DNA of 64,000 nucleotides from a virus. The stretch is taken from the IMG/VR virus record IMGVR_UViG_3300032316_000329, positions 1 through 64,000 of that record. One strand, written 5' to 3'. The translations under genes were made by a program, and so were the position numbers. The notes below the pieces were generated by a model. That model was not told where the DNA came from. It was given only the letters and a program-made list of their open reading frames with translations, and did not search any database. Shown here piece after piece: positions 1 through 64,000 of this stretch; positions within the stretch are counted from its first letter, which is position 1; each line of letters starts with the position of its first letter.

Positions 1-12
1 AAAGGAATAGTT

Positions 13-309
13 ATGAAAAAGTTTGTGATTGCTTCTGTTATGTTCCTTGGACTAACGGCACCTTCCTTTGCTTGGAATGATACATATCCCGTTCGGCGTC
101 CTGCGCCAGTTCCTCGTGATCGTGTAATTCCCCTTGCTGGTCCGTATAGCCCCATGCCTATGACCGGTGGGTGTGGTGTCATACCTTGTGGTTATGGTGG
201 TGTTGCTGGTGGTGTTGTTGGACCTGGAGTCGGATATGGTGTTGGTATTCCTGCGCAAGTTTATGATTCGGGTATCGGAATGCCCAATCCTTATGCACCT
301 ATGTTTTAA
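13..309 (+). CDS. Secreted Gly/Pro-rich hypothetical protein
   Basis: SD AAGGA upstream; signal peptide MKKFVIASVMFLGLTAPSFA. Confidence 0.75.
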   Translation: MKKFVIASVMFLGLTAPSFAWNDTYPVRRPAPVPRDRVIPLAGPYSPMPMTGGCGVIPCGYGGVAGGVVGPGVGYGVGIPAQVYDSGIGMPNPYAPMF

Positions 310-321
310 TAGGAGATTATT

Positions 322-672
322 ATGAATAAGTATATGCTAGGTATTCTTCTGGCTCTAGGTGTTTCATTTGCTTTCGCCAATACACCGACCAAAACCGAAC
401 CTAAAAAGGATGAAATTGTTTGTGTCGATAATACCGAACTAGATAAAACCATGGTTGAAAAGGGTTTTGATATTCTTTTTAATATGACAAACAATAATGG
501 TGTTGTTGAATCGGTTTGGTATGGTGGAAATTCAATCGTTATTACTGCGGCAGTCCCTAATGAAAAGAAAAGTTGTTTTCTTGCCGCAATGAGTAATGTA
601 ACATATAATCCTAAGGCTATTGAAGAGGTCTGGGAAACTTATAAGAAACAAACCAAACAAAAAGATATCTAA
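322..672 (+). CDS. Secreted/periplasmic hypothetical protein
   Basis: SD AGGAG; signal peptide ending AFA; two Cys. Confidence 0.75.
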   Translation: MNKYMLGILLALGVSFAFANTPTKTEPKKDEIVCVDNTELDKTMVEKGFDILFNMTNNNGVVESVWYGGNSIVITAAVPNEKKSCFLAAMSNVTYNPKAIEEVWETYKKQTKQKDI

Positions 673-695
673 AGTAGATTTTTTATGAGAAGTTT

Positions 696-703
696 ACTAA
701 ATA
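696..703 (+). promoter_or_regulatory. T4-type late promoter (ACTAAATA)
   Basis: Variant of TATAAATA. The same motif lies at 1464, 3682, 6798, 8825, 11042, 20294, 22764, 34742, 37368, 37670, 38813, 45844, 51706, 58353 and on the minus strand at 45379-45386, mostly just upstream of gene starts. Confidence 0.7.
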
Positions 704-709
704 AGTATT

Positions 710-871
710 CCAACTCGGCGGTCATATTACCGAGTTGGTTTTACCGTCTGACTGCGAATGTACCAGCAGGCGGTATTTAACTCACGCAACTACGCAGCCG
801 ACCCGGCAACAATCTTCCCCACAATTTAACCCTTGAACTCATATTGTGGACTTTTGTGCGTTTTTTTGCGT
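710..871 (+). ncRNA. Structured 5' leader / candidate ncRNA
   Basis: Stems 710-718/730-738, 742-750/767-775, 784-789/866-871, 792-796/857-861, 797-807 and 819-825/843-849 in a GC-richer intergenic gap. Confidence 0.5.
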
Positions 872-891
872 CTAAACAGAAAGGTACTAAT

Positions 892-1428
892 ATGAAGAAA
901 ATTATACTGGCAGCGATGGTTGCGGCTACTACATTTGCGATTAGTGGTGTAGCAGAAGCAAGATACCATCCAAGCAAGCATAATCGCTATTCATCAGACA
1001 ATTACGCAGTTGAGGATTCCGATCCACTTGCATCTGTTTTTGGTGGTGCGAATGAAGATTGGGGCGTCTCACCTCAACCACGTTTTAACAATAAGAGACA
1101 AGCCAAGGCGTTTCGTGAGGAGCAGGAAGACCATTGGGGTTTCGGTCATGCTTCAAACACCTTAGTCGCCCTCGGCTATGACTTACAGCGTAGAGGATTC
1201 CGTGTATCGGAACATCCGCATTTTGGTGGCGTGCATCATGTTCATGCCAACCATTCAGCACACTACGCTGGCCGTGCCATCGATATCAATGTGGGTCGTG
1301 GCGTGGTTGAAGCACGTTCTGGGTATGCAAATCGATTTGACCAACTTGCGGCCGAACTTAGGTCGGAGGGTTACACAGTTCTCTGGCGTGTAGCCGGTCA
1401 TTATAATCATATGCACGTTCAGCATTAA
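892..1428 (+). CDS. Secreted Zn peptidase, M15/LAS (D-Ala-D-Ala peptidase-like) fold
   Basis: Start at 892 after SD GAAAGG; signal peptide; SAHYAGRAIDI (Hx6D) and HYNHMHVQ (HxH) motifs. Confidence 0.7.
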   Translation: MKKIILAAMVAATTFAISGVAEARYHPSKHNRYSSDNYAVEDSDPLASVFGGANEDWGVSPQPRFNNKRQAKAFREEQEDHWGFGHASNTLVALGYDLQRRGFRVSEHPHFGGVHHVHANHSAHYAGRAIDINVGRGVVEARSGYANRFDQLAAELRSEGYTVLWRVAGHYNHMHVQH

Positions 1429-1434
1429 GTAGTG

Positions 1435-1464
1435 GGGCGGGGAGAAATCTCCGCCCTTTGTTTT
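1435..1464 (+). terminator. Intrinsic terminator
   Basis: GGGCGG..GAGA-AA-TCTCCGCCC hairpin followed by TTTGTTTT. Confidence 0.75.
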
Positions 1465-1476
1465 ATAAATACTGAT

Positions 1477-1680
1477 ATGAAATTAGAATTAGATACACTA
1501 TGGTCTAGAAGAAGAAAGATAGCAGATAAAAGACTTTCTATCTGTAAGACCTGTGAACATTATGAAGAAGATACCTCAAGATGTTTAGAATGTGGGTGTT
1601 ATATGCCCGCAAAAGCATTATGGCCGTATTCTAATTGCCCTATAGAAAAATGGAAATCGGAAGAGAACGAAAATGGATGA
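1477..1680 (+). CDS. Small Cys-rich metal-binding protein
   Basis: RLSICKTCEH...CLECGC...CPIEKW; ATG 5 nt after TATAAATA. Confidence 0.7.
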   Translation: MKLELDTLWSRRRKIADKRLSICKTCEHYEEDTSRCLECGCYMPAKALWPYSNCPIEKWKSEENENG

Positions 1681-2116
1681 AGTAGTAGAGAAAGCCAAGG
1701 TACTTTTAGGTAACATGTTTGTGTTTTATATGAAGGCACATTCATACCATTGGAACTATATTGGTCCAGAATTTCCTCAGTATCATGCCTTTTTTGGCGA
1801 TCTTTACGAGAGTGCCCACGATGAGATTGATGTGATTGCCGAGCATATCCGGCAAATGGATAGTTTTGCTCCAGGTTCTCTTGCTCGTTTAATTGAGTTA
1901 TCAGAGGTTAAAGAAGATCCACAAATTCCAAATACAAAGAAGATGTTTCAGAACCTATTAGATGCTAATGAAACTATATTGTCCTGCCTTGATGAATGTT
2001 ATAGATTATCCGGTGAACAGAAGGCATGGGGTTGGCAGAATTATGTTCAGGATCTTATTACTGCCCACCGTAAACACCGCTGGATGCTAAAAGCAACCCT
2101 CAACCAAAAAACTTGA
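1673..2116 (+). CDS. dps: Dps-family ferritin-like DNA protection protein
   Basis: KAHSYHWN..G..F...H..F..LYE...DVIAEHIR and KHRWML motifs. Confidence 0.9.
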   Translation: MDEVVEKAKVLLGNMFVFYMKAHSYHWNYIGPEFPQYHAFFGDLYESAHDEIDVIAEHIRQMDSFAPGSLARLIELSEVKEDPQIPNTKKMFQNLLDANETILSCLDECYRLSGEQKAWGWQNYVQDLITAHRKHRWMLKATLNQKT

Positions 2117-2141
2117 CTTCCTAACCTACCTTTGATATAAT
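2113..2141 (+). promoter_or_regulatory. Sigma70-type promoter (leaderless transcript)
   Basis: TTGACT-17-TATAAT, ATG at 2147. Confidence 0.75.
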
Positions 2142-2146
2142 GTATT

Positions 2147-2560
2147 ATGAAAAATGTGAATGTAGGAATCCTCAATACACTCGCTAAGTTTGCCGAGGCA
2201 AATGACGAAAGCAATATCCGTTTTGCTGCGGCGGTCGTGTATCGGAATAAGATTGTCTCCGTAGGATTCAATCATAATAAATCCCATCCTTTTCAGGCAA
2301 AGTTTGCCAAGAATGAAATGGCAATATTCCTTCATGCGGAAGTCCATGCTATCAAGAACGCCTTGAAAGAATTGACCGTCGAGGAATTGGCCAAGTGTGA
2401 CCTCTATATCACCAGAGTAAAGAAACCCAAATCACATTCTAAACATTTTGTATGGGGTATTGCTAAACCTTGTTGTGGTTGCCATCGGGCCATATCAGAG
2501 TTTGGTATCCGCAGAACCATATATACAACAGACGAAACTGGTCATTATGAGGTGCTATAA
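2147..2560 (+). CDS. Cytidine/dCMP deaminase-like Zn protein
   Basis: LHAEVHAI ... AKPCCGC deaminase motifs. Confidence 0.85.
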   Translation: MKNVNVGILNTLAKFAEANDESNIRFAAAVVYRNKIVSVGFNHNKSHPFQAKFAKNEMAIFLHAEVHAIKNALKELTVEELAKCDLYITRVKKPKSHSKHFVWGIAKPCCGCHRAISEFGIRRTIYTTDETGHYEVL

Positions 2561-2850
2561 TGAGTAATAAAGAGATACGCAGGTATAAATTAGATGATAC
2601 AAGTGATTTGGGATACACATCATATTGTCGTGTAGACCTACCCAAAGGCGCTAAGATAATTGATATATCATATGGTGCTGGTAACATATATCTACATACT
2701 ATCGCTAATCATCACAATAAGAAGAAAGAACGATGGTTTGCTATCTTCACTGAAGGTAATCCAATGGAAGATTATGAAAAGAAAACTTGTGAGTATATCG
2801 GTATGACTAACTCTGTTCCTAATTATTATGTCTTTGAGGTACATGACTAA
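2560..2850 (+). CDS. Hypothetical protein
   Basis: Translationally coupled ORF (TAATG overlaps at both ends). Confidence 0.65.
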   Translation: MSNKEIRRYKLDDTSDLGYTSYCRVDLPKGAKIIDISYGAGNIYLHTIANHHNKKKERWFAIFTEGNPMEDYEKKTCEYIGMTNSVPNYYVFEVHD

Positions 2851-3686
2851 TGAGTAGATTGAAAACACCTTTACGATATCCTGGCGGTAAGAGTAAGGCA
2901 ACCACTAAAATGGCACCTTACTTTCCTCTTAAGAACAATGTTAAACATTATAGAGAACCGTTCCTTGGGGGCGGTTCTGTTGCATTATGGATGAACCAGA
3001 ACTATGACCTTGAGAGTGTGTGGGTGAATGACCTTTACTGGCCTCTCTATAATTTCTGGATTCATTTAAGAGACCACGGTGAAACTCTTTCAAATGCTCT
3101 ATATGAAACCAAAAAGAACTATGATACAGTGGATAAATGTAGAGAACTATTTGAGGTTTCTAAAAAAGAACTGAGTGATAAAGATGCCACCAACATAGAA
3201 AAGGCAATAAACTTTTGGATCGTCAATAAGTGTTCCTTCTCTGGTCTCACCGAATCCTCTTCATTCTCGGCGGCCGCATCACAAGGTAACTTCACTCTTA
3301 AAGGTATCACAGACCTTAAAGAATATTCTAAACTTATTAAAAACTGGAAGATTACAAATGTATCCTATGAAAAACTCCTCGAAGAACAATCAGACGACAC
3401 CTTCATCTATCTCGACCCTCCTTATGAAATCAGTTCCAACCTATACGGCCGAAAAGGTGCTATGCATAAAGGTTTTGGCCACGATTTGTTTGCTCAACAT
3501 TGCCGGGATGCTTCTGTTATGGTCAATATGGCCATATCTTACAATGCCGACCAGTCAGTGAAAGATAGGTTTCCAGATTGGGAGCAGCATGAGTTTCCAC
3601 TAACATATACAATGCGGTCTAACTCGGCCAACTATCGTAAGAACCAACCGAAGCGACTGGAATTGCTGCTTACCAATTATGACTAA
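2850..3686 (+). CDS. dam: DNA adenine methyltransferase (Dam/D12 class)
   Basis: PLRYPGGKS, EPFLGGGS, YLDPPY. Confidence 0.9.
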   Translation: MSRLKTPLRYPGGKSKATTKMAPYFPLKNNVKHYREPFLGGGSVALWMNQNYDLESVWVNDLYWPLYNFWIHLRDHGETLSNALYETKKNYDTVDKCRELFEVSKKELSDKDATNIEKAINFWIVNKCSFSGLTESSSFSAAASQGNFTLKGITDLKEYSKLIKNWKITNVSYEKLLEEQSDDTFIYLDPPYEISSNLYGRKGAMHKGFGHDLFAQHCRDASVMVNMAISYNADQSVKDRFPDWEQHEFPLTYTMRSNSANYRKNQPKRLELLLTNYD

Positions 3687-3713
3687 ATATGGAGTAAAAC
3701 TAATAGGACTGGT

Positions 3714-4835
3714 ATGGCAAAACAACCTGAAATAAAGTATCTTACAGGTGGTGAACAAACTACTGTAAATTCCACCATCACCGAACTATTTCCATGTCTC
3801 GCTTTTAATAGTGGTGCCAGACCAAAAAGTTGGCAAGAAATGGAATCGTTTATTAAAGGTGTAAATCTAAAAGGTAAAAGAACTGAAAAAACATTTGTGA
3901 ATAATAGCAATGCCAAGGCAGCAGAAACATTTATTAAAAAGTTGGATTTAATTCGACCTAAAATGAAGGAAGAAAAACTAAAAAATGCCTGTGCTATCAC
4001 CGATTATCTCTATGACTTGAATAAAAAAAGGGCAATATCCTATGTTGTATGGGGTTATAGAGAGAAACCAAAAGGTGTTCCTGCCGGCCATGCTGGTGAT
4101 ATATTTGTATTCTTCACAGACAAAGCAAGTCCTGCCATATTGGGCGTATCATTAAAGGCAGGTTCGGAATCATCAAAAGAACCTAAATTAAATAGTTATG
4201 TAAAAACAACTCTAATGAAGCCTATTTGGAAAAAAGCGGCGCCCAACGCTTTAGATGAATTAAAAAACGAATTATGGGTTAATGTTTATTCTAAAATACC
4301 TAAACTACCTAAGATGGTAAATAAAGATAATTATTATACAACCGTTGGAACAAAAGAAGCATTAAGGGTTCATCCCGCTTTGATTGAGGCTCTTATTGAG
4401 TTTTTTGAAAGCAACCCTAAAAAGTTTGATGAATTATATGGTGTTATGAACCGTTTATGCCGACAAAAAATGGCTAGTGTTATCAACAAAAACTTTGACA
4501 CCACAAAAAAATGGATTAGAGAAGAGTTTAGACTTGAAAGCGGTGATAGTAAGAAAGTAGAATGTCCTTTAGTCCTTGTAAAGGCAATAGGGCAGAAATA
4601 TGATATAAATGAAGATAAACTCGCCTCATTCATAAGATTGGCTACATCTGCCAAGGCATATCTGAAAGAGGATTCGGTACAAGAATGGTTTATTGATCTT
4701 ACCAATAATAAGAAAGAAAAGATTACATTATTAATGACTATTCGATCCGATTCAGAATTTCGTAGGTCAAAACCAAAAGGTAAGTTAGGAACATTTGTTG
4801 GTCTCAAACTTTTGTATAGAGGTGTTAAAAAGTAA
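3714..4835 (+). CDS. Putative PD-(D/E)xK nuclease-fold protein
   Basis: AGDIFV...ILGVSLKAG motif; late promoter at 3682. Confidence 0.5.
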   Translation: MAKQPEIKYLTGGEQTTVNSTITELFPCLAFNSGARPKSWQEMESFIKGVNLKGKRTEKTFVNNSNAKAAETFIKKLDLIRPKMKEEKLKNACAITDYLYDLNKKRAISYVVWGYREKPKGVPAGHAGDIFVFFTDKASPAILGVSLKAGSESSKEPKLNSYVKTTLMKPIWKKAAPNALDELKNELWVNVYSKIPKLPKMVNKDNYYTTVGTKEALRVHPALIEALIEFFESNPKKFDELYGVMNRLCRQKMASVINKNFDTTKKWIREEFRLESGDSKKVECPLVLVKAIGQKYDINEDKLASFIRLATSAKAYLKEDSVQEWFIDLTNNKKEKITLLMTIRSDSEFRRSKPKGKLGTFVGLKLLYRGVKK

Positions 4836-6076
4836 TGCTTAAATTCAAACAACACCTAACCGAGTCTGCCGCAGAGAAAGATCGTCACCTCACACATATC
4901 GAGGATGCCGTTCTTGAAGGTGGTGTTGCTGGCACTCGCAATGCTATACAGTTTTTAATCTCGTTAAGAGATATGTTTGCCGATGATGGCAAAACACTAA
5001 AAGAGGCCCGTGGTGGTCTTATTCTTAGAACTAAGTTCGATGGTGCACCGGCACTCTATGCCGGTATCAATCCTGAAAACGGAAAGTTCTTCGTAGGTTC
5101 TAAATCAATATTTGCCAAGAATGCCAAACTTAACTACACCGTTGCTGATATTCGGAGTAATCATAGCGGTGGTTTGGCAGAAAAGTTAGAGACTGCGTTG
5201 AAATACCTACCAGAACTAGGTATTACTGATATCATTCATGGTGATTTTATGTATTCACGAAATGAACTAAAATCGGAAACCATAGATGGTAAAAAATATA
5301 TCACGTTTCGCCCTAACACGATCACGTATGCTGTTCCGGAAGGTACGACACTCTCTCGCCAGGTACTTTCTTCTCGAATGGGAATTGTTTTTCACACTAC
5401 TTATCACGGTTCCTCTATGTCTACTCTCCAAACTCATTTCGATGTTAACATAGGGAAATTAAGACCATCTAAGAATGTTTGGTATCGTGAGAACAAGTTT
5501 ATGGATGTTACTGGTCGTGCCACGTTAACAAAATCTGAGAACGATAGACTATCCAGTATTCTCACACAGGCCGGTGGTTTGTTTAGAACCATCCCTGCTT
5601 CTCTATTAAATCAACTCGCAACAAATGAAACATACCGTGTGCCTATTATGACCTATATGAACCAGAAGGTTCGTGCTGGTCAGCATATGGGACCAAACTT
5701 TGTTAATGAGGTTATGAATTTCATTGCGGATAAATACAACAAATCTATTAATGATGCCAAACGTCCTGATACCAAAGCCAATCGTAAAAGAGAAAAAGAT
5801 GCGATTATGCGTTGGTTTCATCAGAACAGGGTCGGACTAAAAAGCATTTTCGAGTTGCAGAACCTTTTCATTGATGCCAAAACTATGTTGATTCGTAAGT
5901 TTAATCAGGTTAACGATATTGGTACCTTTATTCATACACCTGAAGGTGGTTTTAGAGTAACTACACCAGAAGGATATGTTGCTGCTTGGAGTTCTGGTGG
6001 TGATGCTGTTAAATTGGTAGACCGTATGGAATTTTCAAGAACAAACTTCCTCGCCACAAAGAACTGGGGAAAATGA
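4835..6076 (+). CDS. Ligase-like covalent nucleotidyltransferase with capsid-targeting-like N-terminus
   Basis: TKFDGAP (motif I KxDG), IIHGDFM, PEGYV, AVKLV; N-terminus MLKFKQHLTE. Confidence 0.6.
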   Translation: MLKFKQHLTESAAEKDRHLTHIEDAVLEGGVAGTRNAIQFLISLRDMFADDGKTLKEARGGLILRTKFDGAPALYAGINPENGKFFVGSKSIFAKNAKLNYTVADIRSNHSGGLAEKLETALKYLPELGITDIIHGDFMYSRNELKSETIDGKKYITFRPNTITYAVPEGTTLSRQVLSSRMGIVFHTTYHGSSMSTLQTHFDVNIGKLRPSKNVWYRENKFMDVTGRATLTKSENDRLSSILTQAGGLFRTIPASLLNQLATNETYRVPIMTYMNQKVRAGQHMGPNFVNEVMNFIADKYNKSINDAKRPDTKANRKREKDAIMRWFHQNRVGLKSIFELQNLFIDAKTMLIRKFNQVNDIGTFIHTPEGGFRVTTPEGYVAAWSSGGDAVKLVDRMEFSRTNFLATKNWGK

Positions 6077-6687
6077 AATCATTCTTAGAATATATAAATG
6101 AATCAAAAGCAAATATAACACTCAATATTTTTGATATTGATGATACCTTGTTTATGTCTACTGCTAGAACCGCCGTTGTAAAAGATGGTAAAGTTCTTCG
6201 TAAACTAGACACCAGAGAATTACTTCATTATAAATTAAAACCAGGTGAAAAGTTTGACTATGGTGAGTTCCGTTCTGGTAAACATTTCTATGATACTGCT
6301 ACACCTATTGAGAAGATGATTAGACGGGCACAGCAAACGGTTCATAATGAAACAAACTCTAAAACCATTATCATCACCGCTAGGTCCGATTTGAAAGACA
6401 AAGACCTGTTTCTAAAAAAGTTTAGAGAACATGGATTCCCTATCGACCAGGTACATGTCGAACGGGCAGGTAATGTAAAGAGTAAAGGCACCAACTCACC
6501 TCTTTCAAAAGGTGTAGTTATTCGTAAATATATCGCAAGCGGACTATATAAAAGAATAAGAATGTGGGATGACCATCCTGGCAATCTAAGTCTATTGCTT
6601 AAACTGGCCAAGTTACATCCAGAGATTTCGTTTGAAGCATATTTAGTAGATTCAGAAAAAGGCACATCAACGAGGTTTACGGGATGA
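6073..6687 (+). CDS. HAD-superfamily phosphatase with capsid-targeting-like N-terminus
   Basis: FDIDDTL, IITARS, MWDDHPGNL; N-terminus MKSFLEYINE. Confidence 0.75.
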   Translation: MKSFLEYINESKANITLNIFDIDDTLFMSTARTAVVKDGKVLRKLDTRELLHYKLKPGEKFDYGEFRSGKHFYDTATPIEKMIRRAQQTVHNETNSKTIIITARSDLKDKDLFLKKFREHGFPIDQVHVERAGNVKSKGTNSPLSKGVVIRKYIASGLYKRIRMWDDHPGNLSLLLKLAKLHPEISFEAYLVDSEKGTSTRFTG

Positions 6688-6806
6688 CAAAGATTAAAGA
6701 AGATTGCGGTTGCGAGACGGGTCATCCCGAAACAAAACCAATGCCTATCGTTAAGACAATTAAAAAGATTGTTAAAAAGGTAAGAGAAAAGAAAAAGTAT
6801 AAATAA
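6684..6806 (+). CDS. 40-aa basic peptide MTKIKEDCGCETGH...
   Basis: ATGA overlap with upstream gene, SD GAGG; below ORF-track cutoff. Confidence 0.55.
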   Translation: MTKIKEDCGCETGHPETKPMPIVKTIKKIVKKVREKKKYK

Positions 6807-6832
6807 CAATATAATCCTGTAGAGGGAAAGAT

Positions 6833-8833
6833 ATGAAAAAAATAGTATTCACATTCGGCCGATATAATCCGCCTACCACAGGCCACGCAGAATTAATTAC
6901 ATATGCGGTAAAACTGGCACAGAAAAAAGGTGCCGAGCATCGTATCTATACTTCCCAATCACACGATCCTTCCAAGAATCCATTGGCACCAAAACAGAAG
7001 ATGGCGTTTCTTCGCCAGATTTTCCCTGGTGTAAACTTTGTGGATGATCCATCTATGAAAACAGCATTTGCTATTGCCAAGAAACTAGCAGATCAAGGTT
7101 ATGAAGATGTTACATTTGTTGTTGGTGATGATCGTGTAAGAGAGTTTACTATACAACTTGGTAAATATGTAAAACCAAGAACAGACAAAGATTTTGATCC
7201 TAAGAAGCATTATCCATTTAAACATTTTCAGGTTGTTTCATCTGGTGCTCGTAAAAAAGGTATTTCAGGTACAGACCTGCGCGCCGCTGTCCGTAGAGGT
7301 GACTTCGCTACATTTGCCAAAGCATCTGCTGCCAGGGATAAATCACTAGTAAGACAGATTTTCTCCGCTACAAAGGCACAACTAAAAGAACAAGCACTAA
7401 ATGAAGATATGACACGCAAGGAATTTGATGGTCATCTAAAGTCATTCATGAAGTTTACCGCTGACAAACTTGGTTTTGATGAAATGCCAGAGGTCATCTA
7501 TAAAGAACCAGACGACCATGGTGACCAACCATCTTTTGGTGGTTATGCACCTGGTGAAAAGAAACTTGTTGTTATGACTAAAAACCGCCATCCGATGGAT
7601 ATCTTTAGAACCGTAGCACATGAGTTAGTTCACCATAAACAGAACCTTGACGGTCGTTTAGGAAAAGATATCGCACATGAAGGTTCAACTGGTTCCGATA
7701 TTGAGAACGAGGCCAACTCTGAAGCAGGTAAGGTAATGCGTTGGTTTGGTAAGTCCAACCCAGATATGTTTGGTAAGTCATTCGTTATTGAAGGCTATGC
7801 CATTCTATTGGGCGGTGTACCAGGTTCCGGTAAAGATAAGGTTCTCAAAGAGGCTATTTTACCACACGGTTTCAAGGAAGTATCACAAGAAAACTTTAAA
7901 CTTGATGAATGTACCGGTGAAAATCTCGTTGTAAACGGTACCATGTCAGGTTATGAACAAACCAGACAAATCAAAGATATTCTAGAATCCGCTGGTTATA
8001 AAACCATGATGGTCTTTGTTAATACATCAGACGAAGTTTCAAAACAGAGAAATGAATCCCGTGCCACTAAGGGTGGCCGAGTTATTGCTGAAAATGTCCG
8101 CTTCTCAAAGTGGCAGTCGGCACAAATCAATTTAGAAAAGTATGATAGACTATTTGAAAAAGTCATTGAGGTCAAGAATGATTTTGATGTAAATGACATT
8201 GCAGATACTTGGTCAAAACTTATGGAATCAGTATCAAAGGAAATTGTAGAGTTTACACTATCCGATGCCGACCGTAATTTTGAACAAATGCTAAACGAGG
8301 TCGGTGGTGCTGGTAATTGGGGCACACCTAAACTTACACACCGCTACCAGAAAGACACACCAGGTCAAACAATTGGGTTTAGACCTATGAAAGTATTGAG
8401 ATTTAAGAATAAGATGAAAAATGAACAGAAGAACCAAAGTAAAGGTCCTTCACCAAGTTTACAAATCAGTGCTGATAGAATAGGCCAAGAAATAGGATTC
8501 GCAAAGAGTCCAGGTTTCGGCACACCATTTGATGACTTTAGTGTGGGTATTAGTCCATCCGTTATTAACGATCCAATAGGTCGTTGGATGGTCAAAGAAG
8601 AAACTAAAAGAAGATTTAAAGAGAAATATGGAAAGTTGGCCGAACAAAAGATTAGGGAAACGGCCGAGAGATTAAAGAAAGCACAATATGAAAGTCTAGT
8701 GGATCCATATGCAGGTGGTGGTCAAGGCGCTACACCTAACTCCGGTAATGTAGAAGATATAAGACCGGATATAAATGCAGAAGATGAAAAAACTAGTCTA
8801 TTCAGAAAAAGAAAACATAAATATACTAAATAA
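6833..8833 (+). CDS. Multidomain protein: cytidyltransferase-like + HEXXH peptidase + P-loop kinase
   Basis: FTFGRYNPPTTGH and ISGTDLR (CTP_transf-like); AHELVHHKQ; GGVPGSGKD..NGT..RNESR. Confidence 0.8.
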   Translation: MKKIVFTFGRYNPPTTGHAELITYAVKLAQKKGAEHRIYTSQSHDPSKNPLAPKQKMAFLRQIFPGVNFVDDPSMKTAFAIAKKLADQGYEDVTFVVGDDRVREFTIQLGKYVKPRTDKDFDPKKHYPFKHFQVVSSGARKKGISGTDLRAAVRRGDFATFAKASAARDKSLVRQIFSATKAQLKEQALNEDMTRKEFDGHLKSFMKFTADKLGFDEMPEVIYKEPDDHGDQPSFGGYAPGEKKLVVMTKNRHPMDIFRTVAHELVHHKQNLDGRLGKDIAHEGSTGSDIENEANSEAGKVMRWFGKSNPDMFGKSFVIEGYAILLGGVPGSGKDKVLKEAILPHGFKEVSQENFKLDECTGENLVVNGTMSGYEQTRQIKDILESAGYKTMMVFVNTSDEVSKQRNESRATKGGRVIAENVRFSKWQSAQINLEKYDRLFEKVIEVKNDFDVNDIADTWSKLMESVSKEIVEFTLSDADRNFEQMLNEVGGAGNWGTPKLTHRYQKDTPGQTIGFRPMKVLRFKNKMKNEQKNQSKGPSPSLQISADRIGQEIGFAKSPGFGTPFDDFSVGISPSVINDPIGRWMVKEETKRRFKEKYGKLAEQKIRETAERLKKAQYESLVDPYAGGGQGATPNSGNVEDIRPDINAEDEKTSLFRKRKHKYTK

Positions 8834-8870
8834 TAATATATAATTATCATTAATTTAAAAGGGAACCAAA

Positions 8871-9923
8871 ATGTTTAATAACAGATTTAATTCTACCCAT
8901 AAGGACCCGCTTGTAGAGGCGGTTAAACAAGCACAGCAGGACGGTGAAACTCGCCGTCAGGCCGAAGCATATGTAAATGAACAGTTTGGTGTTTATTCAC
9001 GCAATGCAGTTGTCCGTGAGGACCTTGCTGCTTATGATGCTGCCATTGAAGAGGCATATAAGTGCATGAAAGAAGGTAAACCACTCGATCCTGTCGGTCG
9101 TGAAGATAAAGACATCGATAACGATGGTGACCACGACAAGTCCGACAAGTACCTTCTAAACCGCCGCAAGGCAATCGGTAATGCCATGGGTAAAAGAATG
9201 GAAGAAGGTGCTATGGATTCCGATGTTGTCGGTGGTGGCGCTGTAACCAAAGACAACAAACCAGTTGTTTCTTCAACAGCACCAAAAGTAAACACATCAG
9301 GTCCATCTGCTTCTGATAAAGCAGGCCTTGCTGCTAAAATCGGTGCTATGAAAGAAGAAAAGTTGGATGAACTAAAAAAGACAACTCTAGGATCTTATGT
9401 TGGTAAGGCCGCCAACGCAAACTATGGCAAAGAAAAACTAGAGCGTGAAAAAGGCGTGAAACTTGCCATGGATAAAATCAAAGGTAGATATGGTGTTGTC
9501 AAGGCTACAGAAGAAACACAGATTGATGAAGTATCAAAGGGTAGAGCAATCTCCGCTTATAGACAAAAAGAAGGCGAGGAGCGTGATACATCTAAACTAC
9601 ACGGTCTAATCAAGAGAAAGTTTGGTAAAGAAACAGCCAAGCACGCCGAACGTGCAGGTGGCCGTGATACTGGTAATCTAATCCGTCGTGGCGAAGATCG
9701 TGGCAAAGAAGATTCCATTGCCCGTGACCAGAGATTAGGTTCTGCTGCTCGTAAGACAAAGAGTGGAAAAGTCCATAAGCAAGATACTACCACACTAAAA
9801 GGTAACATCAAGCGCCGTCTTGGTTCACATACAAAACCAAAGAATCTTCCAGAAGAGGTCATGAAGGAATCAATCAAGGCCAAACTTCTCGCAAAGTATA
9901 TGAAAGAAGATCAGTCTTTCTAG
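8871..9923 (+). CDS. Probable internal head (prohead core) protein
   Basis: Late promoter at 8825; highly charged; many LxE/IDE/MKE sites; DIDNDGDHDKSD Ca-binding-like loop. Confidence 0.6.
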   Translation: MFNNRFNSTHKDPLVEAVKQAQQDGETRRQAEAYVNEQFGVYSRNAVVREDLAAYDAAIEEAYKCMKEGKPLDPVGREDKDIDNDGDHDKSDKYLLNRRKAIGNAMGKRMEEGAMDSDVVGGGAVTKDNKPVVSSTAPKVNTSGPSASDKAGLAAKIGAMKEEKLDELKKTTLGSYVGKAANANYGKEKLEREKGVKLAMDKIKGRYGVVKATEETQIDEVSKGRAISAYRQKEGEERDTSKLHGLIKRKFGKETAKHAERAGGRDTGNLIRRGEDRGKEDSIARDQRLGSAARKTKSGKVHKQDTTTLKGNIKRRLGSHTKPKNLPEEVMKESIKAKLLAKYMKEDQSF

Positions 9924-9961
9924 ACGCACTGGAAACAGGTAAGTCGGTCTTTGAAGCTGCT

Positions 9962-11062
9962 ATGGCGGTAGATATGATTAATCCTCCTGCTATTCAAGGA
10001 CCTGCAAAAGCAGGCGTCCAAAAAGCGGCAGCAACCAGACCTTCTGTTGGTGCAAGATTTGCACCACTTAATAAAGTGGCGGCACAAACAACAGTCAATC
10101 CTGTTAAAATGATGCCAAAACCTCCTGTAAATATGTCTGCTATGAAAGGTCCAATGATGAATATGGGTAAGAGCGTGCCTGTTACTTCACCCGTTTCTGC
10201 GGCCGCATCTGCCGCACCTAAAAGTCTAGCAAGTAGAGTTGCTGGTATTGCTAGTAATCCTGTTGTTGGTGCTGCTACTGCTTCTTATAGTTTGGGCCAA
10301 TTAGCAACTGGTACTGAAACAGGCAGAGCAATAGGTAAATCTATTGGTGATAATTTTCCTGGACTAAAATCAGCAATGGCAAAAGTAAAAGATTACAGAG
10401 ATAATGTTGTTGCTCCAAAACTTGGTATGAAATCACTTTCAACTGCTGCTGATACACCATATATCTCAAAGGCTGTAAAATCTGTAATGCCTGGGGATTC
10501 TAAAGCAGAACCAACACCTACTTCAAAAGCAGAACCTTCTTCTTTCAAGCAGGCATTTGCCGCGGCAAGAAAAGAAGCAGGTAGTTCCCAAGGTCAATTT
10601 ACCTATAAAGGTAAAGAATATCAAACTAACTTAAACCCTGCCAAAGGTACTGAAAAGTATATTCCTGCTTCACAGCAAAAGGTAACAAGTGTTGGTAAGA
10701 CATCTACTACCGCACCATCTACCACATCTTCAACCAGCACAACACCTGGTTCAACGAGCATTAAAGCACAACCGGCACCACCATCTTCTGCTACGGCAGG
10801 AATGAGTTCTGCTGCTGAAAAGTCTGGTATTTCACAGACACCAACAACATCAGGTACAGAGTTTGGTGCCGGTAAAAATGTTTCATCTACACCAATGCCA
10901 ACAACATCAACACCTGCGGCACCTACCCCTAAGTCACCTGAACCAGAGGCCAAGGGTGCTGTAACAACTGCTCCTGAAAAGAAGCAGAGAGAATCTGGAA
11001 CAACATTACAAAATGTTGCTGAAAGCGTCCAAGTTGGTGATTATAAATATAGGATTGTATAA
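9962..11062 (+). CDS. Low-complexity Ala/Pro/Ser/Thr-rich virion protein (possible frameshift extension of 8871)
   Basis: SFKQAFAAARK..G..FTYKGKEY.T motif; no clear SD; frame open back across the upstream stop. Confidence 0.6.
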   Translation: MAVDMINPPAIQGPAKAGVQKAAATRPSVGARFAPLNKVAAQTTVNPVKMMPKPPVNMSAMKGPMMNMGKSVPVTSPVSAAASAAPKSLASRVAGIASNPVVGAATASYSLGQLATGTETGRAIGKSIGDNFPGLKSAMAKVKDYRDNVVAPKLGMKSLSTAADTPYISKAVKSVMPGDSKAEPTPTSKAEPSSFKQAFAAARKEAGSSQGQFTYKGKEYQTNLNPAKGTEKYIPASQQKVTSVGKTSTTAPSTTSSTSTTPGSTSIKAQPAPPSSATAGMSSAAEKSGISQTPTTSGTEFGAGKNVSSTPMPTTSTPAAPTPKSPEPEAKGAVTTAPEKKQRESGTTLQNVAESVQVGDYKYRIV

Positions 11063-11352
11063 TGATTGATGAAGCACATATTCCCAAGAGACCTCCTATT
11101 GAAAAGAGGGCTCTTGGTGCCACAGAATACAGAAAAGGACATAGGGACGCAGACGCCATGCAAAATCAATACGGTGGTAAACGCTATAACCTTTCTGTTA
11201 CTAAAAAACTGGCCGAAGAAGATATGAAGAAGGCTATGAATAAAGTTTCGCAGAAGAAACTTAGAGTTGCTGGTACTATGACAGGTAAACCGGCAGATTT
11301 GGTTACACTAGAGCCTGAAAAGAATATTAATGGCCAAGGAATGCAAAACTAA
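11062..11352 (+). CDS. Small basic late protein
   Basis: TATAAATA at 11042; begins MIDE. Confidence 0.6.
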   Translation: MIDEAHIPKRPPIEKRALGATEYRKGHRDADAMQNQYGGKRYNLSVTKKLAEEDMKKAMNKVSQKKLRVAGTMTGKPADLVTLEPEKNINGQGMQN

Positions 11353-11383
11353 AATCTAACTTGTAGAAAGAAGGAATACTAAA

Positions 11384-12007
11384 ATGCCATTATGGGGTAA
11401 TAAAGATAACGCTGCCAATTCCGATATTGCAGCCGTTTCATACATCAACAGAACAACAACTGCTGCTAATCAGACAGCACTCTATGGTAATACAAGAATT
11501 GGACAGTTCGTTACCAATACATCAATCGGTCAGTTCGCCGTTGATACAAACGAAATGGCTGCTGCTAATACAGGTCGTGCTAAACCTGCTCACTCAGGTT
11601 GGGTCATTCGCCGTGAAGGCACAGGTCTCCGTGCTGGTCGTGTTACATACGAAGTCCTCGTTGCAACAGGTTCAATCTCAACCGATGGTTCGGATGATAC
11701 ACAGTTCCCAGATTACCGTATCACAATTACAACAAACCCATCAAGTGCAAATGGTGCTGGCAACGTCAATCTAACCGTTGCTGCTACATCAACACCATCA
11801 GGCGCTACACTGGCATATGCTTGGCAGCGTAACCCAGGTTCAGGTTGGGTTTCTGTTCCAAATACAGCCGGTGTATATTTCAATAATACATCACCAACAC
11901 TTGTTGCAAATGCAGCAGTTGCAAACGCCAATACCTTCCGTGTTCTCGTTTCCACTACAGGTGCCAACACCGTTACATCAGCCAATGCTGCCGTAACAAC
12001 ACCTTAA
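11384..12007 (+). CDS. Virion decoration protein with C-terminal Ig-like domain
   Basis: MPLWG N-terminus; ITITTNP...LAYAWQ...W...LV...TFRVLVS...VTS Ig pattern; high-expression codon usage. Confidence 0.7.
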   Translation: MPLWGNKDNAANSDIAAVSYINRTTTAANQTALYGNTRIGQFVTNTSIGQFAVDTNEMAAANTGRAKPAHSGWVIRREGTGLRAGRVTYEVLVATGSISTDGSDDTQFPDYRITITTNPSSANGAGNVNLTVAATSTPSGATLAYAWQRNPGSGWVSVPNTAGVYFNNTSPTLVANAAVANANTFRVLVSTTGANTVTSANAAVTTP

Positions 12008-12017
12008 GGGGATTTAA

Positions 12018-13610
12018 ATGAAAACTTTCCGTGATTATCTAAAAGAAGAAGTAAAAATCGGTGCCCTCGCAAGCGGGGGTATCGGCATTGAGCGTGATGC
12101 AGTAAGAGACGAAATTAACGGTATTCTCTCCGGCATTGGCTCACAACCATGTATTACACCTTATGGTTCACTAAACAGGATTCGTAAGGCCCTTGCCTAT
12201 TTCAGCATCTTCCTTCCAAAGAAAGTGTATATGGAAGGCCGTCATGGTATAGAGGTTTGGGAAATTCATCAGTTCGGTGATAAGATGGGTATGACCGACC
12301 AAGGTGAGTTTATCAAATCTGTTCCTGCCAAGTATTATCTTTTCTTACATTATCATTTGATTGGTTCAATGTATTATCTTGAATCTAAAATTGTTGATGA
12401 TAATGAACTTGAAGAAAGATTGAGTCGCGCCGAGCGTATGGTTGCGGAAGAGGCCGATGCATCTAACCGTCAGGGTATTGCTAAAGCAATGGCTCCTAAA
12501 GAACCAATGCATGATGAAGATGATGATGGCACCGTAAGCACAAAGAAGGCTGTTGAGGTTTCTATGCGCCGTAAGGACAAGAAACTATCTGCGGACTCTT
12601 TGGATGAAGCAATGACCCGTAAGCAGAAAGATATGGCGGTTCGCCGTTTCATGTCTCACGATCCAAAGGCTGGTGAAAGTATTCTTGCTATGGGTAAGAA
12701 AGAGCGTGAAGAGAAGAAATCATTTGCTTCTGGTAAGAAAGAGGTCAATCGTCTCAAAGAAGAAGAACAGATTGATGAGGTTTCTCTAGGCAAACTTGTT
12801 CGCTATAAAAATGAACGAGATAAAGATGTAAGAGTAACTGGTATTTCTGCTTCTCATTCAGAAGATATGGCAAAAGGCCATAAAGCAAGCGGTAATGAGA
12901 AAAAGAGTAAAGAGTTTTCTGATGAAGGAAAGTGGCTAAGAGGTAAGCAAGACAAAATGAAAGCAGGTATTAAACTTGCTGATAAGAAGATGAAAGGTAA
13001 AGCAAGAGTAAATGCTTCTATGCCTAAGCATCCTTACATGGAAGAAACCATGGAAGAAGGTCGTATGCCTCCTTCTGTTATCGCTCATAAACAAAAACTT
13101 GCTTCTATGTCCGACAAAGAGTTTGCTGAAAAGCACGGTCATAAGTCAGAAAAGCAATTGCGTGATATGGGTGCCCGTCATGGTTATGGATTTGATAAAG
13201 CAACCAAGACAGGTAGCGACCATTATGTAAAACGTGCCGCATCTAAACAGATTGATGAGAAGGCCCCTCCAGGTGCCAAGTATGAAAGAATGGTTAAGCA
13301 CATCAAGGCAGGTTATGCTAAAGATGGTCTAACTGCCAAGGAAAAAGGCATTGCCTTTGCTACGGCATGGAAGGCCAAGAAAAAAGAACAAATGGACGAG
13401 GCCATGGGTTCTGTAAAGAAGTCACATGCTTATAGAAAAATGAAAACTAAGGTAAATACAATTGTTAGAAAAGGCCTCGGTAAAAAAAGAGAAACCGGTA
13501 CCATTCTTGTAACAAATAAAGGTGATCCACATGCTGCCACAGGTGGTGGCGTTCGTCGTATTCCAAAAGATAAATATGATCCTTCAAAGCACAATATGGC
13601 ATCAGAATAA
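12018..13610 (+). CDS. Probable internal head polyprotein
   Basis: MKTFRDYLKEE CTS-like start; repeated LDE/IDE/MEE/MDE sites separating basic segments. Confidence 0.65.
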   Translation: MKTFRDYLKEEVKIGALASGGIGIERDAVRDEINGILSGIGSQPCITPYGSLNRIRKALAYFSIFLPKKVYMEGRHGIEVWEIHQFGDKMGMTDQGEFIKSVPAKYYLFLHYHLIGSMYYLESKIVDDNELEERLSRAERMVAEEADASNRQGIAKAMAPKEPMHDEDDDGTVSTKKAVEVSMRRKDKKLSADSLDEAMTRKQKDMAVRRFMSHDPKAGESILAMGKKEREEKKSFASGKKEVNRLKEEEQIDEVSLGKLVRYKNERDKDVRVTGISASHSEDMAKGHKASGNEKKSKEFSDEGKWLRGKQDKMKAGIKLADKKMKGKARVNASMPKHPYMEETMEEGRMPPSVIAHKQKLASMSDKEFAEKHGHKSEKQLRDMGARHGYGFDKATKTGSDHYVKRAASKQIDEKAPPGAKYERMVKHIKAGYAKDGLTAKEKGIAFATAWKAKKKEQMDEAMGSVKKSHAYRKMKTKVNTIVRKGLGKKRETGTILVTNKGDPHAATGGGVRRIPKDKYDPSKHNMASE

Positions 13611-13615
13611 ATGTA

Positions 13616-14005
13616 ATGTCTTTTGATTTAAATGATGATAATTTTTTGATATATGCCGCTAAAAATTATGATCGTCCTCATATACTCCATTCAGAGTTTG
13701 AGGACGATCTAAAGCGTATAAAGTATGTTAAAAGATTGTTAAGAAAATATAAACAAACTGGTGAGTTTAAAGAACGATTAGTTCTTAACCATGTTATTAT
13801 TCTTTCTAATGTCTTTGGTGTTCAACCAACAGTCAATATGCTTTTCTTTAAATGTGACCAAGAAGATTACTCACTTTTAAAAACTATTTTAATTTTCCTC
13901 AACTACTTACCTAAAAGTTTAACTGTAACGTTTAATAAATACCATATTAGACAAGAGGAAATCCCTGTGGATTTGTCCGTAGCGGATATATTAAGAAATA
14001 TCTAA
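13616..14005 (+). CDS. Conserved T4-like hypothetical protein
   Basis: NFLIYAAKNY..EFEDDLKRIKYVKRLL..ERLVLNH pattern typical of T4-like phages. Confidence 0.75.
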   Translation: MSFDLNDDNFLIYAAKNYDRPHILHSEFEDDLKRIKYVKRLLRKYKQTGEFKERLVLNHVIILSNVFGVQPTVNMLFFKCDQEDYSLLKTILIFLNYLPKSLTVTFNKYHIRQEEIPVDLSVADILRNI

Positions 14006-14078
14006 AGGTTGCTTCGCAATGTCTCGCTTCGCTCGACGGGTTGCTTTTGGTTATTCCTTAAGATGGTTTCCGGAACCA

Positions 14079-14107
14079 ATTATACAAAGACTTAAAAACT
14101 ATGGCAA
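14079..14107 (-). promoter_or_regulatory. Antisense sigma70 promoter
   Basis: Minus strand TTGCCA-17-TATAAT pointing into the 14006-14075 gap. Confidence 0.6.
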
Positions 14108-14115
14108 GAGGTAAA

Positions 14116-14550
14116 ATGAAAAATATTTCAGAAGAAGGCGCTCCAACCGTAAATGTAGGCGGTGGAGATATTGCTGGTGTAGGTATACCTAAAGCAGGCA
14201 AGGCCGCTAACTGGGGAGAACCTGGTGTGTCACCTAGACATCAACCAAAGAAGAACAAGACACCATCTACCAACTCGGTAGTTATGTCTTTGGTTCGTAG
14301 GGCACCACCAAATATGGTAGCAGAAGATTCATTCGCAGGTAATGTTGTATTTGAGGTATCATCAAATGTGTTTCATAACCTAAAGTTAGAGAAACGCAAA
14401 GGCCAACACTGGAAAACATATCTTGGGGAAGATGATGTGTTATCCGAAATTAGAGAATATGCTAATAAAAACCCACACAAACCCATTATAGTTCGTAATG
14501 TGACAACAAATGAAATGTGCTATGTAAGATATGGAAGAAAAGGACGATAG
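14116..14550 (+). CDS. Hypothetical late protein
   Basis: SD GAGG; MKNISEEGAPTVNVGGGDIAG. Confidence 0.65.
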   Translation: MKNISEEGAPTVNVGGGDIAGVGIPKAGKAANWGEPGVSPRHQPKKNKTPSTNSVVMSLVRRAPPNMVAEDSFAGNVVFEVSSNVFHNLKLEKRKGQHWKTYLGEDDVLSEIREYANKNPHKPIIVRNVTTNEMCYVRYGRKGR

Positions 14551-14551
14551 T

Positions 14552-15217
14552 ATGTATAATATTACACCAGAAATCCTTAGAAAGATTGCTGGTGCTTCTG
14601 TAAGTAGAAATATTGTAGATGGATTAGTTGAACACTTGCCAGAGACACTAGAGAAGTATAATATAAACACCAGATTAAGAATAGCACACTTTCTCGCTCA
14701 ACTAGCACACGAAAGTGACCATTTTAGAACTTTTGAAGAATATGCGTCAGGTGCGGATTATGAAGGACGCAGAGATTTAGGAAATGTTGTAAGGGGTGAC
14801 GGCAGAAGATACAAAGGCAGAGGTCCTATTCAGATTACAGGGCGTTATAATTATCGCAAGTATGGTAAGATTTTAGGTGTTGATCTTGAAGATAACCCAC
14901 ACCTAGCAGCAACACCAAGACTTGGTACATTAATTGCTGGAGAGTATTGGCATCAAAATAATTTAAACGAGTGGGCTGATAGAGATAACGGTAAACAGAT
15001 AACCAGAAAAATTAATGGCGGTTATAACGGTTTGAATGATAGATTAGAGAAGATTGAACGGGCTAAAAAAGCATTAGCATCGGCCGAGATTATTAGAGAT
15101 TTACCATCAACATATGAAGAACCGGATAAAGTAGAAGTTGTTAATGAAAATCCAGAGAAAATAGAAAGTTTACCGACTTTCGTTCAACTCAATCTTCTGG
15201 AGAATAGCAATGACTAA
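14552..15217 (+). CDS. Endolysin, glycoside hydrolase family 19
   Basis: AHFLAQLAHES, YKGRGPIQITGRYNY, ITRKINGGYNGL; SD AAGGA before 14552. Confidence 0.9.
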   Translation: MYNITPEILRKIAGASVSRNIVDGLVEHLPETLEKYNINTRLRIAHFLAQLAHESDHFRTFEEYASGADYEGRRDLGNVVRGDGRRYKGRGPIQITGRYNYRKYGKILGVDLEDNPHLAATPRLGTLIAGEYWHQNNLNEWADRDNGKQITRKINGGYNGLNDRLEKIERAKKALASAEIIRDLPSTYEEPDKVEVVNENPEKIESLPTFVQLNLLENSND

Positions 15218-15632
15218 AAAGTATTTAGATAGAAAACCAATTCTTCCCAAGGTAACCATTGTAGATGAACCTTGGATTATGCGTTACTGGCGGCCAATGA
15301 TGGCGTGGCAGTATTTTCTAGTATGTTTATGTGATTTCATTATCTTCCCATCGACTGCAATGTATTATGCGTCAAAATATGGTGTAGCAGAACATTTTAA
15401 ATGGGACCCGATTACACTCTCATCAGGTGGTTTTTACCACATTGCAATGGGTGTAATCATTGGCGTTGCAGCCTATTCAAGGGGGCAGGAGAATCTATTA
15501 AGAACGAGAATGTTCGCCCAGGCTGAACTACCAGGTAAATCTTCATCGGAGGAGTGTGATGAAGATTTATACATAGATGAAGGATTGGAGCCCCCAGCCC
15601 ATCCTACAACTAGACCTAGAAGAGGGGGATAA
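15210..15632 (+). CDS. Holin-like membrane protein
   Basis: WRPMMAWQY..CLCDFIIFP..W.PITL..GG.YHIAMG.IIGVAAYSRGQE; two TM segments; follows the endolysin. Confidence 0.75.
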   Translation: MTKKYLDRKPILPKVTIVDEPWIMRYWRPMMAWQYFLVCLCDFIIFPSTAMYYASKYGVAEHFKWDPITLSSGGFYHIAMGVIIGVAAYSRGQENLLRTRMFAQAELPGKSSSEECDEDLYIDEGLEPPAHPTTRPRRGG

Positions 15633-15653
15633 TAGAAAGGATTGTTAACTCTA

Positions 15654-15995
15654 ATGGCAGACAAAAACACCAACGACTTTGATAATGAAGTTGGTGGATT
15701 CGCTATCAATAAGGTTCCACATTTAATATCCGCCATCATTGCTGTTGGTGGACTTGTGGCCGCTTATTTTATGACCGTAGGTGAATTTAAAGTAAAAGAT
15801 ATGGAACTACAACAGAGAGTAATGTACCTAGAGCAAAAAGTTGACCATATAGAAGATAGTGTTGATTCTATCAAAAACAAACTTGATGCTCGTATTCCTG
15901 TTGTAGATGAGGACCGTCAAAGTTTAAGGAAAGAGATTGACGGTCTTAAAGAAGTTTTACAACAAATGAGACCATTCCTGAAAAAAAGCAATTGA
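15654..15995 (+). CDS. Single-TM coiled-coil protein (possible inner spanin)
   Basis: TM helix then coiled coil, third gene of the lysis cassette. Confidence 0.45.
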   Translation: MADKNTNDFDNEVGGFAINKVPHLISAIIAVGGLVAAYFMTVGEFKVKDMELQQRVMYLEQKVDHIEDSVDSIKNKLDARIPVVDEDRQSLRKEIDGLKEVLQQMRPFLKKSN

Positions 15996-16049
15996 CATAG
16001 AGTCAATAATGTTATAAGATTGAAACCTTCGTTATGTATCAGGTGGAAT

Positions 16050-17054
16050 ATGTCCGTTTATGTTGATAAGAAGTATATCTCCCTCCTCTCGCCGAAACTT
16101 TCCCAGTTTAAGCAGAGGGGGGAATTTTTATGGAATTTTAGGTGTCCTGTATGTGGAGATTCCCATAAGGATAAACTAAAGGCCCGTGGATACATCTATA
16201 AACGGAAAGAACATTTTGGATTCATGTGCCACAATTGTGGTTCAACCATGGGTCTTTCCAAGTTTATTAAGTATGTTGACCCACATCTTTATACCGAATA
16301 CCAGTTGGAATCATTTGTTCAATCTAACACTACCAACACCAAGGTAGATGTTAACCAGTTTATAACAAAACCTGTATTCAAAACAAATACTTTAAGTAAT
16401 GATTTGGTGCCTTTAAAATCTCTTCCATCAAACTTTGCGGCTCGTAAGTATATTGAGGATCGTAAAGTTCCTCTTAAAGACCTTTACTATACTTCCGACT
16501 TTGCGGATTATATAAAGAACCAGTTTCCAGAGAACGACAAGGTGCTATATAAGGAACCAAGAATCGTCATTCCTTTTTATGATAAGGATGGAAATCTATT
16601 AGGTGTTCAAGGTCGTTCCATCGGCCAGTCTAAAATCAAATACATTACAATCAAATCATCCGAAGAGGCGCCCAAAATCTTCGGTTGGAATAATATTGAT
16701 ACTAGTAAAAGGGTATATGTGGTTGAAGGGCCAATTGATAGTCTATTCCTGGAAAATGGCGTTGCTACAATGGATGCTAATCTTACTCATATTGTTCCTA
16801 TTTTAGGTATTGACAAAGATTATACTTTCGTTTATGATAATGAACCTCGTAATAAAGATATCATAAGGTATATGAGAAAGTCCATTTCACTGGGTTATAA
16901 CATTTGTGTATGGCCGGAACATATCCGTCAGAAAGATATTAACGAAATGATATTAGCAGGTAAATCACCTGCTTCTATCCAGCACATTATAGATACCAAT
17001 ACTCACAACGGGATTATGGCCACAATGAAGATGAACCAGTGGAGCAAAGAATGA
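16050..17054 (+). CDS. gp61: DNA primase (T4 gp61-like)
   Basis: NFRCPVCGDS..CHNCG Zn finger; VEGPIDSLF and DNEPRN TOPRIM; promoter TTGACA 15992. Confidence 0.92.
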   Translation: MSVYVDKKYISLLSPKLSQFKQRGEFLWNFRCPVCGDSHKDKLKARGYIYKRKEHFGFMCHNCGSTMGLSKFIKYVDPHLYTEYQLESFVQSNTTNTKVDVNQFITKPVFKTNTLSNDLVPLKSLPSNFAARKYIEDRKVPLKDLYYTSDFADYIKNQFPENDKVLYKEPRIVIPFYDKDGNLLGVQGRSIGQSKIKYITIKSSEEAPKIFGWNNIDTSKRVYVVEGPIDSLFLENGVATMDANLTHIVPILGIDKDYTFVYDNEPRNKDIIRYMRKSISLGYNICVWPEHIRQKDINEMILAGKSPASIQHIIDTNTHNGIMATMKMNQWSKE

Positions 17055-17257
17055 TGTTAAAATTTACTAATTCCTCAGAGGGCCGAAATGGTGATCCTCT
17101 TTATCTAAACAAGGACTGGATTGTATCCGTTTATGAAAATGCAAACGAAGGCGGATCATTACAGACTATAATTTTTGGTGGACCTGGTGCAGGTATACCA
17201 TTTCAAGTAGAAGAAAGTCTCGGTGAGGTTATTAAGATTATTGAAGGTGAAGAATGA
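17051..17257 (+). CDS. FlbD-like small protein
   Basis: PLYLNKDWIVSVYE...VEESLGEVIKII pattern. Confidence 0.5.
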   Translation: MMLKFTNSSEGRNGDPLYLNKDWIVSVYENANEGGSLQTIIFGGPGAGIPFQVEESLGEVIKIIEGEE

Positions 17258-17934
17258 ACGACGCCAAAATTATTGCTTTAACTAATCCTATTCTTTCTGC
17301 ATGGGAAACAGGAACAGAAAGTCCGATTGGCGCAGAGGCATTCATTGCTTATACCGCCAGAGTATCAAATCCAAGCAATCAGAGTAACACACTAACAGCA
17401 CCAAAACTCCTATCATATCTAATCAAACATAAACACTGGTCGCCATTTGAAATGGTTTCTGTCACAATGGAAATCAATACAACCCGTGATATCTCACATC
17501 AGATTATCCGTCATCGTTCTTTTTCGTTTCAAGAGTTTAGCCAGCGTTATGCTGACCCAACTAAAGACATGTCTTTTGTAACAAGAGAGGCAAGACTACA
17601 AGACGCCAAGAACCGTCAGAATAGTATTGCAACAAGTGATAAAGAGTTGGAGAATAAATGGTATGAACAGCAACGGTGGGCGATCATATTTGCTAAAGAA
17701 GAATATAATAAAGCAATCGATAATGGCATTGCCAAAGAACAGGCAAGAGCAATTCTACCAGAAGGTCTAACCGCAACTCGTCTATATATGTCAGGGACAC
17801 TTCGTTCTTGGATTCATTACATCGACGTTCGTGCGGAAGTAGGCACACAGAAAGAACACCGTCAGGTTGCTTTGGCGGCACAGAAAGAAATTTTACAGCA
17901 TTTTCCATCACTAAGGGACTATTGGCAAGAATAA
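17254..17934 (+). CDS. thyX: Flavin-dependent thymidylate synthase
   Basis: HWSPFE, RHRSFSFQEFSQRY, KEQARAILP. Confidence 0.95.
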   Translation: MNDAKIIALTNPILSAWETGTESPIGAEAFIAYTARVSNPSNQSNTLTAPKLLSYLIKHKHWSPFEMVSVTMEINTTRDISHQIIRHRSFSFQEFSQRYADPTKDMSFVTREARLQDAKNRQNSIATSDKELENKWYEQQRWAIIFAKEEYNKAIDNGIAKEQARAILPEGLTATRLYMSGTLRSWIHYIDVRAEVGTQKEHRQVALAAQKEILQHFPSLRDYWQE

Positions 17935-17946
17935 GAGGAAGTAAGA

Positions 17947-19842
17947 ATGGACAGTTTATATCAAGAGTTTATTTACAAAAGCAGATATTCACGTTATCTA
18001 CCTGAATTGAATAGAAGAGAAAATTGGGAGGAAACAGTTGAACGCTATCTTACCTTTATGCATAATCACCTCACCAGTAATTATAGCTATGATATGGGTC
18101 CTGTTCGTGAGAAGGTAAAGAAAGCAATTATTGACCTCAAGGTTATGCCATCTATGAGAGCATTGATGACCTCCGGTAAGGCATTAGAAAGAGACAACAC
18201 TTGTGGTTATAACTGTTCGTTTCTTCCTATTGATGACCCTAAGGCCTTTGATGAGGCTATGTTTATTTTATTATGTGGCACAGGTGTTGGGTTCTCCGTT
18301 GAACGGCAGTTTATCAATCAGTTGCCAGAGATTCCAGAAAAACTATTTGACTCTGAAACCGTAATCGTCGTAAGAGACAGTAAGGAAGGATGGGCAAAGG
18401 CTCTCCGTATGCTTATTGCGCTTCTCTATACGGGCGAAGTTCCAAAGTGGGACCTGGCCAAGGTTCGACCGGCAGGTGCTCCTCTAAAGACATTTGGTGG
18501 TCGTTCATCTGGACCAGGCCCACTTTCGGAACTATTTAAGTTTACTGTTAAGATGTTCCGCAATGCTCATGGTCGCCGTCTTACCTCACTTGAATGTCAT
18601 GATATCATGTGTAAGATTGGAGAGGTTGTGGTGGTCGGTGGTGTGCGTCGGTCTGCTATGATATCACTATCTAATCTATCAGATGACCGTATGCGTCACG
18701 CTAAGGCAGGTGCATGGTGGGAAGCAAACCCACAGAGAGCGTTATCAAACAACTCAGCCGTGTATAATGAGAAACCAGAAATCGGTTCATTCATGTCCGA
18801 GTGGGTATCACTATACGAGTCAAAATCAGGTGAGAGAGGATTATTCAGTCGTGAAGCATGTCAGAAAATTGCTAAACGAAATGGACGCCGAGACCACGAA
18901 CAAAATTTTGGAACAAACCCATGTTCTGAAATCATCCTTAGACCATACGGTTTCTGTAATCTTACAGAGGTCGTCATACGAGCAGCCGATACTATTGAGG
19001 ATGTTAAAGAAAAGATTGAGGTTGCTACTATACTCGGTACTTTCCAATCTACTTTAACAGACTTTCCTTATCTAAGAAAGATTTGGGTTAAGAACGCCGA
19101 AGAAGAAAGACTGCTTGGTGTTTCTTTTACAGGTATCTATGACTCCAAACTATTCAACAACCCACACGATAAAGAGATTAAGGCACGCCTTGCTTCTCTA
19201 CGTGATTATGCTATTGAGGTAAACAATGGACTCGCAACTACTCTTGGAATCAATCCCTCTGCTGCTATTACTTGCGTTAAACCTTCTGGTACTGTATCTC
19301 AACTATGCGATTCGGCCAGTGGTATCCACCCTCGCCATTCTAACTTCTATATTCGTCGTGTTCGGGCTGATAATAAAGATCCTCTCACACGGTTTATGAA
19401 AGACAAAGGTGTGCCTTGGGAACCAGATGTTATGAAGCCTGAGTCCACAACTGTATTCTCTTTCCCAATGAAAGCACCAAAGGGCGCAGTAGTAAGAGAC
19501 GATATTGACGCAATCAAGCACCTGGAGCTATGGGCAGTCTACCAAGAGGCATGGTGTGAGCATAAGCCATCCGTCACCATCAATGTTAAAGAAGATGATT
19601 GGATGGACGTGGGTGCGTGGGTGTATCGTCACTTTGATGAAATGTCCGGTGTGTCATTTTTGCCACACGATGGAGGCAGTTATCGCCAGGCACCTTATGA
19701 GGAAATCTCTAAGGACCTTTATGAAGCAATGCTGCCAACTATACCAACTCATTTGGATTGGGACACTCTACAAGAGTTTGAGGACAATGTGGAAGGTGTC
19801 CAAACTTTAGCATGTACCGCTGCTGGAGGATGTGAGATATGA
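17947..19842 (+). CDS. nrdJ: Class II (B12-dependent) ribonucleotide reductase
   Basis: MPSMRA, YNCSF, TNPCSEI, CNLTE, TCVKPSGT, C-terminal CxxxxCEI; no beta-subunit gene nearby. Confidence 0.9.
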   Translation: MDSLYQEFIYKSRYSRYLPELNRRENWEETVERYLTFMHNHLTSNYSYDMGPVREKVKKAIIDLKVMPSMRALMTSGKALERDNTCGYNCSFLPIDDPKAFDEAMFILLCGTGVGFSVERQFINQLPEIPEKLFDSETVIVVRDSKEGWAKALRMLIALLYTGEVPKWDLAKVRPAGAPLKTFGGRSSGPGPLSELFKFTVKMFRNAHGRRLTSLECHDIMCKIGEVVVVGGVRRSAMISLSNLSDDRMRHAKAGAWWEANPQRALSNNSAVYNEKPEIGSFMSEWVSLYESKSGERGLFSREACQKIAKRNGRRDHEQNFGTNPCSEIILRPYGFCNLTEVVIRAADTIEDVKEKIEVATILGTFQSTLTDFPYLRKIWVKNAEEERLLGVSFTGIYDSKLFNNPHDKEIKARLASLRDYAIEVNNGLATTLGINPSAAITCVKPSGTVSQLCDSASGIHPRHSNFYIRRVRADNKDPLTRFMKDKGVPWEPDVMKPESTTVFSFPMKAPKGAVVRDDIDAIKHLELWAVYQEAWCEHKPSVTINVKEDDWMDVGAWVYRHFDEMSGVSFLPHDGGSYRQAPYEEISKDLYEAMLPTIPTHLDWDTLQEFEDNVEGVQTLACTAAGGCEI

Positions 19843-20264
19843 ATAGGATTCCAAAATTAATCTATTTGACTGTTATTGTCTTTGCATTTTTAACGTGTGG
19901 TTTAAAAGCGAAGGCAGAAACATATATTACCATCAGCAAATCACAGCAAATGATGCAGGTTGATAGTGATTATGGTTCTTATCAGTGGCCGGTTTCAACG
20001 GCACGTAGGGGTTATTATACCCCTACGGGAACATTTCATCCATATTCTCTTCAACCAATGCACTACTCAAGGAAGTATGATAATGCGCCAATGCCACACT
20101 CTATTTTCTTTTCTGGTGGATATGCTATCCACGCTACTCCTCATACAGGTAATTTGGGCCGTCCTGCTTCTCATGGTTGCGTTCGTCTACACCCAAGTCA
20201 TGCCTCTACTCTCTATAACATTGTAAAGCATGACCCTGACACGACTATTCGTATCGTGCCTTAA
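19839..20264 (+). CDS. L,D-transpeptidase (YkuD family)
   Basis: WPVSTAR, YAIHAT...ASHGCVRL; N-terminal signal/TM. Confidence 0.9.
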   Translation: MNRIPKLIYLTVIVFAFLTCGLKAKAETYITISKSQQMMQVDSDYGSYQWPVSTARRGYYTPTGTFHPYSLQPMHYSRKYDNAPMPHSIFFSGGYAIHATPHTGNLGRPASHGCVRLHPSHASTLYNIVKHDPDTTIRIVP

Positions 20265-20301
20265 CTGTCATAAAACGGTTAATGTCGTTCCACTATAAAT
20301 A
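20265..20301 (+). promoter_or_regulatory. Pho box plus overlapping -10 / late promoter
   Basis: CTGTCATAAAACGGTTAA (20265-20282), 11 nt upstream of TATAAATA (20294). Confidence 0.6.
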
Positions 20302-20328
20302 TTGGTGCCTTTAACCGAAGGAGCGGAG

Positions 20329-21066
20329 TTGAGTAGTAAGAAGAAAAAATATAGAGCAATCTTTATATCCGATGTTCACCTTGGCACCAAATACTCTAAT
20401 GCTGAAAAGTTATTAGAGTTCCTCAAAGAAACTGAAGCTGAAAGATATTATCTCGTAGGAGATATCATTGATGGATGGATGATGCGAAAAAAAGTCTATT
20501 GGCCTCAGGCACACAATAACGTTGTCCAGTTTTTTCTGAAACAATCAAAAAAGACCGTTGAGGTTATCTTTGTTACTGGTAACCACGACGAGTTCCTTCG
20601 TGAATACACTGGAACAGAAATGGGTAACATTAAACTAGTGAATGAAGCAATACATCATGGCGAAAATGGTAAAAAATACCTTGTTATACACGGCGACCAG
20701 TTTGACCTTGTTACGATGAACGCCAAGTGGCTTGCCTTAATTGGTGGATGGTTGTATGATAGAATGATTGACTTGAATAGATATATGCAGAATATATATC
20801 ATATACTAGGTATACGTGGTTTTTCTCTCTCATCATGGGCAAAATCCAACGTTAAGGAGGCAGTAAACTTTATCGGTGACTACGAAAAGGTAGTTTCAAA
20901 TGCAGCCAAAAGGAGATGCGTCGATGGGGTTATTTGCGGTCATATACATTCTGTTAATATATCTACTATTTCTGATATTGAGTATATAAACTGTGGTGAT
21001 TGGGTAGAATCCTGCACCGCTATTGTTGAACACCATAATGGAAAGTTTGAGATAATAAGACGATGA
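20329..21066 (+). CDS. plcP: PlcP-type phospholipase C (LpxH-like metallophosphoesterase)
   Basis: FISDVHLG, LVGDIIDGW, GNHDE, IHGDQFD, CGHIH, NCGDWVESCTA; probable TTG start after AAGGAG. Confidence 0.8.
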   Translation: MSSKKKKYRAIFISDVHLGTKYSNAEKLLEFLKETEAERYYLVGDIIDGWMMRKKVYWPQAHNNVVQFFLKQSKKTVEVIFVTGNHDEFLREYTGTEMGNIKLVNEAIHHGENGKKYLVIHGDQFDLVTMNAKWLALIGGWLYDRMIDLNRYMQNIYHILGIRGFSLSSWAKSNVKEAVNFIGDYEKVVSNAAKRRCVDGVICGHIHSVNISTISDIEYINCGDWVESCTAIVEHHNGKFEIIRR

Positions 21067-22055
21067 GTAACATTACTATTTTTACCGATGCATGGGAACC
21101 ACAAATTAATGGTGTGGTCACCACCTTAAAGACAACTATTAAACATCTTGAAAGTCGTGGATACGAGGTCAAGGTGGTTCATCCTGGTATGTTTAAACTA
21201 ACCGTACCACTACAACCCTCAACTGGCATCTATATGCCGCTTTTGCCTATGGGACTTGCTGATGAATATGTCAAGAATGCCGAACATATACACATAGCAA
21301 CAGAAGGAAGCATAGGCCTTGCCGCAAGACATTATTGCAAAAAGTATAAAAGACGTTACACAACATCCTTTCATACTAGATATCCAGAGTACCTATATGA
21401 ACACGCTTATATTCCACCAAGAGTTACTAGCAGGTATTTTCGTTGGTTCCATAGAAACAGCGATTGTGTTATGGTACCTACCCCCGCCATGGTTGATTAC
21501 TGCACTAAAATGGGTATCAAACGAGTAAAGATATGGTCCCGTGGTGTTGATACAGACCTATTCAAACCATCGGATTGGACTAACGTAGGAACTATCCGAG
21601 CCGTTTATGTCGGTAGAGTATCGGCAGAAAAGAACCTAATTGAATACCTTGAGATAAGTAATCCAAATATTAGTAAATATGTTATTGGTGACGGGCCGCA
21701 ACTGGATGAATATAAAGCAAGATATACAGATGCTTATTTTCTCGGTCGTAAAACACAACAAGAAATTGCTGACCTTTTACCAGCATATGATGTGTTTGCC
21801 TGGCCTTCTCTAACTGATACATTTGGATTGGTTGTGTTAGAGGCCATGGCCTGTGGATTGCCTGTTGCTGGATTAGACAACGAGGTAAATAGATATATCA
21901 TTGAAGATGGTAAGTCAGGTATTCTATCAGATAGTTATCATTTTATGGAAGCAATTGTAAAGGCATCTAAACTTAAAAGAGAAGATGCTGTAGCAAGGGC
22001 GAAACAATTTTCATGGGAGGCGGCCACTGACCAGTTCATATCTAATTTAGTTTAA
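21063..22055 (+). CDS. GT4 glycosyltransferase (Agt-like diacylglycerol glycosyltransferase)
   Basis: TDAWEPQINGVVTTL, HIATEG, TTSFHTRYPEY, YVGRVSAEKNL, PSLTDTFGLVVLEAMACG. Confidence 0.85.
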   Translation: MSNITIFTDAWEPQINGVVTTLKTTIKHLESRGYEVKVVHPGMFKLTVPLQPSTGIYMPLLPMGLADEYVKNAEHIHIATEGSIGLAARHYCKKYKRRYTTSFHTRYPEYLYEHAYIPPRVTSRYFRWFHRNSDCVMVPTPAMVDYCTKMGIKRVKIWSRGVDTDLFKPSDWTNVGTIRAVYVGRVSAEKNLIEYLEISNPNISKYVIGDGPQLDEYKARYTDAYFLGRKTQQEIADLLPAYDVFAWPSLTDTFGLVVLEAMACGLPVAGLDNEVNRYIIEDGKSGILSDSYHFMEAIVKASKLKREDAVARAKQFSWEAATDQFISNLV

Positions 22056-22056
22056 C

Positions 22057-22416
22057 ATGACCGAATTGGATAAAATCCTATTAGAACAACTTCATATTGC
22101 CCGACATTTGGCAAAGAAAATGAGAAAGGCAAGGAGAGTTATGGGACTTGATTCCGCCCTCCTTACTCTTCAGGAAATGAATGGAAAGAGAATACAATAC
22201 TTAGAGTATATGATAGAGGATAAAACTTTACTACATAAGAAGATAAGGAAGAAAAGACAAAAAGATAATGACATATTGGCCAGGAGTACCTCATATGAGT
22301 GGTATAGAAACATCATGATAGTATCCAATATTGGTTATAAAATGATGGTAGAGTCCTTTCAGACCTATATGTCCTTCTTTAATAATAAGAAAGGTAAGAA
22401 TGATGGCATTCAGTAA
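22057..22416 (+). CDS. Hypothetical protein
   Basis: Contiguous ORF in operon. Confidence 0.6.
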   Translation: MTELDKILLEQLHIARHLAKKMRKARRVMGLDSALLTLQEMNGKRIQYLEYMIEDKTLLHKKIRKKRQKDNDILARSTSYEWYRNIMIVSNIGYKMMVESFQTYMSFFNNKKGKNDGIQ

Positions 22417-22630
22417 CGGTTCCCAAATACTAGACCAGATAATTGAAAATCTGGTAGATAGCGATGTTTCATATGATGATAGAAAGATTGTCTATGAAAT
22501 CTTGCTAGAGGTCTTTGAGGACTTTGATGCTAAAAATCTTGAAGAATGTTTAGATATGGATAAGGCCTGGGATGAGGTATGGAACGAGAAATATCCACCC
22601 GAGGTAGAAGATTATGAGGATGAAGAATGA
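22400..22630 (+). CDS. Small acidic protein
   Basis: SD GAAAGG; very D/E rich. Confidence 0.7.
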   Translation: MMAFSNGSQILDQIIENLVDSDVSYDDRKIVYEILLEVFEDFDAKNLEECLDMDKAWDEVWNEKYPPEVEDYEDEE

Positions 22631-22767
22631 CTGATTCGAAGAGTTACATTATAGGTTTTGGTATTGTTATTACTTTCATCTGTGCTGTTGTTACATATAT
22701 CCCACCTGGTATTCGTTGTTCTATGGTAGATAACGAAATAAAATGTGTGTCCATCCGCCTGTTCTAA
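22627..22767 (+). CDS. 46-aa membrane peptide
   Basis: ATGA overlap; one TM segment; below ORF-track cutoff. Confidence 0.45.
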   Translation: MTDSKSYIIGFGIVITFICAVVTYIPPGIRCSMVDNEIKCVSIRLF

Positions 22768-22776
22768 ATAGGTGCT

Positions 22777-23175
22777 ATGACATGGATACACAATAGAGAA
22801 CCCCTCACAGAAATTCCTGAAAATGCCATTGGTTTTGTTTACCTCATAACAAACCAAGCCAATGGTATGAAATACATCGGCAAGAAGAACTTTTACTTTT
22901 CTAAGACCAAGCAAGTCAAAGGTAAGAAGAAAAGAATAAAGGTCGAGTCTGATTGGAAAGAATATTATGGTTCCAATAAAACTCTTGTCGAACATGTCTC
23001 ACTATTCGGTGAGAATAAGTTCATTCGTGAAATAATCCACCTTTGCTATACTAAGGGGGAAATGACATATTACGAAACAAAGGCAATCTTTGCCGATGAT
23101 GCGGTTATTTCCGAAAAGTATTATAATGATTGGGTAATGTGCCGAGTAAGGAAAAATCATATAAAAAAGACTTGA
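22777..23175 (+). CDS. GIY-YIG (Seg-like) nuclease domain protein
   Basis: GFVYLITN..YIGKK..WKEYYGS..REI..YYN. Confidence 0.8.
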   Translation: MTWIHNREPLTEIPENAIGFVYLITNQANGMKYIGKKNFYFSKTKQVKGKKKRIKVESDWKEYYGSNKTLVEHVSLFGENKFIREIIHLCYTKGEMTYYETKAIFADDAVISEKYYNDWVMCRVRKNHIKKT

Positions 23176-23223
23176 CATTCCGTTCTTGAAGTGATAATAT
23201 GTAACATCATGAAAGGAAGCACT

Positions 23224-23463
23224 ATGAAAGTTGTTGTATATTCCAAAGATTCCTGTCCTTATTGCGTCAAGGCAATAAACCTCCTAGAAACCACCGACCT
23301 TGAGTTTGAGGTAATGAAACTTGAAGAACACTTTTCCCGTGAAGAACTCTTGGAATGGTATCCTTCTGCAAAAACTTTTCCTGTAATAACACTTGACAAC
23401 ATGTGGATAGGAGGATATAATGAGTTGGTAGAAGTTGTTGATGAATGGAAAAAGGAAGACTAA
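23224..23463 (+). CDS. nrdC: Glutaredoxin
   Basis: CPYC, TFPVI, IGGYNEL; promoter TTGACA-17-TAATAT at 23172. Confidence 0.9.
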   Translation: MKVVVYSKDSCPYCVKAINLLETTDLEFEVMKLEEHFSREELLEWYPSAKTFPVITLDNMWIGGYNELVEVVDEWKKED

Positions 23464-23464
23464 A

Positions 23465-23719
23465 ATGAGTTTGTTTGATAAATATGCCTTGAAGGAAGAC
23501 TTGAAGAACGGCATTCATACGGTTGTCTTTGAAAAAACCGATGGTACAATCCGTGAAATGCGTTGTACCTTACAACCTGATATGTTGCCGCAGTTTTTGT
23601 CGGAAGTATCGGACCGAGTAAGGAATGAACCTGAAGGCACAGTTGCCGTTTGGGATGTTGATAATCAAGGATGGAGGTCATTTCGTGTTGATTCCGTCCA
23701 AACTGTATTGAAGGAATAG
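23465..23719 (+). CDS. WYL-like SH3-fold protein
   Basis: FEKTDGTIREMRCTL...VWDVDNQGWRSFRVD. Confidence 0.75.
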   Translation: MSLFDKYALKEDLKNGIHTVVFEKTDGTIREMRCTLQPDMLPQFLSEVSDRVRNEPEGTVAVWDVDNQGWRSFRVDSVQTVLKE

Positions 23720-23722
23720 ATA

Positions 23723-23815
23723 ATGCCGCATCCGCATAAAAATAGACCTCGCAAAGGTCGCCGAAAGATTGGTTCTGTTAAACGCAAAGCCCGTAACAAC
23801 CGTAAGAGGAAGTAA
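23723..23815 (+). CDS. 30-aa Arg/Lys-rich peptide MPHPHKNRPRKGRRKIGSVKRKARNNRKRK
   Basis: SD AAGGA; fills the gap exactly; TAATG coupling to the next gene. Confidence 0.7.
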   Translation: MPHPHKNRPRKGRRKIGSVKRKARNNRKRK

Positions 23816-24108
23816 TGTCACAAGATAATGGAATCTATGTGCTAGTTACAGAAAGTGATAATGGGCCTGAGTATCGTGTAAAGACGGCCTCGGCCATTGG
23901 TAACATTTATGGTGAATGGAATGATGAAAACGGAAAATATGATGGTAATCTAGACGCTATTAAAAATGTGTTCGCCGAGGCACCAGTGTTCTATACTCTA
24001 AACGAGGCACTGGACTATGCTGAACAAGAGGAATATGACGTAGGTACCACGGAAGATGGTATCTGTGTTATCAACGAGTTTAAGGACTATGGATACATCT
24101 TCGGATAA
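23815..24108 (+). CDS. Acidic hypothetical protein
   Basis: MSQDNGIYVL...TEDGI pattern. Confidence 0.7.
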   Translation: MSQDNGIYVLVTESDNGPEYRVKTASAIGNIYGEWNDENGKYDGNLDAIKNVFAEAPVFYTLNEALDYAEQEEYDVGTTEDGICVINEFKDYGYIFG

Positions 24109-24118
24109 GGAGACAGAA

Positions 24119-25225
24119 GTGAATAAATCAGCCGTTAAACGCCCTAAGTTTGCGGATGAAAAGTATATGGGTTCTGAGCCAACCGTAACCGCACTATCGT
24201 CGGAAACGGATATGACTCGGGCCTATAACTGGTTTAACTACTTTTATACCAGTGAAGATGCTAAGAAATTTACCATAACATACCTAAAGAGTATCAAGTA
24301 TGATGCAAAAATTATACGAAAACTTGAACTGGTCAAATGCGTTGAACTGCACTCCATCGGATGGAACTGCCGGTTACTCCAAAACGGATCTACTCTTCCA
24401 GAAGATGTATGGGAATCTATCGAAACCCGTATCAAAGAACTTGCCTCACAAGTCGTGGAAACATCGGAGACTGAGGAAGACCAACCGACGACCAAAGTCG
24501 TCTCGATTCAGGATCGTATAAACCACCGTGCTTCCGATTTGATTGGAGAACTGGAGGAGCAGTTAGATGTGTTCTTTAAAGAAGGAGTAATCCAGTTTGA
24601 CATTAAGAAGTGGTCCCTTGAGAAGGGAATTAAACCGCAAGTTGCGACGAGGATTGCAGAACACTTCCGTCCTCAATACGAAGAAATCACCGAGGCCCTT
24701 GAAGGTAAAGACCCAGACTTGGTGGAAGCGTATGCTGGCTGGCGTGCCCCTGTTCTCAAGGTTATGGCCGTTTTCATAAAGCGGATTATAGACTATCTTA
24801 ACAGCACTGCCGAAGCAGGCAAGGCTCTACGCAAACCTCGTAAGAAAAAGGTTAAACCACCGTCAGTATTGGTGGTAAAGATGAAATATCGTCCTGATTG
24901 GGCCGATCTAAATATTAACAGTATAGACCCGAAAGGAATCATCGGTGCTTCGCAACTTTGGGTTATCAATTCCAAAACTCGTAATCTTTCTGTTTACCAT
25001 TCCGTGGATCCTGATGGCCTTTCGGTCCGAGGGTCAACGATTACAGGATATGATGAGGTATCTTCTATCACTAAGAAAGTCCGTAAACCACGAGACATTG
25101 TTCCACAAGTTCTAAACGAAGGTAAGGTTGGTCTGCGTGGTATTATGAAGAGTTTAACAACCGCTGAAACACAGGCCAATGGTCGTATTAATACAGATAC
25201 AATCCTTTTGAGAGTGCTTAAATGA
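24119..25225 (+). CDS. Conserved T4-like hypothetical protein
   Basis: GTG start after AAGGAG; C-terminal NGRINTDTILLRV. Confidence 0.75.
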   Translation: MNKSAVKRPKFADEKYMGSEPTVTALSSETDMTRAYNWFNYFYTSEDAKKFTITYLKSIKYDAKIIRKLELVKCVELHSIGWNCRLLQNGSTLPEDVWESIETRIKELASQVVETSETEEDQPTTKVVSIQDRINHRASDLIGELEEQLDVFFKEGVIQFDIKKWSLEKGIKPQVATRIAEHFRPQYEEITEALEGKDPDLVEAYAGWRAPVLKVMAVFIKRIIDYLNSTAEAGKALRKPRKKKVKPPSVLVVKMKYRPDWADLNINSIDPKGIIGASQLWVINSKTRNLSVYHSVDPDGLSVRGSTITGYDEVSSITKKVRKPRDIVPQVLNEGKVGLRGIMKSLTTAETQANGRINTDTILLRVLK

Positions 25226-25329
25226 ATGTAGAAGCAATGGTATGGACTTGGATTTACACGGGTATGGCAGTAGGAGTAATATCAATCTTAATACTGCTAT
25301 GGGCAATATTTTTCGAAAACAAGGAATAA
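25222..25329 (+). CDS. 35-aa membrane peptide
   Basis: ATGA overlap; hydrophobic core. Confidence 0.45.
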   Translation: MNVEAMVWTWIYTGMAVGVISILILLWAIFFENKE

Positions 25330-25332
25330 CAA

Positions 25333-25734
25333 ATGACCGACAAGGTAATCGAGTTTCCAAAACATAAAGTTGTTCGTGACATTCCTGGTGAGGTATTCGA
25401 AGAGAGAAATCGTAAAGCAGACCAAAAAATGGCAGATGCTTTGGTTGATGACATGGCAGGATTAATTGCAACAGAGTTGGATAACTTTGACCTTGATGTT
25501 CAAAGTAAGAGCTTTGCCAAAGACTTTATCGTGGTTGTTGATGCTTTGAAATCCGTCATCTACCGCCAATTTGGACTCAAACATCATTTCCATGACTTTG
25601 CCGATAAGAACATTTCCATTATAGATGCCGATTTCGGAACTCTTTCAAAGGAAGAAATCCAGGATAAGATTGATGAGGTAATGGCAGACCTGGTTGCCAC
25701 AAAAGAAAAACTTGACAGCGAAGCAGAAGATTGA
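25333..25734 (+). CDS. Hypothetical protein
   Basis: SD AAGGA; MTDKVIEFPK start. Confidence 0.7.
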   Translation: MTDKVIEFPKHKVVRDIPGEVFEERNRKADQKMADALVDDMAGLIATELDNFDLDVQSKSFAKDFIVVVDALKSVIYRQFGLKHHFHDFADKNISIIDADFGTLSKEEIQDKIDEVMADLVATKEKLDSEAED

Positions 25735-25765
25735 TATAATACTATATCATCGTGAAGGAAACATT

Positions 25766-26626
25766 ATGTCTTATATGTTGATTGACCTCAACCAGGTGCT
25801 TATTAGTAACCTAATGCAGCACCTAAAAATGATTACCAAACAGCATGAAATGTCCGAAGACCTAATTCGGCATATGTGTATCAATACAATCCGTTCCAAT
25901 GTTAAGCAGTTTAAAAATAAGTATCCAAATGTAATTCTTTGCTGTGACAATAAGAAGTATTGGCGAAAAGAATTTTTCTCCTTCTATAAATCACAGCGTA
26001 AGGTAGATCGTGAGGCCTCAGGCCTTGACTGGTCTATGATTTTTGACACGCTGAACCGACTACGGGATGAAATGAAAGTATATTTTCCCTACAAGGTTCT
26101 TGATGTTGATGGTGCCGAGGCTGATGATGTGATTGCGGTCCTAACGGCACGACTGGCACCATCCTCCAATATTCTTATTTTATCATCTGACAAGGACTTT
26201 GGCCAGTTACAAAAGTATCCTAATGTAACCCAGTATTCTCCTATCCTTAAAAAGTTTATCAAGATTGATGACCCTAAGACATTCATCCGTGAACATGTTC
26301 TAAAAGGTGATCGTGGTGATGGTATTCCAAACTTTCTATCTCCTGATGACACATTTGCCAGAGGAGAACGTCAAAAGATACTAAATAGTAAGAAACTCCA
26401 GGAATGGGTGTCACAAGATGCGGAAACTTTCTGCACTACCGATATTATGCTTCGTGGTTTTAAGCGCAATCAAACTTTGGTTGATTTTGACTATATACCT
26501 GATGACATCCGAACCAGAATCGTGGAAGCCTTTGAAGAAACGAAACCTGCGAACAAAGAGAAGATGTTAAATTATTTCATCGACAAAGGTCTAAAAGTAA
26601 TGATCGAGTCGATTAGCGATTTCTGA
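25766..26626 (+). CDS. rnh: T4-type RNase H / 5'-3' flap exonuclease
   Basis: LIDLNQ, YWRK..YK..R, EADDVIA, SSDKDF.QL, GDRGDGIPN; promoter TTGACA-17-TATAAT at 25712. Confidence 0.92.
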   Translation: MSYMLIDLNQVLISNLMQHLKMITKQHEMSEDLIRHMCINTIRSNVKQFKNKYPNVILCCDNKKYWRKEFFSFYKSQRKVDREASGLDWSMIFDTLNRLRDEMKVYFPYKVLDVDGAEADDVIAVLTARLAPSSNILILSSDKDFGQLQKYPNVTQYSPILKKFIKIDDPKTFIREHVLKGDRGDGIPNFLSPDDTFARGERQKILNSKKLQEWVSQDAETFCTTDIMLRGFKRNQTLVDFDYIPDDIRTRIVEAFEETKPANKEKMLNYFIDKGLKVMIESISDF

Positions 26627-26633
26627 GGATAAA

Positions 26634-27068
26634 ATGGCAAATAAGAATATATATGAAATTTTTGACGACTTCAAGAAGGTTAAGAATAAAACGGACCGTA
26701 TTGAGGTTCTACATAAGAACGATTGTAAAGCACTCCGAGACGTATTGATCGGAGCATTCCATCCCTCTATTCAATTCACCGTTGATAAAATTCCAGATTT
26801 TAAGCGTGTTGCTATGCCTCCAGGTATGTCTTATGACCATATGTCTGGTGCCATGTCTCGTATCTACCTCTTTATGGCAAATAATCCAAGAGTTCCAGAA
26901 GGACTAACTGAAAAGCGTAAAATGGAAATTCTTATACAGATTTTAGAGTCCCTGGAAGAACAAGAGGCTGATGTGTTTATTAGTGTCTTGAAAAAAGATT
27001 TGAAAGTTCCATACCTAACGGCAGCATTAGTCAATGAAGCGTTCTCCGACCTACTACCACAATCGTAG
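26634..27068 (+). CDS. Conserved T4-like hypothetical protein
   Basis: KRKMEILIQILESL..EAD..KKDL; typical neighbour of rnh. Confidence 0.7.
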   Translation: MANKNIYEIFDDFKKVKNKTDRIEVLHKNDCKALRDVLIGAFHPSIQFTVDKIPDFKRVAMPPGMSYDHMSGAMSRIYLFMANNPRVPEGLTEKRKMEILIQILESLEEQEADVFISVLKKDLKVPYLTAALVNEAFSDLLPQS

Positions 27069-27438
27069 ATTATTAAAAGAACTTGCCAGTGAAAACACCG
27101 AGTTCCGTCCAAAGAAAAAAGATGTTGAAGAATGGTTTGACATTCTCAACGAACAAATCTTTGGAAATAAACTCGAACCTTTTCCTGAGATAAGAGTTAA
27201 GAAATCCACATGGTATCATGCCATGTTTTACTACTGGACTGAAAAAGAAGAACAAGATCCTGAATTGGAAATCCATAACTGTTTCAAAAACAAAAAACTA
27301 TTTGTAGAGATATTAGCACACGAAATGGTACACTATTTTCAGCATACATATAATGAACCAGTTGGCCATGGACCATCGTTCATGGCTTGGAGTGATAACT
27401 TTAAACTTAGAGGACTAATACTTTATAAGGTGGCATGA
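27034..27438 (+). CDS. SprT-like metalloprotease
   Basis: FDILNEQIFGNKL, LAHEMVHYFQ, GHGPSF. Confidence 0.8.
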   Translation: MKRSPTYYHNRRLLKELASENTEFRPKKKDVEEWFDILNEQIFGNKLEPFPEIRVKKSTWYHAMFYYWTEKEEQDPELEIHNCFKNKKLFVEILAHEMVHYFQHTYNEPVGHGPSFMAWSDNFKLRGLILYKVA

Positions 27439-27439
27439 C

Positions 27440-27637
27440 ATGAAAGCAGTAAAGTCAAATCTCAATGCAAACAATAATAATAAACTAATGTGGGAAGATG
27501 AAGAACTGGTAGACTACCGTGATCCTCGTTTGAATGGTAAGAAGATTGAACGCAAACGACCGGTTCAAAACTGGAAGAAGGCTTGGTCCGAACATTTAGA
27601 GGACTTTGACGAAGTGGATGATTTCTTCGGAAAGTAA
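27440..27637 (+). CDS. Hypothetical protein
   Basis: SD AAGGTGG; contiguous ORF. Confidence 0.6.
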   Translation: MKAVKSNLNANNNNKLMWEDEELVDYRDPRLNGKKIERKRPVQNWKKAWSEHLEDFDEVDDFFGK

Positions 27638-27718
27638 TTGTAAACAAAATAATGCTTGACATTCCTTTTCCCGAGTGTATAATGGTTGATACTGAAACCT
27701 TGGGAAAAGGAATAGATC

Positions 27719-28372
27719 ATGTCCTATTTAAGGAATGACAAGGCCTATTTAAAATACTCTCCAATACATACTTTAGATATGGATGAATTGGAGAAAGTTT
27801 TAATCAATTCTTATAAAGAATGGAAAAAGGCATATAAATCCCGACATAAGTATGATCCTGCTAATTTTATTCCTATGCGTAATCTTTCGGGTGGTATTGG
27901 TGAAGCATTTGCGGAAATGCTGGCAGATGTAACCGATGGATTAAGGATAAATCCTCATCCTGATGGATATCCCGATGTTCTCCCTAATACTAAAGAAGCA
28001 AAAAACTGGATTGATACACCTACCTTAGAGAATTTCAAACAAGGTGGATTTGATATCAAGGCCAAGTATATTGGTGAGGGTAGTAAAATTGATGTGAATG
28101 CCTCGGCACATCACACACAAACAACTTCCGTTTTAAATGTTATATGGAAGTGGAAAAACAGTGTTCCTTTCATTATTGGTATTGCTTATACCGATAAATT
28201 GACTGAACAAGACTGGCCAAATCCTTCAAAAGGTAAAGCAGGTTCTAAAACCACACCATCATGTTCTATCAACAAAACAGGTAAAATAAAGTTAAGAAAA
28301 AACTGGTTGTTTATAGACGAGGAATCCGTTAATATACATGGTCTAAATAATCCTAAGGATTGGAATATATGA
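27719..28372 (+). CDS. Putative restriction-endonuclease-fold protein
   Basis: GEAFAE...GYPDVL...FDIKAK (PD-D/ExK); own promoter TTGACA-16-TATAAT at 27656. Confidence 0.55.
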   Translation: MSYLRNDKAYLKYSPIHTLDMDELEKVLINSYKEWKKAYKSRHKYDPANFIPMRNLSGGIGEAFAEMLADVTDGLRINPHPDGYPDVLPNTKEAKNWIDTPTLENFKQGGFDIKAKYIGEGSKIDVNASAHHTQTTSVLNVIWKWKNSVPFIIGIAYTDKLTEQDWPNPSKGKAGSKTTPSCSINKTGKIKLRKNWLFIDEESVNIHGLNNPKDWNI

Positions 28373-28914
28373 GATTTAGAGAACGAGCTGAAAGAGATTT
28401 CTATAGAACACCTGTTCCTGCCGTTAAACTGGCGCAGGACTTAATGGACCTAAATTTGCGTTGGTGGGAGCCTTGTGCGGGTGATGGTGCCATTAGTAAC
28501 AATCTATCAGGTATTACTTATGCTTCTGACATATATCCTATGATAAATGATATTGATACTCTTGATATGTTAACCTGTGATAAGCCTTCCAATATTGATG
28601 CTGTTGTTACAAATCCACCTTTCTTTGCTCAATATGAGTTGTTGAATCGGTGCTTAAATGAGTGGAAAATACCAGCATTATTATTGATTAGAATTGAACC
28701 ACTATCCACCCAGAAACGAAACGCATATACCAAACATCTACAAAAACTTCATATTGTTAGTAGTCTAATCAAATTTGAAACTGAAGATGGTAGAATTGTT
28801 AATGGCAATGGCACAATAAGATGTGGTTGGTGTCTCTTTACACCAGAAAAAGTTCAATATACGGAAACTAGATGGGTGACATTTCAAAAGAATGTAAACA
28901 CCCTGCCAATGTAA
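28369..28914 (+). CDS. DNA amino-methyltransferase (N6A-type)
   Basis: DFYRTP, WEPCAGDGAI, VVTNPPF. Confidence 0.8.
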   Translation: MRFRERAERDFYRTPVPAVKLAQDLMDLNLRWWEPCAGDGAISNNLSGITYASDIYPMINDIDTLDMLTCDKPSNIDAVVTNPPFFAQYELLNRCLNEWKIPALLLIRIEPLSTQKRNAYTKHLQKLHIVSSLIKFETEDGRIVNGNGTIRCGWCLFTPEKVQYTETRWVTFQKNVNTLPM

Positions 28915-28929
28915 ACAACTGATCTTGGG

Positions 28930-28996
28930 TGCGACATCCTGTCACACCCTTTCGCTGCCAGTTTACATTGACAATGCCGTTTCTTTATGCTATTCT
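28930..28996 (+). promoter_or_regulatory. Early promoter cassette 1 (palindrome + sigma70)
   Basis: TGCGACA-TCC-TGTCACA, 21 nt, TTGACA-17-TATTCT. Confidence 0.75.
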
Positions 28997-29023
28997 TAGG
29001 CATAATTAGAAAGGTATGTAAAC

Positions 29024-29203
29024 ATGAACTTGCTTATTCTCAAAGATGAAAATAAAATTGTAAAAATCCTTGCCGCTTCTACTGATATTAATGATATCCA
29101 CGAAGCCTTCCATTATGCACAAAACACCATCCTTGCCGATAACATGGATTATATAACAGCAATTGATCTCCTTAAATGCTATAAATCTAATGTAAACAAC
29201 TGA
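29024..29203 (+). CDS. 59-aa early protein MNLLILKDENK...
   Basis: SD GAAAGG; downstream of promoter 1. Confidence 0.6.
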   Translation: MNLLILKDENKIVKILAASTDINDIHEAFHYAQNTILADNMDYITAIDLLKCYKSNVNN

Positions 29204-29210
29204 TCCTTGG

Positions 29211-29277
29211 TGCGACAATCTGTCGCATCTGTTGACAAACGATTTCTCTTGCCTCTACCGTTTCCTTGTGTTAGGAT
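29211..29277 (+). promoter_or_regulatory. Early promoter cassette 2
   Basis: TGCGACA-ATC-TGTCGCA, 21 nt, TTGCCT-17-TAGGAT. Confidence 0.75.
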
Positions 29278-29283
29278 TACCGT

Positions 29284-29610
29284 ATGATAAAAACTCAAAA
29301 ACGGAAATCTCGCTCTGATCGTAAACATCTTATATACTCTTTGTCTGTAAACGGTCAAGAATATATCGGCATAACCTATGTTGAAAGGTCGGCCGTTAAT
29401 AAGTCCTTAACAAGAAGGTGGCAGAAACATGTCCGACGGGCCCTCAAAGAAAACAAAGACTGGAACCTATGCGTTGCTATACGCAAATATGGTCCTGACG
29501 CCTTTGACATTAGCGTATTGGATGTGGTTCGCGGAAAGTCCGCTGCTCACATTATTGAACGGGAATTAATTCGTAATCGTAAACCTAAACTTAATACGGA
29601 TGTAAGATAA
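29284..29610 (+). CDS. GIY-YIG-like protein (leaderless)
   Basis: HLIYSL...EYIGIT..RWQKH..AIRKYG..ERELI..LN. Confidence 0.7.
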   Translation: MIKTQKRKSRSDRKHLIYSLSVNGQEYIGITYVERSAVNKSLTRRWQKHVRRALKENKDWNLCVAIRKYGPDAFDISVLDVVRGKSAAHIIERELIRNRKPKLNTDVR

Positions 29611-29828
29611 TGAACCATCGTTTTGCTAAGAAGAACCTTGAACTCCGCATTGACACGGTTGATGCCTTGCTTTCATACTTTGAAAATGGCGGTGCTATCA
29701 CCGTTTGCAAGGCAGGTCGCCGTAGCAAGGCGAATACCTCGTTTCCTAAAGTGGTAGGTAGCGTTGCTCATAAGGGTGCTAAATCAAATAGTCTTAAAAA
29801 TGCTGGTTTTGCGAAAGGACGTGGATAA
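29610..29828 (+). CDS. Small basic early protein
   Basis: YFENGGAITVCK motif; TAATG coupling. Confidence 0.65.
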   Translation: MNHRFAKKNLELRIDTVDALLSYFENGGAITVCKAGRRSKANTSFPKVVGSVAHKGAKSNSLKNAGFAKGRG

Positions 29829-30743
29829 TGGTTGAACTAATCGTTTTTATTGTATCACTCGCCGTTCCTATCTCTCTGGCGATTATCGCAATAACATCAA
29901 GTGAGGATTAATATGTTTGCTTTAGTTTATTCAGAAGGATTTGGTGGTGATAATATTGTTATGGAAACAAGTCGCTCTTGGAATAAATTATATAAAGAAC
30001 TTGAACGACTTATAAACAAGGAAGATTATCCTTGTTGGGCCATGCAGATTGTCAATTTAGATGAAATGGAAATCGACTATGATAATTATTCTTGGAAAGG
30101 ACTGAAATTCTAATGTATAAAGATGATGAACAGATGGTACAATGCTTTGCGTTGTTTATGACCTTTGTTGGTCTGGCATTTGGTGTAGGTCTAATCGCTT
30201 ATTTTGGAGGTTAATATGGAAAAAGCAGAATATCACATTAAGAAGGCTCGCAATATACTGGATGTATATCTAGTTCTTTCTGGCGTCCTCTTAGGTCTTA
30301 CTTTGTATCCTTTTATTCGAGGTTAATATGGTTGTCTTTTATTCAGAAACGTCAATTTATGGTGAACGTCGAATTGATGCTATTACCTGGTTATACAATA
30401 CTATTCTACCAGTTGATATCTCATATTGGGCTGTTCCTGGAACTCTGGAGGATTAATATGAAGCAAGTAATCGTATCGGGTTCTTTCCGTTATGTCGCAA
30501 AACGTATTGAGGAACTTGATGCTCAAGGTTATAAAATTGTCCGATATAAACAATGGTCCGATGGTAAGTGGACTTATGTGATGGAGAAATAAAATGGCTA
30601 AGGTGAAAATTTTTAATCTGTCAATTTGGTTCAAGACCCATGATATTACATTCCGTGGTATTTCACGAACTGCGGCCTGTAGGTATATTGACCTTTATTC
30701 TAAGAAAGAAAATTATATGTCTTGGAGTATGGAGGAAAGATGA
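29828..30743 (+). other. Array of seven micro-genes (29828-29911, 29913-30113, 30113-30214, 30216-30326, 30328-30456, 30458-30592, 30594-30743)
   Basis: Abutting ORFs of 27-66 aa, most with an SD; four junctions read GAGG(A)TTAATATG. Confidence 0.65.
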
Positions 30744-30871
30744 AACGAAAGGTAAATCCTATTGCTAAGGCACTCCGCAATCCTATTTGTAAACAGCAGA
30801 TTGTCAACAGCAAGAAAGTTTACAAACGGAAACTGCGACATCCTGTCGCACTTGTTGACATACGATTATGA
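30740..30871 (+). CDS. 43-aa ArfA-like basic peptide
   Basis: SD GGAGG; MKRKVNPIAKALRNPICKQQIVNSKKVYKRKLRHPVALVDIRL. Confidence 0.5.
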   Translation: MKRKVNPIAKALRNPICKQQIVNSKKVYKRKLRHPVALVDIRL

Positions 30872-30900
30872 TTGCCTTTACCTTTGTGTTGTGTTATCCT
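30834..30900 (+). promoter_or_regulatory. Early promoter cassette 3
   Basis: TGCGACA-TCC-TGTCGCA, 21 nt, TTGCCT-17-TATCCT. Confidence 0.75.
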
Positions 30901-30929
30901 TAGACATAATCAGAAAGGATAGTAAACAG

Positions 30930-31163
30930 ATGAAACTTGTACCTCTTGCTTCAAACCAAACCGAGTTGGAATTGAATGATGGCACCGTTGTCTTTTTCTC
31001 ATACAAGACTCCAGTTGCCGCATTTATTCCCGGTCTTGGTTATTACCGCACCGAGCACAAATGGTCAGTAACGACCTCGAAACATATTAACAAATGGATT
31101 CGCGGTCAAAATTGTAATACCATCAGCCAAGATTATCTTAATAACCTCGTAGGAGTAGCATAA
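30930..31163 (+). CDS. Conserved small phage early protein
   Basis: SD GAAAGGA; VFFSYKTPVAA...WSVTTSKHINKW. Confidence 0.75.
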   Translation: MKLVPLASNQTELELNDGTVVFFSYKTPVAAFIPGLGYYRTEHKWSVTTSKHINKWIRGQNCNTISQDYLNNLVGVA

Positions 31164-31360
31164 TGTCCAGAATGTCCGATCTTGCTCTTGAAGTAGATGA
31201 GTTGGTGGTTCAGGCTATCGAGTCTGGCGCCCAGACGGAACGCCAAGTCCAAACGTATGTAAACGACCGTCTGGCGTTGACAATTGATATAGGTCAAATC
31301 AATCGCATCATAGGAGATTTCTATAGAGACGATTATTATAGTCAACACCATAACCAGTAG
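31163..31360 (+). CDS. Hypothetical protein
   Basis: SD AGGAG; TAATG coupling. Confidence 0.65.
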   Translation: MSRMSDLALEVDELVVQAIESGAQTERQVQTYVNDRLALTIDIGQINRIIGDFYRDDYYSQHHNQ

Positions 31361-31361
31361 G

Positions 31362-31427
31362 TGCGACAACGTGTCGCATCTGTTTACAAACGATTTCGCT
31401 TGCCTTATCCGTCCTTTGTGTTATAAT
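31362..31427 (+). promoter_or_regulatory. Early promoter cassette 4
   Basis: TGCGACA-ACG-TGTCGCA, 21 nt, TTGCCT-16-TATAAT with extended TG. Confidence 0.75.
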
Positions 31428-31459
31428 ATCCGTATTAAATGATGAAAAAGGAGTTAAAT

Positions 31460-32026
31460 ATGCCTAGAGTGTCCGCTTCCAATGGTGTCCGTCCTGAGAT
31501 CCGCGCCCTTGCGGTTCTTGTAATGGGTAAGACTGTTACGCCTGCCGAAATTAATGCCCATGTCGGTACTGGTGACTATGCTGCCAAGTATGTCTCGTTC
31601 CTTAATACTCGGTATGGTTTCACTATTACTGCCAACAAAGATGGCCGCAAGGTTGTCTCCTATACTATGATTGCTGAGCCTGCTAATGCTGCCGACCTTC
31701 GTGGTGCTACTCCTAAGGCACCTAAGGCCAAGGCTGTTAAGGCGCCTAAGGTTAAGACAAACATTGCTCAACCTACTTTTGTTCCTAAGGTTGCTGCCTC
31801 AACGGCAGAGATTGCCGATATCAAGGCAAAGAACCTTGAGACAATGAAAAAGGTTGCTGCTAAGTTTAAACCTACTAAGGCAACTAAGAAGGTTAGTAAG
31901 AAAAAGACCCGTGAGTTTGATGATGTTACTGAACAGTTCGGTACATCTGGTGAGGTTGGTACCTCATTCTCGGTTGAACGTGACTGGGATTCCATCGATG
32001 GTCTGGATCTTCAGAAATTGCTCTAA
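31460..32026 (+). CDS. Probable DNA-binding protein (winged-helix-like N-terminus, Lys/Ala/Pro-rich tail)
   Basis: SD AAGGAG; KAPKAKAVKAPK repeats; high-expression codon usage. Confidence 0.55.
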   Translation: MPRVSASNGVRPEIRALAVLVMGKTVTPAEINAHVGTGDYAAKYVSFLNTRYGFTITANKDGRKVVSYTMIAEPANAADLRGATPKAPKAKAVKAPKVKTNIAQPTFVPKVAASTAEIADIKAKNLETMKKVAAKFKPTKATKKVSKKKTREFDDVTEQFGTSGEVGTSFSVERDWDSIDGLDLQKLL

Positions 32027-32042
32027 TATCAGGAGTGCTAAC

Positions 32043-32390
32043 ATGGCCTATATGAAGTTCCGTTATAAGACTACACGTAATCCCAGTAACTCTGGTGTTT
32101 ATCCGTGTCCGTCAGAGGCAGAATATATTGGCCATGTTTTACGTTTTTCATGGTTGTCCGAGAATGAATTTGGTTTAACTACAGGTGATATAGATGCTCC
32201 AGTCCGCATACTTGATAAACGAAACATTATTAAAGCATGGATCGACCGGTCAAATCGTGGCGATAATGTTAAAATCGTTGATAAAAAATATGTTGTAACT
32301 GCTGGTCAATTCAATCGTTATTCGTGTACCTGTACCGCATATAAATGGCGTAAGAAATGTTCTCATACTGATGAGGTGAAACATGCCTGA
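32043..32390 (+). CDS. SWIM Zn-finger protein
   Basis: YSCTCTAYKWRKKCSH; SD AGGAG before 32043. Confidence 0.75.
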   Translation: MAYMKFRYKTTRNPSNSGVYPCPSEAEYIGHVLRFSWLSENEFGLTTGDIDAPVRILDKRNIIKAWIDRSNRGDNVKIVDKKYVVTAGQFNRYSCTCTAYKWRKKCSHTDEVKHA

Positions 32391-32568
32391 GTTTCTGTCT
32401 AAAGATCCTGCGAAGGCATTAGTTGAGGTTAAAGAAAAGTTGTATGAACGGATTGATATACTCCGTTCTTGTATTAGTCCTGATGGTCCTATTGATCGTC
32501 TAGACCACCACTTTAATAATGAGGTAGAGTTTCTTACCGATATATTGGACTTAATCGAGAGGTCATAA
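32383..32568 (+). CDS. Hypothetical protein
   Basis: SD GAGGTG. Confidence 0.6.
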   Translation: MPEFLSKDPAKALVEVKEKLYERIDILRSCISPDGPIDRLDHHFNNEVEFLTDILDLIERS

Positions 32569-32894
32569 TGGGTCCCAATCAGGCAGCAAGATTACTTATT
32601 ATGTCGGCCTATTTGTATTATCGATGTGATACAAATGTTATTGATGATGGTGAATATGATAAACTATCTTTATATGTTGCTAAGAACTGGGATAAACTGG
32701 ATAGCCAATTACAATGGCAGTTGGTGGACGCCGATGCTATTCGTGCTACTGGTAGTGGTATACTTATTACACAGATGGGCGTAGGTGCTGCCCTTGCCTG
32801 GTATAAAAAGAAGAAGAACAAAAACCTTAAAGGGTATAAAATGGATTGGATAGGTCCTCATCCTGAATTTAACTGTTTATATGCGGTGATATAA
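32568..32894 (+). CDS. Protein resembling NAD-ligase N-terminal (Ia) helical domain
   Basis: AYLYYRCDTNVIDDGEYD resembles YY..D.P.isD.EYD. Confidence 0.55.
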   Translation: MGPNQAARLLIMSAYLYYRCDTNVIDDGEYDKLSLYVAKNWDKLDSQLQWQLVDADAIRATGSGILITQMGVGAALAWYKKKKNKNLKGYKMDWIGPHPEFNCLYAVI

Positions 32895-32895
32895 T

Positions 32896-33438
32896 ATGAA
32901 TATGTTTTATCTTTCTACTCGTCCTCATGAATGTGCGGAATGGTCCGTCAATTCTCATTGTGTTAAGATGATCCTTGAGAGTGCCCAACTACTATCAACC
33001 GCACATCGGTTGCTCGACGGTGTAGAGTATACCGACAAGACAAAGACAGGTCGCAATATAAAGCGTTGGCGCCTGGAAGACTGGCGTGAGAATAAACTTT
33101 ATTCTGCTACGCATATTAATCATCCTTGTGCTGTGTGGTGCCGTGAGAACTCTGCTAACTATCGCTGGTTACATGACCTTACAATAGAGTATTGCCGCGA
33201 ATATACCTATCGTTATGGCAAAACGCATAAGATTGAAGAGACAGGTCTATTATCGGACCTATCGATGTCGCCACATAATATAAAAAGATCCACTTTAACA
33301 ACACCTCCAAGTGCCATGGATCCTAAATATATCATATCAAAAGATCCGATAATCAACTATCGGAACTATTACAAGGTCGGTAAGACGCACCTACATAAGT
33401 GGAAGAACCGTCAGCCGCCAGCATGGATTATGGAGTGA
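32896..33438 (+). CDS. Pyrimidine-dimer glycosylase (DenV-related) family protein
   Basis: MNMFYL, HCVKMILESAQLLSTAH, THINHPCAVW, EYTYRYGKTH, YRNYY. Confidence 0.75.
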   Translation: MNMFYLSTRPHECAEWSVNSHCVKMILESAQLLSTAHRLLDGVEYTDKTKTGRNIKRWRLEDWRENKLYSATHINHPCAVWCRENSANYRWLHDLTIEYCREYTYRYGKTHKIEETGLLSDLSMSPHNIKRSTLTTPPSAMDPKYIISKDPIINYRNYYKVGKTHLHKWKNRQPPAWIME

Positions 33439-33441
33439 TAA

Positions 33442-33636
33442 ATGCCAACATATTCGTTTCGTGATAAGAATACAGGTAATGAGTTTGATGCTTTCGTTTC
33501 TATTGCTGAAATAGAAAGATTTTTAGAGGACAATCCTCACCTTGAAAAATTAATTTCAGCACCATGCTTTCTAGGTGCTAATATGAATGGCGGTATTGGT
33601 AATAATAAACCATATGACCCAAAAGGTAAATCGTGA
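33442..33636 (+). CDS. FmdB-like regulator, copy 1
   Basis: MPTYSFRDKNTG..FLEDNPHLE. Confidence 0.65.
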   Translation: MPTYSFRDKNTGNEFDAFVSIAEIERFLEDNPHLEKLISAPCFLGANMNGGIGNNKPYDPKGKS

Positions 33637-33899
33637 TGGCTAATTATACATTTAAAGATAAGAATACCAGTGAAGAGACAACCGTTTGGTTGTCTTTCTC
33701 CGAACATGACACATACCTTAATGACAAACCACATCTAGAACAAGTTATTAAATCTGCTACCGTTGTCGATCCCGTTAATATCGGTGTCACACAACCACCA
33801 ACTGATTTCCAAAAGCACGTATTGGGCCGTATTAAGTCGGCAGTACCACAGGCAGATGCCGTTGGTAGTAAGCGATGGCATATTCCTAAGGAGATTTAA
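33636..33899 (+). CDS. FmdB-like regulator, copy 2
   Basis: MANYTFKDKNTS..YLNDKPHLEQV. Confidence 0.65.
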   Translation: MANYTFKDKNTSEETTVWLSFSEHDTYLNDKPHLEQVIKSATVVDPVNIGVTQPPTDFQKHVLGRIKSAVPQADAVGSKRWHIPKEI

Positions 33900-33932
33900 A
33901 CGCTGTCTACCGACACACCTAGAAAAAAGTTT

Positions 33933-33969
33933 AGAGGTCGCTCCCGTAAAAAGGAGTCGACCTCTTTTT
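33933..33969 (+). terminator. Intrinsic terminator upstream of phoH
   Basis: AGAGGTCG-CTCC...GGAG-T-CGACCTCT followed by T run. Confidence 0.7.
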
Positions 33970-34010
33970 GTTATGACGATGCGAATAACAATAAAAATAA
34001 AGGTAAGTAT

Positions 34011-34727
34011 ATGTCAAGAAAGAGTAGAAGAAATAATAACCAATCGCATGAGAACCAAAATCACGCTGAAAAAAATCATTTTGAATTGCGTCATATTAAA
34101 CCACTTACAGTAAACCAAGAGAGAGTGTTTGACGCTTATTATGCTGGCCAAAATCTCATGCTACATGGTTATGCCGGTACCGGTAAAACTTTTCTATCAT
34201 CATATCTAGCAATAAAGGACGTTTTAACACAGGACATATATAAGAAGGTCGTTATCATCCGCTCCGTAGTTCCATCCAGAGACATGGGTTTTCTACCAGG
34301 AACCGAGAAACAAAAAGCGGAAGTATATGAACAACCTTACCAGGAAATTTGTGATGATTTATTTGGTCGTGGTGATGGATATAAAATATTGAAGTTAAAG
34401 GGCCTCGTTGAGTTTACTACCACTTCCTTCTTGCGTGGTACTACATTTAACGATAGTATTATCATTGTTGACGAGTGCAATAATATGTCATTCCAAGAGA
34501 TTGATACAGTTATGACCAGAATTGGCACTAACTCCCGTATCATCTTTTGTGGTGATTATCGCCAGTCTGATTTGGTTAAACCACATGATAAGACAGGTAT
34601 TAGAGAGTTGATGGCCGTTACTCGCCGTATGCCATCATTTGACCATGTTGAATTTAATATTGAGGACATCGTTAGAAGCGGTGTTGTGAAAGAATACATT
34701 ATTCAAAAAACCGAAATGGGACTATAA
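34011..34727 (+). CDS. phoH: PhoH-family ATPase
   Basis: GYAGTGKT, MGFLPG, FLRGTTF, IVDECNN, CGDYRQSD, DIVRSG. Confidence 0.95.
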   Translation: MSRKSRRNNNQSHENQNHAEKNHFELRHIKPLTVNQERVFDAYYAGQNLMLHGYAGTGKTFLSSYLAIKDVLTQDIYKKVVIIRSVVPSRDMGFLPGTEKQKAEVYEQPYQEICDDLFGRGDGYKILKLKGLVEFTTTSFLRGTTFNDSIIIVDECNNMSFQEIDTVMTRIGTNSRIIFCGDYRQSDLVKPHDKTGIRELMAVTRRMPSFDHVEFNIEDIVRSGVVKEYIIQKTEMGL

Positions 34728-34773
34728 CAGTTTACATGTTTCATAAATAGAATATAAACCCATCGGAGGTCCA

Positions 34774-36411
34774 ATGTCAGTAGATTACATAGTCAACGAA
34801 CACCAAATTTTACCGGAGGGTAATGTTAGGGGTTCAGCAGTATTCGATGTTACAATGGTGGCCACCTCCGATGGGCAACTCGTTACAAATACTAATCCTC
34901 TACCCGTTACCCTCGGCAACTCAGCTATTCAAATTACCTCTAATAATGTCAATGTTACTGTTCCAAATACTATTACGGTAAACTCATCAACTAATGATCC
35001 AATTCACGTTCATATTACTGAAGTCGGGGCAAGCGGTAATCTACAGTTTTCTTACATGCCTATTGGTGGTAACGTCAGTATCTTCCAAAGCACAGGTGCT
35101 GCTATCAATACAGCAAATCCTCTACCGGTCACCGCTGCTATTACAGGCACAGTAACCTCCACTCCAGTAGCAGGCGCATCTGATGCTTTTGGTAGGTTGA
35201 GAACCTCAGATGGATTTACTCTTGGTGACTATAAACACACATATGGTATTGATCCAAACTTCATTGATGAATTTGGTCCTGGTGCTAATGTCATTCACAT
35301 ATCTAATCAAGCAGCAGCCAGATTATCAACAAACAATAGCCCAAGCAGTTATGCTATTCACCAGACGAAACAATATCACAACTATATGCCTGGTAAAAGT
35401 CAGCTAATCAAATCAACAATCAATTTCTATAATGCTACTGCTAACGTAACAAAGAGAACCGGTTACTTTGATGCTAACAATGGTATCTACTTTGAGCAAG
35501 CAGGCAATAGCACATTAAGTCTGGTTATTAGATCGGATACAAGTGGCACAATCACAGAACGCAGAGTACCACAAGCACAATGGAATATGGATACTTGTAA
35601 TACATCCATCACTGGTACTGTAACAGGTAACGTTGGTAGTTTTAATCTTGATATCAGCAATACACAAATCTTCTGGACCGATTTTCAATGGCTCGGTGTT
35701 GGTCGTGTAAGAACAGGTTTCGTACATAATGGTAATCTAATTGTAGCACATGAGTTCTATAACAGCAATTTCTTACCAACCGTTTATATGAGTAATCCTA
35801 ATCTACCAGTTCGTTGTGAGATTAGAAACACTGGTGCCACCACTGGTGCTTACTTTGACCAAATTTGTGCCACTGTTATTTCAGAAGGTGGATATGTTGA
35901 GAGTGGTATTGACTGGGCTATTACAACAGGTAGTGCGGCACAATCAGTAACAACAGCAAGCGGTAACTATCCTCTTATAGCAATTCGTCTAAAGAATAAC
36001 TTTAGAACATATCCAAACAGAGTTACCGTTCGTATGGGCAATATAAATGTGTATGCTGAAAACTATCCAGCATATTGGAAACTTATTAAGTTAGCCAATA
36101 CTGCCGGTATAACGCTTGCTAACACAACATGGATTAGTGCTGATACCGACTCAGCAGTTGAGTATAATCTAACAGGAACTGCTATGGTGGGTGGTGATGA
36201 GATGGATAATGGTATTGTTGGCACAAGCAGTCCTGGTGGTTCCGCTAAAGGTACAGGAACATCACCTGTCAATAATCCAAGTAGTGCCAAGAAAAACTTT
36301 ATTGCTCAAAACATCGCATCATCCAACTCTGAAATATATGTAGTTGCTATTCAAGCGATTGGCGGAACATCCGATGTATGGGCAGGCATTCAATGGAGAG
36401 AGATTTACTAA
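34774..36411 (+). CDS. Virion structural protein (lectin-like beta sandwich)
   Basis: Late promoter 34742; repeated NPLPVT; DAFGRLRTS, YMPGKS, WLGVGRVR. Confidence 0.65.
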   Translation: MSVDYIVNEHQILPEGNVRGSAVFDVTMVATSDGQLVTNTNPLPVTLGNSAIQITSNNVNVTVPNTITVNSSTNDPIHVHITEVGASGNLQFSYMPIGGNVSIFQSTGAAINTANPLPVTAAITGTVTSTPVAGASDAFGRLRTSDGFTLGDYKHTYGIDPNFIDEFGPGANVIHISNQAAARLSTNNSPSSYAIHQTKQYHNYMPGKSQLIKSTINFYNATANVTKRTGYFDANNGIYFEQAGNSTLSLVIRSDTSGTITERRVPQAQWNMDTCNTSITGTVTGNVGSFNLDISNTQIFWTDFQWLGVGRVRTGFVHNGNLIVAHEFYNSNFLPTVYMSNPNLPVRCEIRNTGATTGAYFDQICATVISEGGYVESGIDWAITTGSAAQSVTTASGNYPLIAIRLKNNFRTYPNRVTVRMGNINVYAENYPAYWKLIKLANTAGITLANTTWISADTDSAVEYNLTGTAMVGGDEMDNGIVGTSSPGGSAKGTGTSPVNNPSSAKKNFIAQNIASSNSEIYVVAIQAIGGTSDVWAGIQWREIY

Positions 36412-36481
36412 GGTTGACAACTATATATTTGGAGTATATAATGGACGAAACAGTTGAGGAAGACTTTGATGTTGGATGTTA

Positions 36482-37162
36482 ATGAAAACTTTTAATCATG
36501 TAAACACCCAAAAATCTTTATGTGAACTGAATAGAGAAGAATATAATGGAAAACGATACTATGTCTCTCCAAACGGCATCAAATTACCATCCGTCACAAC
36601 TTTTTTATCGCATTTCAAAGGCGACTCCATCCTCAAATGGAGGAAAAAAGTGGGGGAAGAAGAAGCGAATAAAATATCAGCAAGAGCAAGTAGAAGAGGT
36701 ACAAAATTTCATTCGCTTATGGAATCTTATATCTCTAATCAGGAAAGGGATAGTTTTCTGAATGAAAACGTGATGCCTGATATGGTTCAGGCCTTTAATC
36801 AGTTTATTCCTATTCTTGACAGGGTTGATAATGTTCACTATTTGGAAACTATGCTCTATTCTGAAACACTCGGTCTTGCTGGCCAAGTGGACTGTATTGC
36901 CGAGTTTGATGGTATTCCTTCTATCATTGACTTTAAAACTTCTCTAAAACCTAAGAAAGAGGAATGGATTCTCAATTACTTTGAGCAATGTACCTGTTAT
37001 TCTTTGATGTATGAAGAAATGACTGGTGTGCAGGCCAAACAGATTGTGGTTCTTATATCAGTAGACCATGAAGAACCGCAGGTGTTTGTTAAGAGTCGTA
37101 GAGAATACATTCCTGAACTGGCCAATAAGGTCAAACAGTTTAAATCGGAGCATAATTTATGA
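36482..37162 (+). CDS. PD-(D/E)xK exonuclease (RecB/Cas4-like)
   Basis: LPSVTT, RGTKFH, AGQVDCIA, IIDFKTS, Q..CY; promoter TTGACA-17-TATAAT at 36414. Confidence 0.85.
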   Translation: MKTFNHVNTQKSLCELNREEYNGKRYYVSPNGIKLPSVTTFLSHFKGDSILKWRKKVGEEEANKISARASRRGTKFHSLMESYISNQERDSFLNENVMPDMVQAFNQFIPILDRVDNVHYLETMLYSETLGLAGQVDCIAEFDGIPSIIDFKTSLKPKKEEWILNYFEQCTCYSLMYEEMTGVQAKQIVVLISVDHEEPQVFVKSRREYIPELANKVKQFKSEHNL

Positions 37163-37275
37163 AATACTTCCTACTAATAATGGTGTTTCTTTGTCTTGGC
37201 TTGTCTGGTTGCCATGAAGCCCTCGTCATCGGTGATTGCGCTATACGGGGTTCAACTAAAAATCCATGCAAATAA
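37159..37275 (+). CDS. 38-aa lipoprotein
   Basis: MKYFLLIMVFLCLGLSGC lipobox; SD GGAG. Confidence 0.55.
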   Translation: MKYFLLIMVFLCLGLSGCHEALVIGDCAIRGSTKNPCK

Positions 37276-37380
37276 TGGTTCAACAGACCATCGTGGTGTT
37301 GCTGCACCACAAATGGAAGAGTTTGAGAACCAAGTAGAATAAACTTGCCAAAAATTTCAATATATGTTATAAATATATCT

Positions 37381-37620
37381 GCTTAGGTCGTTGAGAGACG
37401 TAGAATAAGCGGAAGAGACCTCGGGGCGGTACCGAGCGGGTCCACCATAAGCACATTAAGGTATGTTTAATTGGGCCCGAAATAGGATTGATCTACGTGG
37501 TAAAGGCGTAAGGAGACCGAAAGCAAACGTTAGGTGCCAACGATAACATTGCACCATTTGATATTGCTCTAGCAGCATAATCATTGGGCTGGTGACTTGC
37601 CTAGAAACAGAAAAGTCACA
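37381..37620 (+). ncRNA. ssrA: Circularly permuted two-piece tmRNA
   Basis: Acceptor piece ends CGGGTCC-A-CCA (37447); coding piece starts GGGCCCGAAATAGGATTGA (37473), giving G3.U70; tag ORF 37536-37580 ANDNIAPFDIALAA*. Confidence 0.9.
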
Positions 37621-37702
37621 CCTTTTCCATCACTGTGTTTTACCGCACATGCAAAATTGACTCTTCCATACTAAATAATTTTGTAAGAAACAGGAGAGAG
37701 TT

Positions 37703-37804
37703 ATGATTACCTTACTAAAAACCACCTTGACAGTTCTAGTAGTTTCTGCTATAATCTTTCCTGTAATGACACTTGCCGCACACGCACAAGTCATTTTCTG
37801 CTAA
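37703..37804 (+). CDS. 33-aa hydrophobic late peptide
   Basis: SD AGGAG, late promoter 37670; contains the sigma70 promoter (37727-37755) for gp33. Confidence 0.45.
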   Translation: MITLLKTTLTVLVVSAIIFPVMTLAAHAQVIFC

Positions 37805-37820
37805 TACATAGGACTATATT

Positions 37821-38045
37821 ATGACAACTGATGAAATCAATAACTTTTCCATGGCCATAGAGGAACTTGTCTATATGAAGGACGTTCCTTATATTGATGC
37901 AATTGTTATGTATTGTGAAGAAACAGGATTTGAAGTTGAAATGGCCGCCAAACTGGTCTCTGGTGTTCTAAAATCCAAAATTAGAATTGAAGCGGAAGAC
38001 CTTCACTATATCGCAAAGTCAAACACCTCAAAACTACCAATCTAA
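37821..38045 (+). CDS. gp33: Late transcription coactivator (gp33-like)
   Basis: FSMAIEELV..YIDAIVMYCE..LKSKIRIEA..KLPI; order 33-59-32. Confidence 0.85.
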   Translation: MTTDEINNFSMAIEELVYMKDVPYIDAIVMYCEETGFEVEMAAKLVSGVLKSKIRIEAEDLHYIAKSNTSKLPI

Positions 38046-38048
38046 ACT

Positions 38049-38660
38049 ATGAAACATTTCACCGGATATGGTGCTTATCTATTGTTCTTGGCATTAAGAA
38101 CCCATTTCACTAATGCCAAGTATGATTTCTTTCAAATGCATGGTAAACTCCGTGCAACAAAGGAGTCTTATATAAAACGCAATGATAAGTCCTTCTTTGA
38201 CAAACTGGCCAGAGATTATTCCTGTGAGAATTTGAGAGACTTTTATGTTGCCAACTTTCTTGAAGATAAACACTATGTAACGGAGTTATTAGATGATACC
38301 GCCGAACGAAACTACCGAGAATATCAGAGAAGAAGGCAGTCCCTCACATATATCTTTACCAGCGAATTGGAGGAGTTATTTGATAGTGGTATTACAAGGC
38401 CTTTTAAATTTAACGATGGCGAGTATCCTGATATTGTCAATCTGTATCTTAGGCATGTCCTCTCTCCCGAAACTCTGGTAATCATAAACGATTTTATACC
38501 CTTTGAGGATAAGTTTAATAAATACCTTAGTGATGATATATTATGGTCTAAGGTATCGTTGAAACTTAGAAAATATAAACCATTCGTTCATTATGATAGG
38601 AATAAGGTGAAATCTATCCTCAAGGAGAAATTACATGATACTAGAGGGAGAAGCATCTGA
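38049..38660 (+). CDS. gp59: Helicase loader (gp59-like)
   Basis: LALRTHFT..YDFF..GK, KRNDK.FF.KL, KYKPF. Confidence 0.85.
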   Translation: MKHFTGYGAYLLFLALRTHFTNAKYDFFQMHGKLRATKESYIKRNDKSFFDKLARDYSCENLRDFYVANFLEDKHYVTELLDDTAERNYREYQRRRQSLTYIFTSELEELFDSGITRPFKFNDGEYPDIVNLYLRHVLSPETLVIINDFIPFEDKFNKYLSDDILWSKVSLKLRKYKPFVHYDRNKVKSILKEKLHDTRGRSI

Positions 38661-38817
38661 TATTTTACATGATTGGGTTAAAAAGCGATATAATATTTTT
38701 TATAAGTATGACGGTCAAAAGGTATTCATGATTGAAATATATGAACCAGCGACAAAACGAACTTACCTACCAAATGAAGAAACAAAATATTTTCTAGAGA
38801 TTATTTTTTCATACTAA
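38635..38817 (+). CDS. Hypothetical protein
   Basis: SD AAGGAG. Confidence 0.5.
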   Translation: MILEGEASDILHDWVKKRYNIFYKYDGQKVFMIEIYEPATKRTYLPNEETKYFLEIIFSY

Positions 38818-38853
38818 ATAACACTTGACAGGGGCCCTGGCCCCTGTTATAAT
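38813..38853 (+). promoter_or_regulatory. Tandem late and sigma70 promoters of gene 32
   Basis: ACTAAATA then TTGACA-17-TATAAT. Confidence 0.8.
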
Positions 38854-38926
38854 ATATCATATTGTTATGGAAACGTGGACAATATAAAACATACAACATA
38901 TACAACGTTTATACAAGGAGCATACT

Positions 38927-39874
38927 ATGAATTTTGCTAATCTCAAAAAGCAGTCCAAAGACTTTGGTAACCTACTAAAAGAAGTGGACAAACTCGCTAA
39001 TCCCACCTACGAAAAGGACGAAACTGCCGACCTTTATTGGAAGCCAACACCAGATAAGACTGGTAATGCCTTGGCGGTTATTCGTTTCCTACCTGGTGCT
39101 GCCGTTGATGGTGATGATGCCCTTCCTTGGTGTCAGTATTGGGATCATGGATTCCAGAACAAGACAACAGGTAAGTGGTATATTGAGAAGTCACTAACGA
39201 CCCTCAACCAGAAAGATCCAGTTTCGGAACTAAACTCACAACTCTGGAACTCCTCGCAGGATGATAATGGTCCTGAGCGCAAGCAGGCCCGTGACCAGAA
39301 GCGTCGTCTACATTATGTGGCCAATGTTCTTGTTATCAACGACCCGCAGAACAAGGGTGCCGAGGGTAAGGTGTTTCTCTATAAGTTTGGTAAGAAAATC
39401 TTTGACAAGATTACCAAGATGATGAACCCAGACCTAGAGTCCGAACAGGCAGTAAATCCATTTGACCTTTGGAAAGGTGCCAATTTTAAGTTAAAGGTTA
39501 CCCGTCAGAATGTCAATATGGGTGGTCGTAATGTATCATTCCCTAACTATGATGAATCGGTGTTCCTAACACCAGGTCCATTAAGTGAAGATGATGCCGA
39601 ACTAGAGCAAATCTGGAAGGCAGAACATTCTCTAAAAGAGATTGTTGATCCTAAGCAATTCAAGACCTATGAGGAATTGAAGAGGCGCCTTGAAGATGTT
39701 ATGGGTTATGGTGCAACTTCTGCACCAGCACCAAAGGCCGCTCCAGTTGAAGAGGAAGCACCTTGGGTAGAAACACCTAAGCCAGTTGCTACCAAGCAGA
39801 AGGCACCTGCGCCTGTTGTTGAGGAAGAAGAGGACGAGGATCTCGCTATGTTTCGTAAGTTGGCTGAGGACTGA
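38927..39874 (+). CDS. gp32: Single-stranded DNA-binding protein
   Basis: DKTGNALAVIRFLP, WYIEKSLTT, FGKKIFDKI, GANFKLK, NYDES.F, acidic tail. Confidence 0.95.
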   Translation: MNFANLKKQSKDFGNLLKEVDKLANPTYEKDETADLYWKPTPDKTGNALAVIRFLPGAAVDGDDALPWCQYWDHGFQNKTTGKWYIEKSLTTLNQKDPVSELNSQLWNSSQDDNGPERKQARDQKRRLHYVANVLVINDPQNKGAEGKVFLYKFGKKIFDKITKMMNPDLESEQAVNPFDLWKGANFKLKVTRQNVNMGGRNVSFPNYDESVFLTPGPLSEDDAELEQIWKAEHSLKEIVDPKQFKTYEELKRRLEDVMGYGATSAPAPKAAPVEEEAPWVETPKPVATKQKAPAPVVEEEEDEDLAMFRKLAED

Positions 39875-39899
39875 GACCTTACAGGATAACTATTGAAGG

Positions 39900-39927
39900 A
39901 GAGGAGCAGAAATGCTCCTCTTTTTTT
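39900..39927 (+). terminator. Intrinsic terminator between convergent blocks
   Basis: AGAGGAGCA-GAAA-TGCTCCTCT + T run. Confidence 0.9.
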
Positions 39928-42900
39928 ATAACCCGTTTGTTCCCTGTCCATAATGTCCGTGTAATTCATCTGTTTCGGATTGTGCTGTCGCTCGTTTCAT
40001 GGCACGATACATAGATGGATTCTGGAAGGTTTGTGTATTCTGTTGTAATAAACTGTTAATAAAATTAGGCGAAACTTCTCTATCTTGTGAAACAGTTCTT
40101 TGCTGTGATGCCTCTGCTGGTTTTCCGATATTAGCAAAAGCAGAACCAATCTCTTGTCTCAATTCATTTAATGCACCAGTAAAGTTAGGTGCTTGTTGAG
40201 GTGCACCAATTTCACCACCAATCTTATTAGTTGGAATAACAGTTGCCCTATTATTTTCACCATTAGGTGCCACAATTTCGGTTTGAGGATTAAATGTAAA
40301 TAAAGGTTTCTCTGTCTTGGTATCAACAGCAATAGTGTTATCATGTCCCATATCATTGATAGGATATGCAGCAATTTCACCAGGGGCCTTTACATCTCCA
40401 CCTAATGCTCTTGCCGGTATAGGTTCAACTTTACCAATGCCTTGTGATTTTAGAAAGTTTTGTTGTGAAGATTCATCTGGTTTTCCTTGCTCTCGCGCCT
40501 GTGTTACTGGTGAGATTTCTATTGGCCTCTGTGGAGGTGTTGGTGGTTCTGCTGCCTTAGGAGTCTTTGGAAACTCCGGTTGAGGTTTAGGTGCCTCATG
40601 TGTTGGAGTGCTAGGTTTTGTTTCTGCCGATGCGGTACCATAACCTAATGCGCTTTTTGCCTTCTCAATATAAGATGGTTCAGGTGCTGTGGTAGGTGTT
40701 GGGGTTGGTGTAGGTGTTGGTATAGGCGGTGCAGATGGTGTAGCGGCAGCAACTTGTGTTTGTTGTCTTTCTACCATCATTTTATCATATTCGGGACCAT
40801 GTTTATTGATAATGTTCTGGACATATTGATCGCCAGTCATACCTTTATTAGCAGCCATGGCCTTTGCTGACATTTTACCTGCCGCATTGCCGGTAAAATG
40901 AACCTTTAATACAGTACCAAGATCACCATGTTTCTTATAAAGATCGGTAAGATAGTTTGTCATTACCGCATCTTGTACCTGTCTAGGTGCGTCTCTTGCT
41001 GTTTTATATTCGGTACCAATACCATATTTGTTAGTAACACCTCTCCATGTTTTATCAAGGAACTGATAAGCACCCGATGCACTACTAGTTTTTGATTTGG
41101 CATTATACTTACCTTCAAAAGTATAACTTTCCTGGCGGCGAATGATTGCCATTGTTCTTTCAAGGTCAAAGTTGCCTGTTTTCTGGCGTTCAATTGCCGA
41201 ACGAATTTCTGGAGTCATTTCACCAGCATGTGCAGTACCTACTCCAAACTCTCTTTGTAGTTTTTCACCAACGGATGCGGTTTGTTGCTTGGTTTCTGCT
41301 TCTGCTCTTTTTCCGGTCGAAGGTGTAAGAATATTACTTGTATCCATATCACCAAAAGACTTTAATAACATATCAGGATTTTTAGAAGTTATTTTTCCCG
41401 TTGTAGGATCATAAGTAGTTCCGGTATCTTTCATTATCTTTTTGGTACGGGCATCAGCAAAGAAACCATTTAAAATGGTATCATCAGGTACAGCACTGGC
41501 AAAAATACCAGCTTGACTTTTAAAGTCATCGGTTTGTCTAATAGAACCGATTAACGCCGAACGATTAAGGTCAAACGATTGTGGACCTTCAGATTTCTTT
41601 TCAGGTTTTTCTACGGCAGCTGTTTCACCAGTAGATTCTTTTTTAGTTGGTGCAACGGTTTCCGGTTTATCACTTGCATTTTTTTCACGGTTTGTCACTA
41701 TTTCATCATATGATAAAGGACTTTTTTCTCCTTGATTAAATTCTGTTTGTAATTTTTGAGAAACCGGATTATCAAATTTTGGTTTTTCATTATTAACAAT
41801 AGATTCTTTCTGCTTCTCTACAGCGGCATCTGCGGTCAAAATACCGTCTTTACCTTCAAAAGAAGGTTTACTTGTAATAGATATATGTCCGTCCGGAAAT
41901 ACATTAATATATGCACTTCCATTTTTTTGTCTAAACTGTTCTAGTCTATTCTGAAATTCAGGAAATTCGTCAGGTGGTATAGCAAGACAACCGTGACTGT
42001 ATAATTTTTGAGGATCATTAGTTCTACCCATATGAATAACCATACCATCCCTTTGTCTATTAACTTTAGGGTCATATCCCTGTAAAGATGGTAAATCATA
42101 TCCAACGCCGCCAGGAACATTATGTGGGTGTAATGATGTTACTTCAGAACTGCCAAAAGGCATAGAAGGATAATTAGGATCAGAAGGTGATCCTGATCCA
42201 TAATGAAAAGATGCTGATTCATCACCCTCGAAGGTTATTCTTCCTTGTCTAACCTGTGTTCTTTTTTGTTGTTCTTCTTGTGTAAATCCACTAACTGTTG
42301 CTGTAGAATCTTCAGAAGATTTACTTTTAACAAAATCACTATAGGAAGTAGCAGTCTCGGCTCGTTCAAATGCTTTTGTATCCGTTTGAGCGGGTTTTTC
42401 AAATTGTCTGGTAAATCCCATACTTGCCGCTTTTTCATCACCAAATTTGGTCGACATATATTGTTTCATTTCACCTTCGGTCATAGCAAAATCAATTTGC
42501 TTTTTCCAGTTGGTTTGCCAATCTTCACCAACAAAAGATTTCATGGCAGAAAAACGACTAGCATGATGTTGGAAAAGTCCGCCCGATGTTCCTCCATCTC
42601 CTAAAACACCTGAATTAAAATTTGATTCGTGTCTTATGTTGTTAATAATACCTATGGCATGAGCATGATCCATTCCCGGTTTACTCATAAGATAACTATA
42701 CATTTCTTTAACCATGACCGGATTACTTACTTTTTCACCCATCTTCTCAAGCCAACCACCTTTACGGCGACCGGTTTCTCTATCAATACCTAACTGATCC
42801 GCAACTGCTTGTGATAGTCTCTCTTGCTGTTGTTGAGTTGACCTAGAAACTGCTGCCCGAAAACCACCAACATCTGGTAATGCTTTTTGATAATATTTCG

Positions 42901-43030
42901 GAAACATCAAAGCAAAATCTGTAGGCGTTAATAAAGAAAGCATTGCCTCACCAGCAGGACTGTTAGCAACCTTTAGGCGATTATTTATTGATAGTTTTTT
43001 TAATGCATTAAAAGATGTTTTATCAGCCAT
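39926..43030 (-). CDS. Baseplate hub / tape-measure-like protein with three peptidoglycan-active domains
   Basis: GIINNIRHES..GLFQH (phage tail lysozyme); VIHMG..SHGCL (YkuD/Tlde1-like); RQES..SASGAYQFLDKTW (transglycosylase). Confidence 0.7.
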   Translation of the reverse strand: MADKTSFNALKKLSINNRLKVANSPAGEAMLSLLTPTDFALMFPKYYQKALPDVGGFRAAVSRSTQQQQERLSQAVADQLGIDRETGRRKGGWLEKMGEKVSNPVMVKEMYSYLMSKPGMDHAHAIGIINNIRHESNFNSGVLGDGGTSGGLFQHHASRFSAMKSFVGEDWQTNWKKQIDFAMTEGEMKQYMSTKFGDEKAASMGFTRQFEKPAQTDTKAFERAETATSYSDFVKSKSSEDSTATVSGFTQEEQQKRTQVRQGRITFEGDESASFHYGSGSPSDPNYPSMPFGSSEVTSLHPHNVPGGVGYDLPSLQGYDPKVNRQRDGMVIHMGRTNDPQKLYSHGCLAIPPDEFPEFQNRLEQFRQKNGSAYINVFPDGHISITSKPSFEGKDGILTADAAVEKQKESIVNNEKPKFDNPVSQKLQTEFNQGEKSPLSYDEIVTNREKNASDKPETVAPTKKESTGETAAVEKPEKKSEGPQSFDLNRSALIGSIRQTDDFKSQAGIFASAVPDDTILNGFFADARTKKIMKDTGTTYDPTTGKITSKNPDMLLKSFGDMDTSNILTPSTGKRAEAETKQQTASVGEKLQREFGVGTAHAGEMTPEIRSAIERQKTGNFDLERTMAIIRRQESYTFEGKYNAKSKTSSASGAYQFLDKTWRGVTNKYGIGTEYKTARDAPRQVQDAVMTNYLTDLYKKHGDLGTVLKVHFTGNAAGKMSAKAMAANKGMTGDQYVQNIINKHGPEYDKMMVERQQTQVAAATPSAPPIPTPTPTPTPTTAPEPSYIEKAKSALGYGTASAETKPSTPTHEAPKPQPEFPKTPKAAEPPTPPQRPIEISPVTQAREQGKPDESSQQNFLKSQGIGKVEPIPARALGGDVKAPGEIAAYPINDMGHDNTIAVDTKTEKPLFTFNPQTEIVAPNGENNRATVIPTNKIGGEIGAPQQAPNFTGALNELRQEIGSAFANIGKPAEASQQRTVSQDREVSPNFINSLLQQNTQTFQNPSMYRAMKRATAQSETDELHGHYGQGTNGL

Positions 43031-43248
43031 TATAGCCTTCTTCTGTTTGCGGTACCCATTTGTGCTTTCATTTCTGCTTCACGGTCTTTCATTTGCTGTT
43101 CTTGCTCTCTTAAGTAATCTTGTAATAGGTCTATGTAAATATATCTTTCCCATGGCATCATATTTTCCATTTCACTTAAACTCCACTTATGATGTTGCAT
43201 TAAACCAAAGTTAGTCTTAAAGTGATTAGCAAGATTATCGTGGCCCAT
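43030..43248 (-). CDS. gp51: Baseplate hub assembly chaperone, gp51 C-terminal-like
   Basis: FKTNFGLMQHHKWSLSEMENMMPWERYIY. Confidence 0.8.
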   Translation of the reverse strand: MGHDNLANHFKTNFGLMQHHKWSLSEMENMMPWERYIYIDLLQDYLREQEQQMKDREAEMKAQMGTANRRRL

Positions 43249-43250
43249 TA

Positions 43251-43973
43251 TTAGAAAAAAAAATCATAAAAGTCTGTATACCTCACTCTATGGTGAAATC
43301 CACACTTATTACAGTCTTTCTCTAATACTACGGCAAATGTTGGCATATTATCAACAAACTCTTCCAACTTCCTGAAATTGGCCTCGGTTAGTCCTTCAAC
43401 AAACTCTTTCAATTCATCTTTATTGTAATCTTTAGATGAGTAAACTCCATTCTTATCATAGATGTAATCAATAGAGTTAATAATGGTGTTAATTTTGGCA
43501 TCAATCTCGTTACCAAACTCTATGCGTTTCATAGTGGCATAGTTTGGATATTTCATCTTTACGCCGTTTACACCACCTAATTTAATATCATCAACAATCT
43601 TTTCATCTTTAATAAGGTCAACCTTACCGATATCCATTTCGGCTGGAAAGATATTACCACATTTTTCACCATTTACTTCATTATTACATGTTAAATTTAC
43701 CTCTACGGTTTCTCCAACAGATTTGGCCCTTAAAAAGATAAAAATGTAATCCATATCAAAGAAAGATATTTTATTAATATCCACTTCTCCATCAATAATA
43801 CAATTGTTAATTACTTGCTTTACTGTTGCAATAATATCATCCGCATTTTTGGATTCCAATGCAATCATCAAAAGTTTTTCTTCTTTGACGGTAAAGGGTC
43901 TGACTTTTAATATTCTTTCGTCGGAAGGAACTTTTAATTCGTAAGTAGGCAAATCAATTTTCGGTAAACTCAT
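43251..43973 (-). CDS. gp26: Baseplate hub chaperone (gp26-like)
   Basis: LPKIDLPTYEL, RPFTVKEEK, FLRAKSVGE, MKYP, C-terminal DFFF. Confidence 0.85.
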   Translation of the reverse strand: MSLPKIDLPTYELKVPSDERILKVRPFTVKEEKLLMIALESKNADDIIATVKQVINNCIIDGEVDINKISFFDMDYIFIFLRAKSVGETVEVNLTCNNEVNGEKCGNIFPAEMDIGKVDLIKDEKIVDDIKLGGVNGVKMKYPNYATMKRIEFGNEIDAKINTIINSIDYIYDKNGVYSSKDYNKDELKEFVEGLTEANFRKLEEFVDNMPTFAVVLEKDCNKCGFHHRVRYTDFYDFFF

Positions 43974-43991
43974 TATCTAAACTCCATATTA

Positions 43992-44579
43992 TTATTTAAA
44001 ATCTTCTCTGTCCCAATACTTATATGTGAATGTTACTTGTAATCTTAAAATGTCGTTATCGGCCCAAGTGACTTGTTGTGGCACGACAAGAATAGGATAG
44101 GCCTTTCTTAAAGTCCAACCGTAAATAACATCACCTGAAGTTACTGCACCTTGTGTCTGTGAATTTTTAGAACTATAATTAGCCAACTGATAAATTTTTA
44201 CAGTGCTATAATAGTTAGCAGCATATTCAAAATTAAAACTTGTTGGTGGATTAATAATATCCATCCAATCATCAAAGAATTTTCTTTCTACACTCCGTTG
44301 ACGACAGATAAAAGAAAAGTTTGCCTGTTGATACATTGAGTTATTAGGAAATACCTGCGAAGGACCGTAGTATCTAACCTCTGTTACATCAAATCCTCTA
44401 CCAGGAAACTCTACAGAATCACAAACATAAATTAAATCATTTGCTGGTAAGTTTCTACTAACCGGACTAAACTGAACGGCAAAACGACAACTCTGAGCCA
44501 CATTCCCTAGTTCATTTAACCTGGAAATAAAATGGTTTAAATTTAAATTACTGGGTGAATTAATCTGTTTAATAGCCAT
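43992..44579 (-). CDS. gp54: Tail tube initiator (gp54-like, tube fold)
   Basis: CDSVEFPG, FFDDWMD.I, L..AYP, LQVTFTYKYW. Confidence 0.7.
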   Translation of the reverse strand: MAIKQINSPSNLNLNHFISRLNELGNVAQSCRFAVQFSPVSRNLPANDLIYVCDSVEFPGRGFDVTEVRYYGPSQVFPNNSMYQQANFSFICRQRSVERKFFDDWMDIINPPTSFNFEYAANYYSTVKIYQLANYSSKNSQTQGAVTSGDVIYGWTLRKAYPILVVPQQVTWADNDILRLQVTFTYKYWDREDFK

Positions 44580-44582
44580 TTA

Positions 44583-45353
44583 TTAGTATCCGTTTCGAAC
44601 AATATTTTCTTTGCCAATAATTCTCATTTCTTTAAGAATAAATGTTAGCATGGCAGAAACAGGATGTCCGTTAGAGAAGGTACTGAATTGTCCTTGTGGT
44701 GCATAATTTACATCAATAGATTCTATAACACCTCTAGCAATCTTAGGTATTGCGTCATTTATTCTTGCTTGACCGTTAGTAATGTTGTAAAAATCTATTT
44801 TAAATTCCGAAGGTGATTTCAGAAAGTTTCCGGTTGTTAAATAATTTATCTGATTTCCGATACCTATGTAACTTTGATTTGGATCATTTGAACCGATAAT
44901 TTCTGGCTCGGCATGATACCTTAATAGTTTAATAATCTGCTGCATATCTAATGATTCTTCATATGAAGAAGGAGCAAACAAAAATGTAAATTGAAATGTT
45001 CTCAATTGAACGTTTCTGAAAAGTATTTCAACTTTTGGATTAATAGAACGACCAGCCATTTGCATACCGGTGTTAATAGCAGATGTAATACCTCCGATGC
45101 CAAGAGTGCCTGCAATTGCTTTAGTCATTAAAACTTCAGCATAATCATACTTTTGTTCCCATACAAGAGGACTATTTTGGCCGCCGCCAGGAATGAATAA
45201 TGTTATAACACTACTAACAGATGTGTCGCCGGATTCATAACATTTGATATTCATCCAATGGCCTTGACCTTGTGATTCATCTTGTAAATCACTTGGAAAA
45301 ACTAATCTCGTCAAACCTTCTTGAAATGTGGATAAATTACCCGGTAATGCCAT
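44583..45353 (-). CDS. gp48: Baseplate tail tube cap (gp48-like)
   Basis: INPKVEILF..LRTFQFTFLFAP, PSEF.I, I.VNYAP, L.E. Confidence 0.8.
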   Translation of the reverse strand: MALPGNLSTFQEGLTRLVFPSDLQDESQGQGHWMNIKCYESGDTSVSSVITLFIPGGGQNSPLVWEQKYDYAEVLMTKAIAGTLGIGGITSAINTGMQMAGRSINPKVEILFRNVQLRTFQFTFLFAPSSYEESLDMQQIIKLLRYHAEPEIIGSNDPNQSYIGIGNQINYLTTGNFLKSPSEFKIDFYNITNGQARINDAIPKIARGVIESIDVNYAPQGQFSTFSNGHPVSAMLTFILKEMRIIGKENIVRNGY

Positions 45354-45398
45354 TTATTCCTCCGGCGATGCTACATACTATTTAGTGAGGTTTTATAA

Positions 45399-45851
45399 AT
45401 GGCGAATTATAAACAAGGTTTCTTTAAACCAAAAAATCCTAAAAAATATATTGGTGATCCTACAAACATTGTTTACCGTTCAGGATGGGAAAAGAGAGTT
45501 ATGGACTCCTTGGACGATAACATTAATGTTGTCCGTTGGGCATCGGAAGAGATTGCTATTCCTTATGTTTCGCCCATTGACAATAGAGTCCACCGATACT
45601 TTGTAGACTTCTATGTGGAGGCGGTTGGGAGAGACGGAGAGACGAAGGTAATGCTTTTAGAGGTCAAACCAGCAGCACAGACACAACCGCCTAAATCCGC
45701 TAAAAGGAAGACCAAAAGATTTATAACGGAAGTTATGACATACGGAGTTAATCAGGCGAAATGGGATGCTGCCAGTAAATTCTGTAACCATAAAGGATGG
45801 GAATTTAAACTGATAACGGAACAAGAACTGTTCGGAAAGAAATCTAAATAA
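45399..45851 (+). CDS. gp4: Head completion nuclease (gp4-like)
   Basis: PKNPKKYIGD, YRSGWE, WASEE, HRYFVDF, EVKP, NQAKW. Confidence 0.92.
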   Translation: MANYKQGFFKPKNPKKYIGDPTNIVYRSGWEKRVMDSLDDNINVVRWASEEIAIPYVSPIDNRVHRYFVDFYVEAVGRDGETKVMLLEVKPAAQTQPPKSAKRKTKRFITEVMTYGVNQAKWDAASKFCNHKGWEFKLITEQELFGKKSK

Positions 45852-45855
45852 CTAT

Positions 45856-46365
45856 ATGGCAGAAAAATATACCTCGGACGAATTGGCACAATGGTTGATA
45901 GAAAAGGCTCAAAATGCGTCGTCAGCAGGTGCCAGAAAGTTAATAGCAGCAAACGATCAAAGAGGTCGTGATACTGCTATGGTAGGTCGGTTATACTTTT
46001 TTAAGTATGATCCAAAGTGGAAAACAAAACTGGTAAAGTATGATAAATTTCCTATGGTGTTTCCTATTGAAAGATATGGAAATGGTTTTCTGGGATTAAA
46101 TCTACATTACCTAGGTGCCAGTGAACGGCAGGTCCTTGTTAATAGATTATTGGAGTATAGTAACAACAAATATATGGATGAAAGAACAATGTTGCGATTG
46201 AGTTATGATCTGATTGAATCAACCAAGAAGCTTTATTCTTTGTCTAGACCGTGTATTCATAGATATTTGTTTAACAATTGTAGATCACAGTTTATTGAGA
46301 TATACCCAAATGAGTATGATAAGGCAATTCAACTACCCGTAGAAGATTGGGTATTTAAAAGGTAA
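45856..46365 (+). CDS. gp2: DNA end protector (gp2-like)
   Basis: GRLYFFKYDPK, YDKFP, GLNLHYL, IHRYL, LPVE. Confidence 0.88.
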   Translation: MAEKYTSDELAQWLIEKAQNASSAGARKLIAANDQRGRDTAMVGRLYFFKYDPKWKTKLVKYDKFPMVFPIERYGNGFLGLNLHYLGASERQVLVNRLLEYSNNKYMDERTMLRLSYDLIESTKKLYSLSRPCIHRYLFNNCRSQFIEIYPNEYDKAIQLPVEDWVFKR

Positions 46366-46369
46366 AAAA

Positions 46370-47203
46370 ATGGCTATCATAAATTCAGTATTTTTTGATC
46401 AGTTTCCTAAACTAAAATATGATATCAATCACGGTCAGTATCCTACTTATGATACCGTGACAGATATATTTTTCCGTATTGGTATGATCAAGACCGCATT
46501 AAATAATATTAGTTCTTATTATGTTTATGAAGTTCAAGATGGAGAAACTCCTGATATTCTTGCTGCTAAAATTTATGAGGACTCTAGTGCCGGTTGGATG
46601 ATTATCTATGCTAACGAGATTTTTGATCCACAATGGGATTGGCCATTAGATTATAAAAGTTTTAATAAGTATATCACAAAAAAATATGGATCAATTGAGG
46701 CTTCTAAAACCGGTATTCATCATTATGATAAGGTGATTACAAGAACCGTAGGTGATTATACAACTACAACCAGGTTTGAAATTGACAAAGAGAAAAAAAC
46801 TTTAAACTCAATGGATGTTCCTTATAATTATTTTATACCGTATGCTGAATCATTAGGTAGTGAAGTTGATTCTACTACTATTACCATTGATACAACTTTA
46901 TATACTGTTGATATTGATTTTGATTATAGTTATAGATCAGGATCTATTCCCATTACACAAGATGTCAGGACTTATAATATTGACGGAACTACAGTAACAG
47001 AGGTTATTAAAGGTGAACCTATATCTTTTTATGATTATGAAAATGATTTAAATGAAAAGAAAAGACTAATCAAAGTGATTAAGAAAGATTACTATATTGC
47101 TGTTATGAGAGACTTTTTCACATTCACATATGATGCTGCATCAAGCCAACTCGATCCAGGATCATTTTTAACAGCAACAAATTATCTTCGTAGGTTAAAT
47201 TAA
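46370..47203 (+). CDS. gp53: Baseplate wedge subunit gp53-like
   Basis: FP.LKYD, GETPDILAAKIY, WMI..AN.I.DP..DWPL, YDYENDLNE.KR.IK. Confidence 0.85.
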   Translation: MAIINSVFFDQFPKLKYDINHGQYPTYDTVTDIFFRIGMIKTALNNISSYYVYEVQDGETPDILAAKIYEDSSAGWMIIYANEIFDPQWDWPLDYKSFNKYITKKYGSIEASKTGIHHYDKVITRTVGDYTTTTRFEIDKEKKTLNSMDVPYNYFIPYAESLGSEVDSTTITIDTTLYTVDIDFDYSYRSGSIPITQDVRTYNIDGTTVTEVIKGEPISFYDYENDLNEKKRLIKVIKKDYYIAVMRDFFTFTYDAASSQLDPGSFLTATNYLRRLN

Positions 47204-48435
47204 TGGCTAATAGTCCTATAGATTCCTCTAAACTAAGTAATAAAGATGACAAACTAGTAATTGCTGATGTCAGTATTGGTAATTTTCAGTTTAGAGATAT
47301 GACGGTTAAAGAAATTAATCTTGGCGAAAGTTTATTAACTCCTGCATTACAGACTCTAGTTCGTCTGCAATCTTATGTTTACAGTAATCCAACCAAAATC
47401 TTTGAACAATTTAAAAATCAAAGAATCAATATTAACATGAGAACAAAAGATGGTGCAAAAAATGTCACGATAGGTCAGACGGTTTATAGATTAGATAATA
47501 GAGAAATGATGCCTTTGAATATCGGTCAAACCGAAGAGTTTTCCGTTCATGCTTGTGATCAAACATTGCTGGAAGATGCCAAGCATTTAATGAGCCGTTC
47601 TTTTAAATGTAAAACTCCTAAACAGGTTGTCAGTGAAGCATTGCAATGTTGTATGTCATCTAATAATGATAATTCAGAAGATACGGGGCCGGCCAGAGAT
47701 TATATTGCCGAGAATATTCATCCATTTCAGGTAATAACGCAACAAGCAAATGCTGCTGTTAATGGAAATGATCCTTCATTTACTCATTTTATGAATTATA
47801 ATTTTGGTGGTGGACCGGGTCAGCATAAGTTCAGATCGTTAAAAAGTCTGTCTAGTGCTAGTCCAAAAGCAACCTTTAGACATTATGAAACTGGTGTTAT
47901 GTCCACCGGTAAAGATTATAATAGTGCCAATGAAAATGCGGCAATTGCTTTTAGTTTTCCTTGCGACTTTGATCTATTGACTGATCTACTGAATGGATTA
48001 GATGAAAATGGTAAAGACCTAAACACAGGTGGATTTTTTAATCCTTCTAGCGGCGACTTTTCTAAATTCGGCCAGGATGCTGGTGGTTGTGGCCTTGGTG
48101 GTACCAACTATAAAGTCTCTATGTCTAATAAAGGCACCGCACAACAGCATAATGCTTGTGAGTCTAATGTCGAGCAATACTTACTTAAAAGACAAGGTAG
48201 AATGTCTCTACTAGATAAGGATAAGGTTGCTTTAAGACTGTTAACAAAGTGGCGTCCTGATATCCATGCAGGAGATGTTATTAGATTTGAATGGTGGAAT
48301 AAAAAGACAAATGACCTACTATATGGTTCAGGTGATTATCTTGTTTCATCATTAATTCATAATATTCAATTAGGTGGTTTTTCCACAACAACATTTGATT
48401 GCGTATCAACCACAGTTGGAAGAGGTGTAGTATAA
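47203..48435 (+). CDS. Baseplate hub (gp27-like) protein
   Basis: Position between gp53 and gp5; IHAGDVI..SGDYLVSSLIH. Confidence 0.55.
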   Translation: MANSPIDSSKLSNKDDKLVIADVSIGNFQFRDMTVKEINLGESLLTPALQTLVRLQSYVYSNPTKIFEQFKNQRININMRTKDGAKNVTIGQTVYRLDNREMMPLNIGQTEEFSVHACDQTLLEDAKHLMSRSFKCKTPKQVVSEALQCCMSSNNDNSEDTGPARDYIAENIHPFQVITQQANAAVNGNDPSFTHFMNYNFGGGPGQHKFRSLKSLSSASPKATFRHYETGVMSTGKDYNSANENAAIAFSFPCDFDLLTDLLNGLDENGKDLNTGGFFNPSSGDFSKFGQDAGGCGLGGTNYKVSMSNKGTAQQHNACESNVEQYLLKRQGRMSLLDKDKVALRLLTKWRPDIHAGDVIRFEWWNKKTNDLLYGSGDYLVSSLIHNIQLGGFSTTTFDCVSTTVGRGVV

Positions 48436-48436
48436 A

Positions 48437-50683
48437 ATGGCAGGCGGTTATAATAATTTAGGACCTGGTTCAGGTGGCATTAAAGTTGGTGTAGTTGGTG
48501 GTGGCCACGATGGTGACCCAGCAGAAGATCAATCCAGTAATCAAAAGATTTTAAACCCTCTATTACATGGTTCTGGTGTTAATAAAGACCATTTAATGAT
48601 GTCTGGTCTTAGTTTAAGTCCAAGTCAATTCGGTCAGCAATCGTTCCCAGGTGCTCTGGATCCAGGCACGGTAATTTATTATCTTGCCCAAGAAGGTATG
48701 AATGGTGGTATCATTCTTGGTATGGCCAACATGCTCAAAGACGGCGGGCAAGGTGGTGGTATTGGCGGATCAGCATTAGGCGGCCAAAACCTACAACAAC
48801 TTCGTCAAACCAAACTTAATATTAATACACCACCAAAAGTCCAAGAAACAACGGAACGCGGTGCCAAGGTAAAGAAGGCACAAGAAACAGGCGAACAGCA
48901 TAGTATTAGTTTATTAGATGGACTACCTATTCACGGTGCATTGTTTCAGATGGCAGGATTTAGACTGCCTGAAATGCCAAACATTCCGACTGCTAAACAA
49001 AAAGGCAGTCAGATGATGAATAAAGATATCTTGGAGAAGATGGGCGGCCAATTACAGTCTATGGGTGGAATGTTTCAAGGCCTTATGGGTAAAGGCGGTG
49101 GTAGTGCCAAGTCAAGTAACTTTGGTAACTTTGCTGGTAATAACGGTATAGGTGCTAATAATAAAACCTCAGGTTATATCGATGCCGGTGGTAATACAGT
49201 ATTCTTCAATGCTGATGGTAAATCTCTTAATGTAAAAATGAGTAAAGCAAATACCAGTAATGGTCCTGGCACAGTTGGTTGGGGTAATACTGGCAATAAT
49301 AGAATGGAAGCAATTTATAAGAAAGTTCCTCCTCATATTAAAAAGGCATTAAGAAGTTTAACCATACTCACACAGGGCGCGGTCGGCACCGGCCCGCTAG
49401 AGTTTATTCCAGGTAACATCGTTCATCCAAATACTTATATGAGAAATGCTGAAACTCTATTATCTCAGGTGGAGAACCTTGATGATCTTATGTCTACTTT
49501 ACAGAGATTGGAATATGATACATCTTTATTCGGTCAAGATAAATTAACACCAGTAGAAGTTACAATTGATACAGCATGGGGTGCTGCCAAAAGACAATAC
49601 TACTCAAATGGATTAGTAACGGTCACCTATTCTAAGACAGCACAGAATAACATTAATGCTTTTTCTAATTTAATGTCAAATACCGCATCTGCACCCGGAT
49701 TTACAAGTCTGCCTGCTGGTACAGTTGTAACTAATAGAACAATAACACTTCTAAAAATGGAAGAAACTGGTAATAATGTTAATACAGCAAACCTAAAAAT
49801 AGCAGTTTTTGATAGTCAAAATGCTAATGCCTTTTCTCGTTCAACTATTTCTTTTTATCAGTTGCCAACTATTTCAAGTTATTTCCAGGAAGTAATTATT
49901 CATAAGACAAATGGAAATCCTGATACATTCGTTCCTACAATGGATGAAACGATTACCGCTAATGGTAAGGTTGATAAGTTCGGAACCAAAATCAATTACA
50001 TTGTTGGTTCGGAAAAAATAACTGTTGGTACAACTGTCTTAGACAAAACAAAATACACCGCGATAGACGGTAAGACTTTCACTCTCAAAGAATTGCCAAA
50101 GAGAAATACTAAGATAAACTTTAAGGCAACTAAGAATGATTCGGTAACATATACTCTTAAGAATCCTTATGAACTATTCTCACTTGAAGTTTATTCTGGT
50201 AAAGGTGACATACCGAATTATACCAGATACTCGTTAGGACCAACACCTAAGGGTGCTGGTGACGATATTGTGTTAAATCTAGGTGTTGATTACATTGCCC
50301 CAGATCAAAACACTATTACAATCATTTCCGCTAATACATTCTATAAAAATACCGTATTTACAATCGTTGGCCAAAAGAAGAATGTTATATCAACCAGTGC
50401 CGGCACCGGTACAGGTGGTGGTTCTGGTGGTGGTTCTGGTGGTGGTTCTGGTGGTGGTTCTGGTGGCGGTGGTGGAATGGGTCAGAACATTATGGGCCAA
50501 ATGTTCGGCAAGAGTTCTGGTGTTATGAAAGAACTAATGCAAAGATTACCACAACAAGGTGAGAAAGAAAGTCAAAAGATGACACAAAAATTAAATCAAG
50601 GTATGGACGCACAGAAACTTATGGAAGTTGCAAAGAAAACGATTAATGGCGGCGATCCATTATCAAAAAACCTATTCTCTTAA
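48437..50683 (+). CDS. Baseplate/spike-associated structural protein
   Basis: Gly-rich; PGTVIYY..GGIILG resembles end of gp5 OB fold. Confidence 0.5.
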   Translation: MAGGYNNLGPGSGGIKVGVVGGGHDGDPAEDQSSNQKILNPLLHGSGVNKDHLMMSGLSLSPSQFGQQSFPGALDPGTVIYYLAQEGMNGGIILGMANMLKDGGQGGGIGGSALGGQNLQQLRQTKLNINTPPKVQETTERGAKVKKAQETGEQHSISLLDGLPIHGALFQMAGFRLPEMPNIPTAKQKGSQMMNKDILEKMGGQLQSMGGMFQGLMGKGGGSAKSSNFGNFAGNNGIGANNKTSGYIDAGGNTVFFNADGKSLNVKMSKANTSNGPGTVGWGNTGNNRMEAIYKKVPPHIKKALRSLTILTQGAVGTGPLEFIPGNIVHPNTYMRNAETLLSQVENLDDLMSTLQRLEYDTSLFGQDKLTPVEVTIDTAWGAAKRQYYSNGLVTVTYSKTAQNNINAFSNLMSNTASAPGFTSLPAGTVVTNRTITLLKMEETGNNVNTANLKIAVFDSQNANAFSRSTISFYQLPTISSYFQEVIIHKTNGNPDTFVPTMDETITANGKVDKFGTKINYIVGSEKITVGTTVLDKTKYTAIDGKTFTLKELPKRNTKINFKATKNDSVTYTLKNPYELFSLEVYSGKGDIPNYTRYSLGPTPKGAGDDIVLNLGVDYIAPDQNTITIISANTFYKNTVFTIVGQKKNVISTSAGTGTGGGSGGGSGGGSGGGSGGGGGMGQNIMGQMFGKSSGVMKELMQRLPQQGEKESQKMTQKLNQGMDAQKLMEVAKKTINGGDPLSKNLFS
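50414..50461 (+). repeat. (GGTGGTGGTTCT)x4 coding tandem repeat (GGGS linker)
   Basis: Direct inspection. Confidence 0.9.
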
Positions 50684-50694
50684 GGATGTAAGTT

Positions 50695-51705
50695 ATGGCA
50701 ATAAAGAATAAAAATCCAGGTAAACAAACACCAGATAAACATACGGTTGGAAAAGATTGGAGAGGTGAAGAAGGATCCGGAAAGTATCCTAACCAAATGG
50801 TTTATAAGTCACGATCTGGTCATTCAATGACCTTTGATGACTCACAGGGACATGAAACAGTAACAATTCAGCATCGTACCGGTTCGGCAATTCAGATGCG
50901 ACCGGATGGATCGGTTCATTTAACAGCACACAACTCCATGTATACCGTAGTGTTTGGTGAAAATCGTATGGTTGTTTCTGGTGCCCATGATATTACTGTT
51001 AAAGGTGATGCATCATTAAGAGTATATGGTGATCTAAACGAAACAGTGCATGGTAATTATAATCTAACAGTTATGGGTGATTATAATATGACTGCTAAGA
51101 ACCATAATAGACATATTCGTGGAAACATTGACACACAGGCCAAGAATGAAACCAAGAAACTAGAAGGATCATCAGCAAAACTTTGTCAGGGAGGTGTAGC
51201 TTGTGTTGCTAAAGGTCCTGTTTCTATGATATCTCAAAAAGGTGCAGCGAGTTTTGGTGGTGCTGAAGGTCTGAATCTGGCCGTTACAAAAAAAGGTAAA
51301 TTGACTCTTAGAAATGAAAGTGGTGAAATTACTGCATCTGCTAAACAAGGCGGTATACAAGTCCGTGGAGATGAATCTGTCATAGTTAGTTCATTAAATG
51401 GTAGTATTAATGCTAATGCTAAACAAAATATAGGTCTTAAAGCACAACAATCAGCTAAGTTAGAAGGACAAACTGCCGGACTTGTAGGTCAATCTGCTGC
51501 ACATGTTACAGCTGCTACAGTTCATGTTAAAGGCCAGGCTGCTACAAATGTTGATGGATCAAAAGTTAACCTTGCTGGCGGCTTGGCAATGCCTATGCCT
51601 GCTTTGGAAATAGCACAGGCTATCTTTGAGAGAATTGCTGGTGCCAAGGCAGATATGCCTCAGGAAGAACCTGATTTGACTAATGAAATTACGAAATATG
51701 CCTAG
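50695..51705 (+). CDS. gp5: Baseplate spike (gp5 C-terminal beta-helix)
   Basis: KYPNQMVYKSRSGH..FDDS.G.E...HRTGS; VxG repeats. Confidence 0.8.
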   Translation: MAIKNKNPGKQTPDKHTVGKDWRGEEGSGKYPNQMVYKSRSGHSMTFDDSQGHETVTIQHRTGSAIQMRPDGSVHLTAHNSMYTVVFGENRMVVSGAHDITVKGDASLRVYGDLNETVHGNYNLTVMGDYNMTAKNHNRHIRGNIDTQAKNETKKLEGSSAKLCQGGVACVAKGPVSMISQKGAASFGGAEGLNLAVTKKGKLTLRNESGEITASAKQGGIQVRGDESVIVSSLNGSINANAKQNIGLKAQQSAKLEGQTAGLVGQSAAHVTAATVHVKGQAATNVDGSKVNLAGGLAMPMPALEIAQAIFERIAGAKADMPQEEPDLTNEITKYA

Positions 51706-51738
51706 ACTAAATAAAGGAAGTAATTTACAGGATCTAAA

Positions 51739-52143
51739 ATGGCAGACCCATACGTTAATCGTCAACCAGATTATAAAGACCTTGATCTAGATTTCTTCAA
51801 GCATCCAACAACTAAAGATGTTGTTAAGAAAGTTGGCGCCGATGCCATCAAAAGGTCGGTTCGTAATCTTGTTATGACTAACTTTTATGAAAGACCTTTT
51901 AATCCTATGTTGGGTTCTAATGTCCGAGGTTTATTATTTGAATTAACAACACCACTAACATCAGTCTATATTAAAGATTCTATTATTGATTTATTGGTGA
52001 ACCACGAACCAAGAATTAGATTACAAGATGTCAAAGTAAGAGATGATTCGGAAAATAATGGGTATAATATAACTTTAGAATATATTATTCTGAATAGAGA
52101 ATTGCCAGTTGTTACAACACTATTTTTAGAGAGGATTAGATAA
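51739..52143 (+). CDS. gp25: Baseplate wedge gp25-like
   Basis: YKDLDL.F, AIKRSVRNLV.T..ERPF.P..GS, EPRI. Confidence 0.92.
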   Translation: MADPYVNRQPDYKDLDLDFFKHPTTKDVVKKVGADAIKRSVRNLVMTNFYERPFNPMLGSNVRGLLFELTTPLTSVYIKDSIIDLLVNHEPRIRLQDVKVRDDSENNGYNITLEYIILNRELPVVTTLFLERIR

Positions 52144-52146
52144 TAG

Positions 52147-54222
52147 ATGGCCTCCTCAAATACGGCTCTACAAGTTACAGGAATTGACTTTACCACAATT
52201 AAAAACAACCTAAAAACCTTTCTAAAATCACAGTCTGAATTTACTGATTATGATTTTGATGGTTCAGGTATGTCTGTATTGCTAGACCTATTAGCATATA
52301 ACACATACTACAATGGTTTCTATCTCAATATGGCAGCTAATGAGTCATTCCTTGATACTGCACAGGTCAGAAAGAATATTCTTTCCCTTGCAAAGACAAT
52401 TAATTATGTTCCGATGAGCGCCCAGGGATCTCTCTCAAAAGTTAATATTGTTGTAACACCAGGTGTATTAGACTCAAATACAACCGCAATCACCGTTAAT
52501 AAATATAGCACTCTGCTCGGTCGTGATAAAGATGGAATTAATTATCCTTTTGTTACAATAAATGCCAACACCGCATATCTTGCCAATGGTACATTCGTTC
52601 TACCTAATGTTTTTATTAAACAAGGTGAGGTCATTACACGCCAGTATATTATGACACCAGAAAATACCTCAAGGCGTTTTGAGATTCCGTCAGCAAATGT
52701 TGATGTGACTACTCTTGTTGTCACTGTTCAGGAATCCGCATCTAATACAAAAACGACTGAATATTTTCTTGCAGAAGATTTAACAGAGGTAAAAGCCAAC
52801 TCTAAAGTCTACTTCTTAGAAGAAAATGATAGACTCAATTATACAATTCAGTTTGGTGACAATGTTCTAGGTCAAAAACCTTCTAATGATAGTATTGTTA
52901 TTGCAACCTACCTTGATACGGTTGGTTCTATTGCTAATAATATTTCTCAATTTAATTTTACAGATAGTATTAGAGGAATTTCATCAGGTACTATTATTGT
53001 CAATACAGTTCAGACATCTTATGGTGGTACTGATAAAGAAACCTTGGAACAGATTAGATTCCGTGCGCCATATGCTTATACTGCACAGAATCGCGCCGTA
53101 ACCAAAAACGATTATGAATCACTGGTGGTTAGAGATTATAACAATATTGAGGCCGTTTCTGTTTGGGGTGGTGAAGAAAATGATCCTGTAGTTTATGGCA
53201 AAGTCTTTATGTCAATTAAGACAAAGGGATATTATGCTTTAACACAAATTGAACAGGATCAGATTAAAAATGATCTTATCAAGTCAAGAAATGTTATTAC
53301 TGTTATTCCTGAAATCGTAGAACCGGATTATGTTTATGTTCTACTCAGAGGCCGAATAACCTATAATGTCAATATCTCTACAAAAACAGAAGATCAACTG
53401 TTACAGATCATTAGACAAGCTATTATTAGTTACTCTGAAAATGAATTAAACACCTTTAAGTCAACATTCAGAATGTCACGATTACAGTATTATATTGATA
53501 GTGCCGATCCTTCCATTACAGGATCCGACATTACTGCATTCCTACAAAAGCAAGTTGATATCTTTCCTAACGAAACTCTAAATTATGATATTAAATTTAA
53601 TGCGCCGCTAACAAAAGGTGGATTAAGGGACAAACTATATTCATTCCCTGAAATGACTGTTCTCGATAGTAATGAAATTCAGCGCAAAGTTCTTATAGAA
53701 GAAACTCCACAGTCATTTAGTGGTATTGCTGCAATTGAAATAACCAATGCCGGTTCTGATTATACAGCAACACCAATAGTAACAATTACAGGCGATGGCC
53801 AAGGCGCCACAGCAGTTGCCAAAGTTGTTAATGGTAGAGTTATCGGTGCTGAAATAACCAATAGAGGTTATGAATATACTCAAGCTACAGTTGCTATTAC
53901 TGGCGGCGGTGGTTCTGGTGCTTCTGCCACAGCAACCGTTGATACAAGTTTTGGTAATTTAAGAACTTATTATTATAAAGATTCAGGCGAGAAAGTCATC
54001 GTTAATGGTAACATCGGAATGATTGACTATATAAATGGTAAGATTTACCTTGAGTCATTCTCAGCAATTAATGTTATTCCTAATACAACTTATGCTAACA
54101 ATGTCGTAACAATTAATGCTGTTCCAGAGGATGAAATTATTACACCATTAAGAAACCGTATTCTTACTATCGATCCTAACGACGCCAAGAGCATCATCAT
54201 AGAACTAGTTAAAGAAACATAA
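52147..54222 (+). CDS. gp6: Baseplate wedge gp6-like
   Basis: DFTTIK.NL, FTDYDFDGSG, LAYNT, FGD..LG, QNRAVT..DY, WGGE. Confidence 0.92.
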   Translation: MASSNTALQVTGIDFTTIKNNLKTFLKSQSEFTDYDFDGSGMSVLLDLLAYNTYYNGFYLNMAANESFLDTAQVRKNILSLAKTINYVPMSAQGSLSKVNIVVTPGVLDSNTTAITVNKYSTLLGRDKDGINYPFVTINANTAYLANGTFVLPNVFIKQGEVITRQYIMTPENTSRRFEIPSANVDVTTLVVTVQESASNTKTTEYFLAEDLTEVKANSKVYFLEENDRLNYTIQFGDNVLGQKPSNDSIVIATYLDTVGSIANNISQFNFTDSIRGISSGTIIVNTVQTSYGGTDKETLEQIRFRAPYAYTAQNRAVTKNDYESLVVRDYNNIEAVSVWGGEENDPVVYGKVFMSIKTKGYYALTQIEQDQIKNDLIKSRNVITVIPEIVEPDYVYVLLRGRITYNVNISTKTEDQLLQIIRQAIISYSENELNTFKSTFRMSRLQYYIDSADPSITGSDITAFLQKQVDIFPNETLNYDIKFNAPLTKGGLRDKLYSFPEMTVLDSNEIQRKVLIEETPQSFSGIAAIEITNAGSDYTATPIVTITGDGQGATAVAKVVNGRVIGAEITNRGYEYTQATVAITGGGGSGASATATVDTSFGNLRTYYYKDSGEKVIVNGNIGMIDYINGKIYLESFSAINVIPNTTYANNVVTINAVPEDEIITPLRNRILTIDPNDAKSIIIELVKET

Positions 54223-57200
54223 TGATTTCAAATAATAGAACCTCATTACTTGTATCTTCGCAACTTCCAGAGTTTGTAAGAAACGATCATCCTCAATTTG
54301 TTACATTTCTGGAAAAATATTATGAGTTTATGGAGCAAGAAACAGGCGCTACAAATCAGGCGAAGATTTTTAATGATAATCTTAACATTGATTTAGCCAA
54401 TGCTCAGTTTGAGAAAAAGTTATACGACAACTATCTAAAACTAATTCCTAAAGACATTATTGCCGATAAAAAGATTATTCTTAAGGCAGTAAAAGACTTT
54501 TATCGTTCTAGAGGGTCCGAAAAGTCTTTACGTTTTCTTCTTAATATTATTACACCTAAGATTTTCATTCCAACCTCTCAGAATACTAATATTATCAGAG
54601 TTAAAGGTGTTTATTATAATAATGTTGCTAATAGTTTGGCATTATCAACTTATGTTGGTAAGACTATTAGGGGTATTGATTCAGAAGCATCTGCTAACGT
54701 TCAATCTGTAAAATCTTACTTTGATAATGGTGTAAAGGTCAATGAGTTAATTGTTGTATCAGTTAATGGACGATTTGATCCTGGTGAGAATGTTGTTGCT
54801 TTCTATAGAGAAAATGGGTCTTATCAAAGAATTGAGTCAACATTATTTACCGGTGAAGTTGAGTCCATTGTTGTTAATGAAAGATTTCGTGGATCAGGTT
54901 ATAGAGTTAATACCTTTGTAAATATACAGAGTCCTTCTGGATCAAATGCTAATGCCTACATCAGTAAAGTCACGGTAGGTAATGTCAATAACATTGTTGT
55001 AACATTCTCTGGTGCTGGTTTTAAGACTGGTGATTTTCTATCATTTACAAGTGGTAGTGGATTGGGTGCTAATGCGTATGTTTTTATGGTTAGTGCTGAT
55101 AATAAGTATCATCCAAATTCTTATATGATGATTTCTTCGCGTATTAATGAAGAAGCAAATACCAGAATATCCAATACTAAGTATTCCAATCTTTCATCAA
55201 CAATTACCGATCCGGCCAATACAGCATTAATTAATGTTGCTAAGACATTTGCTTACTCTAATGTCGGCCCGGTGGAAATCGTTTATGTTGCTAATGGTGG
55301 TTCCCAATATGTTGAGTTACCAACCGTAGATATTTCATCTAATACGATTGCTAGAGCATTAGGTATTGCTGCCAGAATGGAAATCATTGATGGTGGTCTT
55401 AACTATGCGGTTGGCGATATCGTTCGCTTTATCAATGTTCTAGGTGGTTATGGATTTACTGCTAATGCCAATGTAACCTCGACTGCTGCTAATGGTATGA
55501 TCACAGAGGTTAAGTTTGTTCCTGTTGCTGGTGAGCATACGGGTGGTGCTGGTTGGGCCACAGGTTATTATCCAACATTGTCAGTTGATTCTTCAACAGG
55601 TAATGGTGCCAACATTATTCTAAGAACAACTCTCGCCGATGGTGAAGTTCTACAAATTTCCAATACTCTAATTGGTGCTATTGAGCAATTTACTATTGTT
55701 AATCCTGGTGAAAATTATCTAACAGTACCAACAATTGATCTAACAAATCAGGGTGATGGAACAGCCGAAGCAATTGCTACAGTTAGAAGTGGTGTTATTC
55801 AATGGCCAAGTCGTTTCGTTGCTAATGCCGGATTCTTTACTGCTGAAAGAGACGCCGAGGTTTATTATCCTAAGAATGATGTTCTTCGTGCCTCTGATGG
55901 TAAATGGTATGTTGAGAAAACTCTTAGAATTAAAAATACACAAATTAGTAATTCCTCAAACTCTCTTTATGAGGCTTTAGAAAAGTTTAAGAACACACTT
56001 GTTCGTGGTAGAACATCAAATGCCACTGCGGTCATTGAAAAAGTAAATCGTTTCTATGAAAGCACCACACTAGTTGATGAATTGGTTATTTCGTCTAAGA
56101 AAGGTGACTTTAGAAATGGCGAACAGATTTTCACATTCTTTACTGAAGAAGGTCAATCAAAATACATTTCTGCCGAATTATTTAATGGTGCCCTTAATAC
56201 GGTAAGAATTACTAATTCAGGTTCTCGTTATAACATTGGCGACATTGTTACTGTTACTAGTAATACCGGTGCCAATGCCAATGTTGTTATTAGTAAAGTT
56301 TCTGCTGGTAACATCAAATCAGTTGTTGTTATCTATAGTGGTGCTGGTTTCCAAGTAAATGATTACATTACATTTGCTTCATCTACAGGATCAAATGCTA
56401 ATGCTAAAGTTATTGCTGTTCTATCAAATGGAACAGTTCATCCTAATACTTATAATGTAGTCGGTACCACAATTGACTTTGAGGCCAATACAGTAATTGG
56501 TAACTCTAGATATGCCAACCTTTCTTCAAGCATTGGTGATCCTGCTAATGTGGCGATTAAGAACCTTATGTCGTTCTTTGCTTACTCTAATACAGGACCA
56601 GCACTCAGCATTTATGTTGTAGAACCTGGTCGTGATTATCTACCGCCAATTTCACCAAACATCAAAGCAAACACCAGAATTAATAACCTAGGAACTATTG
56701 GTAGAATAGAAGTTATTGATGGTGGTGAACTTTATCAAGCAAATGATAAGATTGTCTTTAAGAATGTTCCTGGTGGATATGGATATGGCGGCCGGGCCAA
56801 TGTAACTAATGTTGATATAACAGGTGCTATTACACAAGTAAGATTTGAGTATTACGGTTCTTCCGAGAAACCAGGTGGTGAAGGTTGGGAGATGGATTAT
56901 CTCCCAGTAGCAGATATTAATACCACTTATGGATTTGGTGCTAATGTAGTTATTAAGTGTATTCTAGGTGACGGTGAAGAATTACTTGTTTCTAATTCAT
57001 CTATTGGTGCTATTGAGGAACTATCAATTCTTAATAGAGGTGATGGTTATGTTACAGCACCTACACTAGACCTATCAAACATTGGTGATGGAACAGCACA
57101 GGCATCCGCCACAATTATTGAAGGTGCTTATTCTTATCCTGGTAGATACCTTAATGATGATGGACAGGTCAGTTCATCTAATTATCTACAAAATAAAGAC

Positions 57201-58346
57201 TACTATCAAAACTTCTCTTATGTTGTTAAATCAAAAGAATCAATTGATAATTACATCAAGCAGGTTAATGATACGGTTCATCCTTCTGGTACTAAAATAT
57301 TTGGTGAATACCTTTATGAAGATAGTGGAGAGATTGAGAGTTCCGATACAACTGTTTATGATGCTTCTATTATTACTTATTCACAGGCCGTTGGTGTTCT
57401 TGATAACATCTATGTAACAACTGCTGGTGCCTTATATAAGATTGGTGATCCTGCTGTTATCGTGAGTAATACTGGTGCTAATGGCATTGCCATAGTCTCA
57501 CAGGTTATTTCTGGAAATGTTAATAACATTACTGTAACATTCTCCGGTGCTGGATTCCAGGTTAATGATTATATTACATTTGCTAATACAGATGCTATTG
57601 CCAGAGTATCACAGGTTAATAGAACGGGATCTTACCATCCTAATTCTTATCCAATGTATTTCACAACAATTAATGTTGAGGCAAATACGCCAATTAATAA
57701 TACAACTTATGCTAATGCCAATTCAGCAGTATCCGATCCAGCTAATACGGCATTCCGGAATGTTATACCAACAACAACTTATTCTAATACTGGCCCGGCA
57801 ACCGTTATCGCCGTTCTATCGGCAGGCAATACAACAAATCTAATTCCTTCACTAGACATCAATTCTAATACATATGTTAGATCACTTGGTATCTTTGGTA
57901 GATTAGAAATTGATGCCGCCGGTCGCGGTTATGCTAATGGTGATGTTATTACACTAACAAATAAAGTTGGTAGTTATGGTTATGGCACCAATGCTTATAT
58001 TTCTAGTGTTAATGCCAATGGTGCTATTATTGCCGTTTATTTTGGAAATACTGCTGGAGAACATAGAGGTGGTGCTGGTTGGGATCAGAACAATCTACCA
58101 ACAGCAACTATTACCTCAGCAAATGGTACAGGTGCTATAATTACTCCTCGTGCTACACTTGGCGACGGTGAAATCTTGGCAATCTCCAATTCTAGTATCG
58201 GCGGTATTCAGAAAATTACTATCCTTAATAGAGGTGATGGTTACATTACAGCACCATCAATTGATTTAACTGGCAGCGGTAATGGCCTCGCCAATGCTTA
58301 TGCTACAATTATTACGAATATTGAAGAAATAGAAGATGTTGTATAA
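54222..58346 (+). CDS. gp7: Baseplate wedge initiator gp7-like with internal repeats
   Basis: QLPEFV..FLEKYYEF, FYRSRGSE, ASDGKW, YYQNFSYV, HPSGTK.FGE. Confidence 0.8.
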   Translation: MISNNRTSLLVSSQLPEFVRNDHPQFVTFLEKYYEFMEQETGATNQAKIFNDNLNIDLANAQFEKKLYDNYLKLIPKDIIADKKIILKAVKDFYRSRGSEKSLRFLLNIITPKIFIPTSQNTNIIRVKGVYYNNVANSLALSTYVGKTIRGIDSEASANVQSVKSYFDNGVKVNELIVVSVNGRFDPGENVVAFYRENGSYQRIESTLFTGEVESIVVNERFRGSGYRVNTFVNIQSPSGSNANAYISKVTVGNVNNIVVTFSGAGFKTGDFLSFTSGSGLGANAYVFMVSADNKYHPNSYMMISSRINEEANTRISNTKYSNLSSTITDPANTALINVAKTFAYSNVGPVEIVYVANGGSQYVELPTVDISSNTIARALGIAARMEIIDGGLNYAVGDIVRFINVLGGYGFTANANVTSTAANGMITEVKFVPVAGEHTGGAGWATGYYPTLSVDSSTGNGANIILRTTLADGEVLQISNTLIGAIEQFTIVNPGENYLTVPTIDLTNQGDGTAEAIATVRSGVIQWPSRFVANAGFFTAERDAEVYYPKNDVLRASDGKWYVEKTLRIKNTQISNSSNSLYEALEKFKNTLVRGRTSNATAVIEKVNRFYESTTLVDELVISSKKGDFRNGEQIFTFFTEEGQSKYISAELFNGALNTVRITNSGSRYNIGDIVTVTSNTGANANVVISKVSAGNIKSVVVIYSGAGFQVNDYITFASSTGSNANAKVIAVLSNGTVHPNTYNVVGTTIDFEANTVIGNSRYANLSSSIGDPANVAIKNLMSFFAYSNTGPALSIYVVEPGRDYLPPISPNIKANTRINNLGTIGRIEVIDGGELYQANDKIVFKNVPGGYGYGGRANVTNVDITGAITQVRFEYYGSSEKPGGEGWEMDYLPVADINTTYGFGANVVIKCILGDGEELLVSNSSIGAIEELSILNRGDGYVTAPTLDLSNIGDGTAQASATIIEGAYSYPGRYLNDDGQVSSSNYLQNKDYYQNFSYVVKSKESIDNYIKQVNDTVHPSGTKIFGEYLYEDSGEIESSDTTVYDASIITYSQAVGVLDNIYVTTAGALYKIGDPAVIVSNTGANGIAIVSQVISGNVNNITVTFSGAGFQVNDYITFANTDAIARVSQVNRTGSYHPNSYPMYFTTINVEANTPINNTTYANANSAVSDPANTAFRNVIPTTTYSNTGPATVIAVLSAGNTTNLIPSLDINSNTYVRSLGIFGRLEIDAAGRGYANGDVITLTNKVGSYGYGTNAYISSVNANGAIIAVYFGNTAGEHRGGAGWDQNNLPTATITSANGTGAIITPRATLGDGEILAISNSSIGGIQKITILNRGDGYITAPSIDLTGSGNGLANAYATIITNIEEIEDVV

Positions 58347-58385
58347 AATTGTTATAAATACCATAAATTATTATAAAGGGTAAAA

Positions 58386-59714
58386 ATGTATTCTACTAGC
58401 ACCATTGATCTGAAAATCCTTTCAGCAGAACAATTTAGAGAGTCCGTTTCTGAACCGGCACCAAATACTAAGATTTACTTTGCTTTTGGTAAGAATGATG
58501 CTTGGCGAAATGAACCAACACCAGATGTTGCTAATGGTTCTGTTTCCACAATTTATTCTTTTTGGAAAGGAATGATTGGTGCTAAGAAATTAACCGATCT
58601 CGACATAAGACATGTTATTGAGAGACATAACTGGTCCGCTAATACAGTCTATACCCAATATGATCAGGTAGATCAAAATCTGTATAATCTTGGTATTAAG
58701 TATTATATTATTAATTCTGAGTATAATGTCTATAAGTGTATCAGTAATAACAATGGTGCTAATTCGGTTTTTGAGCCTCTAACAGTCTCAACTAATAATA
58801 CTATTCAGACCGCAGACGGATACATTTGGAAATATATGTATACCGTAAGCGAGTTTGAGAAGCAGAGATTTACAACATCATCTTTTATTCCTGTTAAAAC
58901 TCTAACCGAGGATAATGGATCAAGACAATGGGATGTCCAACGGGCTGCCGTAGACGGTGCTATTCATAAGATTGTTGTTACCAATGGCGGCGCCGGATAT
59001 AAGAATGTATCTAATCTAGTTGTAACCGTTACAGGTGATGGTGTAGGTGCTGCTGCTATTGCTACGATCAATACACAGTCAAATACCGTAAATTCAATTG
59101 TTATGACGAGTATTGGTTCTGGTTATAGAGAAGCAACAGTAACAATTACAGGCGGCGCCGGATCAAATGCTACCGCAAGATCAATTATTTCACCAAAGGG
59201 CGGACATGGTTCTAATCCACTATATGAACTAGGCGGCCATTATCTTTTACTAAATCCTAGATTTCAGAACATTGAGAGTGGTTTTTTCCCTGTTGGTAAT
59301 GAGTTTAGACAGGTTGCTTTAATTTCTGATCCATATGTTTATAATAGTAATACAAATGTTTCCGCTAACCTGATTATTACACAGACGACAGACCTAACAC
59401 TTGTAGGCACCAGTGGCGAGTTTGTTAAAGATGAATGGATTTATCAAGGTAGAAGTCTGGCAGAAGCAACTTTTAAAGGAAAAGTTGTTGAGTGGAATAA
59501 AAATACTGGCATAATTAAACTAAACAATACATTTGGTAGTCCAGCAATTGAAGGTATTGTTGGTGCTAATAGTATTGCTACTCGTTTCGTTTCTTCCATT
59601 AATTATCCGGATTTAGAACCTTATTCAGGTAGATTACTATATATCAATAACATCACTCCAATCATAAGAAGTCGGGCACAAACTGAGGACTTCAAAATCA
59701 TTATTAAGTTTTAA
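58386..59714 (+). CDS. gp8: Baseplate wedge gp8-like
   Basis: YNVYKCISN, DGYIWKYMY, PKGGHG, FRQVALI.DP, YSG..LYI.N..I.R..QTEDFKIII.F. Confidence 0.88.
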   Translation: MYSTSTIDLKILSAEQFRESVSEPAPNTKIYFAFGKNDAWRNEPTPDVANGSVSTIYSFWKGMIGAKKLTDLDIRHVIERHNWSANTVYTQYDQVDQNLYNLGIKYYIINSEYNVYKCISNNNGANSVFEPLTVSTNNTIQTADGYIWKYMYTVSEFEKQRFTTSSFIPVKTLTEDNGSRQWDVQRAAVDGAIHKIVVTNGGAGYKNVSNLVVTVTGDGVGAAAIATINTQSNTVNSIVMTSIGSGYREATVTITGGAGSNATARSIISPKGGHGSNPLYELGGHYLLLNPRFQNIESGFFPVGNEFRQVALISDPYVYNSNTNVSANLIITQTTDLTLVGTSGEFVKDEWIYQGRSLAEATFKGKVVEWNKNTGIIKLNNTFGSPAIEGIVGANSIATRFVSSINYPDLEPYSGRLLYINNITPIIRSRAQTEDFKIIIKF

Positions 59715-59725
59715 AGGAAAAATTA

Positions 59726-62700
59726 ATGGCAAGTGCTAATGTCGTAAACACACTAATCGTACCAGCAGCATCTAAAGTTGCTCCATATTATGATGATTTC
59801 GACGAATCCAAAAACTTTTATCGTGTTTTATTTCGTCCAGGTTATGCGGTACAGGCCCGTGAATTAACTCAGTTACAGACTATTTTACAAAACCAGATTG
59901 AAAGATTTGGTCGTCATGTGTTTGTTAATGGATCATCTGTTATTGGTGGAAAACTTGATATTTCTGACATCACTACATTAAATGTTGATATTCAATATGC
60001 CAATTCTGATGTTGATATTGCATCCTTTAAAGATAAAACAATTACCTATTCTTCAGGAAATACAGATATTCAAGCTAGAGTCATTCAGACCTCACCATCC
60101 GTTAATGGTTCACCAGCTTGCCTTCATGTTAAGTATATTACAGGTTCAGAGTTTAGTAACGGCGCCACTATTATAACAACAACCGGCGGCCATTATGCTA
60201 ATCTATCATCCAATGCCAATATGTCGTCAAATGGTTCCATTGCGTTCATTTACGATTCCATTTATTTTATGCAAGGATTTTTTATTAAAGTTCCTAAACA
60301 ATCTGTTGTTGTTTCTAAACACAATCGTTTAGCTAATTCTAAAGTAGGTCTTGAAGTTGTTGATGACATTCTAACAGAATATAATGATGCATCACTACTT
60401 GATCCTGCACAGGAATCATCCAACTATCAGGCACCAGGTGCCACTCGTTACCAGGTTAGTCTAAATCTTGCTAATAGAAGTTTAGACAGTGTTGATGATG
60501 AAAAGTGGATTGAGGTTGCACGCCTTAATAACGGTATCATCACTAAACTACAATCAACTCCAATGTATTCAGAGATTGAGGAAGTTCTTGCTCGTAGAAC
60601 TTATGATGAATCTGGCAACTATATTGTTCGTCCATTTAAAACTCGTATTGACTCAGGAATTACCGATCCTGCAAACAATTTTACACTTGTTGTTTCACCT
60701 GGTAAAGCATATGTTTATGGTTTTGAATGTGAAAACCAGGCAGCAACTTTACTTAATCTACCAAGAGCAAGAAGCACCAGAAGTAGGTCGGATTATAATA
60801 TCCGTGTAAATTACGGTAATTATGTTATTGTGGATCATCTACAAGGGACCTTTGATACTGCCGGCCAAGGTATTGTTGATCTACATTGTGTTGATACTGC
60901 TAATGTTGTTACATCATCAAACGCAGGATATTATTCAACTAAAATTGGTACCGCTAGACTCAGAGACCTTAATTTCTATGGTGGATCATCCAACACGACC
61001 ACTAGACAATATGAACTTTATTTCTATGATAATAAGTTTAATGTTATTACAGATAATGCCGCATCAACAGCAAATAGTACCTCTGAGATTGTTCTAGGTA
61101 CCGCTAATTCATCACTAGCTAATGACGCATACACAGGAGCTTATATTAAGGTTACTGCCGGTCCTGCGTCTGGTGATCTAAGACTTATTACCGATTATGA
61201 CGGAGCAAACAAGAGAGCAAATGTTGCTCTACCATTCTCTGCTACAACAACATCGGCATCCCGTTATGAATTAAGATTTGATATTACAGATGTTGATGGT
61301 TTCGTTCAATGGACTACATTTACCGGTGGAGCATCTTCTAATGCTGCTGCCACTATTGATATGCTTAATAAGGATGATGGTACATTAAACGGTAACACAT
61401 TCATTTCAGAAGCCACATTTGGTGATAGTTTCTATCAGTTACCATCATCATATATTGCGGGTGTTTCAAATACATCATACATTTATCGTAGAGTTTATAA
61501 TTCTGTTACATTCTCTTCTGGTAATGCTACTATCACATCCGCCAGTAACGAACAGTTTGAAGGTGAAACAACCACCTCAAATACATCATCAACAATTATG
61601 GATAATTTCCTTGTTATTGTTACCAACCCAACAGGATCAGCAAGAACAGTCGGCGACCAGGTTAAAATTACTGCTACTGTTAATACAACCACACCAGAAA
61701 CATCCGTTCTTCGTACCGGCAATACATCTGAATCATTTACTGCCACAGTTTATTCAAAGATGTATATTAATAATCCATCACCTAGAACAAAGACACTTGT
61801 TTCTTCTAATACTTTTGTATTTTCTTCTTCGTCACCTTCAGCACAAATTAATGGTCCTACAGGGTCAAATACAAAAGTATATCTTGCATCTGCTCAGGTT
61901 GTTATTAAGAATCCTTCTAAAAGTAATGAAAGTTTATATATTTCCGATGTGCAGGCGGTTAAGAAGGTTTATTATTCTCCATCTGAACCTTCTGTCGGTC
62001 AAACCCTGACCGGCCTTGAAGATGTTACAAATAAATTTACTGTTGATAGAGGACACCGTGCTGAATGGTACGATCACGCCTCTGTTAAAGTTAAAGCAGG
62101 ATTCAATCTTCCTCAAGGTCATTATATTGTCTGCTGCCGTTATTATTCACATTCTGCCGATTCAGGATTCTTTGCGGTAAATTCTTATCAAAACTTGAAT
62201 ACAATTATCTTAGAAGATAACATTCCAATTGATACAGGATATGCAAACATTCCTGTTGTTAATGGCACTAGAATGTCGGATATAATTGATTTTAGACCGT
62301 CAAGACCAAGTGCCTCAGGTACATCTAATTGGAACTTCTCTTTTGCTAGAGTTCCAATTGCAACCACAAACTTTAACTGCGATTTCTCTTATTATCGTGA
62401 AAGAAGAGATATTGTTGTTATGACTGTTAATGATGAACTTAAACTTATTCAAGGTGATTCAACGGGTAATTTTTTCCCAGAAACGCCAGCTAGAAGTTTA
62501 TTGCTTCATAAGATTAGAGTATTACCATATACAATTTCCAGGAACGATGTTTTTGTTGAATCTCTGGATCATCGTCGTTATACGATGGCAGATATCGGTG
62601 CTATTGATCGCCGTCTAAAGTCCATGGAGTATAATGTTGCTCTAAACTTCCTAGAAAAGAACGCACAAGGATTGGTTATTAAAGATGTTAATGGCCTTGA

Positions 62701-64000
62701 TAGATCAAAGTATGGTATTCTTGCCGAGGACTTTTCTAGCCATCTACTAGGGGATACCAACAATCCTGATTATTCGTGTGCTGTTGATGTTAATGGAACA
62801 TATTCACCAACTGGTGGTATTATGATGCCGCGAGTTATCAGCAATCTTGTTAAGCTAGATGCTAATAACGAATCAGCAGTTGGATTGAGCGTATCAGATG
62901 ATAAAGTAATGCTTGCTTATAAAACAACACCTGCTATCGTCCAAGATAAGGCAACAAAATCTGTCCCTGTTGCTGATTATCTATTTGGTGATTTCAGAGG
63001 CCAGATCATTACAACTCCAGAACAAGATATCTGGAAAGATATTACAACCCTACCACCAGAGGTTGCTTCTATTCCAAAACCTGTAATGCAGTTTGATATC
63101 ACTATGACTGAAATTACAAATATCACTAATAATCAGACTAACACAACAAATATTAAAAAAGAGATCACTAATGTTCATCCATCAAATACAATAACTATTA
63201 TTGAAAGATCAGATCCGCCACCTCCACCACCAACAACAACAACTTATGATAAGTTACTATTAACATTTACCAATGGATTTGCTAAACTAGGTCAGTTGAA
63301 GTGGAGGTATTTTGGTAAGGATCTACATCAAACATTTGGAGATCCTACAAGAGATTACTTTATTACAACTGTTTTAACACCACATCAAATTTGGGAGACA
63401 GGTGAATTTTATGGTGATTATGGTGCTTCCGATGTAGATGGTTCCGGTCGTGTTAATACTACTGCATTAAATACTTTACAACTTTATGCTTTGACTAGAA
63501 AAGGAATTGATGCAGTCGGATTTCCTATCGGTTCAGGTGCTCTATCCGTTTCGGACCAGAGAATTGAATTTATTTTTGATGTTTATAGTGCCATTCTTAA
63601 CAGACCTCCGGATTTCCCTGGCCTCTGTTTCTGGTGCATAAAAAGCGCACATTTTAAATGGTCGGAACAGCAAACAAGAGAAGCAATGAATACAGCGGCT
63701 ATTCAGAATAATGAGTTAGGTTCCGGTATGGATCCTAATTTAACAGCTGTATTAACGCCTATTTATATTATAGGTGATGATTTAAATGCGGCTCTTGTAG
63801 GTAGTCAATCTGTAAGAGGAACTGGCGATGTTCTAAATTATGAGACAATGAAAACACCAGATGGTAGAACAGCGGTTGCAGCGAGAACACCGGAAAGTAT
63901 GATTAGGTCTTTCTATGAAACATATCTGGGAAGAGACGCGGAAGAAGGCGGATTGGGATTCTGGATGGGACAGTATAATGATTGGGTTAAGCAATATGGT
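59726..64000 (+). CDS. VrlC/DUF4815-like large tail fibre/baseplate protein (runs off the window, absent from ORF track)
   Basis: SD AAGGA; PYYDDFDESKNFYRVLFRPGYAVQARELTQLQ; LARRTYDESGNY; frame still coherent at 63542-64000. Confidence 0.85.
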   Translation, partial: MASANVVNTLIVPAASKVAPYYDDFDESKNFYRVLFRPGYAVQARELTQLQTILQNQIERFGRHVFVNGSSVIGGKLDISDITTLNVDIQYANSDVDIASFKDKTITYSSGNTDIQARVIQTSPSVNGSPACLHVKYITGSEFSNGATIITTTGGHYANLSSNANMSSNGSIAFIYDSIYFMQGFFIKVPKQSVVVSKHNRLANSKVGLEVVDDILTEYNDASLLDPAQESSNYQAPGATRYQVSLNLANRSLDSVDDEKWIEVARLNNGIITKLQSTPMYSEIEEVLARRTYDESGNYIVRPFKTRIDSGITDPANNFTLVVSPGKAYVYGFECENQAATLLNLPRARSTRSRSDYNIRVNYGNYVIVDHLQGTFDTAGQGIVDLHCVDTANVVTSSNAGYYSTKIGTARLRDLNFYGGSSNTTTRQYELYFYDNKFNVITDNAASTANSTSEIVLGTANSSLANDAYTGAYIKVTAGPASGDLRLITDYDGANKRANVALPFSATTTSASRYELRFDITDVDGFVQWTTFTGGASSNAAATIDMLNKDDGTLNGNTFISEATFGDSFYQLPSSYIAGVSNTSYIYRRVYNSVTFSSGNATITSASNEQFEGETTTSNTSSTIMDNFLVIVTNPTGSARTVGDQVKITATVNTTTPETSVLRTGNTSESFTATVYSKMYINNPSPRTKTLVSSNTFVFSSSSPSAQINGPTGSNTKVYLASAQVVIKNPSKSNESLYISDVQAVKKVYYSPSEPSVGQTLTGLEDVTNKFTVDRGHRAEWYDHASVKVKAGFNLPQGHYIVCCRYYSHSADSGFFAVNSYQNLNTIILEDNIPIDTGYANIPVVNGTRMSDIIDFRPSRPSASGTSNWNFSFARVPIATTNFNCDFSYYRERRDIVVMTVNDELKLIQGDSTGNFFPETPARSLLLHKIRVLPYTISRNDVFVESLDHRRYTMADIGAIDRRLKSMEYNVALNFLEKNAQGLVIKDVNGLDRSKYGILAEDFSSHLLGDTNNPDYSCAVDVNGTYSPTGGIMMPRVISNLVKLDANNESAVGLSVSDDKVMLAYKTTPAIVQDKATKSVPVADYLFGDFRGQIITTPEQDIWKDITTLPPEVASIPKPVMQFDITMTEITNITNNQTNTTNIKKEITNVHPSNTITIIERSDPPPPPPTTTTYDKLLLTFTNGFAKLGQLKWRYFGKDLHQTFGDPTRDYFITTVLTPHQIWETGEFYGDYGASDVDGSGRVNTTALNTLQLYALTRKGIDAVGFPIGSGALSVSDQRIEFIFDVYSAILNRPPDFPGLCFWCIKSAHFKWSEQQTREAMNTAAIQNNELGSGMDPNLTAVLTPIYIIGDDLNAALVGSQSVRGTGDVLNYETMKTPDGRTAVAARTPESMIRSFYETYLGRDAEEGGLGFWMGQYNDWVKQYG

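Follow-up and report, generated by a model that had tools for sequence, protein, structure and literature searches.

The locus at 4835–8833 of this viral DNA raises the question of whether a phage can carry enzymes that mend broken nucleic acid ends into a new host inside its head, and whether those ends are RNA. The window is the 64,000-nucleotide stretch at positions 1 to 64,000 of IMG/VR record IMGVR_UViG_3300032316_000329. An earlier note had proposed that three neighbouring late genes here encode a KxDG ligase-like nucleotidyltransferase, a DxDxT HAD phosphatase and a P-loop kinase, together resembling T4 Rnl1 and Pnkp. We confirmed the three open reading frames, all on the + strand and with the coordinates claimed: those starting at 4835, 6073 and 6833 encode 413, 204 and 666 aa. 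Neighbouring genes overlap by 1 nt at 4835 and share an ATGA at 6073–6076, which suggests translational coupling among the first three genes of the block. The motif CTAAATA occurs 42 times in the genome, and 19 of these copies fall 10–60 nt 5' of a same-strand start, where about 1–2 would be expected. It precedes prohead protease, scaffold, tail tube, baseplate and tail-fibre genes, as well as the genes at 3714 (3683..3689, +, 31 nt 5' of the start) and 8871, while TATAAATA, the T4 late-promoter consensus, lies 35 nt 5' of the 6833 start (6798..6805, +). These promoter-like motifs support the prediction that the module is expressed late.

The gene at 4835..6076 (+) encodes a DUF6267 protein (Pfam PF19782, E 5e-99). 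Its AlphaFold model (pLDDT 92) has a nucleotidyltransferase core with a helical insert (residues 233–357), a disordered stretch at residues 1–14 and no OB domain. In a VIA-align comparison that included Rnl1 and Rnl2, the best eight matches were all RNA ligases, from at least four families (Z 6.7–8.2, 165–198 aligned residues): NgrRnl scored 8.2, TbREL1 8.1, T4 Rnl2 8.0, Trl1 7.0–7.6 and T4 Rnl1 6.7, a Z of about 8 being ‘middling’ on the tool's own scale. Across 99 diverse homologues K67-x-D69-G70, D137, E379-G380 and K393 show little or no variation, in keeping with the KxDG assignment, and hhalign sets PEGYVA...VKL opposite motifs IV and V of T4 Rnl1 (EGYVAV...FKI). By sequence, the relationship is otherwise invisible: a PDB profile search was empty, hhalign against known ligases gave probabilities below 1% and nothing for T4 Rnl2, and PF09414 does not detect the protein. 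Judged by its model, DUF6267 is a covalent nucleotidyltransferase fold of RNA-ligase type, and we predict that it acts as a divergent lysine-nucleotidylating ligase with an RNA-ligase build, a nucleotidyltransferase core that has a helical module but lacks an OB domain. The OB-less core is shared with its best folds, Rnl2 (T4 gp24.1, T. brucei REL1), Rnl5 (Naegleria NgrRnl) and fungal Trl1 (Z 7.0–8.2, 178–198 residues). Unlike in these enzymes, where it is appended, the helical module of DUF6267 is inserted between motifs IIIa and IV, and motif V (K393-L-V-D-R) is missing its second lysine. An H-x-x-H-x-E-D element is conserved near the N-terminus, and we know of no counterpart to it among Rnl2, Rnl5 and Trl1 ligases.

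A ligase of this kind could work on DNA rather than RNA. DUF6267 would then be a nick-sealing DNA ligase that replaces T4 gp30 and, with the kinase and HAD protein, mends ‘dirty’-ended single-strand breaks in the genome after injection, or else seals Okazaki fragments; if the enzymes were packaged, repair could precede transcription. We consider this unlikely. It must be taken seriously all the same, since no further ligase is present in the 99%-complete genome, whether ATP-dependent, NAD-dependent or of Rnl2 type. Among DUF6267-bearing phages tested, PF01068 is absent in six of eight and an NAD-type ligase was found in none of six. DUF6267 comes after UvsX, gp41 helicase and MazG in cyanophages, HTVC008M and Melnitz, and the cyanophage copies, which lack a leader, are located among replication genes. 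Moreover, Rnl2, REL1 and NgrRnl, its top structural matches, are nick-sealing, and mouse PNKP, a DNA-repair kinase, appears among the matches of the kinase described below. The architecture of DUF6267, however, is that of an RNA ligase, with no OB domain or motif VI and only about 20 residues after motif V. DNA ligases (Z about 5.4–6.2) fall about 2 Z under the best RNA ligases, except for 3qwu, deposited as a ‘putative’ DNA ligase (Z 6.4). S-CRM01 and DLP6 encode a canonical DNA ligase as well as DUF6267, a late promoter would be an odd choice for a replication ligase, and some relatives of the 666-aa protein have a HicA-type RNA-binding domain.

The second gene (6073..6687, +) encodes the 204-aa HAD-superfamily protein. 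All four HAD motifs (D21-x-D23-x-T25, T102, K146 and D166-D167) are the same throughout 52 homologues, so the DxDxT phosphatase call stands, and the predicted activity is that of a phosphomonoesterase. The protein matches phrog_415, a family annotated ‘polynucleotide kinase’ (E 7e-10); its Atlas neighbours are HAD-IIIB acid phosphatases and DUF2608, and its alignment with T4 Pnkp covers motif I only.

The third gene encodes a 666-aa protein of several domains. Residues 1–190 (6833..7402, +) form a HIGH-type nucleotidyltransferase domain with GRYNPPTxGH and ISGTDLR motifs that matches Pfam CTP_transf_like and phrog_3041; VIA-align places it close to PPAT (Z 13.8), NadM NMNAT (13.1) and NadD (12.6), and NCBIfam gives weak matches to NadR NMN adenylyltransferase and NadD. 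Residues 195–312 (7415..7768, +) make up a zincin-like domain in which H263-E264-x-x-H267 and E291/N295 do not vary among 60 homologues. It has a faint match to the metalloprotease family phrog_87, and one homologue is named ImmA/M78 peptidase in one source; a fold match for this domain was not obtained. Residues 320–480 (7790..8272, +) form a P-loop kinase domain of polynucleotide-kinase type, matching Pfam Zeta_toxin and AAA_33. Its Walker A motif, GVPGSGKD, does not change across 60 homologues, in agreement with a kinase; against this, it reads GKD in place of the usual GK[ST]. Nearest among solved structures is the kinase of Clostridium thermocellum Pnkp (Z 15.1, rmsd 2.4 A, 138 of 170 residues aligned at 21–22% identity), followed by Kti12 and PSTK (about 14), adenylate kinases (13.5) and mouse PNKP (13.0), so that CthPnkp leads the adenylate kinases by only about 1.5 Z. 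In Foldseek, polynucleotide kinases dominate the upper part of the list. The tail (residues 482–666; 8276..8833, +) is mostly disordered, with pLDDT below 50 outside a single conserved basic helix (residues 581–621), whose R584, W585, E589, F595, Y599 and G600 are invariant. We infer that the protein joins a PPAT/NMNAT-like nucleotidyltransferase and a zincin-like domain to a predicted Pnkp-type polynucleotide 5'-kinase.

The same domains could instead supply a cofactor. The 666-aa protein would be NadR-like or CoA-synthase-like, an NMN or phosphopantetheine adenylyltransferase with a small-molecule kinase, restoring NAD+ or a related cofactor to counter defences that deplete NAD; the ligase-like protein would use or regenerate that cofactor and the HAD protein would be a nucleotidase. 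The folds and NCBIfam matches of the nucleotidyltransferase domain suit this reading, as do the class IIIB acid phosphatases nearest to the HAD protein, and phage fusions in which a P-loop kinase follows a HIGH nucleotidyltransferase have been interpreted as NMNAT plus nicotinamide-riboside kinase (PMC7824862). We nevertheless find it very doubtful. Unlike in NadR-type fusions, the kinase here is nearest to polynucleotide and tRNA kinases (CthPnkp, Kti12, PSTK), with NadR absent from the best 50 matches in both Foldseek and VIA-align, and an HExxH domain sits between the two enzymes. The block shows no nicotinamide phosphoribosyltransferase; the linkage is to a ligase-fold enzyme, which cofactor supply leaves without a role.

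Gene linkage in relatives bears on the same choice. Of 45 viral contigs that extend at least 3 kb beyond DUF6267 on its downstream side, 29 carry the nucleotidyltransferase, 14 the kinase and 12 the HAD gene. The nucleotidyltransferase is thus the most conserved partner of DUF6267, a point in favour of cofactor supply, and among 29 long DUF6267 proteins at least 10 contain it as a fused domain. S-PM2 encodes a 591-aa fusion, in P0161 DUF6267 is fused to a P-loop kinase, much as Trl1 couples ligase to polynucleotide kinase, and Pelagibacter phage HTVC008M has a separate kinase gene between DUF6267 and the nucleotidyltransferase. The HAD gene is an occasional insert that most relatives lack, with one match in 50,697 phage records.

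Are these enzymes packaged? The DUF6267 and HAD proteins begin with ten-codon leaders, MLKFKQHLTE (4835..4864, +) and MKSFLEYINE (6073..6102, +), just as the earlier note had read them. In T4 leaders the positions that matter are 4, 7, 8 and 10 (PMC9026906), to which F4, H7, L8 and E10 of the DUF6267 leader correspond. Among 120 close homologues this pattern is constant while the remaining leader positions vary. A strict motif, M-x(1-3)-[FYW]-x-x-[FYWH]-[LIVM]-x-E, occurs at just three of 2850 candidate ORF starts in the whole genome, 4835, 6073 and 12018, and a looser motif beginning at residue 4 picks out the same three among 217 genes. The third gene (12018..13610, +), outside the module, starts with MKTFRDYLKE and encodes a 530-aa Lys/Glu-rich protein with no Pfam family, likely a head-internal protein. 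The genome encodes a gp21-type prohead protease (E 7e-35), and in homologues the leader ends in YLNE|AAAE, much like ALNE|AAPT, a putative site of capsid maturation. Among 78 DUF6267 homologues 59 have the leader, whereas its frequency is 4.5% in other ORFs and 1.7% in shuffled N-termini. Over 80 contigs, three enzyme families unrelated to one another are strongly enriched for it. HAD homologues either have the whole leader or begin straight at the catalytic DIDDT strand, which suggests that it acts as a portable add-on. From these patterns, at least two of the module enzymes, DUF6267 and HAD, appear to be addressed to the phage head. An N-terminal leader is missing from the 666-aa protein, in this genome as in 120 close homologues, and so the kinase it bears may not be packaged; the leaders speak for the loading of two enzymes rather than of a whole repair kit.

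The motif could also be a conserved amphipathic start that serves folding or translation initiation, with the enzymes acting in the cell late in infection. It is short, and the 666-aa protein does without it. We regard this as distinctly unlikely, given the agreement of register and key positions with the T4 mapping, the confinement of the motif to three genes of one late block, its enrichment on unrelated enzymes and its gain or loss as a unit. The virion proteome of S-CREM2 bears on this too: of five annotated starts with the motif, four (gp6, gp13, gp14 and gp154) were detected in virions, as were 52 of its 221 proteins in all (hypergeometric p about 0.012). The fifth, gp175, is absent from the virion proteome, as the amphipathic-start reading would have it; at 55 residues it is easily missed by mass spectrometry. 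The leaderless DUF6267 homologue, gp87, is not among the virion proteins. Cytidylyltransferases and kinases are frequently detected in cyanophage virions, and abundant non-structural proteins may co-purify with them (PMC10665884). We take the S-CREM2 proteome as indirect support that leader-bearing proteins are packaged.

The reading we favor, held tentatively and at somewhat less than an even chance, is that of a late module of polynucleotide-end enzymes, at least two of them head-addressed and ejected with the genome, with RNA as the most likely substrate. The leaders of DUF6267 and HAD would bind the prohead scaffolding core and be cut off after Glu10 by the gp21-type protease, and the mature enzymes would remain in the DNA-filled head until ejected together with the genome. 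In the new host, the kinase would phosphorylate 5'-OH ends, the phosphatase would clear 3'-phosphate ends and the ligase would seal the break. A candidate substrate is tRNA that anticodon nucleases of the host, or its other defence RNases, have cleaved, and repair could begin before any phage protein can be made. With a head tag on the ligase-like protein and the phosphatase, and the kinase adjoining, the virus probably delivers finished enzymes that can mend the ends of broken RNA or DNA. Healing and sealing give no account of the role of the PPAT/NMNAT-like domain.

In T4, Rnl1 (gp63) and Pnkp (PseT) mend tRNA-Lys cut by the PrrC anticodon nuclease. The proposed likeness to this pair survives in the predicted 5'-kinase of nearest Pnkp fold, the DxDxT HAD phosphatase and the OB-less lysine-AMP ligase; it fails at the level of sequence, where the present proteins belong to neither the Rnl1 nor the Pnkp family. 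Here the kinase is joined to nucleotidyltransferase and zincin domains and not to the phosphatase, and DUF6267 has a helical insert where Rnl1 has a C-terminal tRNA-binding domain. The genes here are late and two have head-targeting leaders, whereas we know of none on T4 Rnl1 or Pnkp. CthPnkp/Hen1 RNA repair likewise uses a kinase, a phosphatase and a ligase-type adenylyltransferase, in addition to providing the nearest kinase structure. In CthPnkp, however, the three activities share one chain, the phosphatase is of calcineurin type rather than HAD, and the ligase domain has no detectable sequence relationship to DUF6267; CthPnkp works with the Hen1 methyltransferase, and searches of the present block found no Hen1 domain.

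For the leaders, the closest parallel is with T4 IPI, IPII and IPIII (and Alt), whose ten-residue leaders are cleaved by gp21. Both sets share a hydrophobic or aromatic residue at 4 and 7, L/I at 8 and E at 10 (PMC9026906), and as in T4 a gp21 homologue is present and the leader genes are late. The predicted cargo differs, being nucleic acid end enzymes instead of small basic proteins or an ADP-ribosyltransferase. Among T4-like cyanophages, the virion ‘cytidylyltransferase’ of S-CREM2 and S-CRM01 (PMC10665884) is of the same nucleotidyltransferase family (phrog_395 and phrog_3041). The S-CREM2 and S-WAM1 copies bear the same leader, and that of S-CREM2 is found in virions; here, by contrast, the leader is on DUF6267 and HAD, and the nucleotidyltransferase is fused to the zincin domain and Pnk-like kinase. 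Within the library searched, a T4 review is the one paper in which ‘capsid targeting sequence’ and ‘cyanophage’ both occur.

The late block opens with a fourth gene (3714..4835, +), which has no targeting leader and encodes a 373-aa restriction-endonuclease-like protein (phrog_2496, E 3e-54). In cyanophages S-WAM1 and C48C1 the gene upstream belongs outside this family. ESM Atlas neighbours of the 3714 protein include the RE_HaeIII, RE_HpaII and R.HinP1I families, and structural alignment gave TM 0.44 by query and 0.61 by row for one HinP1I cluster (0.39 and 0.59 for a second), a lead, not proof, as to its identity as a restriction endonuclease.

The virus record is 165,114 bp long and rated 99% complete, and the window covers its first 64 kb. 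It belongs to a T4-like phage that encodes a gp21-type prohead protease, a scaffold, and tail tube, baseplate and tail-fibre proteins. A nucleotide search with the block under study returned no near match among 50,697 phage records; the closest cultured relatives of its ligase-like gene, at 34-42% protein identity, are Kyanoviridae and allied T4-like phages of Synechococcus, Pelagibacter, Methylophilales and Stenotrophomonas. The three ORFs proposed in the earlier note are present on the + strand where it had placed them. The gene for the 413-aa ligase-like protein (4835-6076) overlaps by one base the stop of the preceding gene (3714-4835), the gene for the 204-aa HAD protein (6073-6687) begins with an ATGA overlap with 4835-6076, and the gene for a 666-aa multidomain protein (6833-8833) follows after a gap of 146 nt. 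Given the two overlaps, the genes at 3714, 4835 and 6073 are closely coupled into a single unit. Of these, 3714-4835, which leads the late block, resembles the type II restriction endonucleases HaeIII, HpaII and HinP1I/MspI in both Atlas features and structure.

The motif CTAAATA occurs 42 times in the genome, and 19 of these copies fall 10-60 nt 5' of a start on their own strand; positions of that kind account for about 3% of the sequence. The genes behind it include those for the prohead protease, the scaffold, the tail tube, three baseplate/fibre proteins and a gp2-like end protector, as well as those at 3714 and 8871. At 35 nt 5' of 6833 stands TATAAATA, the canonical late box of T4. From the placement of these two motifs, the block is very probably transcribed together with the structural genes, in agreement with its earlier description as late. 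We dropped TATAAATA itself as the late promoter of this phage: its count in the window is not above chance, and CTAAATA is the enriched motif. Another gene behind CTAAATA, at 22777-23175, encodes 132 aa and matches phrog_447 'NAD synthetase' (E 2e-39) along with homing-endonuclease families; the label looks doubtful, though the gene may bear on the NAD question.

The 413-aa protein belongs to Pfam DUF6267 (E 5e-99), which is found in 464 phage records and comprises 2261 clusters at 50% identity. Our literature search found no paper that names DUF6267, although the family could have been described under another name. Across 99 diverse members, invariant or near-invariant positions are K67-x-D69-G70, Q135-G-D137, F158-x-P-N-T-I-x-Y165, H187-T, E379-G380 and K393-L-x-x-R397. 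The motif I residues K67, D69 and G70 are kept in at least 90% of these homologues (34-56% identity) and are invariant in 29 long, fused forms; in the AlphaFold model (pLDDT 92, with residues 1-14 not confident) K-x-D-G sits between two strands.

Plain Foldseek of this model against the PDB gave no match at E <= 0.001, with ligases only among the weak rows. With the exhaustive aligner VIA-align, the best eight matches are all RNA ligases (rmsd 3.7-4.9 A over 165-198 residues), at Z scores of 6.7-8.2, where a value of about 8 is middling by the aligner's own note: Naegleria NgrRnl (8.2), T. brucei REL1 (8.1), two entries of T4 Rnl2 (8.0), three Trl1 ligase domains (7.0-7.6) and T4 Rnl1 (6.7). 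They are followed by the archaeal RNA ligases 8uce and 5d1o (6.3-6.4), by 3qwu, deposited as a 'putative' DNA ligase (6.4), and by about eleven DNA ligases (5.4-6.2). In the BFVD listing, annotated phage RNA ligases rank after the family's own members. We assign the covalent nucleotidyltransferase fold because a single superfamily fills the match list and the motifs stand in order, Z itself being moderate.

Candidates for motifs IV and V are the invariant E379-G380 and K393, which hhalign pairs with E227-G228 and K240 of T4 Rnl1 at a non-significant E of 0.087; likewise without significance, the profile comparison sets PEGYVA...VKL opposite EGYVAV...FKI, motifs IV and V of Rnl1. Where motif V would have K-x-K, this protein reads K-L-V-D-R, without the second lysine, and the near-invariant R397 might stand in for it. 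A helical module (residues 233-357) is inserted ahead of motif IV. The protein ends about 20 residues past motif V, with one short helix (397-406) there in the model, so that it has no OB domain, which is the build of an RNA ligase. The OB fold and motif VI that follow the nucleotidyltransferase domain of DNA ligases are thus not found, and PF01068 (ATP-dependent DNA ligase) has no match in the genome. The C-terminal domains specific to the T4 Rnl1 and Rnl2 families (PF09511, PF09414) are not found either, and no sequence membership in the Rnl1, Rnl2 or DNA-ligase families was detected: hhalign probabilities are 0.7% against T4 Rnl1 and 0.1% against T4 Rnl2, and the PF09414 profile, which detects T4 rnlB, finds nothing in this genome. 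Comparing the DUF6267, HAD and 666-aa proteins, as single sequences or profiles, with PDB sequences yielded nothing meaningful, nor did NCBIfam and PADLOC searches yield anything useful. Taking model and motifs together, we read DUF6267 as a separate branch of covalent nucleotidyltransferases that would work like a ligase. The ligase-like KxDG enzyme recognised in the earlier note is borne out by the conserved motif I and by the RNA ligases on top of the structure search; of the Rnl1-type character ascribed to it, an RNA-ligase-like fold is supported and sequence membership in Rnl1/Rnl2 is not.

The neighbouring HAD protein carries all four HAD motifs (D21, D23, T25, T102, K146, D166 and D167, invariant in 52 homologues), which places it in the superfamily as the DxDxT phosphatase of the earlier note. 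Its PHROG match is phrog_415, annotated 'polynucleotide kinase' (E 7e-10), its language-model neighbours are class IIIB acid phosphatases, and hhalign against T4 Pnkp aligns motif I alone (D165-x-D167-x-T, probability 16%). In T4 Pnkp the phosphatase is fused to the kinase, whereas here it is a separate gene. Judged by its residues, the protein looks like an active phosphomonoesterase. The gene is rare, with one weak match among 50,697 phage records and a presence in 12 of 45 DUF6267 neighbourhoods; where found, it lies 3' of DUF6267 and 5' of the nucleotidyltransferase gene. Three homologues of about 350 aa (P0373, P0376 and P0384) have a C-terminal extension with DGHHRW that recalls ParB/sulfiredoxin-type domains.

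The 666-aa protein is modelled as three domains and a disordered tail. Residues 1 to about 190 form a HIGH-type nucleotidyltransferase that resembles PPAT (Z 13.8), NadM (13.1) and NadD (12.6) about equally, and its NCBIfam NadR and NadD matches are far under their cut-offs. The zincin-like domain (residues 195-312) has an invariant HExxH motif and obtained no fold match. For the kinase domain (residues ~319-480), the Clostridium thermocellum Pnkp kinase fills the first five places of the structure search (Z 14.9-15.1; 138 of ~170 residues aligned at rmsd 2.2-2.4 A and 21-22% identity), and Foldseek's top ranks are mostly polynucleotide kinase entries. Next come the tRNA-acting Kti12 and PSTK (13.7-14.3), adenylate kinases (13.5), mouse PNKP (13.0) and the fungal kinase 9drz (12.9). 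The fold is therefore polynucleotide-kinase-like, with P-loop kinases within about 2 Z of each other, and the P-loop kinase of the earlier note turns out to be closest to the CthPnkp kinase. The Walker A motif reads GVPGSGK334-D335, with GSGKD at window 7823-7837; D335 is invariant in 60 homologues at a position where Ser/Thr is normal in kinases. Fifteen residues past the Walker A lysine is an invariant E349, at a position that we take to be roughly that of the catalytic Asp in CthPnkp and T4 Pnk. Given the small Z margin and the GKD Walker A, polynucleotide kinase is the best reading of the modelled domain, not a settled one.

Three side observations concern this protein. Its low-confidence linkers (187-192, 313-319 and 482 onward) coincide with conserved [LVM]-x-E sites, here LNE, VIE and MLNE (consensus L-x-E, VTE and MLE), a placement compatible with cleavage by that phage's prohead protease; sites of this kind are frequent by chance. 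The zincin domain opens at window 7415-7470 (residues 195-212) with MTRKEFDGHLKS, a leader-like F-x-x-H-L-x-S with Ser at the position of the cleaved Glu and with F198, L202 and F205 conserved; this could be an internal targeting element or merely a helix. Several homologues of ~725-740 aa (P0407, P0419, P0438, P0460 and similar) carry in precomputed annotation a HicA_toxin domain (PF07927), an RNA-binding or mRNA-interferase fold, besides the kinase and usually also the nucleotidyltransferase.

How these genes belong together is best seen in their fusions and neighbourhoods. At least 10 of the 29 DUF6267 proteins longer than the norm are fused to a HIGH nucleotidyltransferase, on either side, and in one of the 29 (P0161) a P-loop kinase is the fusion partner; in cyanophage S-PM2 the ligase-like enzyme and the nucleotidyltransferase are joined in a protein of 591 aa. 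Among 45 contigs with enough downstream DNA, we found the nucleotidyltransferase in 29, the kinase in 14, the HAD gene in 12 and the zincin domain in 7. Gene order is maintained in DLP6, HTVC008M and Melnitz, and in HTVC008M the kinase is a gene of its own between the ligase-like and nucleotidyltransferase genes. These counts indicate that the conserved core is the ligase-like enzyme with the nucleotidyltransferase, often with the kinase. The nucleotidyltransferase, which the earlier note had treated as an optional extra, is instead the core partner. By gene content, the HAD gene and the upstream restriction-endonuclease-like gene are lineage-specific additions. We dropped a conserved cyanophage trio of restriction-endonuclease-like gene, DUF6267 and cytidylyltransferase because the upstream genes of S-WAM1 and C48C1 match neither phrog_2496 nor any PHROG at E < 1e-5; on sequence grounds, the general pairing is that of DUF6267 with the nucleotidyltransferase only.

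What would such a module do? A reading in which broken polynucleotide ends are healed and sealed is the one that gives ligase, kinase and phosphatase a joint use. RNA is favoured as the substrate by the architecture of the modelled ligase, by the rank that RNA ligases take among its matches, by the presence of tRNA-acting kinases high in the kinase list and by the HicA-type domain in some relatives. DNA ends are a serious rival: this phage has no other ligase of whatever kind, six of eight DUF6267 phages are without a canonical ATP-dependent DNA ligase, and in cyanophages and a pelagiphage the DUF6267 gene lies among replication genes. A strict replacement of the gp30 DNA ligase was rejected, since S-CRM01 and DLP6 carry both types and DUF6267 is therefore not a simple replacement. 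The RNA and DNA readings alike leave the nucleotidyltransferase unexplained. A NadR-like cofactor role for nucleotidyltransferase and kinase, as proposed for similar phage fusions (PMC7824862), is a further possibility; the nucleotidyltransferase fold is near PPAT, NadM and NadD alike, but the kinase is nearest polynucleotide kinases, though all P-loop kinases are within about 2 Z. For the repair of broken ends proposed in the earlier note, the observations thus stand, as do the folds, the linkage and the leader rule described below, and the interpretation stands in part.

The N-termini of the ligase-like protein (MLKFKQHLTE), the HAD protein (MKSFLEYINE) and the product of 12018-13610 (MKTFRDYLKE) can be compared with the T4 leader MKTYQEFIAE. 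Those of the first two had already been noted as T4-like. Each is about ten residues long. In the ten-residue T4 leader, residues 4 and 7 serve targeting and residues 8 and 10 processing (PMC9026906), and our three sequences fit at all four positions. A motif scan found them to be the sole matches among 2850 candidate ORF starts, and a looser motif returned the same three only, in register, from 217 genes. Comparison of the ligase-like protein with 120 close homologues shows the four key positions retained and the remaining ones drifting. Over 80 diverse contigs, DUF6267 proteins begin with the core motif in 59 of 78 cases, nucleotidyltransferases in 22 of 45 and HAD proteins in 6 of 15; for other ORFs the rate is 4.5%, and for shuffled N-termini 1.7%. 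Those HAD homologues that lack the leader start at the catalytic strand, the pattern expected of a portable tag. The same phage encodes the protease and core that leader cargo calls for (phrog_207 protease and phrog_237 scaffold); the gp21-type protease is at genome 112181-112666 (PF03420, E 7e-35), and the probable maturation site of the major capsid protein, ALNE/AAPT, is similar to the leader end YLNE/AAAE.

The published virion proteome of S-CREM2 (52 of 221 proteins; PMC10665884) bears on whether such leaders mean packaging. Scanning that whole genome, we found the motif at five annotated starts, gp6 (SAM hydrolase), gp13, gp14 (kinase), gp154 (cytidylyltransferase) and gp175. Of these, gp6, gp13, gp14 and gp154 occur in the virion proteome, and all three proteins classed there as 'regulatory' are among them; gp175, of 55 residues, was not detected. 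By our own calculation, the chance of at least four of five motif genes being in virions is ~0.012. The DUF6267 homologue of S-CREM2, gp87 (302 aa), lacks a leader and is absent from the virion proteome. The authors of that study left true packaging of these enzymes undecided, and in our literature search 'capsid targeting sequence' and 'cyanophage' occurred together only in a T4 review. The match between leaders and virion content supports a rule, for this phage group, that a leader means packaging; by that analogy, the 4835 and 6073 products are likely packaged. The 666-aa protein is outside the reach of this rule: a leader is missing from it and from all 120 homologues, although the related single-domain proteins of S-CREM2 and S-WAM1 carry one. 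The 666-aa protein might be carried in together with the ligase-like protein.

It is tempting to speculate, as a possibility that we ourselves consider doubtful, that T4-like phages of this clade carry in the virion a pre-made end-mending kit. In it, DUF6267, with its helical insert and changed motif V, would represent an RNA-ligase family not recognised before, accompanied by a phosphatase and perhaps by a kinase of the Pnkp type. The ligase would be obligately paired, often by fusion, with a PPAT/NMNAT-like nucleotidyltransferase, and the two enzymes would together carry out a novel kind of nucleotidyl transfer at RNA or DNA ends. Such chemistry could supply or recycle the nucleotide donor of the ligase or add a cofactor-type cap, and would account for the unexplained 'cytidylyltransferase' in cyanophage particles. 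Several hundred sequenced T4-like phages from sea and fresh water encode DUF6267, a family without an assigned function, and its placement in the ligase superfamily, with its links to a Pnkp-like kinase and the cyanophage 'cytidylyltransferase', provides a testable biochemical hypothesis for all three. If the leaders act as in T4, repair enzymes would be injected with the DNA as a counter-defence ahead of phage gene expression, relevant to tRNA- or RNA-cutting defences and to virion DNA damaged in sunlit water, and the leader would serve as a sequence rule for predicting head cargo in very abundant ocean and lake viruses.

Further leader-like sequences were seen in this phage and its relatives. 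The gene directly 5' of the prohead protease (genome 111340-112131, 1341-2132 of the retrieved locus L015) starts MFQLLEHILN, with Asn at position 10, and its basic 263-aa product may belong to the prohead core. Melnitz has, at the position equivalent to 3714-4835, a gene with the leader-like start MQGFKTFLSE. Two relatives have longer N-termini with an internal leader-like stretch at about residues 17-26, recalling the 19-residue propeptide of T4 IPI: S-CREM2 gp12, itself in the virion proteome (LRFASFMAE; 7704-10313 of locus L005), and S-CRM01 g128 (LSLDSFIKE; 8424-8975 of locus L004). Downstream of the 666-aa protein, the genes for low-complexity proteins at 8871-9923 and 9962-11062 and the gene at 12018-13610, whose 530-aa Lys/Glu-rich product has no Pfam family, form an apparent run of head-internal proteins.

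Follow-up and report, generated by a model that had tools for sequence, protein, structure and literature searches.

In this study we describe a 64,000-nt window (positions 1 to 64,000 of the IMG/VR virus record IMGVR_UViG_3300032316_000329) that is part of a 165-kb T4-like phage genome, and in which sequence comparison supports the assignment of two adjoining genes at 20329-22055 as a phage copy of the bacterial plcP-agt operon, and not as LpxH together with an LPS transferase. We consider it probable that this cassette is a lipid-renovation operon of a T4-like pmoC-phage, that its expression has two layers and that it frees membrane phosphorus. Our analysis directly addresses the identity of the genes, the structure of the operon, its conservation in the phage lineage, and the anatomy of its promoter together with the conservation of that promoter.

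Layout of the cassette and its surroundings

The first gene, plcP (20329-21066), is predicted to code for a PlcP-type Mn-metallophosphoesterase of 245 amino acids (Pfam Metallophos, 49 bits) and is followed by agt (21063-22055), coding for a predicted Agt/GTcp-type GT4 enzyme of 330 amino acids with matches to Pfam Glyco_transf_4 and Glycos_transf_1. Their reading frames overlap by ATGA as a translationally coupled pair. A preliminary description of this DNA, made without database searches, had likewise read them as a coupled PlcP and Agt-like pair, with GNHD in the first protein. Translation of plcP likely begins at TTG 20329, located 5 nt 3' of a Shine-Dalgarno sequence AAGGAG (20318-20323) that was read from the sequence. 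This element is within a leader, TAACC.AAGGAG, that is conserved in relatives, and the relatives keep TTG or GTG at the start position. A second candidate start, TTG 20302, abuts the promoter motif and was not favored. Upstream of plcP is a 64-nt gap, preceded by a gene for a ykuD-type L,D-transpeptidase with a signal peptide (19839-20264; Pfam YkuD, 69 bits). The gap contains a Pho-box-like direct repeat, CTGTCAT-AAAA-CGGTTAA (20265-20282), and 11 nt 3' of it a late-type motif, TATAAATA (20294-20301), that belongs to the T4-type late promoter class NATAAATA and may double as a -10. Both the box and the combined -10/late motif had been pointed out before at this spacing, and our reading agrees. 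Downstream, orf119 (22057-22416) starts 1 nt after agt and is without a Pfam or PHROG match. All of these features are on the + strand.

The cassette is placed among nucleotide-synthesis genes, namely thyX (17254-17934) and a class II RNR (17947-19842). It had been described as sitting right after thyX and nrdJ, which is correct in that both genes are upstream but incorrect in that ykuD intervenes. The presence of phoH, also claimed earlier, is borne out by a PF02562 match of 150 bits (34011-34727, + strand). A search of this phage genome for pstS (PF12849) did not find it. Additionally, Rfam detects an Alphaproteobacteria-type permuted tmRNA at 37341-37622 on the + strand (RF01849, 103 bits; RF04321, 91 bits), although ARAGORN reported no tRNA or tmRNA in the window.

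Identity of the two encoded proteins

The calcineurin-like metallophosphoesterase family is marked by DxH, GDxxD, GNH(D/E), a His and GHxH, and the corresponding SDVH, GDIIDG, GNHDE, HGD and GHIH are all readable in the plcP translation. LpxH is the only solved homologue of the phage protein (E about 1e-5, about 25% identity), and the phage GNHD aligns to the GNRD of the solved LpxH structures 5k8k and 8qk2, in line with the earlier remark that this motif is not of the LpxH type. The phage protein also misses both NCBIfam LpxH equivalog cut-offs, scoring 51.9 versus the required 134 bits (NF003743) and 49.3 versus 190 bits (TIGR01854). These scores are at the level of bacterial plcP-like paralogues (about 50 bits), which are carried as separate genes by bacterial genomes that also encode a true LpxH (251-264 bits). 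A phylogeny against LpxH, proposed in the preliminary description as a check, places the phage proteins inside the PlcP clade with true LpxH as an outgroup that is separated at 100% SH-aLRT. LpxH and phage PlcP resemble each other in metallophosphoesterase superfamily and in length, but differ in the GNRD versus GNHD motif, in sub-threshold model scores, in clade and in their low (about 25%) identity.

The bacterial search set included 301 alphaproteobacterial genomes, and identity to alphaproteobacterial PlcP is 46-55%, with the nearest sequences from Methylocystis, Ancylobacter and other Alphaproteobacteria. Among named loci, plcP-agt clusters of Methylocystis come closest (52-55%), and this type of cluster has been described and deleted in M. 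trichosporium OB3b, which is related. The trees do not contain any experimentally characterised PlcP or Agt reference sequence, and the link to characterised enzymes is indirect, made via the named Methylocystis loci and published motifs. Judged from these sequence data, the assignment of the first gene as a PlcP-type metallophosphoesterase and not as LpxH holds, with phospholipase activity inferred. Because the phage plcP clade is deep, with at most 55% identity to any bacterium, its specificity could have drifted. LpxH above the cut-off and LpxI were both sought in three Methylocystaceae metagenome-assembled genomes (MAGs) and neither was found, so that a lipid A role of plcP-like proteins is not wholly ruled out in this group; the viability of an OB3b plcP-agt deletion mutant argues against such a role.

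Phage Agt is 35-44% identical to the GT4 enzyme encoded directly downstream of bacterial plcP, and among the 30 best alphaproteobacterial loci, 29 have an Agt homologue immediately 3' of plcP. The order of plcP and then agt also occurs in named Methylocystis, Ancylobacter, Hyphomicrobiaceae and Chromatiales loci. Published work on Agt defines the UDP-sugar motifs GRVAXEKN and FPSXTDTFG and key His, Arg, Trp and Asp positions, with a His-Asp catalytic dyad in which Asp occurs where other GT4 enzymes have Glu, and with Arg and Trp binding diacylglycerol (10.1101/2021.03.25.437072). The phage protein carries GRVSAEKN and WPSLTDTFG, and conservation of FHT, SRGVD, TDTFG....E and SWE means that all of the published key residues are kept. 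Across 41 viral and 46 bacterial sequences, both the motifs and the residues defined by mutagenesis are conserved; the positions were mapped via the motifs quoted in the paper and not by aligning the HTCC7211 sequence. In the tree the viral Agt sequences form one group with 100% support. The assignment of the second gene as an Agt-type GT4 diacylglycerol glycosyltransferase likewise holds at the level of sequence, and glycolipid synthesis is inferred.

Bacterial PlcP-Agt operons available for comparison are those of S. meliloti (SMc00171), Phaeobacter MED193, Pelagibacter HTCC7211 (PB7211_983/960), A. tumefaciens (Atu2297), M. trichosporium OB3b and B. cenocepacia (BCAL2364-65). The phage cassette has in common with the bacterial operon the protein families, the gene order, close coupling, an upstream Pho-like box, and the catalytic and diacylglycerol-binding residues. 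It differs in being carried by a lytic T4-like phage, in having a phage late promoter, in the absence of dagK and in the presence of orf119 after agt. Relative to the sampled bacteria, identities do not exceed 55% for PlcP and 44% for Agt, and the viral sequences form their own clades.

Promoter anatomy upstream of plcP

A Pho box has two CTGTCAT-like direct repeats of 7 bp, 11 bp apart, around an A/T-rich spacer of 4 bp, and it stands in for the -35 element about 10 bp ahead of the -10. The first repeat of the box matches the consensus at seven of seven positions and is followed by the spacer AAAA, with the second repeat (CGGTTAA) being a poor match at only four of seven. The 18-mer is the only site with four or fewer mismatches in the 165-kb genome, and 0.08 such sites with the exact AAAA spacer are expected per window. 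When any 4-nt spacer is allowed, there are 10 sites with three or fewer mismatches genome-wide versus about 18 expected in random genomes, and therefore the consensus match alone is not above chance genome-wide. The weight of the box comes instead from its position and from comparative evidence. The box occupies the -35 place 11 nt before TATAAA(TA), which is the geometry of a PhoB-type promoter. There is no sigma-70 -35/-10 pair before plcP, and perfect TTGACA-17-TATAAT promoters occur nearby. The core GT.A.AAA.C.GT, including a GT at the equivalent place in both half-sites (GT-N9-GT), is invariant in nine aligned promoters from diverged phages, and the adjoining spacer varies freely. One of the nine is before pstS in a second phage lineage, where the same arrangement of box, 10-11 nt and TAAATA precedes a pstS-GT2-plcP operon (locus L082). 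Since the shared promoter regions descend from one ancestor, conservation of the box is partly inheritance.

The box also resembles 11- to 12-nt words present in Methylocystaceae pstS/plcP promoters. For example, Methylocystaceae pstS promoters carry CTGTCATAAAAC, TCGTCACAAAAC and CTGTCAT-TTTT-GTGTCAT, and an Ancylobacter plcP promoter carries TCGTCATAAAAGGGTGAT. The box word is enriched in Methylocystaceae (38 matches versus 6 for a reversed control). The genes located 3' of it are mixed, however, including pstS, a phosphate porin, unrelated genes and intragenic sites, so that this enrichment is only partial support. In addition, the box is absent from many relatives, which have either the late promoter alone or coupling to an upstream gene; thus, phosphate control can be at most one layer of regulation. 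Binding of PhoB and phosphate-dependent induction of the cassette are inferences made without binding data. Other identities considered for the box were rejected. A general phage promoter class does not fit, as the box occurs only once in the genome; a sigma-70 -35 within the box and a CtrA site (TTAA-N7-TTAA) both have the wrong spacing, and the upstream TTAA of the latter is not conserved; and the box is not palindromic. A cyanobacterial-type Pho box (PyTTAAPyPy repeats) fits, by eye, the plcP/pstS intergenic region of the Pelagibacter phage Mosig but not this window.

In this phage, the overlapping motif class NATAAATA behaves as a late promoter. Of 29 ATAAATA sites on the + strand, 11 are within 60 nt upstream of gene starts, where about 2 are expected (a 5-fold concentration), and in seven of these cases the gene is a structural one (sheath, tube, baseplate, adaptor or fibre). 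A gp55 late sigma factor is encoded in the phage genome, and the late motif is retained both by relatives that have the box and by relatives that lack it. The TATAAATA 8-mer itself is not enriched, with 9 copies on the + and 1 on the - strand versus an expectation of about 12-14 for each strand. Expression of the cassette could be accounted for by the late promoter alone.

Related phages, likely host and proposed function

A survey of viral databases for the gene pair, also suggested in the preliminary description, yielded 44 IMG/VR loci with plcP, nearly all of them with agt, and about 40 related viral contigs share the pair. A nucleotide search of the phage collection with 19800-22500 gave no matches, and relatives were found only by protein-level searches. 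A second T4-like lineage carries pstS-GT2-plcP. Full-length plcP homologues also occur in Pelagibacter phage Mosig (MT647606; 44% identity, divergent from pstS) and Synechococcus phage S-SRM01 (MW015081; 38% identity), where they are annotated as LpxH, are without an adjacent Agt and form separate long branches in the tree. Source annotations of the relatives read "UDP-2,3-diacylglucosamine pyrophosphatase LpxH" and "glycosyltransferase involved in cell wall biosynthesis". Homologues of plcP are thus already present in published phage genomes under the label lpxH, a point that is absent from the preliminary description. Its statement that the pathway was not known in a phage is matched by our literature search for phage or viral plcP, which found no paper describing the plcP pathway in a phage.

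The phage genome also encodes PmoC (362 bits), which is 84% identical to PmoC of a Methylocystis MAG. Because of this gene and the alphaproteobacterial tmRNA, the virus is of the published pmoC-phage type, and the sequence evidence makes a Methylocystis-type alphaproteobacterial methanotroph the most likely host. This identity as a methanotroph phage had been missed previously. It shares with the freshwater-lake pmoC-phages of Chen et al. 2020 (PMC7674155) the 159-168 kb size class, a T4/cyanophage-like kinship, a stand-alone pmoC close to Methylocystis and a lake metagenome origin. The main text of that study and the part of its supplements available to us make no mention of plcP, agt, lipid remodelling or phosphate control. 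The plcP-agt-pmoC neighborhood is shown in the present analysis: pmoC is present in 6 of 10 related viral records and, in many relatives, follows plcP-agt on the same strand at a distance of 0.4-1.7 kb. The plcP-agt pair occurs in all type II methanotrophs, including Methylocystis, and its deletion in M. trichosporium OB3b gives viable cells that lose the glycolipid GADG, grow poorly at low phosphate, have loosely packed intracytoplasmic membranes and grow more slowly on methane at low phosphate (PMC9239053).

In the mechanism that we propose, PlcP, as a cytoplasmic Mn-dependent enzyme, would cut the phosphorylated head group off host phospholipids and leave diacylglycerol in the membrane. Agt would then add glucose or glucuronic acid from a UDP-sugar, and because diacylglycerol would thereby be converted into phosphorus-free glycolipid, the bilayer would stay intact. 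Head-group phosphorus would enter the soluble pool, from which host phosphatases could make it available for nucleotide synthesis. Since a PhoB-type direct-repeat box takes the place of a -35, transcription of the operon by host RNA polymerase could be turned on under phosphate starvation, and the gp55 holoenzyme would use the overlapping NATAAATA for late transcription in any infection. This scheme is inferred with regard to what the enzymes do, to binding by PhoB, to dependence on phosphate and to the use of freed phosphorus (the mining of phosphate for DNA).

The same enzymes might operate without any phosphate sensing, with the box being the site of another regulator or a promoter remnant and the cassette a plain gp55 late operon. 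We regard this as rather doubtful, but it cannot be set aside lightly: the late promoter class is a working one in a phage that encodes gp55, many relatives keep only the late motif or coupling to an upstream ORF, the second half-site fits poorly and the genome has no more consensus matches than chance predicts. What it does not accommodate well is an invariant core beside a spacer that is free to vary, the recurrence of box, 10-11 nt and TAAATA before pstS in a second lineage, and the enrichment of the box words, which are Methylocystaceae pstS/plcP promoter words, over their reversed control. Also unlikely, in our view, is that remodelling serves the membrane and not phosphorus supply, either by sustaining intracytoplasmic membranes and, together with the phage's PmoC, pMMO during infection or through an envelope change that blocks superinfection or grazing. 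The closeness of pmoC in many relatives and its presence in 6 of 10 records would fit such a role, as would the envelope gene ykuD adjoining the cassette and the loose membranes and slower methane growth of the OB3b mutant at low phosphate (PMC9239053). Against it, the pathway belongs to the Pho regulon in bacteria, plcP is tied to pstS and not pmoC in other phage lineages, and the cassette is situated among thyX and RNR. A membrane role does not exclude phosphorus release, and both could hold.

The current database labels imply yet another explanation, that of a divergent LpxH and an LPS or cell-wall glycosyltransferase modifying lipid A or LPS, which we consider very improbable. It can draw on these annotations of the relatives, on LpxH as the only solved homologue and on the three Methylocystaceae MAGs without detected LpxH or LpxI. 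It is contradicted by scores far under both equivalog cut-offs, GNHD in place of GNRD, separate true LpxH paralogues in the same bacterial genomes that a branch of 100% support sets apart, the Agt-specific Asp-for-Glu TDTFG motif with the diacylglycerol-binding residues, and an OB3b knockout that is viable and loses glycolipid.

Phosphorus-related genes known from phages are pstS, phoA and phoH, with roles in uptake or roles that are unknown. Zeng and Chisholm are said to have reported in 2012 that the cyanophage genes pstS and phoA are controlled by PhoB. The present plcP-agt lipid-renovation cassette resembles them in being a host Pho-regulon gene set of a T4-like phage behind what looks like a host-type Pho box, through which a host two-component system could tune viral genes to phosphate supply. 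The cyanophage genes raise uptake or scavenging from outside, whereas plcP-agt would draw on internal membrane phospholipid and put glycolipid in its place. A virus that reaches an internal phosphorus store, by way of phage-borne plcP-agt, would be the first example of its kind. As a rough estimate that was not computed, the number of P atoms in the phospholipids of a bacterium is of the order of 10^7, close to what a burst of some tens of 165-kb genomes requires, and it is higher in methanotrophs with stacked internal membranes. More tentatively, it is possible that plcP-agt and pmoC form a methanotroph-phage membrane island that couples phosphorus-free lipid renovation to pMMO upkeep, and that many aquatic viral "lpxH" genes are plcP. 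If so, infected cells in phosphate-poor lakes would yield membrane phosphorus to phage DNA and still oxidise methane, and T4-like phages of Alphaproteobacteria would quite generally tap membrane phospholipid, an overlooked store of phosphorus. Phage-borne plcP-agt itself would tie methane oxidation in lakes to viral infection and to phosphate limitation, and would put right a systematic mis-annotation (lpxH, "LPS biosynthesis") in surveys of viromes. For the bacterial pathway, mutants, assays and lipidomics exist in the genetically tractable M. trichosporium OB3b, which is related to the likely host genus.

The genes that flank the cassette also have relatives elsewhere. Homologues of orf119 (39-50% identity) occupy the same position in about 20 related contigs. 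A role for orf119 as a DgkA-like third gene, by comparison with the Burkholderia plcP-agt-dagK arrangement, was rejected; as read from its sequence, the product is a charged, soluble and not membrane-like protein without a family match. The upstream neighbor of plcP, ykuD, is a further envelope gene beside the cassette, and a homologue of it with 47% identity is located divergently beside plcP-agt in a Hyphomicrobiaceae MAG (locus L016).

Identity of the plcP-agt pair

The source record of the window (165,114 bp, rated 99% complete, 38.8% G+C) is that of a T4-like myovirus with gp6/gp7-type baseplate wedge proteins, a tail sheath, a tube, a head-tail adaptor and a gp55 late sigma factor. A ykuD L,D-transpeptidase gene with a signal peptide (19839-20264) is followed by a 64-nt gap that holds the Pho-like box CTGTCAT-AAAA-CGGTTAA (20265-20282), an 11-nt spacer, the late-promoter-type or -10-like element TATAAATA (20294-20301) and AAGGAG in a conserved leader (20318-20323). 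The plcP ORF (20329-21066, 245 codons, TTG start) overlaps by ATGA the agt ORF (21063-22055, 330 codons), and orf119, to which no function is assigned, starts 1 nt after agt. The metallophosphoesterase and GT4 pair, the box and the late-type motif are present as the preliminary description had them, and thyX, the class II ribonucleotide reductase and phoH lie where it placed them. A YkuD homologue (47%) is also found divergently beside plcP-agt in a Hyphomicrobiaceae MAG (L016, 3119-3520), so the three phage genes may share one bacterial neighborhood as their origin.

Database annotation would read the pair as the lipid A enzyme LpxH with an LPS transferase. The first protein is a calcineurin-like metallophosphoesterase by Pfam family, yet its scores with two NCBI LpxH equivalog models, 52 and 49 bits, fall short of the respective cut-offs (134 and 190), and its alignment to solved LpxH structures is weak (E ~1e-5) and confirms that it carries GNHD instead of the LpxH-type GNRD. 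Its closest bacterial relatives (46-55% identity) are from Methylocystis, Methylocystaceae, Ancylobacter, Hyphomicrobiaceae and Bauldia, with further relatives in some beta- and gammaproteobacterial and Campylobacterota genomes. A plcP homologue occurs in 107 of the 301 alphaproteobacterial genomes sampled, a count that takes in one unpublished genome (G245) on which no other claim depends. True LpxH is encoded by Uliginosibacterium (264 bits) and by a Sedimenticolaceae MAG (251 bits), both of which have a separate plcP-like gene that scores, like phage PlcP, about 50 bits. All 70 plcP-like sequences stand apart from the two true LpxH sequences in a maximum-likelihood tree, where the long branch between the groups has 100% support. 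The proposed kinship with PlcP rather than LpxH is thus upheld as far as separation from LpxH goes; because characterised PlcP and Agt reference sequences were not included in the comparison, membership in these families depends on named Methylocystis loci, motifs from the literature and the operon arrangement.

Pfam places the second protein among the GT4 glycosyltransferases. Full-length Agt homologues (35-44% identity) immediately follow plcP at the named bacterial loci, and agt is directly 3' of plcP in 29 of the 30 best alphaproteobacterial loci, a shared gene order that supports the earlier view of a coupled pair. Such operons are known in marine heterotrophs (PMC4796936), in Burkholderia (PMC13691135) and in all type II methanotrophs, Methylocystis included (PMC9239053). 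In Pelagibacter Agt, biochemistry has picked out two motifs, GRVAXEKN and FPSXTDTFG, together with a His-Asp dyad, in which Asp takes the place of the Glu of other GT4 enzymes, and the diacylglycerol-holding residues Arg and Trp (10.1101/2021.03.25.437072). Phage Agt carries GRVSAEKN and WPSLTDTFG, and across an alignment of 41 viral and 46 bacterial sequences the His, Arg, Trp, Gly and Glu positions are conserved without exception.

Model scores, the GNHD motif, the tree, the operon and the Agt residues largely exclude the reading as LpxH plus LPS transferase. A loose end is that neither LpxH above cut-off nor LpxI (PF06230, PF17930) was found in three Methylocystaceae MAGs (G004, G306 and G307), which are perhaps incomplete; LpxI is present in Ancylobacter aquaticus. 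A plcP-agt knockout of M. trichosporium OB3b loses the glycolipid GADG, is slow to grow when phosphate is low and shows loose packing of its internal membranes (PMC9239053), and its viability argues that plcP is not the LpxH of these bacteria. Comparative evidence strongly favors assignment of the two genes as plcP-agt.

Distribution among phages and linkage to pmoC

In IMG/VR, plcP homologues occur at 44 loci, of which about 40 (74-87% identity) have an adjoining Agt gene at 62-93% identity, so the pair sought in viral databases does recur there. The viral Agt sequences group together (100% support), and those of viral PlcP make up a clade of 22 (91% support). One sub-group has an HNH endonuclease gene exactly between plcP and agt (L079, 5285-6001; also L080 and L081). 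In a second T4-like lineage (PlcP 57% identical) the gene order is gp46, pstS, a GT2/GT21-type transferase and plcP (L082, 4300-6762; also L083 and L084), which by homology is predicted to be the same phospholipase with a different glycolipid partner. Elsewhere, plcP adjoins curli genes in a probable pelagimyophage, and homologues annotated as LpxH occur in Synechococcus phage S-SRM01 and, divergent from pstS, in Pelagibacter phage Mosig. The 150-nt pstS/plcP intergenic region of Mosig (L001, 3845-3994) contains, ahead of GTATAAT, TTAAC(A) repeats of which some are spaced by 11 nt; these may represent a SAR11- or cyanobacterial-type Pho box.

Outside the window, the record encodes a PmoC/AmoC protein (146330-147100; PF04896, 362 bits) that shares 84% identity, along its whole length, with PmoC of a Methylocystis sp. 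MAG. An Alphaproteobacteria-type permuted tmRNA (37341-37622; RF01849, 103 bits) was missed by an ARAGORN run on the window. Chen et al. assigned "pmoC-phages" of 159-168 kb to Methylocystis (PMC7674155), and our phage resembles these in size, kinship and pmoC; plcP, agt, lipid remodelling and phosphate are not mentioned in the main text of that paper or in such supplements as are available. On many of the related viral contigs pmoC follows plcP-agt on the same strand at a distance of 0.4-1.7 kb (L058, 6115-6876; L052, 6082-6825; L032, 6636-7391; and others), forming a membrane-gene island, and pmoC is present in 6 of 10 related viral records, most of which are fragments.

Promoter elements upstream of plcP

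The coding strand has 29 copies of ATAAATA, 11 of them no more than 60 nt upstream of a start (about 2 expected); seven of the 11 precede structural genes. This concentration ahead of gene starts identifies NATAAATA as the late promoter of this phage, and the cassette has one, as had been proposed.

The case for the Pho-like box is more mixed. No other such site occurs in the genome when the AAAA spacer is required exactly (0.08 expected per window), and the distance of 11 nt from the box to the -10-like element, without a -35 there, is classical PhoB geometry. Eight distinct relatives, in which three different genes lie upstream, keep the box. The stretch of 8-9 nt from box to ATAAATA differs freely among them; the aligned core GT.A.AAA.C.GT never changes, and its two GTs occupy matching positions in the two repeats, at an interval of 11 nt. 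The second lineage has TTGTAAT-AAAA-CCGTCAT, 10 nt and TTAAATA before pstS, the archetypal Pho gene. Upstream regions of bacterial plcP contain a Pho box at no more than 4 mismatches in 18 of 50 cases versus 1 of 50 control regions, typically with a strong first and a weak second repeat; the Ancylobacter promoter TCGTCATAAAAGGGTGAT may be compared with TCGTCATAAAACGGTTAA of a related phage (L026). Methylocystaceae pstS promoters read CTGTCATAAAAC, TCGTCACAAAAC and CTGTCAT-TTTT-GTGTCAT, and YGTCAYAAAWC occurs 38 times in three Methylocystaceae genomes versus 6 for a reversed control, ahead of pstS and a phosphate-selective porin but also of unrelated genes. Correctly oriented Pho-like sites with no more than 3 mismatches and no more than 100 nt upstream of a gene start number only two genome-wide, the plcP box and a pmoC site. 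The latter, ATGTCAT-AATG-TTGTTAT (146237-146254), is an intergenic site that precedes pmoC by 75 nt and has ACTAAATA after it. Perfect or near-perfect sigma-70 promoters (TTGACA-17-TATAAT) at 23393-23421 and 23172-23200, downstream of the cassette, are consistent with early transcription of the region by host polymerase, and the perfect ones indicate that host-type promoters are in use in the phage.

The rival to phosphate sensing is late-only expression. Free-spacer sites of box quality are not above chance (10 observed, about 18 expected), the second repeat matches the consensus poorly, part of the conservation is inheritance since the phage promoters are homologous, and many relatives lack the box, retaining only the late promoter or a fusion to the upstream ORF. 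What stands of the proposed Pho-box control is its geometry, conserved core and likeness to bacterial promoters. The comparison supports a regulatory reading that remains plausible and unproven, and without binding or induction data we lean only modestly toward PhoB control of the cassette.

Proposed role of the cassette

Assuming the inferred enzyme activities, the cassette is best read as a phage copy of a bacterial lipid renovation pathway, in which PlcP would remove phosphorylated head groups from phospholipids and the coupled Agt would convert the diacylglycerol to glycolipid, so that the membrane survives while freed phosphorus could supply neighboring nucleotide synthesis genes. Host PhoB may switch the genes on early in a phosphate-starved cell, with gp55 driving late expression regardless of phosphate. 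The linkage of plcP-agt to pmoC makes a membrane-centred purpose tied to pMMO attractive; this is compatible with phosphorus release and does not exclude it.

Bacteria are already known to have the pathway itself, and cyanophages to have PhoB-tuned genes. What appears new is a phage-borne membrane-phosphorus pathway that is widespread, mislabelled and physically linked to pmoC. Virome surveys have placed viral "lpxH" under LPS biosynthesis (PMC10653327, PMC9611531), and our literature searches found no paper that recognises plcP in a phage, in keeping with the initial impression that the pathway was unreported there. Elsewhere in the window, large proteins encoded at 6833-8833 and 4835-6076 gave cytidylyltransferase-like and phrog_455 matches.

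Follow-up and report, generated by a model that had tools for sequence, protein, structure and literature searches.

Response regulators of the RegA family act on inverted repeats of the type GCGNC-N5-GNCGC. Our own tally of 33 15-mers from ChIP-seq of Rhodobacter capsulatus RegA (PMC5359404) yielded the consensus GCG(A/T/C)CA-N3-(T/C)G(T/G/A)CGC, the best SpdR site of C. crescentus reads CTGCGAC-N5-GTCGCAG (PMC4830024), and the RegR boxes of B. japonicum start with TGCG(A/G/T)CA; RegR activates fixR-nifA P2 from about -67 whatever the oxygen conditions (PMC4064962). Sites for host global regulators also occur in lytic T4-like phages. The cyanophages S-PM2d and P-SSM2 have PhoB boxes, with PhoB binding shown by EMSA (PMC10976474), and T4-like cyanophages carry NtcA sites in their own promoters (PMC3037559), so that host physiology can set cyanophage gene expression. 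A different type of repeat, the promoter-early stem-loop (PeSL) cassette, is described in the T4-type phages RB49/phi1, PST/T4, and nt-1/KVP40 (PMC2839356, PMC4122927).

Here, we analyzed a window of 64,000 nt (positions 1 to 64,000 of the IMG/VR record IMGVR_UViG_3300032316_000329) from the 165-kb genome of a lake phage, for which four copies of the palindrome TGCGACA-N3-TGTCGCA had been proposed as RegA-type boxes upstream of early promoters. All four copies were recovered: copy 1 (28930-28946; TGCGACA-TCC-TGTCACA) has one mismatch, in its right arm (TGTCACA), and copies 2 (29211-29227), 3 (30834-30850), and 4 (31362-31378) are perfect. Copy 3 overlaps the 3' end of a small Lys/Arg-rich ORF (30741-30871), and copy 4 begins 2 nt past the stop codon of the upstream gene. 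These are the only matches in the whole window at up to two mismatches, compared with 0.11 expected, and none of 100 shuffles of the window gave four. Scanning the entire genome, as the original prediction had suggested, revealed a fifth copy beyond the window, perfect and at genome position 147365, with the -35-like TTGACT immediately adjoining (gap 0). This fifth cassette is interrupted by a homing endonuclease gene. No DNA match, near or distant, was found for the region 28000-33000 in the phage collection.

Each of the four copies in the window ends exactly 21 nt upstream of a -35-like hexamer, as had been claimed. The hexamers are TTGACA at 28968 and TTGCCT at 29249, 30872, and 31400, followed after 16 to 17 nt by a TG-extended -10. 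The predicted promoters, all on the plus strand, are P1 (28968-28996; 17-nt spacer, TATTCT), P2 (29249-29277; 17 nt, TAGGAT), P3 (30872-30900; 17 nt, TATCCT), and P4 (31400-31427; 16 nt, TATAAT). The proposed centering of the palindrome near -65 holds, as a position derived from hexamers that are themselves predicted. A generic promoter scanner flagged only the promoters at 28968 and 31400 among the four, and sigma-70-like matches showed no overall excess in the region (20 versus 17.6); the case for P2 and P3 is consequently built on the TG extension and on relatives, which conserve the -35 and -10 elements. Elsewhere, the genome has many perfect TTGACA-17-TGnTATAAT promoters that are stronger than the palindrome promoters and are palindrome-free.

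The genes behind these promoters, likewise on the plus strand, are small. P1 would drive a 59-aa ORF (29024-29203) whose leader contains a ribosome-binding site. The first gene of the P2 unit encodes a 108-aa GIY-YIG-like protein (29284-29610); its ATG at 29284 lies only 6 nt past the -10 hexamer, so the P2 mRNA is probably leaderless, and small ORFs continue beyond this gene to about 30743. The P3 unit (30930-31360) comprises a 77-aa gene (phrog_5643, 30930-31163) and a 65-aa gene (31163-31360), and P4 precedes a 188-aa gene (31460-32026) whose product has a winged-helix domain at residues about 11 to 80, then a Lys/Ala-rich linker and a conserved acidic tail.

In line with the proposed box type, every one of the 12 positions that the R. 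capsulatus ChIP-seq sites specify has its plurality base in the phage core GCGACA-N3-TGTCGC. The palindrome equals the best SpdR site except at the outermost pair, and its left half shares the TGCG(A/G/T)CA of the RegR boxes. The fit is thus better than originally claimed. Moreover, the predicted center near -65 is comparable to where the RegR element of fixR-nifA P2 lies, at about -67, and the phage sites have in common with RegA/PrrA/RegR/ActR/SpdR boxes both the inverted repeat GCGNC-N5-GNCGC and its chief variable position, A or T at position 5 of the arm. They differ from cellular RegA-family sites in being near-perfect, multicopy, and strictly phased, whereas the latter are degenerate, variable in spacing, and seldom perfect. 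Location also differs, since the phage sites are predicted to lie before viral early genes and the cellular ones precede genes for respiration or photosynthesis. On this evidence, we put at somewhat better than even the chance that host RegA activates, through the 17-bp palindrome, a distinct class of early promoters with weak -35 elements. The phage probably borrows a host activator, because its palindrome is the best known RegA/SpdR site and stands at a fixed helical phase. One observation that counts against RegA is a second conserved box, GTT(T/G)ACA, between palindrome and -35, which reads GTTTACA at 28961-28967, abutting the P1 -35, and GTTGACA at 29231-29237, GTTGACA at 30854-30860, and GTTTACA at 31382-31388, in each of these three cases 3 nt past the palindrome.

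The presumed host has the corresponding protein. The PmoC encoded by the phage shares 93% identity with that of Methylocystis/Beijerinckiaceae, and published pmoC phages of this size were assigned to Methylocystis (PMC7674155). Judging from PmoC similarity and the literature alone, the host is probably Methylocystis, in agreement with the alphaproteobacterial host guessed at the outset. The ORF L129:1474-2076(-) of M. parvus encodes an ActR/PrrA/RegA orthologue (NF033791, 316 bits; cutoff, 250) whose helix-turn-helix stretch, NVSETARRLNMHRRTLQRILAKR, is identical to that in the PrrA structure 1UMQ. NF033791 scored over the cutoff in 74 of 151 alphaproteobacterial genomes, a set that includes the unpublished G042, which gave no over-cutoff match. 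Across three Methylocystis genomes, the relaxed core GCGWCA-N3-TGWCGC matched 24 times and the control 6 times; one site, about 100 nt ahead of the gene for an MsbA-like ABC transporter, is kept in three species, and one conserved intergenic match adjoins hpnN. Perfect cores number about one per Methylocystis genome, which counts against RegA, no classic RegA target was found among the core matches of the three Methylocystis genomes, and five small alphaproteobacterial genomes with RegA contain no perfect core.

A different host protein could also read the site, either another Fis-type response regulator or an uncharacterized dimeric helix-turn-helix factor shared by the hosts of these phages. 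Each Methylocystis genome encodes eight HTH_8 proteins, NtrC-type sites have the same 7-3-7 geometry, some palindrome-bearing relatives lack pmoC, and in Melnitz, which infects an OM43 methylotroph, a single two-mismatch site precedes a promoter. Nonetheless, we know of no other described alphaproteobacterial regulator with this half-site, and the complete match to three independent RegA-family data sets further lowers the standing of this explanation, to which we give only a slim chance. A search for HTH_8, the Fis-type helix-turn-helix, in the phage itself returned no match.

The palindrome is conserved in related phages. We compared 18 related IMG/VR loci, in which the winged-helix protein is 64 to 77% identical. 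All 18 hold one to five palindrome copies in an unchanged layout, with P4 upstream of the winged-helix gene homologue in each. The palindrome arms are preserved letter for letter in related T4-like phage contigs. Among 132 half-sites, positions 1, 2, and 4 are invariant; the main change replaces A with T at position 5, where RegA sites are degenerate as well. Apart from the arms, only TTG.C and TG/TA...T are invariant in alignment A2. The distance from palindrome to -35, measured in 66 nonidentical units, is 21 nt in 50 of them, 20 in 5, 0 in 5, 11 in 1, and 31 in 1, and several of the spacer sequences between palindrome and -35 are unrelated to one another. This restriction of the gaps to 0, 11, 20 to 21, and 31 nt is helical phasing. 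Together, these features support the earlier proposal of a site for a sequence-specific protein at an activator-type position.

The same cassettes resemble PeSLs, and the palindrome might instead be a stem-loop of that type that ends or stabilizes the upstream transcript, within a cassette that shuffles early genes and has no dedicated sequence-specific binder. The layout is alike: a stem-loop, a sigma-70 early promoter, a ribosome-binding site, and a start codon are repeated between small ORFs. Like PeSLs, they are composite repeats that occupy the variable early part of a T4-like genome, and cassette content differs between close relatives, here in both number and spacing of the cassettes. 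As RNA, the palindrome copies fold with -10.5 to -14.8 kcal/mol (z-scores, -2.7 to -3.4). The upstream ORFs end 2 to 16 nt before copies 1, 2, and 4, leaving no room in which another terminator fits, and the homing endonuclease gene inside the fifth cassette also speaks for this reading. However, what is conserved is sequence and not structure. Stem pairs distributed over 462 cells were consensus in 433, broken in 22, and G-T in 7; compensated pairs were absent, and a flank complementarity test revealed no pairing beyond the palindrome. PeSL stems are G/C or A/G-T/C runs that vary in sequence and are read as terminators, whereas the phage arms are invariant across diverged relatives (44 to 77%). 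A T-run is missing after the stem (tails TCTGTTGACA, CTTGTTGACA, TCTGTTTACA, and CCCTTTCGCT), although the phage has a canonical terminator past its pmoC operon; the sites do not match an intrinsic terminator. On the plus strand, a terminator scanner detected only a shifted 6-bp stem, at copy 4, and its sole full-stem match, at copy 3, was antisense to the genes. Thus neither the pair counts nor flank complementarity nor the composition of the tails supports a hairpin or terminator. Besides, a terminator needs no fixed helical phase to the next -35, and a phage lineage unrelated to this one has the identical 14 letters. A PeSL-type function of the palindrome is accordingly very unlikely in our judgment. 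Hairpin promoters of the N4 virion-polymerase type, which the 7-bp stem and 3-nt loop had suggested, were likewise rejected, because this phage is a T4-superfamily myovirus with baseplate genes and without a giant virion RNA polymerase.

The possibility of a phage-encoded activator, raised originally as the alternative, gained a concrete candidate in the 188-aa winged-helix protein expressed from P4. Binding the palindrome, it would feed back on its own and sister promoters as a delayed activator or an early shut-off factor. The AlphaFold model has a helix-helix-helix-hairpin at residues 11 to 80 (pLDDT, 75 to 87), and its closest structural matches, at weak E-values of 0.05 to 0.2, are winged helices of the ArsR/MarR and forkhead types. 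In every relative found, the gene lies directly behind the best-conserved palindrome promoter, and distant homologues (L145, L158, and L196; 44 to 50% identity) are also accompanied by the palindrome. Co-occurrence among pmoC phages is exact: G161 and G162 have both palindrome and winged-helix gene, and neither is found in G163 and G164 (complete, with an alpha-type PmoC) or in six gamma-type pmoC records. Since G163 and G164 lack a copy, the box is a trait of a lineage and not general to phages of this host; this and the exact co-occurrence count against RegA. Such co-occurrence is expected from shared descent alone, however, and other observations weigh against the winged-helix protein as the reader. 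That the site is exactly identical to the RegA/SpdR optimum would then have to be accidental, and the presumed recognition helix (residues 41 to 51) varies among homologues while the palindrome is constant. As an early product, the protein cannot start its own promoter class. Comparison with Cro/CI-type operators, whose palindromes overlap the core promoter, gave a divided picture: the 17-bp 7-3-7 geometry and a winged-helix gene following P4 fit, but the sites lie upstream of the core promoter and in helical phase. Positions at -65 or -44 in such phase are unusual for a repressor. Finally, HTVC008M has near-sites without a winged-helix homologue, and none was detected, even by profile search, in marine HTVC023P-like contigs (fragments) with dense palindrome arrays. 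We thus consider this protein an unlikely reader of the palindrome.

These marine contigs emerged from an IMG/VR scan in which palindrome and reversed control pattern were compared by clustering and context among the matches listed. Among these, 19 of 117 palindrome loci had at least two copies, versus 0 of 120 for the control, and TTGAC or TTTAC occurred within 40 nt of 77 of 143 palindrome sites versus 11 of 120 control sites. Dense arrays beside promoters were found in unrelated marine contigs akin to pelagiphage HTVC023P and about 70% identical to Pelagibacter phage HTVC027P. The cultured pelagiphages HTVC027P and HTVC023P have no palindrome, an observation that counts against RegA. BLASTP of all ORFs and a winged-helix domain profile revealed nothing relevant as a trans factor common to our phage and the marine contigs, which is weak evidence because the contigs are fragments. 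A broader idea, which we hold only tentatively and at less than even odds, is that perfect RegA/SpdR boxes, the optimal site of a universally conserved regulator, might be a general plug-in enhancer of phages of Alphaproteobacteria, placed independently by unrelated lineages in helical phase before first-expressed promoters; how strong the takeover is would then depend on the energy or redox state that the host is in at infection. The lineages in question are T4-like myoviruses of methanotrophs from fresh water and HTVC023P-like podoviruses from the sea.

Returning to host RegA, which we favor, the palindrome would be an optimal site for the Methylocystis ActR/PrrA/RegR/SpdR orthologue, a dimeric protein whose helix-turn-helix is of the Fis type. 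The site would lie on one face of the helix near -65, and near -44, -55, or -75 in other cassettes of the lineage, at promoters of the sigma-70 type whose -10 is TG-extended and whose -35 is suboptimal (TTGCCT or TTGACT in most cases). RegA is present in the cell before the DNA enters and could therefore recruit or stabilize host RNA polymerase at once, and the polymerase so aided would drive the small-gene early cluster at 28.9 to 33 kb. CRP is the paradigm of class I and class II activator-dependent promoters, and these likewise combine a dimer site on one helix face at -44, -55, -65, or -75 with a weak -35; the analogy with the phage promoters is by geometry only. The repeated cassettes may double as recombination points that shuffle early genes in a PeSL-like manner, which is compatible with RegA control. 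We infer RegA binding, activation rather than repression, and any dependence on phosphorylation or redox state. The original interpretation is supported in its site type, position, box fit, and a host whose RegA has the PrrA recognition helix, but not in the claim that early genes are wired to host redox state. That wiring does not follow from the box, as RegR acts at fixR-nifA P2 under all oxygen conditions.

T4-like phages are thought to begin infection from strong constitutive sigma-70 promoters. The predicted phage sites resemble cyanophage PhoB and NtcA boxes as host global regulator sites in promoters of lytic T4-like phages; those boxes mostly serve auxiliary metabolic or replication genes under nutrient stress, whereas here a cluster of early promoters would be served by a putative input from the redox/energy regulator RegA. 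The RegA recognition helix is, to our knowledge, invariant across Alphaproteobacteria; given this and the presence of the box in pelagiphage-like contigs, the idea is directly testable with existing proteins and strains (C. crescentus SpdR and R. capsulatus RegA), and the phage need not be cultivated. If it is correct, nature would offer no cleaner set of optimal RegA sites than those of the phage, whose own variation in spacing could be used to study the contact between RegA and RNA polymerase. A lytic phage of methane oxidizers would then gauge, upon entry, the respiratory or energy state of the host cell. For methanotrophs, a lake oxycline is precisely a place where RegB/RegA signaling changes, and RegA input could therefore shape when pmoC-carrying phages are productive.

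The palindrome TGCGACA-N3-TGTCGCA has only four matches at up to two mismatches in the window, where 0.11 would be expected: copy 1 at 28930, with the right arm TGTCACA, and copies 2, 3 and 4 at 29211, 30834 and 31362. These are the sites named in the original prediction, and the fixed distance that it described was also recovered. In all four copies, 21 nt separate the end of the palindrome from a -35-like hexamer (TTGACA at 28968; TTGCCT at 29249, 30872, and 31400), each followed by a 16- to 17-nt spacer and a TG-extended -10, with small plus-strand genes downstream. The centre of the palindrome is thus predicted to lie near -65. A generic consensus scan, by which promoter-like matches are not generally overrepresented in this region, picked up just two of these four promoters (P1 to P4, after copies 1 to 4); the prediction of the remaining two relies on the TG extension and conservation. 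The hexamers of the palindrome promoters are suboptimal (TTGCCT, TAGGAT, TATCCT), whereas many perfect TTGACA-17-TGnTATAAT promoters occur elsewhere in the genome without the palindrome (window 25712, 37727, and 38825; genome 127833, 130124, 131410, 147989, and 162893). The genome therefore holds two promoter classes, of which the palindrome-free one is of the host type and presumably activator independent.

The sequences around these units have further features. At P2 (29272-29286), the ATG of a 108-aa GIY-YIG-like gene lies just 6 nt past the -10 hexamer, so the mRNA is probably leaderless. In the aligned relatives, ATGATGAAAAC is kept at the P2-equivalent place in several cassettes; other cassettes have a leader of ∼30 nt with AGAAAGG. 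A 43-codon Lys/Arg-rich open reading frame (ORF; 30741-30871) spans palindrome 3 and ends at the P3 -35, so that coding and regulatory sequences overlap. Palindrome 3 is preceded by GTTTACAAACGGAAAC, and the same upstream text recurs in two relatives (L010 and L015). The 17-mer AATGTAAACAACTGATC, at 28906-28922 and 29187-29203 just ahead of palindromes 1 and 2, forms the end of two separate ORFs and is read in a different frame in each; its conservation is therefore at the DNA level and not at the protein level.

Relatives were fetched from IMG/VR via the winged-helix gene behind copy 4 (31460-32026), which yielded 18 loci with 64 to 77% protein identity. All 18 carry one to five palindromes in the same layout. 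A 164-kb relative (94% complete) has four copies in the early cluster and one ∼41 kb away among tRNA genes, where a different, A-rich 20-nt spacer leads to TTGACT. Across the 132 half-sites, no variation occurs at arm positions 1, 2, and 4; at position 5, A is found in 115 and T in 16. The cassettes are laid out like the promoter-early stem-loop (PeSL) elements of T4-type phages (PMC2839356, PMC4122927), and the copies would fold well as RNA (-10.5 to -14.8 kcal/mol). However, the structural hallmark of PeSL failed here, since sequence rather than pairing is conserved, and we regard a PeSL-type structural element as improbable. Among 462 stem pair cells, 433 were consensus, 22 broken, 7 G-T, and none compensated, and pairing was not prolonged into the flanks beyond the level of shuffled flank partners. 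A T-run is missing behind the copies; at another place in its genome, the phage has a canonical terminator. In a 25-unit alignment, only the arms, the -35 TTG.C, and the -10 TG plus TA...T are invariant. These invariant blocks, together with the lack of compensated pairs, mark a site that is recognized by its sequence and not as a hairpin. Among 66 nonidentical units, the gap between the palindrome and the -35 was 21 nt in 50, 20 nt in 5, 0 nt in 5, 11 nt in 1, and 31 nt in 1; many 21-nt units are copies of one another, but the set includes no fewer than seven different spacer sequences. All of these gaps land on one-turn steps of the helix, placing the site centre near -44, -55, -65, or -75. 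Such phased positions are typical of an activator that has to be turned toward RNA polymerase.

A genome-wide motif scan, proposed in the original prediction, added one perfect copy at genome 147365, just past the terminator of the pmoC/small-peptide operon and abutting TTGACT. In a relative that is 94 to 98% identical over this region (L149), the palindrome directly abuts TTTACA-17-TATAAT ahead of the next gene. Comparison with this uninterrupted form delimits a 613-bp insert (genome 147383-147995; L001:4383-4995 in our locus numbering), whose minus strand encodes a GIY-YIG homing endonuclease and which has a TTGAC -35 at both junctions. By this comparison, the endonuclease segment is inserted inside the predicted fifth-copy promoter, parting the palindrome from it.

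The genome is a single contig of 165,114 bp (38.8% G+C), the window being its first 64 kb. By its baseplate, ribonucleotide reductase, and virion genes, it belongs to the T4 superfamily, the nearest phages being Pelagibacter phage HTVC008M, Methylophilales phage Melnitz, and cyanomyoviruses, at only ∼35 to 38% protein identity. Its PmoC is 93% identical to that of Methylocystis and other Beijerinckiaceae, and complete pmoC-phage genomes of 160 to 168 kb and 37 to 40% G+C were assigned to Methylocystis in a paper that contains no promoter analysis (PMC7674155). This one host-derived gene and the literature make an alphaproteobacterial type II methanotroph the most probable host. The genome of Methylocystis parvus contains a gene for a 200-aa ActR/PrrA/RegA orthologue (NF033791, 316 bits; cutoff, 250), and the C-terminal helix-turn-helix of this orthologue matches that of the solved PrrA effector domain at every residue; NF033791 scored over the cutoff in 74 of 151 sampled alphaproteobacterial genomes. 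The phage itself encodes no Fis-type helix-turn-helix. The predicted fit of the core to the RegR/RegA/PrrA/ActR box stood up against the 33 15-mers of Rhodobacter capsulatus RegA ChIP-seq (Table 2 of PMC5359404), which include GCGACCGTTCGTCGC before ccoN, CGGACAAAATGTCGC, and GTGACAATTTGTCCC before cydA. Their position-by-position tally reads GCG(A/T/C)CA-N3-(T/C)G(T/G/A)CGC, and at all 12 specified positions the plurality base is the one in the phage core, GCGACA-N3-TGTCGC. The main variable position of the phage arms is the degenerate position of RegA sites. Bradyrhizobium japonicum RegR boxes start with TGCGTCA, TGCGACA, or TGCGGCA, and RegR activates fixR-nifA P2 via an element at ∼-67 under all oxygen conditions (PMC4064962). 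The best-supported explanation, in which we place moderate confidence, is that the palindrome would be a RegA-family box; that another host factor reads it seems doubtful. A near-perfect copy, CGCGACA-N3-TGTCGCA, is conserved in M. parvus, M. rosea, and Methylocystis sp. JAN1 (L100, L101, and L106) in an A/T-rich intergenic stretch ∼40 to 180 nt ahead of a gene for an MsbA-related ABC transporter (TIGR02204), and another relaxed site adjoins hpnN in M. rosea.

Outside this lineage, an exact-pattern scan of IMG/VR set the palindrome against a reversed control of equal composition, and the two differ sharply among the matches listed. At least two copies occurred in 19/117 palindrome loci versus 0/120 control loci, and TTGAC or TTTAC lay within 40 nt of 77/143 versus 11/120 sites; the A/T fraction of the central three bases was 74% versus 43%, and the mean G+C of the loci 42% versus 57%. 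The multicopy loci among these matches are T4-like relatives and marine contigs ∼70% DNA-identical to Pelagibacter phages HTVC027P and HTVC023P, which in their cultured forms have no copies. In these marine contigs (L219, L229, L137, L183, L188, and other loci), palindromes with A/T-rich centres form dense arrays; as many as 6 sites lie within 4.9 kb, and three exact copies repeat with a 37-bp period. The palindromes there often follow a GTGGGACCCGCCCAC hairpin and directly adjoin TTGAC. No small DNA-binding protein was detected in common between these contigs, which are fragments, and the phage. Four near-sites occur in HTVC008M, one of them next to a promoter. Of the large pmoC-phage records with alpha-type PmoC, two hold six sites apiece and two complete ones lack the palindrome, which is also absent from all six with gamma-type PmoC.

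The main rival is a phage-encoded binder. Among pmoC phages, the winged-helix gene and the palindrome have exactly the same distribution, which fits functional coupling but also common descent of one lineage. Identity of the palindrome to the RegA optimum, its occurrence without this gene in the fragmentary marine contigs and HTVC008M, and variation of the presumed recognition helix against an unvarying palindrome all argue against the winged-helix protein as the binder, a role that we consider unlikely. The 188-residue product has no Pfam or PHROG match and is conserved in all relatives found. Its highly conserved N-terminal domain is joined by a variable Lys/Ala/Pro-rich linker to an acidic tail that is conserved (FDDVTEQFG...DWDS), an architecture that recalls linker histones. 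Its model has a winged helix at residues 11 to 80 (pLDDT, 75 to 87), and the nearest solved folds, with weak E-values, are ArsR/MarR and forkhead domains. The palindromes are flanked by another motif, GTT(T/G)ACA or the complementary TGTAAAC (window 27639, 28893, 28910, 29017, 29191, 29231, 30788, 30854, 31258, and 31382; genome 147290 and 147354). It follows the palindrome by 3 nt in most units, and 52 of 69 units have it in the 45 nt upstream, against a genome background of 0.013 per 45 nt; 10 of the genome's 19 plus-strand TGTAAAC copies fall in these few kilobases. GTAAACA happens to be the forkhead winged-helix consensus, and the winged-helix gene is adjacent; the box might be bound by the winged-helix protein, be contacted by polymerase, or act as a decoy -35. 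A 180-aa early protein of the same operon (32896-33438; phrog_624 "DNA binding protein," E 7.6e-48; no Pfam family) is another possible phage regulator.

The closest functional precedents for the preferred reading as RegA-family boxes are the PhoB and NtcA boxes in cyanophage promoters (PMC10976474, PMC3037559). Host-regulator boxes in phage promoters are already known, and what is new here is that putative RegA-family boxes occupy phased positions upstream of a class of early promoters. These promoters may also depend on redox state, as the original prediction supposed.
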